The translations under genes and the position numbers were made by a program. Below, one piece after another: positions 1 through 30,826 of a stretch of 30,826 nt of DNA (positions within the stretch are counted from its first letter, which is position 1; the number at the start of each line of letters is the position of its first letter). The notes under the pieces are model-generated. The model had not been told where the DNA came from. It saw nothing but the letters and a program-made list of their open reading frames with translations, and ran no database searches. The stretch spans positions 1-30,826 of the forward strand of contig PEXF01000124.1 in NCBI GenBank assembly GCA_002779205.1, in the 5' to 3' direction. This stretch comes from Candidatus Hydromicrobium americanum. GTDB taxonomy: Bacteria > Actinomycetota > Humimicrobiia > Humimicrobiales > Humimicrobiaceae.

Positions 1-82
1 GAAGAGTTTTAGTTTTATTTCAGCAGCTTTTTAAGATCTTTAAAGCGCGCGATACAGGCTGCCTTACTAAATATTTCTAAAG

Positions 83-187
83 TCAAGAACCCCAGCACTC
101 TACTTTTAAAGCCAGTTCTGCAGTTAACTCTTTATTTGCTATTCCTCTTATACCATCGGTGCCAAACAGATTCTTAAGATCTTTCAT
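83..187 (-). pseudogene. glmM: 5' fragment of phosphoglucosamine mutase, frame closed after 34 codons
   Basis: Hand translation from ATG at 187 gives MKDLKNLFGTDGIRGIANKELTAELALKV, containing the GlmM N-terminal FGTDGxRG motif, then ECWGS and TGA at 83-85. The other two frames also stop before position 1. The start lies 3 bp after the racemase stop with AAGG upstream. Position downstream of rplM-rpsI is the usual glmM neighbourhood. Confidence 0.8.
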
Positions 188-190
188 ACC

Positions 191-1231
191 TTATCCTTCT
201 ATATAACTCTTCTTAACAAAAGGAGAGGTCATGCAGGATAACAGACCAAAATAATCAAGATTAAAAGAAATTATACCGCCAGCTTCCAAATTTAAATAAC
301 CATCCCTGGATTTCTTAAATTTATCTTCTTCTATCCCTAAAATAGTATGGTCACTGCTTTGACCTATAATATATAAACCAGGACTACAGCAATAAATATT
401 CTTACTATCTACATCCTGGAGCCCTAAAGCTAAAATAACTTTATACACTTTATTATCTTTTTTCTTAACTTCTATTATCTCTGCTTCAAGAAGAAAGCAG
501 TCGGCAAAAGCTCCCTTAATAGGCTTATAATTTACCGTATCATGTCCCAGAAGTATAGCCTCCCCTATTCTCACCTGATTAATCCCCCCGGGAATTGTGC
601 CTTTTTCAATTAAATTCCAGACACTTGAGTTTCCGCCCGAAATAATAGGTATGCTCCTGCCAGTAACTTTCATAACCTCTTCCCACAAATCTTTAAGCAT
701 CTTTAAACTTTCTGGAGCAGGACCATTTTGGGTAACACATCTTGCATTAGTCCCCAGGCCATATAATTCAATAGATTTATAGTTATCTACAACCTGCCTG
801 CAAAAACCTACTACCTCTCCTGGAAGCAGTCCTTCTCTCTGGTCATCTGTTTCAACCATAACTATTATACGGTGTTTTATTTTTTTCTCCTGGCAGGTCT
901 CCGCTATTACTCTTACCACTTCCAGCTGGGTATTCAAGCTAATATCGCAAATTTCAACTAACTCGCTGGCTTCACTTGGCATAGGACTTCTAAGCATCAT
1001 AAGTTGCTGTCCCTTCCCATAAAAATTTCTTAATTTCCTGAGGTTTTCCAGCCGGCTATCTCCAAATATATTAACTCCGGACTTTTTCATTGCTGCTGCT
1101 ATTTTTATATCACCCAAAACGCACTTGGTAACACCAACAACCGATATACCCAGGTTAGCACACCAGCCATTAATAATCCTGCTATTATGGGAGATTTTCT
1201 CCAGATCTATTTTTAAACAAGGATAACTCAT
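191..1231 (-). CDS. PLP-dependent alanine/ornithine racemase family protein (Orr-like, fold type III)
   Basis: Motifs GVTK (PLP lysine), DSRLENL, LRxP, DxREG, GTNxxC, SGGNSS, RIGEAILLG, AEIIEVK, GxQDV, SSDH and MTSPFV match the ornithine racemase-like family. Substrate cannot be assigned from sequence. Confidence 0.8.
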   Translation of the reverse strand: MSYPCLKIDLEKISHNSRIINGWCANLGISVVGVTKCVLGDIKIAAAMKKSGVNIFGDSRLENLRKLRNFYGKGQQLMMLRSPMPSEASELVEICDISLNTQLEVVRVIAETCQEKKIKHRIIVMVETDDQREGLLPGEVVGFCRQVVDNYKSIELYGLGTNARCVTQNGPAPESLKMLKDLWEEVMKVTGRSIPIISGGNSSVWNLIEKGTIPGGINQVRIGEAILLGHDTVNYKPIKGAFADCFLLEAEIIEVKKKDNKVYKVILALGLQDVDSKNIYCCSPGLYIIGQSSDHTILGIEEDKFKKSRDGYLNLEAGGIISFNLDYFGLLSCMTSPFVKKSYIEG

Positions 1232-1244
1232 TAAGAAAAGATAA

Positions 1245-1640
1245 CTATCTTTTAGAAAACTGAGGCCTTTTCCTGGCTTTTTTGAGACCGTACTTTTTCC
1301 TCTCTTTAACCCTGGAATCCCGGGTTAAAAACCCCTCTCTTTTAAGTATTGGCCTGTATTCTTCATTAATTTCCAGCAGCGCTTTTGAAATACTATGACG
1401 TAATGCTCCTGCCTGCCCTGATATTCCACCTCCTGATAAATCTGCAATAATGTCATACGCATTTTCGGTATTGGTAAGTCTGAAAGGTTCCATAATAATA
1501 GTTATGAGAGACTCTCTTTTAAAATACTCTTTAAAGTCTCTTGAATTAACCATAATTTTTCCTTCTCCAGGAAATAATCTTACTCTGGCTATCGATTGCT
1601 TTCTCTTTCCCGTTGCACTATAGACTACCTGGTTTGCCAA
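1245..1640 (-). CDS. rpsI: 30S ribosomal protein S9
   Basis: [24 protein letters not shown] and C-terminal [12 protein letters not shown] start with AAGGAG SD. Confidence 0.99.
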
Positions 1641-1654
1641 ATTAATTCTCCTTT

Positions 1655-2098
1655 TTATAAATCAATTTTTTCAGGTTTTTGCGCACTATGCGGATTATTT
1701 TCACCCTTATATATTTTTAATTTCTTTAGTATTTGCCTGCCCAGAATATTATGTGGTATCATTCCCTTTACTGCATTTCTTATAACAAACTCCGGCGATT
1801 TTTCCATCATTTTTCCCAGGTTGGTAACCTTTAGATTGCCCACATATCCGGAATGCCTGTAATATTTCTTACCTTCCAGCTTGTTCCCGGTAACCTTTAT
1901 CTTATCTGCATTTATAACAATCACAAAATCACCACAATCTAAATGCGGTGTAAAGGTCGGTTTATTCTTGCCTCTTAAAATCTTAGCTATTTCTGTACAT
2001 AACCGTCCCAGATTTTTATCCTTTGCATCAACAAGAAACCATTTTCTTTTAATTTCTTCTTTTTTTAAACTAAATGTTTTGAGCCCAACATTTACCAT
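1655..2098 (-). CDS. rplM: 50S ribosomal protein L13
   Basis: [31 protein letters not shown]. Start moved to ATG 2098, which follows GGAGGAGGAG (ORF track starts at 2116). Confidence 0.98.
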
Positions 2099-2112
2099 AA
2101 CTCCTCCTCCAA

Positions 2113-2862
2113 TCACCTAAAATACTCGACTCCTGTAAGAAAAAGGCCCTTTGCGGGAATTATTTTCCCGGCCAACTTTCTGTCTCTTTTCATCAGAGCT
2201 TCACTTATGCTCCCCAGTTCTCTCTGGCCGCTCCCTATTTCAAGTACAGTTCCTATTATAATTCTAACCATATTATATAAAAAAGAATTTGCTGCTATTT
2301 TAAAAATTACTAAATCATCTTTAGATTTTTCTATTGTAAACCTTTTTATCTCCCTTACAGTGTTACTGCCCAGACAATCAGGATTACAAAAAGAAGCAAA
2401 ATCTTTTGCTCCTAAAAACATCCTGGCAGCTTTTCTCATTAACCTTATGTCTAGTTCTCTGGTTACAAGGATACTGTACTTTTTCAAAAAAACGCTCTGG
2501 TATTTTTCGTTTACTACAAAATAGCTATATTCTCTCAAGCGCGCATCCCTTCTGGCATCAAAAGAAGGGCTAACCTTTTCTATTTTTTTAATAACTATAT
2601 CATCCGGGAGTAAACTATTCACAGACCACAAAATTCTGTAAATATCTAAATCTTTGCCAGTTTTAAAATTTATTACCTGACAAGTGGCATGAACACCAGT
2701 ATCAGTTCTTCCAGCGCATTTAAAATCTACTTTTTCATTTAAAACTTTTGAAAGAACTGCCACCAGCTCTCCCTGAATAGTATTAGTTCCACCTGGCTGT
2801 ATTTGAAATCCGTTATAATTAGTTCCGTCATATTCCACTACAGCCATGTAGTTATTCATCAT
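2113..2862 (-). CDS. truA: tRNA pseudouridine(38-40) synthase TruA
   Basis: [10 protein letters not shown], catalytic [27 protein letters not shown]. Usual position after rplQ. Confidence 0.97.
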
Positions 2863-2910
2863 CTTATGTCATATAATTTATAATTTTCAAAATAACATTA
2901 ATTTTTATTT

Positions 2911-3267
2911 TTATTTTACCAGAAGCTCCATTATTACCAATTGAGCTCCATCTCCAGGTCTGTTTTTATACTTAACAATCCTGGTAAATCCGCTGGATCT
3001 CTGATACATTCCTGGAGCTATTTCATTAAATAATTTCTGTACTGCTTCAGTATTACCCAGTAGTCTAATACAATTTCTTCTAGCTGCCAGGTTATCCTTT
3101 TTAGCTATGGTTATTAATTTATCCACAAAACTTCTTACATACTTAGCTTTTGCCACCGTAGTTTTAATCTTTCCATTTTTAAATAATGAAATGGCTAAAT
3201 TTCTCATAATTGCTTTTTGGATACTGCTGCTCCCGCCGAGTCTCCTACCTTTTTTAGGTATTACCAT
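2911..3267 (-). CDS. rplQ: 50S ribosomal protein L17
   Basis: KTTVAKAK, KLIT, GFTRI, RPGDGA. The N-terminus PKKGRRLGGSS resembles actinobacterial L17. Confidence 0.98.
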   Translation of the reverse strand: MVIPKKGRRLGGSSSIQKAIMRNLAISLFKNGKIKTTVAKAKYVRSFVDKLITIAKKDNLAARRNCIRLLGNTEAVQKLFNEIAPGMYQRSSGFTRIVKYKNRPGDGAQLVIMELLVK

Positions 3268-3286
3268 ATTCTACTTCTCCCGCTCA

Positions 3287-4222
3287 CTATTTTTGCTTAA
3301 AGGATAATCCCAGTTCTTTTATTTTATCTTTTACTTCCTGAATAGATTTCTGTCCAAAATTTCTAATATCAAGAAGCTCATCCTCACTATATTCCAGTAA
3401 CTTTTCTACGGAATCAATTCCTTCCCTCTTAAGACAATTATATGCTCTTACTGAAAGTTCTAATTCTTCTATAGAAGGATATTCTTGTTTTTTGTCTTCC
3501 TCTTCAATTTCTTCAAATATAGGTTCGTCTTTACTTTCTTTGTCGGATAAATCTATTAGAAGCGCCATATAATCATTAATAATTTTAGATGCCTGGCTTA
3601 AAACATCTTCCGGTTTAACGCTGCCATTAGTTTTTATATTTATAGAAAGCCTATCAAAGTTAGTCATTTGACCAACTCTTGTATTTTCAACTTTAAACCG
3701 AACCAATCTTACCGGTGAAAATATAGTATCAATAGGTATTACTCCAAGAGGTTCTCCCTCTACGACATTTTCTTCTGCATTTTTATATCCTTTATTTTTT
3801 TCAATCCTTATCTCTGCATTTAGTTTCCCTTTTTTGGTCAGGGTGCAAATATATGCATCCGGATTTACTATCTCCACATCAGAAGATAGTTTTATAGCTG
3901 AAGCCTTTACGGTTCCAGGGCCTTTCTTTTCAAGTTTCAACAATACCGGCCCATCACTTTCCATTCTAAAAACAACTCCTTTAAGATTAGTGATGAATTC
4001 TATCATATCTTCTTTCATTCCATCTAAAGTTGAAAATTCATGCATGATGTCTTCAACCCTGATCCTTGTAATCCCCACTCCTTCTATAGATGAAAGTAGA
4101 ACTCTCCTAATCGAATTACCTAAAGTGTGCCCAAAACCTCTTTCTAATGGCTCAATAATAAACTCACCAGAAAAATCATCTTTATGCTTAATGCTCACAT
4201 TGGGTTTATGCATTTTTAGCAA
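3287..4222 (-). CDS. rpoA: RNA polymerase alpha subunit
   Basis: EPLERGFGHTLGNSIRRVLLSS, HEFST, alpha-CTD IEELELSVRAYNCLKR and NFGQKS. TTG start with AGGAGGT SD. Confidence 0.99.
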   Translation of the reverse strand: MLKMHKPNVSIKHKDDFSGEFIIEPLERGFGHTLGNSIRRVLLSSIEGVGITRIRVEDIMHEFSTLDGMKEDMIEFITNLKGVVFRMESDGPVLLKLEKKGPGTVKASAIKLSSDVEIVNPDAYICTLTKKGKLNAEIRIEKNKGYKNAEENVVEGEPLGVIPIDTIFSPVRLVRFKVENTRVGQMTNFDRLSINIKTNGSVKPEDVLSQASKIINDYMALLIDLSDKESKDEPIFEEIEEEDKKQEYPSIEELELSVRAYNCLKREGIDSVEKLLEYSEDELLDIRNFGQKSIQEVKDKIKELGLSFKQK

Positions 4223-4269
4223 TTTATATCTACCTCCTAAAGAAAAGAATATTCAAATGAATATTTAAA

Positions 4270-4896
4270 CTACTTAGAATAAAGCTCTACTATTATTTGT
4301 TCATTAATAGGAACTTTTATTTCATCCCGCTCAGGATATCTTACGAGCTTTCCTTTAAGATTATCCAGATCAACTTCTAACCATCCGGGCATGGTTAGAC
4401 TTCCTCCGCTTTCTTTTGCCTCCATTATTGGAATTATTTCCTTACTGGACTCGGCAACGCTTATTTCCTGTCCTTCTTTTAACTGATATGAAGGTTTATC
4501 AACTTTCCTGCCATTAACTTGAATATGCCCGTGGCTAATTAACTGCCTGGCCTGAACTCTGGATGCAGCAAAACTCATAATATAAACAATATTATCAAGC
4601 CTGGTCTCCAGTAACTGGAGTAATATTTCTCCAGTAACTCCTTTTCTCTTCACTGCTTTTTTGTAATAATTTCTAAATTGCCTCTCCCATACCCCGTAAT
4701 ATCTCTTAGCTTTTTGTTTTTCTCTTAACTGTGCGTAATACTCAGTTTCCATAAGTCTTCTCTTAGCTCTCTGGCCAGGAACGTAAGGCTTTTTTTCCAA
4801 TACACACTTATCAGAAAAACATCTCTGTCCTTTTAAAAATAACTTTTCTCTTTCTCTCCTGCACTGCTTGCAGGCAGGCCCTTTAGCTACTGCCAT
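4270..4896 (-). CDS. rpsD: 30S ribosomal protein S4 (zinc-type, CxxC...C...C)
   Basis: CKQCRRE, QLREKQKAK, LETRLDNIVY, ARQLISHGHIQVNG, IVELYSK. Confidence 0.99.
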   Translation of the reverse strand: MAVAKGPACKQCRREREKLFLKGQRCFSDKCVLEKKPYVPGQRAKRRLMETEYYAQLREKQKAKRYYGVWERQFRNYYKKAVKRKGVTGEILLQLLETRLDNIVYIMSFAASRVQARQLISHGHIQVNGRKVDKPSYQLKEGQEISVAESSKEIIPIMEAKESGGSLTMPGWLEVDLDNLKGKLVRYPERDEIKVPINEQIIVELYSK

Positions 4897-4924
4897 TTAT
4901 TATAACTCCTTGTTTTAAACTTTT

Positions 4925-5323
4925 TTAAACTCTTCTCCTCTTAGGTGGCCTGCAGCCGTTATGAGGTACCGGCGTTACATCAATTACATTACCAATTTCC
5001 AGTCCAGCTGCCTGAAGAGACCTTACAGCAGTTTCCCTGCCAGACCCCACACCCTTAACTCTCACATCTACTTTAGTAACTCCATGCTCCTGAGCATTTC
5101 TAGCTACTGCAGTTGCAGTTATCTGAGCAGCAAACGGAGTACTTTTTCTGGAACCTTTAAAACCTTGTCCTCCAGCACTACCCCAGGCAATAGTATTACC
5201 ATTCAAGTCAGTTATATTCACAATAGTATTATTAAAAGTAGACTGAATATGGGCAATCCCGTAAGGTATATTTTTTCTTTCTTTACTTTTTACTCTTCTT
5301 TTACTGGTAGTTTTTTTAGCCAA
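4925..5323 (-). CDS. rpsK: 30S ribosomal protein S11
   Basis: [46 protein letters not shown] start with AGGAGGT SD. Confidence 0.99.
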
Positions 5324-5344
5324 ATTTACCTCCTGAAATTTTTA

Positions 5345-5719
5345 TTATGACTGACTTTTCCTTATACCAACACTTCTTCTCTTACCTTTCCTGGTCCTGG
5401 CATTTGTGTGAGTCCTCTGACCTCTAACCGGCAATCCTCTTTTATGCCTGATGCCCCTGTAAGAGTTTATCTCGATCAGTCTTTTTATATTCTGGCTTAC
5501 TTCTCTTCTAAGATCTCCCTCAATAGTGTAGTTATTTTCTATATATTCTCTTATCTTAACTAGTTCATCTTCACTGAGATCTTTAGCCTTTATACTTTTA
5601 TTAATATTTAATTTATCCAGCATTGCTTCTGCCGCTGACCTGCCAATGCCAAAAATGTAAGTCAGAGCTATGCAAATGTGCTTATCATTTTGTATATCAA
5701 CACCTGAAATTCTTACCAA
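5345..5719 (-). CDS. rpsM: 30S ribosomal protein S13
   Basis: [52 protein letters not shown] start with AAGGAGGT SD. Confidence 0.99.
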
Positions 5720-5731
5720 CTGGAAACCTCC

Positions 5732-5845
5732 TTAACCCTGCCTCTGCTTATGACGGGGATTTTTACAAATAATAATAACTTTTCCTTCTCTTTTTATAAC
5801 CTTACAGCTTTTACATATTTTTTTAACTGATGGTTTAACTTTCAT
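5732..5845 (-). CDS. rpmJ: 50S ribosomal protein L36 (zinc-type)
   Basis: Not in the ORF track. Hand translation gives [37 protein letters not shown] (37 aa), ATG at 5845, TAA at 5732-5734. Confidence 0.98.
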
Positions 5846-5912
5846 TCTTATTCCTTCTTTCCGTCATCTTCTTTCCATCATTTAAACCTTAAAATATAAA
5901 TTTTAAATATAA

Positions 5913-6134
5913 TTACTTTTTTCTAAAAGTAATTCTTCCTCTATTTAAATCATAAGGTGATATTTCGACTTTAACTTTATCACCAGGTAAAATTTTTATA
6001 TAATGCATTCTCATTTTACCTGAAATATGCGCCAATACCTTATGACCATTATCAAGCTCTACCCTGAACATGGCATTAGGAAGTGCTTCTAAAATGGTTC
6101 CCTCGGCTTCTATTATGCCTTCTTTTTTAGAAAT
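5913..6134 (-). CDS. infA: Translation initiation factor IF-1 (probable ATT start)
   Basis: Not in the ORF track. Hand translation gives (I/M)[72 protein letters not shown] (73 aa). An in-frame TAG lies six codons upstream with no ATG/GTG/TTG between it and the ATT. Confidence 0.96.
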
Positions 6135-6184
6135 CTTTAAACCCCCGTGCTAATATTTTCAATTTAAAAATAACGCAAATACGT

Positions 6185-6213
6185 AGGTTATCAAAAAACT
6201 TTTAGTATGTCCA
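6185..6213 (-). promoter_or_regulatory. Putative sigma-70/SigA promoter for infA-rpmJ-alpha operon
   Basis: TGGACA (6213-6208), 17-bp spacer ending in TGA, TAACCT (6190-6185), in the map-infA intergenic gap. Confidence 0.6.
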
Positions 6214-6232
6214 CAATATTTTACTACTGCTA

Positions 6233-6997
6233 TTAAATTCTGGTTAATATCGAAGGACCATTTTCCAATACCGCTACCGTATCCTCAAAGTGACAGGAAA
6301 GTTTCCTGTCCCTCGTCACAACAGTCCACAGGTCACTTAATATTTCAACATCACTACTGCCCTGATTAAACATAGGCTCTATGGCTAAAACCATACCCTG
6401 CTTTAGAACCGGTCCCTGTCCAGGAGGCCCGTAGTTTAATATCTGGGGGTCCTCATGCATTTCTCTGCCAATTCCATGACCTACAAAATCTTTAACCACT
6501 GAAAAACCATCTATTATGGCTCTGTTTTCAATTACATTTGAGATATCTGATAGTCTGTTTCCAACAACGCACAGCTCTATACTTTTATCAAGTGCCTCTT
6601 TGGTAGCATTCCATAGCCTTTCAGCAATCTTACTTACATTTCCAACTTTATAAGTCCGTGTAGCATCTCCATAAAAGCCATTTATTTTAACTCCAATATC
6701 TATAGAGACCAGTTCTCCGTCCTTTATAACTCTCCTGCCTGGAATACCATGAACCACTTGTTCATCAATTGATATACAGACACTATTGGGAAAGGGTTTT
6801 TTGCCAACCTTCCCTACATAACCTTTAAAAGCAGGAACAGCCTTTTCACCGGTTATAACCTCTTCGGCAATCTTGTCTATATAACCAGTAGTGATACCAG
6901 GCTTTATAATTTCTTCTATTTTCAAAAAAACTTTAGCTACAATCCTGCCAGCCTCCCGCATTAATCTGATTTCATTTGCCGATTTGCATATTATCAT
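6233..6997 (-). CDS. map: Methionine aminopeptidase type I
   Basis: VVHGIP, DIGV, GDATRT, GHGIGREMHEDP, AIEPM, HFEDTV. ATGA overlap with adk. Confidence 0.98.
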   Translation of the reverse strand: MIICKSANEIRLMREAGRIVAKVFLKIEEIIKPGITTGYIDKIAEEVITGEKAVPAFKGYVGKVGKKPFPNSVCISIDEQVVHGIPGRRVIKDGELVSIDIGVKINGFYGDATRTYKVGNVSKIAERLWNATKEALDKSIELCVVGNRLSDISNVIENRAIIDGFSVVKDFVGHGIGREMHEDPQILNYGPPGQGPVLKQGMVLAIEPMFNQGSSDVEILSDLWTVVTRDRKLSCHFEDTVAVLENGPSILTRI

Positions 6998-7629
6998 AGA
7001 AATTTTAATATCCTCTCGGTTATTTCTTTCTCTTCTCCAGAACCATCGATATTTACCAGCAGTCCTTTATCAGTATAAAAATTAATAAGTGGTCTGGTTT
7101 CAGATTCGTACACTTCCAGCCTGTGCTTAATAACCTCCACATCATCATCTTTTCTTTTTATTAAATCTCCTCCACATTCTGGACACTTTATAAAGTTTTC
7201 ATTGTTATTATTAATACTGAATACACTTTTACACACATTGCAGGTCCTTCTCTTGCCGAGTCTGCTAATAATCTCATCTTTATCAACAACTATATTTATT
7301 ACTTTATCCAACTTTATCCCCAGATGGTCCAGTGTACTTGAAAACATTTTTGCCTGCTTTAAATTCCGCGGAAATCCATCCATTAAAAATCCATTTTCTG
7401 ACCTACTTTTTCTTATCATATTCTTTATTATTTCAATTATTATTTCGTCTGGAACTAATTTTCCGCTCTCAACAAATTTAACTGCCTTTTTTCCTAACTC
7501 AGACCCTTTATTTATTTCATTTCTTAAAATATCTCCCGTCGAAATATGTGGTATATTAAATTTATTAGAAATTACTTTTGCCTGAGTCCCCTTTCCCGCA
7601 CCCGGAGCTCCAATTAAAACTATCCTCAT
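6994..7629 (-). CDS. adk: Adenylate kinase (four-Cys zinc lid)
   Basis: P-loop GAPGAGKGTQA, HISTGDILR, DGFPR, lid CNVC...CPEC. ATGA overlap with secY. Confidence 0.99.
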   Translation of the reverse strand: MRIVLIGAPGAGKGTQAKVISNKFNIPHISTGDILRNEINKGSELGKKAVKFVESGKLVPDEIIIEIIKNMIRKSRSENGFLMDGFPRNLKQAKMFSSTLDHLGIKLDKVINIVVDKDEIISRLGKRRTCNVCKSVFSINNNNENFIKCPECGGDLIKRKDDDVEVIKHRLEVYESETRPLINFYTDKGLLVNIDGSGEEKEITERILKFL

Positions 7630-8888
7630 TTTAGAAACCCCTCGTAATCCCTCATAGTAAGCTGAGACTCAAGTTGTCTCATAGTATCTAAAGCAACACT
7701 TACAGCAATAAGTATAGATGTTCCGCCAAATCTAAAAGGTATTCCCATATAGTTAATCAATACCTCAGGAAGAAGAGCAATTATTGCTAAAAATATAGCA
7801 CCTGGTAATGTTATCCTGTTTAAAATATTTGTTAAGTAATCTGCTGTATTTTTTCCAGGTCGTAGTCCTGGTATAAATCCCCCGTACCTTCTCAGATTAT
7901 CTGCGGTGTCCAGAGGATTAAAAGTAATAGCGGTATAAAAGTAAGCAAATATAATAATAAGAATAGTATAAGTAATGGCATAAATTGGATTGATTCTTCC
8001 CTGTATAGTTGGACTTAACACATTAGCAAAGGATTGTACCCACCTGTTGGGAATAAATTGTGCAATTGTTGCAGGAAAAAGCATAACTGATATAGCCAGA
8101 ATTATGGGCATTACTCCAGATGAATTAACTTTGAGTGGTATGTAAGTACTTTGTCCGCCAAAAACTTTTCTTCCTACAATTCGTTTTGCATACTGAACAG
8201 GTATTTTTCTCTCACCTTGCTGGATAAGTATTACAGCTATAATTATACCAATAGATAAAATTGCAAAAAGGGCTAAAAAGAAGTAATTCGTACCCCGCAG
8301 TCTGAATAGACTTATAAACTCCCCTGGTATTCTGGAAATAATACTGGCAAATATCAAAAGTGAAATTCCATTTCCTATTCCATGAATATTTATCAATTCA
8401 CCTAACCACATTATAAGGATGGTTCCAGCAACTAATGTAATAATAATCAAGGTAACATGCATAAAGTCAAAATTAGGTATGGCGCCAAAATTTCTAAAGA
8501 AAAAAACCATTGCAGTAGATTGCACCAGAGCCAGCCCTACGGTCATATATCTCGCTATTTGATTTACTTTTCTCCTGCCGGTTTCTCCTTCCTTTGCCAG
8601 CTGCTCCAGCCTGGGAATTACCACTTGAAGAAGCTGCATTACAATAGAGGCAGTTATGTAAGGCATAATACCCAGAGAAAATACTGCAAATTTTCCCAGC
8701 GCTCCTCCTGAAAATAAATCCATCATACCCATTACCCCGGTTTCAACCTGTTCCAGGATTTTGGTTGCATCTACTCCCGGTATAGTAATATTAGCTCCAA
8801 ATCTATAAATGGCTAAAATACCAATAGTGAATAATATTCTGTTTCTTACTTCTTTAATTCTAAAGGCATTTATAATAGCCCGGAACAT
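7626..8888 (-). CDS. secY: Preprotein translocase subunit SecY
   Basis: FSLGIMPYITASI, WLGELI, GIGNGISL, GGFIPGLRPG, FGGTSILI and multiple hydrophobic helices. Confidence 0.99.
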   Translation of the reverse strand: MFRAIINAFRIKEVRNRILFTIGILAIYRFGANITIPGVDATKILEQVETGVMGMMDLFSGGALGKFAVFSLGIMPYITASIVMQLLQVVIPRLEQLAKEGETGRRKVNQIARYMTVGLALVQSTAMVFFFRNFGAIPNFDFMHVTLIIITLVAGTILIMWLGELINIHGIGNGISLLIFASIISRIPGEFISLFRLRGTNYFFLALFAILSIGIIIAVILIQQGERKIPVQYAKRIVGRKVFGGQSTYIPLKVNSSGVMPIILAISVMLFPATIAQFIPNRWVQSFANVLSPTIQGRINPIYAITYTILIIIFAYFYTAITFNPLDTADNLRRYGGFIPGLRPGKNTADYLTNILNRITLPGAIFLAIIALLPEVLINYMGIPFRFGGTSILIAVSVALDTMRQLESQLTMRDYEGFLK

Positions 8889-9328
8889 TAAATCTCCTCT
8901 ACTTTTCCACCCGCTTTTTCAATTTTAGCTGCAGCGCTCCTGCTGAAATAATTGGCTTTGACAGTTATTTTTTTAGTAAGCTTGCCATTACCCAATATTT
9001 TTACAGGATTTGACTTTTTCATAATAAGGCCATTCTTTTCTAAAAAATCATAGTCAACAACACTATCATCTTTGAACTTTTCTAACTGCCACACATTAAT
9101 TATATTATTTATTTTCTTCCTGGTATTTTTAAAACCTTTAAGATGCGGTAATCTCCTTTGTAGAGGCATCTGTCCGCCTTCAAAACCCAGCCTGGACTTA
9201 CCGCCCGAACGCGATAGCTGTCCTTTGGTGCCCCTTCCGCTGGTAGTTCCATGTCCGGAACTGTTCCCTCTACCTACTCTTTTCCTTTTCTTTATAGACT
9301 CAGGAGATCTTAAGTCACAAAGCTTCAC
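8888..9328 (-). CDS. rplO: 50S ribosomal protein L15
   Basis: RVGRGNSSGHGTTSGRGTKGQ, GFEGGQMPL, KILGNG. GTG start with AAGGAG SD. Confidence 0.99.
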   Translation of the reverse strand: MKLCDLRSPESIKKRKRVGRGNSSGHGTTSGRGTKGQLSRSGGKSRLGFEGGQMPLQRRLPHLKGFKNTRKKINNIINVWQLEKFKDDSVVDYDFLEKNGLIMKKSNPVKILGNGKLTKKITVKANYFSRSAAAKIEKAGGKVEEI

Positions 9329-9401
9329 TATTTTCTCCTTCCAATATTATCCAAACCCATAATATTAATTAACTTCCGGTTCTTCTATCTTCCGCATACC
9401 C

Positions 9402-9860
9402 TCAAGTCTGCTCCGGTGTTTTAAGCATCTTTAGACCACTAATAGTTGCGTTAACTATATTTAAAGCATTGGCACTTCCTAATGATTTTGTAAGAATATC
9501 CTTTACACCAGCCAATTCCATTATTATTCTTACCGGTCCACCGGCAATTACTCCTTTACCGTGAGAAGCCGGCTTCATAAAGACATGACCTGCGCCAAAC
9601 CAGCCATCAATTGGATGAGGTATGGTTCCATCAGTCAAAGGCACTTTAAACATATTTTTCTTTGCATTATTAATGCCTTTTTGTATTGCGGTTGAAACCT
9701 CGTTAGCTTTACCAAAACCAATACCAACCATACCATTCATATTACCAACTGCTACCAGAGCACTAAAGCTAAATCTTCTACCGCCCTTAACCACTTTCGC
9801 TACTCTATTTATTTTTATAACCTTTTCACTTAACTCTGTATCTTTAGAAAGATCAGCCAC
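9402..9860 (-). CDS. rpsE: 30S ribosomal protein S5 (C-terminus shortened)
   Basis: [40 protein letters not shown] start with AAGGAGG SD. Ends at PEQT-TGA. Confidence 0.98.
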
Positions 9861-9884
9861 TAAATATCCTCCTTAAAAATAGGG

Positions 9885-10247
9885 TTAAAATTTCAATCCG
9901 CCTTTTCTTGCACCTTCAGCCAGGGCTTTTACTCTGCCATGATACCTGTAACCACTTCTATCAAAAACTATTTCATTTATACTTTTCTTCTTTCCCATCT
10001 TAGCCAGGGCTTCTCCAGTCCTAAAGCTTATATCTATTTTCCCTTTATCTCCATCTTTGCTTTCAATTTTCTTGCTTGATATACCAACCAGTACAGTGCC
10101 GGTGCTATCATCTATTATCTGACCGTAAATATATTTATTGCTCCGGTAAACAGAGAGTCTCATACGATTGCTGCTTCTTTTAATTTTAAACCTACTCCTT
10201 ATTTTTCTTCTTAAACTTTTATCCCTTTTTTCAGTTTTACTCTTCAT
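9885..10247 (-). CDS. rplR: 50S ribosomal protein L18
   Basis: RLSVYRSNKYIYGQIIDD, FDRSGYRYHGRVKALAEGARKGGLKF. Start moved to ATG 10247, which follows AGGAG. Confidence 0.98.
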   Translation of the reverse strand: MKSKTEKRDKSLRRKIRSRFKIKRSSNRMRLSVYRSNKYIYGQIIDDSTGTVLVGISSKKIESKDGDKGKIDISFRTGEALAKMGKKKSINEIVFDRSGYRYHGRVKALAEGARKGGLKF

Positions 10248-10266
10248 AAAATCTCCTATAAGAAAT

Positions 10267-10818
10267 TTAAGAACCGCTAGTAATAGCTGTTTTACCAACT
10301 TTTCTTCTTATAATTTCATCACTATATTTTATGCCTTTACCCTTATAAGGTTCCGGTTCCCTTATGCTCCTGATCTTAGCAGCCATTTCTCCAACTACCT
10401 GTTTATCTATTCCTTTAACCACAATTGTAGTATTATCCGGGACATCAAATGATATCCCTTGAAGAGGATTGACTATTACCGGATTTGAATATCCTGCCAA
10501 TATTTCCAGATCATTTCCTTTCTTACTGGCTCTAAAACCCACACCGGCTATTATTAAGGTTTTGCTAAAACCGCTGCTTACACCTATAACCATATTATTT
10601 ATAAGGCTTCTATAAAGACCATGTTTAGCTCTATTCTCATTACTATTCGAAACTGGAATAACAGTTAACCTACTGTCTTCCATACTTAATTTAACAGAAG
10701 TGTTGTCAAACTTTTGAGAAAGTTCTCCTAATTTTCCCTTTACACTAATATTGTCCTTATCTATTTTGATCTCTACTTCTTCCGGTACATCAATAGGTTT
10801 CCTTCCTATTCTTGACAC
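10267..10818 (-). CDS. rplF: 50S ribosomal protein L6
   Basis: MSRIGRKPI, HGLYRSLINNMVIGVS, REPEPYKGKGIKY. GTG start. Confidence 0.99.
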   Translation of the reverse strand: MSRIGRKPIDVPEEVEIKIDKDNISVKGKLGELSQKFDNTSVKLSMEDSRLTVIPVSNSNENRAKHGLYRSLINNMVIGVSSGFSKTLIIAGVGFRASKKGNDLEILAGYSNPVIVNPLQGISFDVPDNTTIVVKGIDKQVVGEMAAKIRSIREPEPYKGKGIKYSDEIIRRKVGKTAITSGS

Positions 10819-10993
10819 TTTAAACTCACCTTTCTAACTATTTTCCAGTTAATAAATCAAATAAATTTTATTAATAATTTCTCCCATAAAGAAATAATAT
10901 TTATTAGGATTAAAGCTAAGTGAAGGTACCCACTTGTCAGTAAGATCACATCTACCCTATCATGTCTTTCTGGGTATTTATGCTTATAAATCC

Positions 10994-11398
10994 CTACCAT
11001 ATAGAACATATTACTTCCCCGCCAACTCCTAGTTTTTTGGCTCCTGTACCTGTAAGTACACCTTTTGACGTGGACAATATAACTGTTCCCAAACCACCAA
11101 GAACCCTGGGAATTTCATCCTTTTGCGCATAAACCCTGAGTCCTGGTTTGCTTATTCTTTTAAGCGCGGTTATAGTACTCTTTTTGTCTTTATTATATTT
11201 TAAGTATATTTTAATTAAGCCACCAGCGTTTTCATCTTTACGGATTTCATAACTTCTTATATAACCTTCTTCAGCCAATATCCTGGCTATTTCTGTTTTA
11301 AGTTTTGAATAAGGTATACTGACACTATCCATCTTAGCAATATAGCCATTCCTTATTCTGGTTAACATATCTGAAACAGGATCTGTAACTGCCGACAT
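10994..11398 (-). CDS. rpsH: 30S ribosomal protein S8
   Basis: [42 protein letters not shown]. Start moved to ATG 11398, which follows AAGGAGG. Confidence 0.99.
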
Positions 11399-11409
11399 AA
11401 ACCCTCCTT

Positions 11410-11595
11410 TTACCAACTGGACTTGGTTAGTCCAGGAATTTTTCCTTCATGAGCCATTTCTCTAAGACAAATTCTACATAATCCAAACTTTCTATAATAA
11501 CCTCTGGGTCTACCACACCTAAAACATCTGCTGTACTTTCTTGTTTTGTATTTAGGTTCTCTTCTTTGTTTTTCTATAAGTGATTTCTTTGCCAA
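11410..11595 (-). CDS. rpsN: 30S ribosomal protein S14, short zinc-binding type Z
   Basis: 61 aa with [23 protein letters not shown] and SSW end. TTG start. Confidence 0.99.
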
Positions 11596-11627
11596 TAAAT
11601 TGTCTCCTTTATAAAACTTGCGTTTTT

Positions 11628-12170
11628 TTATTTTTTAAATGGAAACCCAAACTCCTCCAGTAAAAATAATGCTTCATCATCATTTTCCGCACTGGTGGTA
11701 ATAGTAATATTCATACCTTTTACACTTAAAATACTGTCATACTCTACTTCCGGAAAAATTAACTGTTCTTTTATGCCAATAGTATAATTTCCAGAACCAT
11801 CAAAACTTTTTTTAGAAAGACCTCTAAAATCCCTAATTCTTGGAATTGCTATACTAAGCAGTCTATCCAAAAACTCATACATTCTCTTTCCCCTTAAAGT
11901 AACCATACAGCCTATCGGGTTTCCCTGTCTGAGCTTAAATCCCGCAACTGATTTTCTGGCTTTTGTTATAACAGGCTTCTGGCCTGCAATTTTAGCCAGA
12001 TCCTGGCTAGCAGACTCCAATTCTTTTATATTTTGAATCGCAGAGCCAATACCCATATTTACAGTGATTTTATTTATCCTGGGTACTTCCATTACATTAT
12101 TAAATTTACGATTTTTTAACATTTTAGGAATTATTTCTTTTTTATATTTTTCTTTTAACCTCGGCTCCAT
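11628..12170 (-). CDS. rplE: 50S ribosomal protein L5
   Basis: [46 protein letters not shown]. Start moved to ATG 12170, which follows GAGGTG. Confidence 0.99.
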
Positions 12171-12195
12171 CAATATCACCTCAAGCATTTATCCT

Positions 12196-12507
12196 TTAAA
12201 TCTGCTGATTACACTTCTTACATATTCTGACTTTCTCACCAGAATCCTTAACTTCAAAACCCACTCTTGCTGGCTTGCCGCAATTAGGGCAAATAAGTTT
12301 AACATTTGAAATTTTAATGGGTCCTTCCTTTTTAATAATACCACCAGGTTTGCTTTGATCCTTCTGCCTGACATGCTTATTTATAATATTAGTACCCTCA
12401 ACATATAATCTATTTGTAACGGACTCTATTCTAAGTACTTTTCCTGTTTTTCCTTTATCTTTTCCTTTTATTATCTCAACCTTATCATTTTTCTTTATTT
12501 TTAACAT
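12196..12507 (-). CDS. rplX: 50S ribosomal protein L24
   Basis: KOW motif GKDKGKTGKV, VEGTN, GGIIKKEGPI, SNV. Confidence 0.99.
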   Translation of the reverse strand: MLKIKKNDKVEIIKGKDKGKTGKVLRIESVTNRLYVEGTNIINKHVRQKDQSKPGGIIKKEGPIKISNVKLICPNCGKPARVGFEVKDSGEKVRICKKCNQQI

Positions 12508-12531
12508 TTTTAATGCTCCTGCTACAAATAA

Positions 12532-12900
12532 CTAAATTACCTCTGGTGAGAGTGAAATTATCTTCATAAAATTTTTATCTCTAAGTTCTCTTGCTACTGG
12601 ACCAAATATTCTGGTCCCTCTCGGGTTATTCTGTGTATCAATAATAACTGCCGCGTTATCATCAAACCTTATATACGATCCGTCGGGCCTCCTGAATGTT
12701 TTCTTTGATCTTACAAGTACAGCCTTTACTACATCGCTTTTCTTTACTACCCCTCCTGGATTTGCTACTTTTACTGCAGCAATAAAAGTATCTCCAACAC
12801 GCGCATACCTCTTTCTTGTTCCCCCTAAAACTTTAATGCATTTAATTTCCCTTGCACCGGTATTATCAGCTACTTTTACCTTACTCTCAGCTTGAATCAT
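12532..12900 (-). CDS. rplN: 50S ribosomal protein L14
   Basis: [39 protein letters not shown]. Start moved to ATG 12900 (122 aa). Confidence 0.99.
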
Positions 12901-12914
12901 TTTTAAATCCTTCT

Positions 12915-13169
12915 CTACTCCGCTTTCCTGATTACCTCGACCAGTCTCCACCTCTTAGTCTTACTAATAGGCCTTATTTCAGAAATCTTTACTACATCAC
13001 CCAGCTTACAACTGCCTTCAGGATCGTGTACCTTCAATTTCTTTATTTTCTTTAAAATCTTCTTGTATAAAGGGTGTTTATAATGAGATTCTACGGCAAC
13101 AACAACCGTCTTATCCATTTTGTCACTTACTACTGTTCCCACTCTTACTTTTACTTTTCCTCTTTCCAA
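12915..13169 (-). CDS. rpsQ: 30S ribosomal protein S17
   Basis: [43 protein letters not shown] at 13169 after GGGGG gives a normal-length S17. The ATG at 13214, overlapping the rpmC stop, is an alternative start adding 15 aa. Confidence 0.95.
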
Positions 13170-13213
13170 AAAACCCCCTTTATTTTTCTCTGCTTTATTT
13201 CTTGCTTTCCTCA

Positions 13214-13414
13214 TTAATCTTTATACTTGAGCTCTTTCTCTCTAAGTAAAGTTTTTATTCTGGCAATATCTTTCCTTAAATTTCGTATCTTTACCGGATT
13301 TTCTAATTGCCCTGTAGCTTTTTGAAACTTCAAATTAAAAATACTCTTTTTTATATCCGCTAGTTTTGCTTCTAATTCTTCTTTTGTTTGTTCCTTTATC
13401 TCACTTATTCTCAT
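13214..13414 (-). CDS. rpmC: 50S ribosomal protein L29
   Basis: [30 protein letters not shown]. Canonical position between rplP and rpsQ. Confidence 0.98.
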
Positions 13415-13429
13415 TTCCCACCTGGTTTG

Positions 13430-13849
13430 TTATAGTTCTTCATAAACAAATTTTGTTTTTATAGACAATTTATTAGAAGCCAATCTAATTGCTTCCTTTG
13501 CAACTTCCATACTAACACCCGAAATTTCAAATAGGATTCTTCCAGGCTTAACCACAACTACCCAATTTTCCGGCGCACCTTTTCCTCCGCCCATACGGGT
13601 TTCAGCTGGTTTTTTGGTAACAGGTTTATGAGGAAAAACATTTATCCATACTTTTCCTCCCCTTTTTATATACCTGGTAAGAGCTACCCTTGCAGCTTCT
13701 ACCTGCCTGCTTGTTAACCAGCCAGATTCCAGCGCCTGCAGCCCATATTCGCCAAAAGAGAGCTTGGTACCACCTTTGGCAATACCTTTCATTCTTCCTC
13801 TTTGTACTTTTCTATATTTTACCCGTTTAGGCATTAACATTGCTGCCAT
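13430..13849 (-). CDS. rplP: 50S ribosomal protein L16
   Basis: [32 protein letters not shown]. The start may be the second Met. Confidence 0.99.
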
Positions 13850-13858
13850 AAATATCTC

Positions 13859-14554
13859 CTAACTTGAAATTTTTTCTTTTTCCTTCTTCCTTTTATCCAA
13901 TTTTCTTTCCCTTCCCATCTCTTCCTTATCCAGTATGATATCTCCTAAGTATATCCAGACTTTAACTCCAATTTTACCAAAAGTCGTATTTGCTTCTGCA
14001 AATCCATAATCAATATTCGCTCTAAGAGTATGCAGCGGGACTCTCCCTTCTCTATACCATTCAGTCCTGGCCATCTCTGCTCCGCCCAATCTTCCCGCAC
14101 ATTGGACTCTTATACCTTTTGCTCCTGCTTTCATACATAATGAAATAGCTTTTTTCATAGCTTTTCTAAAGCTAACTCTTCCAACTAGTTGTGAGGCAAT
14201 ACCCTCAGCTACTAATTTTGCAATCAGTTCAGGCTTCTTAATTTCTATTATATTCAACTGTATAATACTCCCGGTTTTTTTCTCTATTAAATTCCTGATG
14301 TCATTAATATTCGCTCCTCTTCTACCTATAACTATACCCGGCTTAGAAGTATACATATCTACTTTCACTTCTTCTTCCGTTCTTTCAATCTCGATTTTTG
14401 AAACCCCGGCATTTCCTAGCTGATCCTCAATTATATTCCTTATAATGATATCTTCTCTGAGAAGCTTGGCATAGTCTTTTTCAGCAAACCACCTGGATTG
14501 CCACCCTTTATTAATTCCAATCCTAAGTCCAACAGGACTAACCTTCTGACCCAT
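13859..14554 (-). CDS. rpsC: 30S ribosomal protein S3
   Basis: [51 protein letters not shown]. Confidence 0.99.
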
Positions 14555-14557
14555 CTC

Positions 14558-14905
14558 CTAAGCCTCCTTCTCTTTACCATTAGATACGTAAACCGATAGA
14601 TGCGAAGTTCTCTTTCTAATTTTAGTAGCCCTGCCCCTGGCTCTTGGCCTGAACCTCTTTAAAGTTGGCCCTTCATTTACCAATATTCTAGAAATAAACA
14701 AATCTTCTTCTTTCATTTTGTGATTTTCAGTAGCGTTAGCTACGGCACTTTGTATAGCTTTCTTTACCACAGCTGCTGCTGCCCTGGGTGTTAAAGACAA
14801 TATATCTATAGCATCCTCTATTGACTTTGATTTTATCAAATCAACAACATATCTTATTTTTCTTGATGATATTCTTATGTACTTTTCAACAGCTTTGGTT
14901 TCCAA
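14558..14905 (-). CDS. rplV: 50S ribosomal protein L22
   Basis: RISSRKIR, SAVANA, GPTLKRFRPRARGRA, KRTSHL. TTG start. Confidence 0.99.
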   Translation of the reverse strand: METKAVEKYIRISSRKIRYVVDLIKSKSIEDAIDILSLTPRAAAAVVKKAIQSAVANATENHKMKEEDLFISRILVNEGPTLKRFRPRARGRATKIRKRTSHLSVYVSNGKEKEA

Positions 14906-14941
14906 AACTCATGCCTCACTCTTTAGACTACTGCGCTTTAC

Positions 14942-15235
14942 TTACTTCTTAACAGTAGCCACCCTTTCACTCTTTCCTTTATAAACATGTGGCCTTATAG
15001 ATCTTGACGGCGCAAATTCCCCTAACTTATGACCGACCATAGACTCCGATATGAATATAGGTACATGTCTTCTTCCATCATGAACAGCTATAGTGTGCCC
15101 AACCATTTCCGGGAATATAGTTGAACTTCTAGACCAGGTCTTTATGATTTTTTTCTCTCCTGATTCATTTAGCTTATTTATTCTTTTTAATAACTTTTCT
15201 TCAACAAAAGGACCTTTTTTTAAAGACCTTGACAT
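14942..15235 (-). CDS. rpsS: 30S ribosomal protein S19
   Basis: [41 protein letters not shown]. Start moved to ATG 15235. Confidence 0.99.
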
Positions 15236-15269
15236 TCCAGTCATCCTCCAAATGTAAAGATTAAACTTA

Positions 15270-16100
15270 CTACTTGTTCCTTCTCCTGATTATATATTTA
15301 TCAGTTTCACTCTTTTTCTTTCTTGTCCTATAGCCCAGCGTGGGTTTCCCCCAGGGAGTACAAGGATTTCTTCCGGCACTTTTATTCTTTCCTTCTCCTC
15401 CACCATGAGGATGGTCAATAGGATTCATTGCCGTTCCTCGAACCGATGGTCTTATTCCCAGCCATCTTTTCCTTCCTGCCTTACCCAGTCGAATTATTTC
15501 ATGGGTTGTATTTCCAATCTGACCAATACAGGCTCTGCAATTCAACCCTACCAATCTAACTTCGCTTGAAGGAAGCTTTATATTGGCATATTTTCCCTCT
15601 TTTGCCAGAAGCTGAGCATATCCACCTGCTGATCTAGCTAATTCTGCCCCTTTTCCTTCCTTAAGCTCTATATTGTGAATTATCGTTCCAACCGGTATAT
15701 TTTTTAAGGGAAGAGCGTTACCCACTTTAATGTCAGCCTTTTCTCCTGACATTACAATATCTCCCACTTTTAACTTAAGGGGAGCAATTATATAGCTCCT
15801 TTCCCCATCCTTATAAATGACAAGAGCAATCCTGGCACTTCTGTTAGGATCGTATTCAATTGCTTCTACCTTAGCCGGAATACCGTCTTTTAATCTTTTA
15901 AAATCTATAATTCTATATAATCTTTTATGTCCACCACCGCTATGTCTCCTGGTAATCCTGCCATTAGCATTTCTACCGGCATCTCTTTTTAAAGATCTGG
16001 TGAGCGATTTCTCCGGTCTTTTTTTTGTTAAAACCGAAAAATCAGAAACTGTTGCAAGTCTTCTCCCAGGAGTCGTGGGCTTATATTTTTTAACAGCCAA
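15270..16100 (-). CDS. rplB: 50S ribosomal protein L2
   Basis: [57 protein letters not shown] start with GGAGGT SD. Confidence 0.99.
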
Positions 16101-16121
16101 CTTTTATACCTCCAAACTAAA

Positions 16122-16409
16122 TCAGACTGATTCAAAAAAATCAATTTTATCTTTTTTACCCAGAGTAACTACAGCTCTTTTTTTACGGGCGCTTGTACCT
16201 ACCGATCTTCCTAATCTCTTTGGCTTAGATTTAATATTCATAGTACTTATTTCCAAAACCTTAACCTTAAATATCTCTTCAATTGCTCTCTTTATCTCAC
16301 TTTTTTTTGCCCTAATATCGACAAAAAAAGAATATCTTTTATTCTGAACCGCAGCATAACTTTTTTCCGATACAACCGGCGAAAGAATTATATCTCTAGG
16401 ATCTTCCAT
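16122..16409 (-). CDS. rplW: 50S ribosomal protein L23
   Basis: PVVSEKS, EIKRAIEEIFKVKV, KKRAVVTL. 14-bp overlap with rplD. Confidence 0.99.
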   Translation of the reverse strand: MEDPRDIILSPVVSEKSYAAVQNKRYSFFVDIRAKKSEIKRAIEEIFKVKVLEISTMNIKSKPKRLGRSVGTSARKKRAVVTLGKKDKIDFFESV

Positions 16410-17034
16410 TGCCTAACCTCTCAATAAAATCATTCAGTGAGCTTTTGGTAAAAACCACATAATCTGCTGCAAGGATAATATAAGCATTTAGTCCCCTTGC
16501 GCTTTCTATCATAACATTGCCTATATTCTTGAAGGATTTTGCTTCACTGATATTTAAACTATCAAAAACCATAAGTACTTTACCCCTATCTAAATTAAGT
16601 TTCTTTAGTATTTCTGCTGCTTTTTTCGTTTCCGGATTTTTAAAACTTAATTTATCAATCACAATAATTTTTTTATTTTTAAGCTTTTCTGATAATGCTA
16701 TTAACTTTGCCTGCTTTATTACTTTTTTATTTAATTTAAAAGAATAATCTCTTGGCTTAGGCCCAAAAACCACTCCACCACCTCTCCATATTGGAGAACG
16801 GATGGAACCGGCCCTGGCATTTCCAGTACCTTTTTGCCTCCAGGGTTTTCTCCCGCCACCTCTTACTTCACCTCTATCTTTGGTCTTGTGTGTTCCAGAT
16901 CTCATAGAAGCAAGATACCTTCTTACCTCCTGATACATGATCTCAGAATTCACTTTCTGACTGACTATTTCATTGGATATATTTATTTTTTCCAATTCCT
17001 TGCCACTTGAGTCTACAACATTCAAGCTCACCAT
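16396..17034 (-). CDS. rplD: 50S ribosomal protein L4
   Basis: RSGTHKTKDRGEVRGGGRKPWRQKGTGNARAGSIRSPIWRGGG, FGPKPRDY. Confidence 0.99.
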   Translation of the reverse strand: MVSLNVVDSSGKELEKINISNEIVSQKVNSEIMYQEVRRYLASMRSGTHKTKDRGEVRGGGRKPWRQKGTGNARAGSIRSPIWRGGGVVFGPKPRDYSFKLNKKVIKQAKLIALSEKLKNKKIIVIDKLSFKNPETKKAAEILKKLNLDRGKVLMVFDSLNISEAKSFKNIGNVMIESARGLNAYIILAADYVVFTKSSLNDFIERLGNGRS

Positions 17035-17062
17035 TTCATTCTCCCAAAAACTTTATAATTTA

Positions 17063-17686
17063 CTAAACCTTCCTTAAAAAAACTAAACTGCCCCTAGCGC
17101 CCGGAACACTTCCTTTAACTAAAATTAAATTCTGGTCTTCAATTATATCGACTACCTCTGATCCAGAAATAGTAACTTTGCTGCCTCCCATTCTTCCAGG
17201 CATCTTCTTACCCTTTGCTATCCTTGAAGGAGTGGAACACATTCCTACCGAACCTGGTATTCTATGGGAATGAGAACCATGGCTCATTCTTCCCCTATGA
17301 AACCCATGTCTTTTTATTACTCCGGCAAATCCTTTACCTTTACTATTTCCGGTTATTTTGACTTTATCTCCTACCTTGAAAATTTTAACGTCCAGACTAT
17401 CTCCGGGCTTATACTCCCTGTCAAATTTATCTACTCTGATTTCCCTCAGGTACTTCTTCAAATTCACTTTATTCTTCACAAATTCACCCTCATGCGGCCT
17501 GGTTGCTTTCTTCTCTTTGATTTTACCAAAACCTACTTTCAGAGCATTATATCCATCTTTTTCATTATCCTTCACCTGAATAACTATACATGGCTCAGCT
17601 TCAATTGCCGTAACATACAATGCATTGCCATTTTCACTAAAAACTTGAGTACATCCAATCTTTTTTCCATATATCGCATTTACCAT
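17063..17686 (-). CDS. rplC: 50S ribosomal protein L3
   Basis: GKKIGCTQVF, SKGKGFAGVIKRH, SHGS, KGKKMPGRMG, VKGSVPG. Confidence 0.99.
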   Translation of the reverse strand: MVNAIYGKKIGCTQVFSENGNALYVTAIEAEPCIVIQVKDNEKDGYNALKVGFGKIKEKKATRPHEGEFVKNKVNLKKYLREIRVDKFDREYKPGDSLDVKIFKVGDKVKITGNSKGKGFAGVIKRHGFHRGRMSHGSHSHRIPGSVGMCSTPSRIAKGKKMPGRMGGSKVTISGSEVVDIIEDQNLILVKGSVPGARGSLVFLRKV

Positions 17687-17716
17687 CTTTGCATCACTTC
17701 CCGGAAAATATCTACA

Positions 17717-18037
17717 TTAAGACTTTATTTCTATACCCACGCCAGCCGGTAAACTTAGTCTCATTAGCAAGTCTACTGTTTTTGGAGTAGGATCAATAAT
17801 ATCTATAAGCCTTTTATGAGTTCTTATTTCAAAATGCTCCCTCGAATCTTTATTTACATGAGGAGATCTTATAACACAATATACATTTTTTTTATTCGGT
17901 AGTGGAATTGGGCCAGAAACTTTGGCGCCAGAACTCTCAACAGTCTCCACTATTTTTTTTGCCGAACGATCAATAACTTCATGATCATAAGCTTTTAATT
18001 TGATTCTAATTTTCTGACCTAATTTACCTGCCGCCAT
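17717..18037 (-). CDS. rpsJ: 30S ribosomal protein S10
   Basis: [41 protein letters not shown]. Confidence 0.99.
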
Positions 18038-18069
18038 TACAATTTCCTCCTGCTTTTAATTACCTTTTT

Positions 18070-19278
18070 TTACTCAATTATCCTGGTAACACTGCCAGCT
18101 CCTATAGTCCTTCCACCTTCACGGATAGCAAACCTCTGCCCTTCTTCCATAGCTATGGGAGATATCAGTTTTATCTCCATTTCTGTGTTATCTCCAGGCA
18201 TTATCATCTCCACACCTTCTTGAAGGTTTACTACTCCTGTTACATCTGTAGTCCTGAAATAAAATTGAGGTCTGTACCCATTAAAGAAAGGAGTATGGCG
18301 TCCTCCCTCATCTTTGGACAGCACATAAACCTGAGCCATAAAATTAAAGTGAGGGGTAATAGAGGAGGGCTTGGCTACAACCTGTCCTCTTTCCACATCC
18401 TCTTTCTGTATTCCTCTAAGAAGAAGCCCTACATTATCTCCTGCCTGGGCATAATCTAGTAGTTTCCTGAACATCTCAACACCGGTTACCACTGTCTTTT
18501 GTATTTTGGGCCTTATTCCCACTACATCTACTGCATCCTGCAGTGCAATTTTTCCTCTTTCAACCCTACCGGTAACTACAGTTCCACGCCCGGTAATGGA
18601 AAATATGTCCTCTATGGGCATAAGGAATGGCTTGTCCACGTCCCTTACAGGTGTTTTTATATACTGGTCTACTTTTTCCATAAGCTCAAGCACTGGACTG
18701 CAGTCGGGGCAGGCGGCCTTATCTGTGCAACTGCATTTCATTGCCTTTAGCGCTGACCCCTTAACTACCGGTATTTCATCTCCCGGAAACTCATATTCGG
18801 TAAGAAGATCTCTTACTTCCATCTCTACAAGTTCTATTAACTCAGGATCATCTACCATATCTACTTTATTTAAAAATACCACAATGTAGGGTACCCCCAC
18901 CTGTCTTGCAAGAAGTATATGCTCTCTTGTCTGGGGCATTGGTCCATCTGCAGCAGATACAACAAGTATTGCCCCATCCATCTGGGCTGCACCGGTAATC
19001 ATGTTCTTTATATAGTCTGCATGGCCGGGACAGTCCACATGGGCATAGTGGCGGCTGGCGGTTTCATATTCCACGTGGGCAATGGCAATTGTTATACCTC
19101 TCTCTTTTTCTTCAGGGGCATTGTCAATGGAATCAAATGTCCTTTCCTCTACAGCCAGTCCTGTGCTTTTAAGACACCTTGTAATAGCTGAGGTAAGTGT
19201 TGTCTTACCATGATCCACATGGCCTATAGTCCCTATGTTTATATGAGGTTTGGTCCTTTCAAATTTTTTCTTAGCCAT
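18070..19278 (-). CDS. tuf: Elongation factor Tu
   Basis: [58 protein letters not shown]. Confidence 0.99.
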
Positions 19279-19326
19279 AATATATCCTTTCTTTGTTTTG
19301 AAGTTAATTTAATTTATATTAATAAT

Positions 19327-21417
19327 CTATACTGCAATTTTACTTCCTTTAAACCTTTCAATAATTTCGTCTGCAATTCTACCTGGTGTTGGTTCATATT
19401 TTTTAAACTGCATAGTAAAAGTGGCACGCCCCTGAGTTTTGGACCGCAAATCCGTAGCATATCCAAACATTTCAGCAAGCGGCACCTCTGCTTTTATAAT
19501 TCTATTCTTACTTCTCAGTAATACAGATAATATTTTTCCTCTCCTCGAATTAAGATCACCAATAACTTCTCCCATATACTTGTCCGGAGCAACCACTTCA
19601 ACATCCATTACTGGCTCAAGTAAAATAGGAAGACATTTTTTCATACCTTCTCTAAAAGCTTTTGACCCGGCAATCCTGAAAGCCATTTCTGAAGAATCTA
19701 CTTCATGATAGGATCCATCTAAAAGTATGGCTTTAACATCAACAACCGGATATCCGGCTACCTCGCCACTTTGCATAGCATCTACTATTCCCTTTTCAAT
19801 TGGCTTGATAAATTCTTTTGGTATAACTCCGCCTTTTGTTTTATCCTCAAATTCAAATCCCTTACCGTATTCATTTGGTTCAAAACGGACAACTACATGA
19901 CCGTACTGCCCCCTTCCACCACTTTGCCTGATATATTTTCCTTCTACTTGTGTTCCTTTAGTTATCGTTTCCCTGTAAGATACCTGCGGTTTACCTACAT
20001 TTGCACCTACACCAAACTCGCGAAGCAATCTATCTACTATAATTTCGAGATGGAGTTCACCCATACCTGAAATAATTGTCTGTCCGGTTTCACTATCGAT
20101 TTCCATTCTAAAAGTAGGATCTTCTTCTTCCAGCTTGGAAAGCGCAATGACTAATTTTTCCTGGTCGATTTTTGTTTTTGGTTCAATAGCAATTGATAAT
20201 ACCGGCTCAGGGAAACTAATAGATTCATATTTAATAGGCTTATTTGGGTCACATATAGTATCACCCGTATTTACATTCTTTAAGCCAACAACTGCTCCTA
20301 TATCTCCACTATAAGCCTCTTTTAATTCCTCTCTGCTATTGGCATGCATCTCCAACAGTTTGCTGACTCTGTTTTTATTACCACTATTTGCATTCAGTAC
20401 CTGCATTCCACTTTTCATGGTTCCAGAATAAATTCTTAAATAACTTAACTTTCCTACAAATGGATCAGTCGTTATCTTAAAAATCAGACCAGAAAAAGGT
20501 GCGTCATCATTAACTTCTCTTTCAATTTCTTTTCCATTATCCGGATTGATACCTTTAGGTGAAGATATATCACCTGGAGATGGGAGAAAATCCACCACTG
20601 CATCCAGTAATGGCTGCACACCTTTATTCTTAAAAGCAGCTCCGCAAAGGACAGGAACACCATTAACATTTATAGTTATTTCCCTGATAGCTTTCTTTAA
20701 TTCTCCTTCACTTATTTCAATATTTTCAACATATTTGTTTAAAATATCATCATTGTAATTAGCAATATTTTCAATGAGTTGCTGCCTATATTTTTCAGCA
20801 GTAGATTCAAGTTCTGAAGGTACATCCTCATACTCGAATTTAATTCCCATTTCATCTTTATATATAATTGCCCTCATACTGATAAGATCAATGATTCCTA
20901 AAAAGTCTTCTTCTTTACCTATAGGAATTTGTATGGGTAGTGGATTGGCACCAAGTCTTGTTTTAATCATATCCAAAACATAGAAGAAATCTGCTCCACT
21001 TCGATCCATCTTATTGACAAAAGCAATCCTGGGAACATTATATTTATCAGCCTGCCTCCATACAGTTTCAGACTGTGGTTCCACTCCTCCAACTGCGCAG
21101 AATATAATAATCATACCATCAAGTACTCTTAATGATCTTTCAACTTCAACAGTAAAATCAACATGTCCGGGAGTATCAATAATATTTATTTTATTATCCT
21201 TCCAGAAACAGGTTGTTGCAGCAGAAGTAATAGTAATTCCTCTTTCCTGCTCCTGTATCATCCAATCCATAACTGCTGCTCCATCGTGAACTTCTCCCAT
21301 TTTATAAGTCTTACCGGTATAATATAGAATACGTTCCGTTGTAGTTGTTTTACCTGCATCTATATGAGCAGTTATACCTATATCTCTTGTATTTTTTAAT
21401 GAAACCTGTCTGGTCAT
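19327..21417 (-). CDS. fusA: Elongation factor G
   Basis: [64 protein letters not shown]. Confidence 0.99.
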
Positions 21418-21432
21418 ATATAGTCACCTACA

Positions 21433-21903
21433 CTACCACCTATAGTGTGCAAAAGCCTTGTTGGCCTCAGCCATCTTATGTAAATCTTCTTTCTTTTTAA
21501 TACTGCTTCCAGTATTACTGGCACCATCTAAAATCTCGGCAGATAACCTTGCAGCCATAGTCTTTTCCTTCCTTCTGCTTGCAAAATCAACTACCCATCT
21601 AATAGCCAGCGTATTTGCTCTTTCCGCAGAGACTTCCACGGGCACCTGATAAGTAGCTCCACCAACTCTTCTCGGTTTTACCTCCAGCACAGGCCTTACA
21701 TTATCAAGACATTTATCCAGTATCTCTAATGGATTCTCTTTGGTTCTTTCTCCCAGAATTCTCAGACTCTTATATACTATATTCTCAGCAATGCTTTTTT
21801 TACCATCTGTCAGAACCTTATTAATCAGTTGAGATACAACCCTACTTTTATAAACAGGGTCTGTCTTCATTTTCCTTTTCGGAAGTTTTCCTTTTCTTGG
21901 CAT
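21433..21903 (-). CDS. rpsG: 30S ribosomal protein S7
   Basis: [37 protein letters not shown]. Confidence 0.99.
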
Positions 21904-21921
21904 CTATTAACTCCTCATAAA

Positions 21922-22293
21922 TTACTTTGGCTTCTTAGCTCCGTACCTCGAGCGTGAAGATTTTCTATCTTCAACTCCTGCAGTATCTAACGTGCCCCTA
22001 ACAATCTTATATCTCACCCCAGGTAGATCTTTTACCCTACCGCCTCTTACTAATACTATAGAGTGCTCCTGTAGATTATGACCAACTCCTGGTATATATG
22101 CTGTAACCTCAGCTCCATTTGTAAGCCTTACTCTAGCTACTTTTCGCAGCGCCGAATTTGGCTTCTTGGGAGTAGAAGTATATACTCTAATACATACACC
22201 TCTTCTTAAAGGATTTCCCTGCAGAGCAGGTGTTTTCTTTTTCTTTTTTAATCTTTTTCTTCCTTTTTTAACCAGTTGATTTATAGTAGGCAT
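21922..22293 (-). CDS. rpsL: 30S ribosomal protein S12
   Basis: [41 protein letters not shown]. Confidence 0.99.
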
Positions 22294-22379
22294 AAATACC
22301 CTATCTTATAGCTCAATTTAACAATACTGCTACAACAAAAAACGATTAATGATAACCTTTTTTGAAGACACAAAAAAAG

Positions 22380-22408
22380 AGATTATCATCTAAAAATTAA
22401 AATGTCAA
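22380..22408 (-). promoter_or_regulatory. Putative SigA promoter of the str operon (rpsL)
   Basis: Perfect TTGACA (22408-22403), 17-bp spacer ending in TGA, TAATCT (22385-22380), in the 157-bp rpoC-rpsL gap. Confidence 0.75.
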
Positions 22409-22450
22409 TATAAAAAAATGGCTATTTTAAAGTATTTTTTTACTTATATT

Positions 22451-25400
22451 TTAGATATTGATTTCTATTTCTTTTACGTCATCTCCCTCTGATTCCTGAA
22501 GGATTTCTATCTCATCTTTATTGTCCTCCTTATAGCCGGGGTAATCTAATTGATAGTCCTTAAAGCTTCTCATACCCGTTCCTGCCGGTATAGCCTTACC
22601 TAATATTACATTCTCCTTTAGTCCAACTAAATTATCTATTTTATTCTCCAGAGCTGCATCTGTTAACACTCTGGTAGTTTCCTGAAATGATGCAGCTGAA
22701 AGAAAACTATCAGTCGCAAGTGAAGCCTTAGTTATACCCATTAAATTTTGAACAGCTGTTGCTGGTACCTTCATGTTAGAAATTAATTTGTTATTCTCTT
22801 TTTCATAATAGAGCCTGTCTACCAGTTGCCCCGGGAGAAAATTACTATCTCCGGGATCAATTATGGTAACTTTCTTCAGCATTTGTCTGGCAATTACTTC
22901 TATATGTTTATCATTTATATCCACACCCTGAGCTTTATATACGTTCTGTACCTCTTTTACTAAATATTGCTCGCATTCCTTAATTCCGTTAATTCTTAAA
23001 ATATCATGAGGGTTTCTTGGCCCTTCAGTTAATTGATCTCCGGCAGAAATCTTATCCCCATTTTTAACATTTAATTTTGCTCTAGTCGAGATCTGATAAA
23101 CCTTTTCCTGCTTGCCGTCCTTACTTTTTATAGTAAGCATTCTGAAGCGGGAATCTATGTCTTCGATTTCAACTTTTCCTGATATCTCTGCTATAAACGA
23201 ATGTTCTTTAGGCGTTCTGGCTTCGAATAATTCTACTACCCGGGGCAGACCGCTGGTAATATCAATACCTTCAAAAGTTTTTTCATGCTTGTGAACATGT
23301 GTTTTTCTCTTAGCAGTAAGAATTAGTTTGGCAAAAACCTCTCCAACCTCAACATTTACTTTTTTATTTATCTGGAGTATTTCACCTTTAGGAATAATTA
23401 CATCTACAATATCTCCTCTCTCCATCTGAACCTGGAAAATTAATTTATGTGGAATATGTTCTATATTTATCTCAATAACCTCGCTGGTATCCTTCTCAGT
23501 GAGGTCAGCTTTTTTAATATTCAGCTCAGATAACAATTCTTTTCTGAATATAAGCTTTCCTTTAACCGGCGATTTTATAGACCTCTGTATTACAGTACTT
23601 GCTACCCCACCTGTATGGAAAGTACGCATAGTCAGCTGGGTGCCTGGCTCCCCAATAGATTGGGCTGCTATAATCCCTACCGCTTCTCCAATTTCAACTA
23701 GTTTGCTAGCAGCAAGATCTCTTCCATAGCATTTCTGGCAAACTCCGGATTCTGCTTTGCAAGTCATAACTGAACGCACTTTTACACTCTCAATATTAGC
23801 ATGTATGAACTTCTGCAGGTGCTTTTCAGTAATTTCTTCATCACTTTTTATTATATTCTTTTTAGTATTAGGATTATTAATTTCTTCCAGACAGGTTCTT
23901 CCTGTTAAATTAGTATTAGGTTCTCCTTCAAGAGTTAAAACATAAAGATTTATACCTTCCTCGGTCTTGCAGTCATTAATTCTTACCATGGTATCCTGTG
24001 CAACATCAACAAGCCTTCTGGTAAGATATCCCGAATCTGCAGTTCGTAGTGCAGTATCTGCAAGTCCCTGTCTGGCACCATGGGTGGAAATAAAATATTC
24101 CAAAACCGTAAGTCCCTCTCTAAAGTTAGATTTGATAGGACTATCTATGATATCTCCCCTAGCATTTGCTACCAGTCCTCTCATACCTGCTAACTGACGG
24201 AGCTGTTTTATATTTCCTCTAGCACCGGATGTAGCCATCATATAAACCGGATTAAATTTGTTAAAATTCTTTTCCATAGCGCTGGCTACGCTTTCATTAG
24301 CCTGTGACCATGTTTGTATCAATCCCTGATGTCTTTCAAATTCTGTTATCAAGCCTTGCCTGTAATAATCTTCAATTCTTTCAATTTTTTTCTCCACACT
24401 GCTTAAAATTTTAGCTTTTTCGGGTGGTACATCTATATCATCTATTCCTATAGTAAGACCCGACCGGGTTGCATACTTAAATCCAGCCTGTTTGATTGCA
24501 TCCAGCATTTCCGTAACAACATTTTGAGGAAATCTGTTTATGCATTCAGCAATAATAGCAATAAGTTCTTTTTTAGATATTTCTTTATTAACAAATTTAT
24601 AACCCTCAGGCAGCGATTCGTTAAATATTATCCTTCCAACTGTTGTCCTGGTTACTTTCTCCTCAATTTTCACCTTAATAGGTATATGTAAAGATATAAA
24701 ACCATAATCATAATCTAAAATAGCATCCTGGGGATTATTATAAAATCTCTCCTTGCCTTCTGATTCTTCTCTTTCTGAAGTTAAATAATATATTCCCAGG
24801 ACCATATCTTGAGAGGGGGCAACAACTGGTTGACCGCTTGCAGGGGATAATATATTATTTACAGACAGCATCAAAATCATCGCTTCAGCTTTTGCTTCAT
24901 TTGATAATGGTACATGAACAGCCATCTGGTCACCGTCGAAATCTGCATTAAATGCAGGACAAACCATAGGATGAATCTGTATAGCCTTACCCTCTACCAG
25001 CACAGGCATAAACGCTTGTATACCAAGCCGGTGAAGTGTCGGTGCACGGTTAAGCAGGATAGGGTGATTTTTAATTACCTCTTCTAATATATCCCAGACT
25101 TCATTACTTTCTTTCTCTACCATAGTCTTGGCACTCTTTATATTCTGAGCAAATCCCTCATCAACTAATTTCTTCATAACAAAGGGCTTGAATAGTTCCA
25201 AAGCTATTTTCTTTGGAAGCCCACATTGTTCCAGTTTAAGATTAGGATTAACTACAATAACCGATCTTCCCGAATAATCCACCCTTTTACCTAAAAGGTT
25301 CTGTCTGAATCTACCCTGTTTGCCCTTAAGCATATCACTTAAAGACTTAAGTGGCCTGTTTCCAGCACCAACTACAGCCCGGCCTCTTCTTCCATTATCA

Positions 25401-26671
25401 AAAAGTGCATCAACGGCTTCCTGAAGCATCCTCTTTTCATTGTTAATAATTATTTCAGGGGCATCCAGTTCCAGTAGTTTCTTAAGCCTGTTATTTCTAT
25501 TAATAACTCTTCTGTACAGGTCATTCAAATCAGATGTGGCAAATCTTCCACCATCTAACTGAACCATCGGCCTCAAGTCCGGGGGAATTACGGGAAGTAT
25601 ATCCAGAATCATATATTCAGGCTTATTGTCCGAATCTATAAATGAAGATAATATTTTTAGTCTCTTTATACTCCTCATTCTTTTCTGGCCTTTGGACTTC
25701 TTCACAGTTTCCTTAAGGTCCTCGACCCCTTTTTTGCAATCAATATTTTTCAGTAGTTCTTTTATAGCTTCTGCCCCCATTCCACCTTTAAAATACTGTC
25801 CATAAATTTCTTTCATTTTCTTAAACAGGGCTTCGTCAGAGACCAGCATCTTTTCCTCTAAATTAAAGAAAAAAGTATCAGCTCTTTTTATCAGATCAAT
25901 TTCTTCCTGATATATTTCCTCCTCTTCTTCCAGGAGCATCTCTGTCTCTTTGATGACTTTCGCTTTCTTTACCTCTAAATCCAATTCAGGAATTTTTTCC
26001 TCTTTAACAATCTTATCATCTATATAATTTTCATCTTCTTTAAAATCTTCATCTACTTCCTTATTTGCTTCCCGAACTTCAATTAAACTTTTTTTATCAC
26101 CAATTTCATTATTTTCACTTATAAAATCGTCTTTATTTAATTTTAATTCTTCCAGTCTTAGCTTGTGCAATTCCTTTGCCCTGTCCAGAGCCCTCTGGTA
26201 CAACTTTTTAATTTCCTCTTCTTCAGCAGTTATTTTCTCTCTGTTGATACTGGTTATAATATAGGAATCAAAATAAAGAACTTTTTCTAAATCCTTGGGG
26301 CTGATATCCAGAACATATCCTATCCTGCTGGGAACTCCTTTGAAAAACCATATATGTGAAACCGGAGATGCAAACTCAATATGCCCCATTCTTTCCCTTC
26401 TTACATTAGATCTGGTTACTTCAACCCCACATCTCTCACAAATTATTCCCTTGAATCTCACCCTTTTATATTTCCCGCAGTAACATTCCCAGTCTTTGGT
26501 GGGGCCAAAAATTCTCTCACAGAACAGCCCATCTTTTTCCGGCTTTAATGTCCTATAATTTATAGTTTCAGGCTTTTTAACCTCACCATTGGACCATGAT
26601 TTAATTTTTTCTGGTGAAACAAGCCCAATTTTTAAAGCATCAAAATTATTTACATCTATACTTACGACCAT
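22451..26671 (-). CDS. rpoC: RNA polymerase beta' subunit
   Basis: Zn site CYCGK...[26 protein letters not shown], catalytic [12 protein letters not shown], bridge helix, SAASFQET. Contains two lineage-specific inserts (see findings). Confidence 0.99.
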
Positions 26672-26728
26672 TTACTAAATCCCTCCAAATTAATTAGATT
26701 AGTCTTAAGCAATACTAATCATTTTATT

Positions 26729-29700
26729 TTATTTTTTACTTCTTACCTTTTTCTTTTTGGACGCTTCAGTGTTACTTTCTTCTTTCTCGTCTTCTGATTT
26801 CTTTCTCTTTATTTTTCCATCCTTTTCTTTAGTTTCCTTCACTTTCCCGTCTTCCAGATCTTTCTCTTCCTTAAGATCAATCCCTAAATCCTCAACAGTT
26901 TTCATAATCTCATCTTCAGCTCTTGATACTTTTACTTCCTTCCCTTCTTCTGATAACACCTCCACATCAAGTGCCAGGCTCTGCATTTCTTTTATAAGCA
27001 CCTTAAATGATTCTGGAATTCCTGGCTTCTCTATATTTTCACCTTTTACGATTGCTTCATAGGTCTTTACACGTCCTGTTACATCATCTGACTTTATAGT
27101 AAGCATTTCCTGCAACGCATAGGCAGCACCATAAGCCTCCAATGCCCACACTTCCATTTCTCCAAATCTCTGACCACCAAATTGTGCCTTACCTCCTAGT
27201 GGTTGCTGGGTAACTAAAGAATATGGACCAGTAGATCTTGCATGAATCTTGTCATCTACCAGATGAAGCAATTTCATTACATATACATGACCTACAGTAA
27301 TATTATCAGATAGTTTCTCTCCGCTCCGGCCATCATACAAAGCAGTTTTTCCGCTCCCAGGGAGATTGGCCATCTTTAGCAGTTTTACTATATCCTCTTC
27401 TTTTACTCCCTCGAAAATAGGTGTTGAAACATAGACAGGACCGTCTCTACTAATATTCTCCTTTTTATTATTCCATCCTTTATAAGCTGCCCAGCCAAGA
27501 TGAGCTTCCAGTAACTGGCCTACATTCATTCTTGAAGGAACTCCCAGAGGATTAAATATTATATCTATTGGTTCACCATCTTCAGTATAAGGCATATCTT
27601 CTTCAGGAAGAATTACTGATATGACTCCTTTATTACCATGTCTCCCTGCAAGCTTATCACCAATGGAAATCTTTCTTTTTTCTGCAATGAATACTCTGAC
27701 AAGCTCGTTTACTCCTGGTGGAAGGTCGTGCCCCTTTTTTCTGGAAAATAGCTGTACATCTAAAACTTTCCCGCCTTCACCATGAGGCAATTTAAGGGAG
27801 CTCTCTCTGACTTCCCTTGCTTTTTCACCAAAAATTGCCCTCAACAATTTTTCTTCTGCCGTAAGCTCTGTTTCACCCTTTGGTGTTATCTTGCCAACCA
27901 GTATATCTCCTGGTTTTACCTCAGCTCCAATTCTTATAATTCCGTGTTCATCTAAATTTTTTAAAGCTTCTTCTCCTATACTTGGTATATCCCTTGTTAT
28001 CTCTTCCGCTCCAAGCTTTGTGGTTCTGGCTTCTACTTCCTGTTTTGAAATATGAATAGATGATAGAATATCTTCTTTTACCAACCTCTCCGAAATAATA
28101 ATTGCATCCTCATAGTTATATCCTTCCCAGGACATTAAGGCTACTCTTAAGTTCTTACCCAGCGCCAGTTCACCCGCACTGGTTGCAGGCCCGTCTGCAA
28201 TTACACTACCATTTTTAACTTTTTCACCTTCTTCTACGATGGGCTTTTGATTTATACAGGTTCCCTGGTTTGATCTTCTAAATTTATACAAACGATGAAT
28301 ATAGTTCTTTTCTTTCTTGTAATTTATCTTAATATGGTCTGCACATACTTCTTCAACTACGCCATCGTCTTTGGCAAGAACCAGTACTCCACTATCCCTT
28401 GCTACCTCTTCTTCCATTCCTGTACCTACCAGTGGAGGCTCAGGATCAATTAATGGTACTGCCTGACGTTGCATATTAGAACCCATTAATGCTCTATTGG
28501 CATCATCGTGCTCCAGAAATGGTATAAGAGATGCAGCAGCACTAAAAATTTGCCTTGGTGACACATCCATATAATCTACCATACCCGGTTCAACAGTGAC
28601 TATTTCATCACCTGAACGCGCTATGACTCTTTCTTCCAGAAATTTACCGTCTTTTCTGACTTTTGCAGTTGCCTCAGCAATTACATAATTTTCTTCATTA
28701 TCTGCAGATAAATACTCCACCTTATTGGTCAATTTACCATTAATAACTTTCCTGTAGGGTGTTTCTATAAATCCATACTCATTTAATCTTGCATAGGTAG
28801 CCAGAGAGCCAATCAGTCCAATATTAGGACCCTCTGGCGTTTCTATGGGACACATTCTCCCATAATGAGATGAGTGAACATCTCTCACTTCAAAACCAGC
28901 TCTCTCCCTGCTCAGTCCACCAGGACCAAGAGCACTTAGCCTTCTTTTATGAGTAATTTCAGCTAAAGGATTGGTTTGATCTAAAAACTGCGAAAGCTGC
29001 CCACTGCCAAAAAATTCTTTTAGACTGGCAACTAAGGGCCTAATATTAATTAAAGATTTTGGAGTTATTGTATCAACATCCTGGGTGGTCATTCTTTCCT
29101 TTACAACCCTTTCCATCCTTGAAAGACCAATCCTTACTTGATTTTGTATGAGCTCCCCAATATTTCTGATTCTTCTATTTCCAAAGTGGTCAATATCATC
29201 TATTTCACCTATACCACCCATAAGTTGAACCAGATATTTAACTATTAAGAATATGTCCTTACAATTCAGGATATGTTTCTCACTTGTATCTATACCCATT
29301 TTGGCATTAATGGTACCAAGCCTGTCTAAAATATTTTTATCAGTTTCCTCCATTAGCTTTTGATCTATTTTATATCTCCCTACTTTTCCAAAATCATATC
29401 TTTTTGGATTGAAAAATAAGGAGTTTATAAGATTTCTGGAACTTTCAACTGTTGGCGGCTCTCCAGGTCTTAATTTTTTATATATCTCAATTAATGCTTC
29501 TTCCTCAGTTTCAGTAAAATCTTTCTCCAGAGTATTTTTAATACAGCCTTTTTTATCATATGGCCCAAAAATGTTTAGCAGGTCTTCATTATTTCCAAAA
29601 CCTACAGATTTTAAGAAAATAGTAAGTAAAAACTTTCTTCTCCTATCAATTCTCACATAGGCAATGTTTCTTTTATCAGTTTCAATCTCAATCCATGAAC

Positions 29701-30187
29701 CTCTAGTAGGTATAACTTTACACATATATATGTCTATTTCAGTCTTCTTATCTATATCTGCATCGAAATATACTCCCGGAGAACGGACTAATTGAGATAC
29801 TACCACTCTCTCCGTTCCATTAATTATAAAAGTTCCCTTTTCAGTCATCATAGGAAAATCCCCCATAAAGACTTCTTGCTCTTTTATTTCACCAGTTTCT
29901 TTATTTATAAACCTTGACAGAACTTTTAAAGGAGCAGTATAAGACATATCCTGCATTTTACACTCGTCTGGAGTTGAATTCTCATCATCAAAATTATAGT
30001 TTAAAAACCCAAGTGACATATTGCCTGTAAAATCTTCAATGGGTGAAATATCCTTTAGAGCTTCCATGAGTCCTTCTTCCAGGAACCATTGGAAAGACTT
30101 CCTCTGTATATCCAGAAGGTGAGGCATATCCATTAATTGTGGGATTCTGCCAAAATTATACCTCTGGATTTTTTTGATTTTTTGCAT
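26729..30187 (-). CDS. rpoB: RNA polymerase beta subunit
   Basis: [68 protein letters not shown]. Confidence 0.99.
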
Positions 30188-30335
30188 TAATTTATTCTCC
30201 TCTTTATTATATTCTAAGTTTAATAAAGCAGTAAAAAAGGGTTACGACAAAATAAATATAAAAACCTATGCATTGGATAAAAAACTATATAAAATAGCAT
30301 TGGTAAATTTTTCCAGGAAAAACTCGCAAACTATT

Positions 30336-30363
30336 AGTCTATCAAATATAAAATAATAGTCAA
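30336..30363 (-). promoter_or_regulatory. Putative SigA promoter upstream of rpoB
   Basis: TTGACT (30363-30358), 16-bp spacer ending in TGA, TAGACT (30341-30336), about 150 bp before the rpoB ATG. Confidence 0.6.
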
Positions 30364-30375
30364 CTATTACTTTTA

Positions 30376-30436
30376 AAATGGCCCCTTTATATTAAGTTGT
30401 GTTAGTTAACAACTATTTTAAAATAGGGGCCTATTT
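30376..30436 (-). terminator. Terminator/attenuator-like hairpin downstream of rplL
   Basis: Outer arms GGCCCCT/AGGGGCC (30425-30431 with 30380-30386), inner arms AGTTGT/ACAACT, followed on the minus strand by ATTTT. The U-tract is short. Confidence 0.45.
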
Positions 30437-30539
30437 ATTTCTATTTATTTATCACGGAATAATAGATGCTTTCTTTAAATGGTGTAATAGTTCAGTGACA
30501 TTGTCACTTTTAAATATCCGAAATTAATATGGTTTTATA

Positions 30540-30826
30540 CTACTTTATTTCAACCTCAGCACCAGCTTCTTCCAGCTGTTTCTTTATTTTTTCTGCTTCT
30601 TCTTTTGAAACTTTTTCTTTAACCATATTTGGTGCTTTATCAACTAATTCTTTAGCCTCTTTTAAACCAAGACTGGTTATAGACCTGACTACTTTAATAA
30701 CCTGTATTTTTTTAGCTCCAGCTGATTTTAATTGAATATCAAATTCTGTTTTTTCCTCAGCAGGGGCTACTCCCTGAGCTGAAGCTGCTCCACCGGGTAC
30801 AGAAGCTGCAACTGCCATCACTTGCG
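30540..30826 (-). CDS. rplL: 50S ribosomal protein L7/L12 (5' end outside window)
   Basis: [47 protein letters not shown]. The frame is open to the window edge. Confidence 0.98.

Follow-up and report, generated by a model that had tools for sequence, protein, structure and literature searches.

The infA locus

The window analysed here, a stretch of 30,826 nucleotides, comes from an uncultured groundwater bacterium of the Actinomycetota, class Candidatus Humimicrobiia. It contains, on the minus strand, an infA gene, which encodes translation initiation factor IF-1, in the order secY-adk-map-infA-rpmJ-rpsM-rpsK-rpsD, which is the usual cluster for this gene and in which all of the neighbours of infA have ATG or TTG starts. 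The features of the locus are collected in Table 1. Read along the coding strand, an in-frame TAG is followed by CAC GGG GGT TTA AAG, then by ATT, and then by TCT AAA AAA GAA GGC. A prior reading of the DNA made from the sequence only (the sequence-only reading) had proposed that the gene starts at this ATT, behind a GGGGG run and an in-frame stop, and each of these elements is present as it described them. The Shine-Dalgarno (SD) run is GGGGG here and GGAGG in many relatives. The window sequence has no ATG, GTG or TTG between the in-frame TAG and the ATG of Met22, and a standard scan for open reading frames recovers infA only as a 52-residue piece beginning at that ATG.

Table 1 Features of the infA start region in the window.
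Feature	Position	Strand	Remarks
infA coding sequence, IF-1	5913..6134	-	73 codons followed by a TAA stop at 5913-5915
Internal ATG (Met22), false start	6069..6071	-	Used by simple gene callers, giving a 52-aa open reading frame
ATT initiation codon	6132..6134	-	No other start-like codon from the in-frame TAG to position 1 of the TIGR00008 model
Shine-Dalgarno-like GGGGG	6142..6146	-	Separated from the ATT by 7 nt (6141-6135)
In-frame TAG	6150..6152	-	Stop five codons before the ATT, closing the frame
Conserved non-coding block, probable promoter(s)	6150..6225	-	Upstream of the infA SD

The 73-residue product scores 128.5 bits against TIGR00008, the infA equivalog model, whose cut-off is 61.15, and residues 4-72 match positions 1-69 of the 69 in the model. 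The 52-residue product from Met22 covers only model positions 19-69 and lacks 1-18, which bears out the earlier claims that the frame from ATT encodes a full-length IF-1 and that the first in-frame ATG would remove 21 conserved residues. Since the full-length match requires the ATT, we read this codon as the start of infA. A precomputed Pfam match to PF01176, the S1-like OB domain, exists for the identical 73-residue protein and for all close relatives. No other IF-1 match occurs in the assembly, which comprises 167 contigs and 1.18 Mb and is 82% complete. On this evidence infA is intact and present as a single copy, and its translation starts at AUU.

Independent sequence data and existing annotation

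The ATT does not appear to be an assembly error. Contigs of three independent metagenome runs, from groundwater and sediment, span the infA start with the ATT unchanged, and no difference from the window is listed between positions 6081 and 6225. One metatranscriptome run also matched, and its contigs cover the gene body and pieces of the upstream region, none of them crossing the start.

A public protein collection holds the exact 73-residue IF-1, with Met at position 1. The public IF-1 records of relatives come from NCBI under the names Candidatus Hydromicrobium sp. and Candidatus Humimicrobiaceae bacterium, and in the record of one relative the called infA begins on ATT. The NCBI annotation thus already starts the infA of relatives at ATT, and apparently that of this genome too. 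The earlier expectation that gene callers would miss or truncate the gene is therefore only partly right: the truncated 52-residue form occurs on 35 public contigs, but NCBI already uses the ATT start. Other callers give, in some relatives, IF-1 forms of 75-122 residues that begin at an upstream TTG or ATG.

AUU-type starts are already known from infC and pcnB, a weak UUG start is known from chloroplast infA, and the AUU of infA itself is already in the NCBI annotation. Our literature search turned up no description of a bacterial infA with a natural AUH start (AUU, AUC or AUA), although absence from such a search is not proof.

Conservation of the infA start across the class

IF-1 was identified in each of the 87 species genomes of the class, and the start region could be read in 81. 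An unpublished genome, G032, was also among those searched, and none of its rows enters any of the claims made here. At the aligned start position 69 of these genomes have ATT, eight have ATC and four have ATA, and the canonical codons ATG, GTG and TTG occur in none of the 81; this tabulation had been proposed as a check on the ATT start, and it comes out in favour of it. ATT and ATC are found together within at least three genera, which indicates that the third base has changed repeatedly, never to G. ATT makes up 85% of the infA starts, compared with 39% of the internal Ile codons of the same genes (codons 2-25).

All 81 genomes have an SD-like 5-mer that ends 4-9 nt before the AUH, mostly at 6-7 nt. 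The nearest in-frame stop is 0-6 codons upstream in 58 of the 81 genomes, and in one genome it directly abuts the ATT. In 73 genomes the stretch from the nearest in-frame stop to the AUH is free of canonical codons, and in the remaining eight the upstream canonical codons are at non-conserved places. The same arrangement in every readable genome of the class implies that the ATT start of infA is not due to chance.

Codon -1 takes 15 different forms in the class, one of them a stop, whereas codon +2 always encodes a small residue, most often Ser, for which TCT, TCA, TCG and AGT are all used. This combination of a variable codon -1 and a constrained codon +2 with synonymous Ser codons indicates that constraint at the protein level begins exactly at the AUH. 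Codons 2-21 are kept as protein across the class, with synonymous changes.

Outside the class, infA starts at TTG, GTG or ATG in the six readable genomes of other Actinomycetota classes. Among diverse bacteria the start could be read at 67 of 80 loci, and the only ones without a canonical start were two close relatives. In an unrelated metagenome-assembled genome of the Acidimicrobiales (CBDHFJ010000091.1), the IF-1 frame seemingly has CTG at the expected start, with no ATG, GTG or TTG nearby. For the actinobacterial class studied here, the aligned genomes show that selection has kept the start of infA as AUU, AUC or AUA, and never as AUG, GUG or UUG.

Initiator tRNA and upstream region

We looked for an initiator tRNA that would match AUU or UUY. 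The tRNA-fMet of this genome is standard, with the anticodon CAU, a C1 mismatch and an anticodon stem that contains three G-C pairs. Initiator-type anticodon loops were found in 67 of 80 family genomes, and all 75 of them read CAT, so no special initiator tRNA was found among these genomes.

The non-coding block upstream of the SD, about 75 nt long, is nearly invariant in an alignment of 17 species from three genera, and it is more conserved than nearby synonymous sites. It contains a promoter-like pair, TTGATA-16-TATTTT, at 6194-6167, with 9 of 12 positions matching the consensus, and a second, overlapping pair, TTGCGT-17-TATTAG, at 6178-6150. The block is probably one promoter or two, as suggested by these motifs. 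The spacer between map and infA folds no more stably than shuffled sequence (z = 0.35), so that we put forward no structure for the leader, and an Rfam scan of the whole window gave no match. An upstream open reading frame of 11 codons, initiated at TTG and overlapping the infA ATT, was considered and rejected as it is lost in close relatives. The retention of the SD in all 81 genomes argues for ordinary SD-led initiation of infA rather than for coupled or leaderless initiation.

Non-canonical starts elsewhere in the genome

We carried out an SD-anchored survey of the long open reading frames of this genome, in which 251 canonical starts were preceded by a strong SD. ATT occurs behind an SD and before the first canonical start three times, compared with 6.2 expected, and ATA occurs ten times, compared with 6.1 expected. 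ATA is thus slightly raised and ATT is not enriched, which indicates that ATT is not a common start in this genome. Plausible genes with an ATA start are nadE (C3:670), coaE (C28:1488) and a GalT-like gene (contig C3, minus strand), as well as genes for an M16 peptidase (contig C9, minus strand) and a lipoprotein (contig C84, minus strand); all have a good SD, and their first canonical start lies 25-84 codons further in. The ATA start of coaE is kept in several genera of the family and is replaced by ATT, ATG or GTG in others. Ordinary genes such as coaE therefore switch between weak and canonical starts, which infA never does. The infB gene of this genome starts at ATG.

The start of infC

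The sequence-only reading had likened infA to infC, the gene for IF-3, for which AUU starts are the classical case, and had proposed that the infC start of this genome be checked. Most genera of the class, and the phylum more widely, do have ATT, ATC or ATA at the start of infC. The analogy does not extend to this genome itself, whose infC (contig C7, minus strand, about 5400-5470, outside the window) has neither AUU nor any other recognised start codon. The exceptions number 28 sequences: those of this genus, the majority of one sister genus, the whole of a second, and a single copy of the two in a fourth genus. None of them has an ATG, GTG, TTG, CTG or AUH codon between a strong SD (GGAGGTGY) and the conserved domain. 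The sole invariant codon in this interval is TTT or TTC, which lies 6 nt after GGAGG and between variable codons. Two sister species have ATT at the homologous position, and the stretch after it, N-D-K-(K)-R-I/V-R-I-N-E, is kept as protein between the ATT-start and the TTY sequences.

In seven species, in-frame stops 1-4 codons ahead of the SD exclude starts further upstream. Several other candidates were rejected: the upstream ATG from which the public calls of 186 residues derive is part of a terminator hairpin, and in many species it is out of frame or stopped short, a later ATT corresponds to a conserved internal Ile and is ACT in this genome, a GTG within the SD belongs to another frame, which a stop closes, and a frameshift from another frame is inconsistent across species. 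The public calls, with lengths of 186, 166, 164, 162 and 151 residues, have at least five different N-termini. One family member (G061) has two infC copies, on contigs C215 and C37; one has a start region of TTC ATC, and in the other GAA comes straight after TTC, as though the ATC had been deleted. This genome may instead be a mixed bin.

From these alignments, the likelier reading is that IF-3 of this genome, together with the 27 related sequences, initiates at UUU or UUC. To our knowledge, these codons, which have two mismatches to the initiator anticodon, have not been reported as natural starts in bacteria. A bolder proposal, that in this genus and its sister genera IF-1 (from AUU) and IF-3 (from UUU or UUC) would both be made from codons that proofreading rejects, thereby forming a two-gene circuit dependent on lapses of fidelity, is possible yet rather doubtful.

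Interpretation of the AUU start of infA

The infA gene starts at AUU, which the ordinary CAU initiator tRNA reads with a mismatch at the third position, and the strong SD, about 7 nt upstream, positions the ribosome on it. The reading that we favour, though with clear reservations, is that a feedback loop through IF-3 and IF-1 is the most likely reason for this start. AUH codons are the starts that IF-3, helped by IF-1, rejects kinetically. More IF-3 and IF-1 in the cell would then mean less IF-1 synthesis, and a shortage of both would mean more, in a self-limiting loop similar to that of infC, and the AUU would in addition hold IF-1 output low relative to the strong SD. The coupling of IF-1 synthesis to the IF-3 level that the sequence-only reading suggested is thus plausible, although the ATA starts of ordinary genes in this genome and the lack of an AUU on its infC complicate a simple analogy with infC. 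Published work provides the basis for this reading: IF-3 discriminates against AUU, AUC and AUA, with the support of IF-1, and both factors antagonise the locking of complexes with non-canonical ligands (PMC4611024), and an engineered infA mRNA starting with AUU competed least well in E. coli extracts (PMC5499595). On this basis, IF-1 output is probably kept low and inversely tied to the activity of IF-3 and IF-1. We know of no translational autoregulation of E. coli infA. The infC of this genus, having no AUH start, implies that infA and infC are not wired identically.

The main rival, which we consider possible but clearly less probable, is that the AUU is a fixed throttle, holding IF-1 output low against a strong SD and promoter with no sensing of IF-3 or IF-1, in the way proposed for pcnB of E. 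coli. The ATA starts on unrelated housekeeping genes of this genome fit this explanation and indicate that a weak start need not signal feedback, and related classes already carry a weak TTG or GTG on infA. AUH codons support about 1-2% of AUG initiation in E. coli reporters (bioRxiv 10.1101/063800). In chloroplasts, the UUG of infA limits output, and its change to AUG raised translation 300-fold (Hirose et al. 1999, as cited in PMC9845219). Nevertheless, AUH codons are by their chemistry subject to discrimination by IF-3 (PMC4611024), so that some dependence on IF-3 is hard to avoid, and a weaker SD would serve a throttle equally well, yet the SD is strong in all of the genomes.

It is very unlikely that the AUH of infA is a near-neutral quirk, inherited in a lineage of AT-rich genomes with strong SDs and relaxed use of start codons. 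Several plausible ATA-start genes in an assembly of 1.18 Mb, one of which (coaE) shares its ATA among several genera, are in line with such relaxed use; however, ATG is one base change away and was reached in none of the 81 species while ATT and ATC interchanged repeatedly, coaE did reach ATG or GTG in the same set of genomes, and ATT behind an SD is not enriched genome-wide. That the ATT is not a start at all, because the gene is broken or truncated, begins at Met22 or at an upstream canonical codon, is coupled to an upstream frame or contains a sequencing error, is scarcely credible: simple callers do choose Met22, or an upstream TTG or ATG in some relatives, but the protein-level conservation of codons 2-21, the in-frame stops close upstream in most genomes with no canonical codon between in 73 of 81, the lack of conservation of the TTG-initiated upstream frame and the identity of the base in independent assemblies all speak against it.

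Comparison with known systems

The closest parallel to the loop that we favour for infA is E. coli infC, in which an AUU start underlies autoregulation by IF-3 (Butler 1987; Brombach & Pon 1987, both cited in PMC9845219; La Teana 1993, cited in PMC4611024). Both cases combine an initiation-factor gene, a conserved AUH behind an SD, a codon class that IF-3 rejects and the possibility of feedback. They differ in that the gene here is infA, whose product would be only a helper of IF-3 in discrimination. The second confirmed AUU start in E. coli, that of pcnB (bioRxiv 10.1101/063800), resembles infA as explained by the throttle, the AUU limiting translation of a product needed in small amounts; unlike infA, pcnB has no part in initiation, and its AUU does not imply feedback. 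In chloroplasts the same gene, infA, likewise retains a weak start codon (Hirose et al. 1999, cited in PMC9845219), although its UUG is canonical and not discriminated against by IF-3, whereas the infA described here has AUH. The engineered AUU-infA mRNA (PMC5499595) is likewise an infA message with AUU, translatable but the weakest when set against AUG mRNAs; it is artificial, whereas the AUU here is natural and conserved throughout a class.

Significance

In practical terms, simple gene callers remove 21 conserved residues from an essential protein, and the truncated form of IF-1 is present in public collections. The start of infC is a more unusual lead than the AUU of infA; if UUU and UUC were confirmed there, the known set of bacterial start codons would be widened. 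For infA, 81 species without a reversion to an ATG that is one mutation away make a clean natural test case. If this weak codon does act as a sensor, the dosage of IF-1, like that of IF-3, would be fixed during the same step that the factor helps to proofread, and the textbook principle of autoregulation would extend to a second initiation factor.

Follow-up and report, generated by a model that had tools for sequence, protein, structure and literature searches.

Results

Identification of a trigger-loop insertion in a Humimicrobiia RpoC

The RNA polymerase beta' subunit (RpoC) of the organism analyzed here, a member of the class Ca. Humimicrobiia of the Actinomycetota, was found to contain an insertion of 112 aa in its trigger loop. 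The insertion is real, class-wide, strongly constrained and SI3-like with one predicted module, and it is apparently undescribed. SI3-type inserts are carried by the mobile catalytic element of RNA polymerase and control pausing and proofreading. Our preferred reading, to which we give a probability of roughly 0.7, is that of a lineage-specific insertion of one predicted sandwich-barrel hybrid motif (SBHM) at the trigger-loop tip, the SI3/beta'i6 site, which was fixed once in the Humimicrobiia ancestor, has been kept by strong purifying selection and, by analogy with studied SI3 domains, would modulate folding of the trigger loop.

The window, i.e., the whole stretch of 30,826 nucleotides that was analyzed, has a low G+C content (~36%) and comes from a MAG of 1.18 Mb in 167 contigs that is 82% complete. 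All ORFs of the window are on the minus strand, in the order putative rpoB, rpoC and then further ORFs. ORF calling and translation placed rpoC at 22451–26671 of the window with a product of 1406 aa. The following features were assigned:

26729–30187, minus strand: putative rpoB, a 1152-aa ORF directly upstream of rpoC (position and size only)
22451–26671, minus strand: rpoC, RNA polymerase beta' subunit (ORF, translation, five Rpb1 Pfam domains; best PDB matches are bacterial beta' chains)
25862–26233, minus strand: actinobacterial lineage-specific N-terminal beta' insert, aa about 147–270, Lys/Glu-rich (comparison with actinobacterial chains)
23600–23674, minus strand: trigger-loop N-terminal arm, aa 1000–1024 (invariant in the class; alignment with arm 1 of the E. 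coli beta' trigger loop)
23264–23599, minus strand: 112-aa trigger-loop insertion, aa 1025–1136 (translation, class alignment, flanking motifs)
23315–23593, minus strand: folded core of the insertion, aa 1027–1119, one predicted sandwich-barrel hybrid domain (two AlphaFold2 models, VIA-align)
23264–23314, minus strand: conserved basic linker from the domain to the second trigger-loop arm, aa 1120–1136 (alignment conservation; low model confidence)
23192–23263, minus strand: trigger-loop C-terminal arm, aa 1137–1160 (translation; E. coli beta' alignment)
23018–23209, minus strand: universal jaw SBHM of beta', after the trigger loop, aa about 1155–1218 (weak PF21668 RPOC_hybrid and cytochrome f C-terminal matches)

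The 112 extra codons that the initial annotation had reported were recovered exactly. The inserted sequence starts with STVIQRSIK and ends with KTFEGI, and it is flanked by an 11-residue motif (aa 1014–1024) ending in TFHTGGVA and by DITSGLPRV, which starts at aa 1137. BLASTP against E. coli beta' aligned both flanks and placed the insert between GG(V/A)A and DIT(S/G)GLPRV, in agreement with the proposed SI3/beta'i6 site. Five RpoC/Rpb1 Pfam domains were detected on the protein, while the weak matches to PF21668 and cytochrome f were confined to aa 1155–1218.

The assignment to an actinobacterial host was borne out as well, both by the placement in Actinomycetota and by the actinobacterial N-terminal beta' insert that had been noted in the same protein. 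A second matched stretch, in which aa 224–340 align to M. smegmatis beta' 178–298, was seen only in actinobacterial chains. The Humimicrobiia N-terminal insert was shown to be ~43 residues longer than the mycobacterial copy.

Distribution in the class and in the phylum

A probe of 161 aa spanning the insert was used to search a class sample of 87 species genomes from 3 families and 19 genera. The insert was found over the full probe length with 55–100% identity in 76 of the 87 genomes, in all 3 families and 18 of the 19 genera, and in 45 of the 48 high-quality genomes, and none of the matching class genomes lacked it with this probe. The length of the insert varied between 111 and 132 aa across the class, and in one genome (G216) the region was broken by frameshifts. 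In addition, the insert was present in >100 independent metagenomic RpoC clusters. As the same insert occurs in this many class genomes and clusters, an assembly artefact or a chance feature is excluded. An intein or other mobile in-frame element was also considered and rejected, as no Pfam domain was found on the insert and its presence is uniform across the class.

Eleven of the 87 class genomes gave no match, three of them of high quality (92%, 91%, and 90% complete). These 11 genomes are probably missing rpoC, by their likeness to five no-match genomes from outside the class, in which rpoC was not found with a longer RpoC query or with PF04998. The five non-class genomes are uninformative, because no rpoC was detectable in them.

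Elsewhere in the phylum, the 161-aa probe matched at the two flanks only. A wider sample of 401 Actinomycetota genomes was searched with a 55-aa probe derived from an insert-free actinobacterial trigger loop. With this probe, the match was split in two (E about 1e-11) in 32 of 32 Humimicrobiia and ran unbroken across the loop tip in every one of the 340 other genomes whose rpoC could be detected; the remaining 29 of the 401 genomes gave no match. In 40 genomes from outside the class, selected because their RpoC is long or because they are close to the window, the junction was read directly and found to consist of 4–7 tip residues, as expected from the earlier statement that characterised Actinobacteria join the two arms directly. 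The closest non-class RpoCs over the C-terminal 264 aa (61–65% identity; families f45, f27, f40, and f25) were all insert-free and 1264–1322 aa long. In other long actinobacterial RpoCs (1390–2012 aa), no trigger-loop insert was found, their extra residues being located elsewhere. This survey of the trigger-loop tip covers Actinomycetota only; its insert-free sample includes six unpublished genomes (G020, G065, G105, G137, G381, and G397), and the conclusions are independent of them. One apparent carrier from outside the class (G055:C80) was rejected, as the contig is a short contaminant whose SI3 is of Gram-negative type.

Searches of larger collections gave the same picture. The insert alignment was also used for a back-translated scan of the GTDB species genomes, which detected 71 loci, all in Actinomycetota MAGs with titles of Humimicrobiia type, under the names Candidatus Humimicrobiaceae, Candidatus Humimicrobiia, Candidatus Hydromicrobium sp., Actinomycetota bacterium, Candidatus Humimicrobium oleiphilum UBA1414, and Candidatus Hakubella thermalkaliphila. 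Among 5.8 billion proteins, the matches of a word-indexed search were restricted to Humimicrobiia-type RpoCs. A profile built from 13 inserts detected five fragments of the same insert and nothing else among 1.84 billion representatives; full-length Humimicrobiia RpoCs were probably hidden in this search behind insert-free representatives of 50% identity clusters.

Anatomy and selective constraint

The insert consists of a core of ~95 residues followed by a linker of 17 residues. Between families, the core showed 39–43% and the linker 53–76% identity. Among 13 sequences from the three families, 21 columns of the insert were invariant, eight of which are in the linker (A, K, K, K, H, E, K, and E). 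Length variants of +8 to +20 aa were found in two genera and only in two loops. The net charge of the insert is +4 in this genome, with a class median of +3 and a range of −4 to +14, and the exit linker is ~12 residues longer than that of E. coli SI3 (12-residue BLASTP gap, with which hhalign agrees). Pairwise comparisons (Nei–Gojobori) gave dN/dS values of 0.02–0.15 for the insert; for the remainder of the gene, the same pairs gave 0.03–0.16. Purifying selection on the insert is as strong as on the rest of RpoC.

Predicted fold of the insert

A 68-sequence alignment covering the trigger loop and the insert was used as input for AlphaFold2. Residues 1027–1119 were modeled with a pLDDT of 80–89 as a domain rich in beta structure that contains a single short helix, and a second AlphaFold model (aa 845–1345) gave the same insert domain. 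In both models, one continuous domain is followed by the 17-aa linker. The linker and the trigger-loop arms were placed with low confidence in both models, so that a docking surface cannot be read from them.

The model was compared exhaustively with 48,161 PDB chains using VIA-align. Among the best 50 entries, 49 were barrel-sandwich hybrid folds. The highest Z score (7.2) was obtained for biotinyl and lipoyl domains, and lipoyl-like domains of membrane-fusion proteins, cytochrome f, NusG domain II and the beta flap were also among the matches. Cyanobacterial and plastid Si3 gave Z scores of 6.9 (8w9z_c), 6.7 (8h02), and 5.5 (8syi_Z), E. coli SI3 (2auk, 4iqz) gave 5.9, and the jaw SBHM of M. 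tuberculosis (6edt_D) gave 4.0. With Foldseek, cyanobacterial and plastid beta' ranked first. Besides, look-alikes of the insert proposed by a language model were RpoC fragments with PF21668, which we take as a lead only. The insert core is thus predicted to be one SBHM domain, as the initial annotation had suggested from the flanking pattern. Because Z scores of 5.5–7.2 are middling by the scale of the tool, the fold call rests on the uniformity of the match list together with the predicted model. At 112 aa the insert is too short for two SBHMs, and it therefore differs in module number from a two-module SI3.

On sequence level, no significant relationship was detected. No Pfam match was obtained for 13 inserts at E-values up to 10, PF21668 (RPOC_hybrid) included. 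By hhalign, the comparison of the insert with E. coli SI3 (E 0.058, probability 0.9%) showed no significant homology, and that with the jaw SBHM of the same protein (E 0.016, probability 2.9%) was not significant either. With both hhalign and BLASTP, there was a weak alignment between the final beta-hairpin of the insert (25 residues) and the hairpin that ends E. coli SI3.

Comparison with known trigger-loop inserts

The insert shares with E. coli SI3 (beta'i6; beta' 943–1130; PDB 2AUK, 4IQZ) the site at the trigger-loop tip and the predicted fold class. In both cases a surface domain is carried on both trigger-loop arms, and GreA is present in the same organisms. However, E. coli SI3 contains two SBHMs in 188 aa, whereas the Humimicrobiia insert contains one predicted SBHM of ~95 aa and the 17-aa linker. 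Furthermore, E. coli SI3 is acidic (net −4) and the insert mildly basic, there is no detectable sequence homology between the two, and the phylum of the insert has been reported to be without such inserts.

Cyanobacterial and plastid Si3 (RpoC2/beta''; 8H02, 8SYI, 8URW, 8W9Z) are located at the same site and, like the insert, belong to Terrabacteria and not to Gracilicutes. They were the best RNA polymerase structural matches of the insert (Z 5.5–6.9; Foldseek rank 1). In cyanobacteria, by contrast, rpoC is split and Si3 comprises 8–9 SBHM/HABAS domains, nested or swapped, over ~640 aa, whereas the insert consists of one unsplit module.

The universal jaw SBHM (HABAS domain beta'-bD6, PMC11515920; M. 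tuberculosis beta' 1041–1115) resembles the insert in predicted fold. In the same protein, it follows the insert after ~20 residues, and the strand order of the two was compatible in hhalign. Unlike the insert, the jaw SBHM is universal and lies outside the mobile trigger loop, and the sequence similarity between them is below significance (probability 2.9%). As a side observation, the jaw SBHM of the same protein is a possible source for a duplication.

The remaining protein is similar to the type 1 beta' of Actinobacteria and Firmicutes, and the N-terminal insert is shared with actinobacterial beta'. In type 1 beta', however, the trigger-loop arms are joined by 4–7 residues, compared to 112 in this Humimicrobiia RpoC. 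Actinobacteria have been listed as being without trigger-loop SBHMs (PMC11077087), and in a survey from 2024 the actinobacterial beta' was assigned to type 1 without lineage-specific inserts (PMC11515920). A trigger-loop domain with only one HABAS domain is not among the variants of that survey (PMC11515920), and all known trigger-loop inserts were reported to have two or more SBHMs. A literature search found no paper describing the Humimicrobiia insert. The insert was thus found in a phylum that had not been known to carry beta'i6, and in a clade for which no earlier description was found.

Origin of the insert

A maximum likelihood tree of the core RpoC was built after removal of the insert (34 rows, 1241 columns, E. 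coli root). The 13 Humimicrobiia rows, which represent all three families, formed one clade with an SH-aLRT of 100, and therefore one change accounts for the distribution of the insert. This single-gene tree did not resolve the position of the class within the phylum, so that one gain at the stem and one loss across the root are formally equal on the core tree alone. We favor one event at the class stem, and a gain rather than a loss, because other Terrabacteria phyla were reported to be without trigger-loop SBHMs (PMC11077087) and because the insert carries no sequence trace of SI3. The initial annotation had left gain, transfer, and retention side by side; the present data favor a single event at the stem.

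It is possible, though we hold this only tentatively, that the insert is an independent minimal module that arose when the jaw SBHM was copied into the loop tip in the Humimicrobiia ancestor, and that its long basic linker contacts what no described SI3 does, such as nucleic acid, the NTP entry path or a factor. If so, the insert would be a living first step, with one SBHM, towards the two-module SI3 of Gracilicutes and the nine-module Si3 of cyanobacteria.

Somewhat less likely, in our view, is that the insert is a cut-down multi-SBHM SI3, either transferred from an SI3-bearing phylum or left as a relic of an ancestral SI3 that other Actinomycetota have lost. Such a descent would fit the identical insertion site and the weak alignment of the last beta-hairpin to that of E. 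coli SI3. It would also fit the published placement of Ca. Humimicrobiia near the base of the phylum, where Ca. Aquicultoria and Ca. Geothermincolia branch as well (PMC10746217); with such a placement and a single-gene RpoC tree that leaves the branching order open, one loss is formally as cheap as one gain. However, no significant sequence similarity to SI3 was detected, the similarity to the jaw SBHM is no worse (E 0.016), and the remaining RpoC is typically actinobacterial, the N-terminal insert included. Moreover, Firmicutes, Chloroflexi, Deinococcus-Thermus and Thermotogae are also without trigger-loop SBHMs (PMC11077087), and an ancestral SI3 would therefore require several losses.

Proposed function

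Modulation of trigger-loop folding is, by analogy with studied SI3 domains, the most economical reading of the insert. SI3 has been shown to move with trigger-loop folding, touching the jaw and the rim helices in turn, and this movement modulates pausing and traffic in the secondary channel (PMC11077087; bioRxiv 10.1101/2021.01.27.428476). By analogy with the E. coli and cyanobacterial SI3, the Humimicrobiia domain, hanging on both trigger-loop arms, would move as a rigid body at each folding and unfolding. Because it is attached to both arms, it must share the folding cycle of the trigger loop. Docking on nearby surfaces (the jaw or, at the secondary channel, the rim helices) may then bias the folding equilibrium. 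Elongation rate and pausing may be tuned in this way, as may RNA cleavage, both intrinsic and GreA-assisted, and the traffic through the secondary channel.

With only one domain, there can be no inter-SBHM Phe pocket of the kind that governs E. coli SI3, and the contacts may differ because the insert is basic and E. coli SI3 acidic. The basic linker lengthens the connection to the second arm, and this conserved stretch is the best candidate site for a lineage-specific contact.

No GreA was detected in the MAG analyzed here (82% complete), but it was present in 48 of 48 high-quality Humimicrobiia genomes, and its absence here is best explained by incompleteness of the MAG. A loss of Gre factors as in cyanobacteria was rejected on the same 48 genomes. 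Thus, the insert does not replace Gre factors as proposed for cyanobacteria, and a secondary-channel factor is available with which the domain could interact.

An unlikely alternative is that the insert serves mainly as a lineage-specific docking platform, for a sigma factor, for a different transcription factor or, via the basic linker, for downstream DNA, in the manner of the cyanobacterial SI3-sigma arch, with effects on folding being secondary. The finding that conservation is highest in the basic linker (53–76%) and not in the barrel (39–43%) would be consistent with such a platform, as would the net charge opposite to that of E. coli SI3 and the trigger-loop-independent role in initiation reported for cyanobacterial SI3 (PMC10120043). 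However, the reach of a ~95-residue domain is far below that of the 65-kDa cyanobacterial SI3, no partner came to light, and with its attachment to both trigger-loop arms the domain must influence folding in any case. It is very improbable that the insert is a tolerated passenger without regulatory role, kept since its removal would now destabilise the trigger loop, because, although E. coli survives loss of SI3 only with a compensating trigger-loop substitution (PMC11077087) and retention alone is therefore no proof of an adaptive role, the dN/dS of the insert (0.02–0.15) is as low as that of the rest of RpoC, surface-exposed linker residues are invariant across the three families, and length changes are restricted to two loops.

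Significance

The literature asks whether SI3-type inserts arose once or several times. The Humimicrobiia insert is a counter-example to the stated distribution of trigger-loop inserts, and it either supports repeated independent colonisation of the trigger-loop site or marks a very early state. In an older view, SI3 represents the beta' SBHM, which is "typically single", in multiplied form (PMC1586193), and a beta' with the jaw and one predicted trigger-loop SBHM is the intermediate predicted by that view (PMC1586193).

As the host organisms are uncultured, the insert can be studied only via recombinant enzyme. The Humimicrobiia RpoC would be the smallest natural system for the effect of one SBHM on the trigger loop, with the well-studied insert-free polymerases of M. 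tuberculosis, M. smegmatis and Streptomyces as controls. In addition, the insert is a clean molecular marker for the class Humimicrobiia.

Atypical rpoC Loci and GreA in Single Genomes

G055:C80:1731–2288, RpoC with a Gram-negative-type SI3 (locus L111), on a 4-kb contig of an Actinomycetota MAG with 3% contamination
G216:C3:324112–324595, trigger-loop region of rpoC in a 7-contig genome from the same family as the window

The SI3 of the L111 RpoC was of the Gram-negative type (TFHYGGTASRVTEQSKHSAKNPGTLKF), and a second contig of the same MAG was found to carry a normal actinobacterial rpoC. The L111 contig is most likely a binning contamination. Three breaks, each a stop or frameshift (TGA, TAA, and TAG), interrupted the rpoC trigger-loop region of G216. 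Because rpoC is essential, these breaks were read as likely errors of the long-read assembly rather than as signs of a pseudogene.

GreA (PF01272) was present in all 48 high-quality Humimicrobiia genomes (48/48) and was not found in the window's own MAG, where its absence is likely due to the incompleteness of this MAG (82%).

RpoC Variation Outside the Trigger Loop

Window 25862–26233, minus strand, actinobacterial N-terminal beta' insert (RpoC aa about 147–270)
G309:C6:8959–12075, rpoC region (locus L120) in a 1.3-Mb genome of Actinomycetota family f62, outside Humimicrobiia

The N-terminal beta' insert of the window RpoC is about 43 residues longer than that of mycobacteria and has a very high Lys and Glu content. 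Within Humimicrobiia, RpoC lengths ranged from 1369 to 1601 aa, and thus further parts of the protein vary too.

Some other Actinomycetota RpoCs (L138, from genome G063 of family f31, and others from families f23 and f42) were 1477–1540 aa long with a loop tip of 5–7 residues; they diverged directly after LP(T/R)V (e.g., DITQGLPTVGRMFDVVGN), and their surplus length was located in the jaw region, not in the trigger loop. The RpoC reading frame of L120 comprised 2012 aa, with a short trigger-loop tip (GGAGGSDITHGLP) and, immediately downstream of the second trigger-loop arm, a run of SBHM-like repeats (e.g., IRTGDKVEAGQPI, VYDGLHVNKGDVIA, and VEKGGAVNKGDIVA). It appears that the jaw SBHM, not the loop tip, has been multiplied in this lineage.
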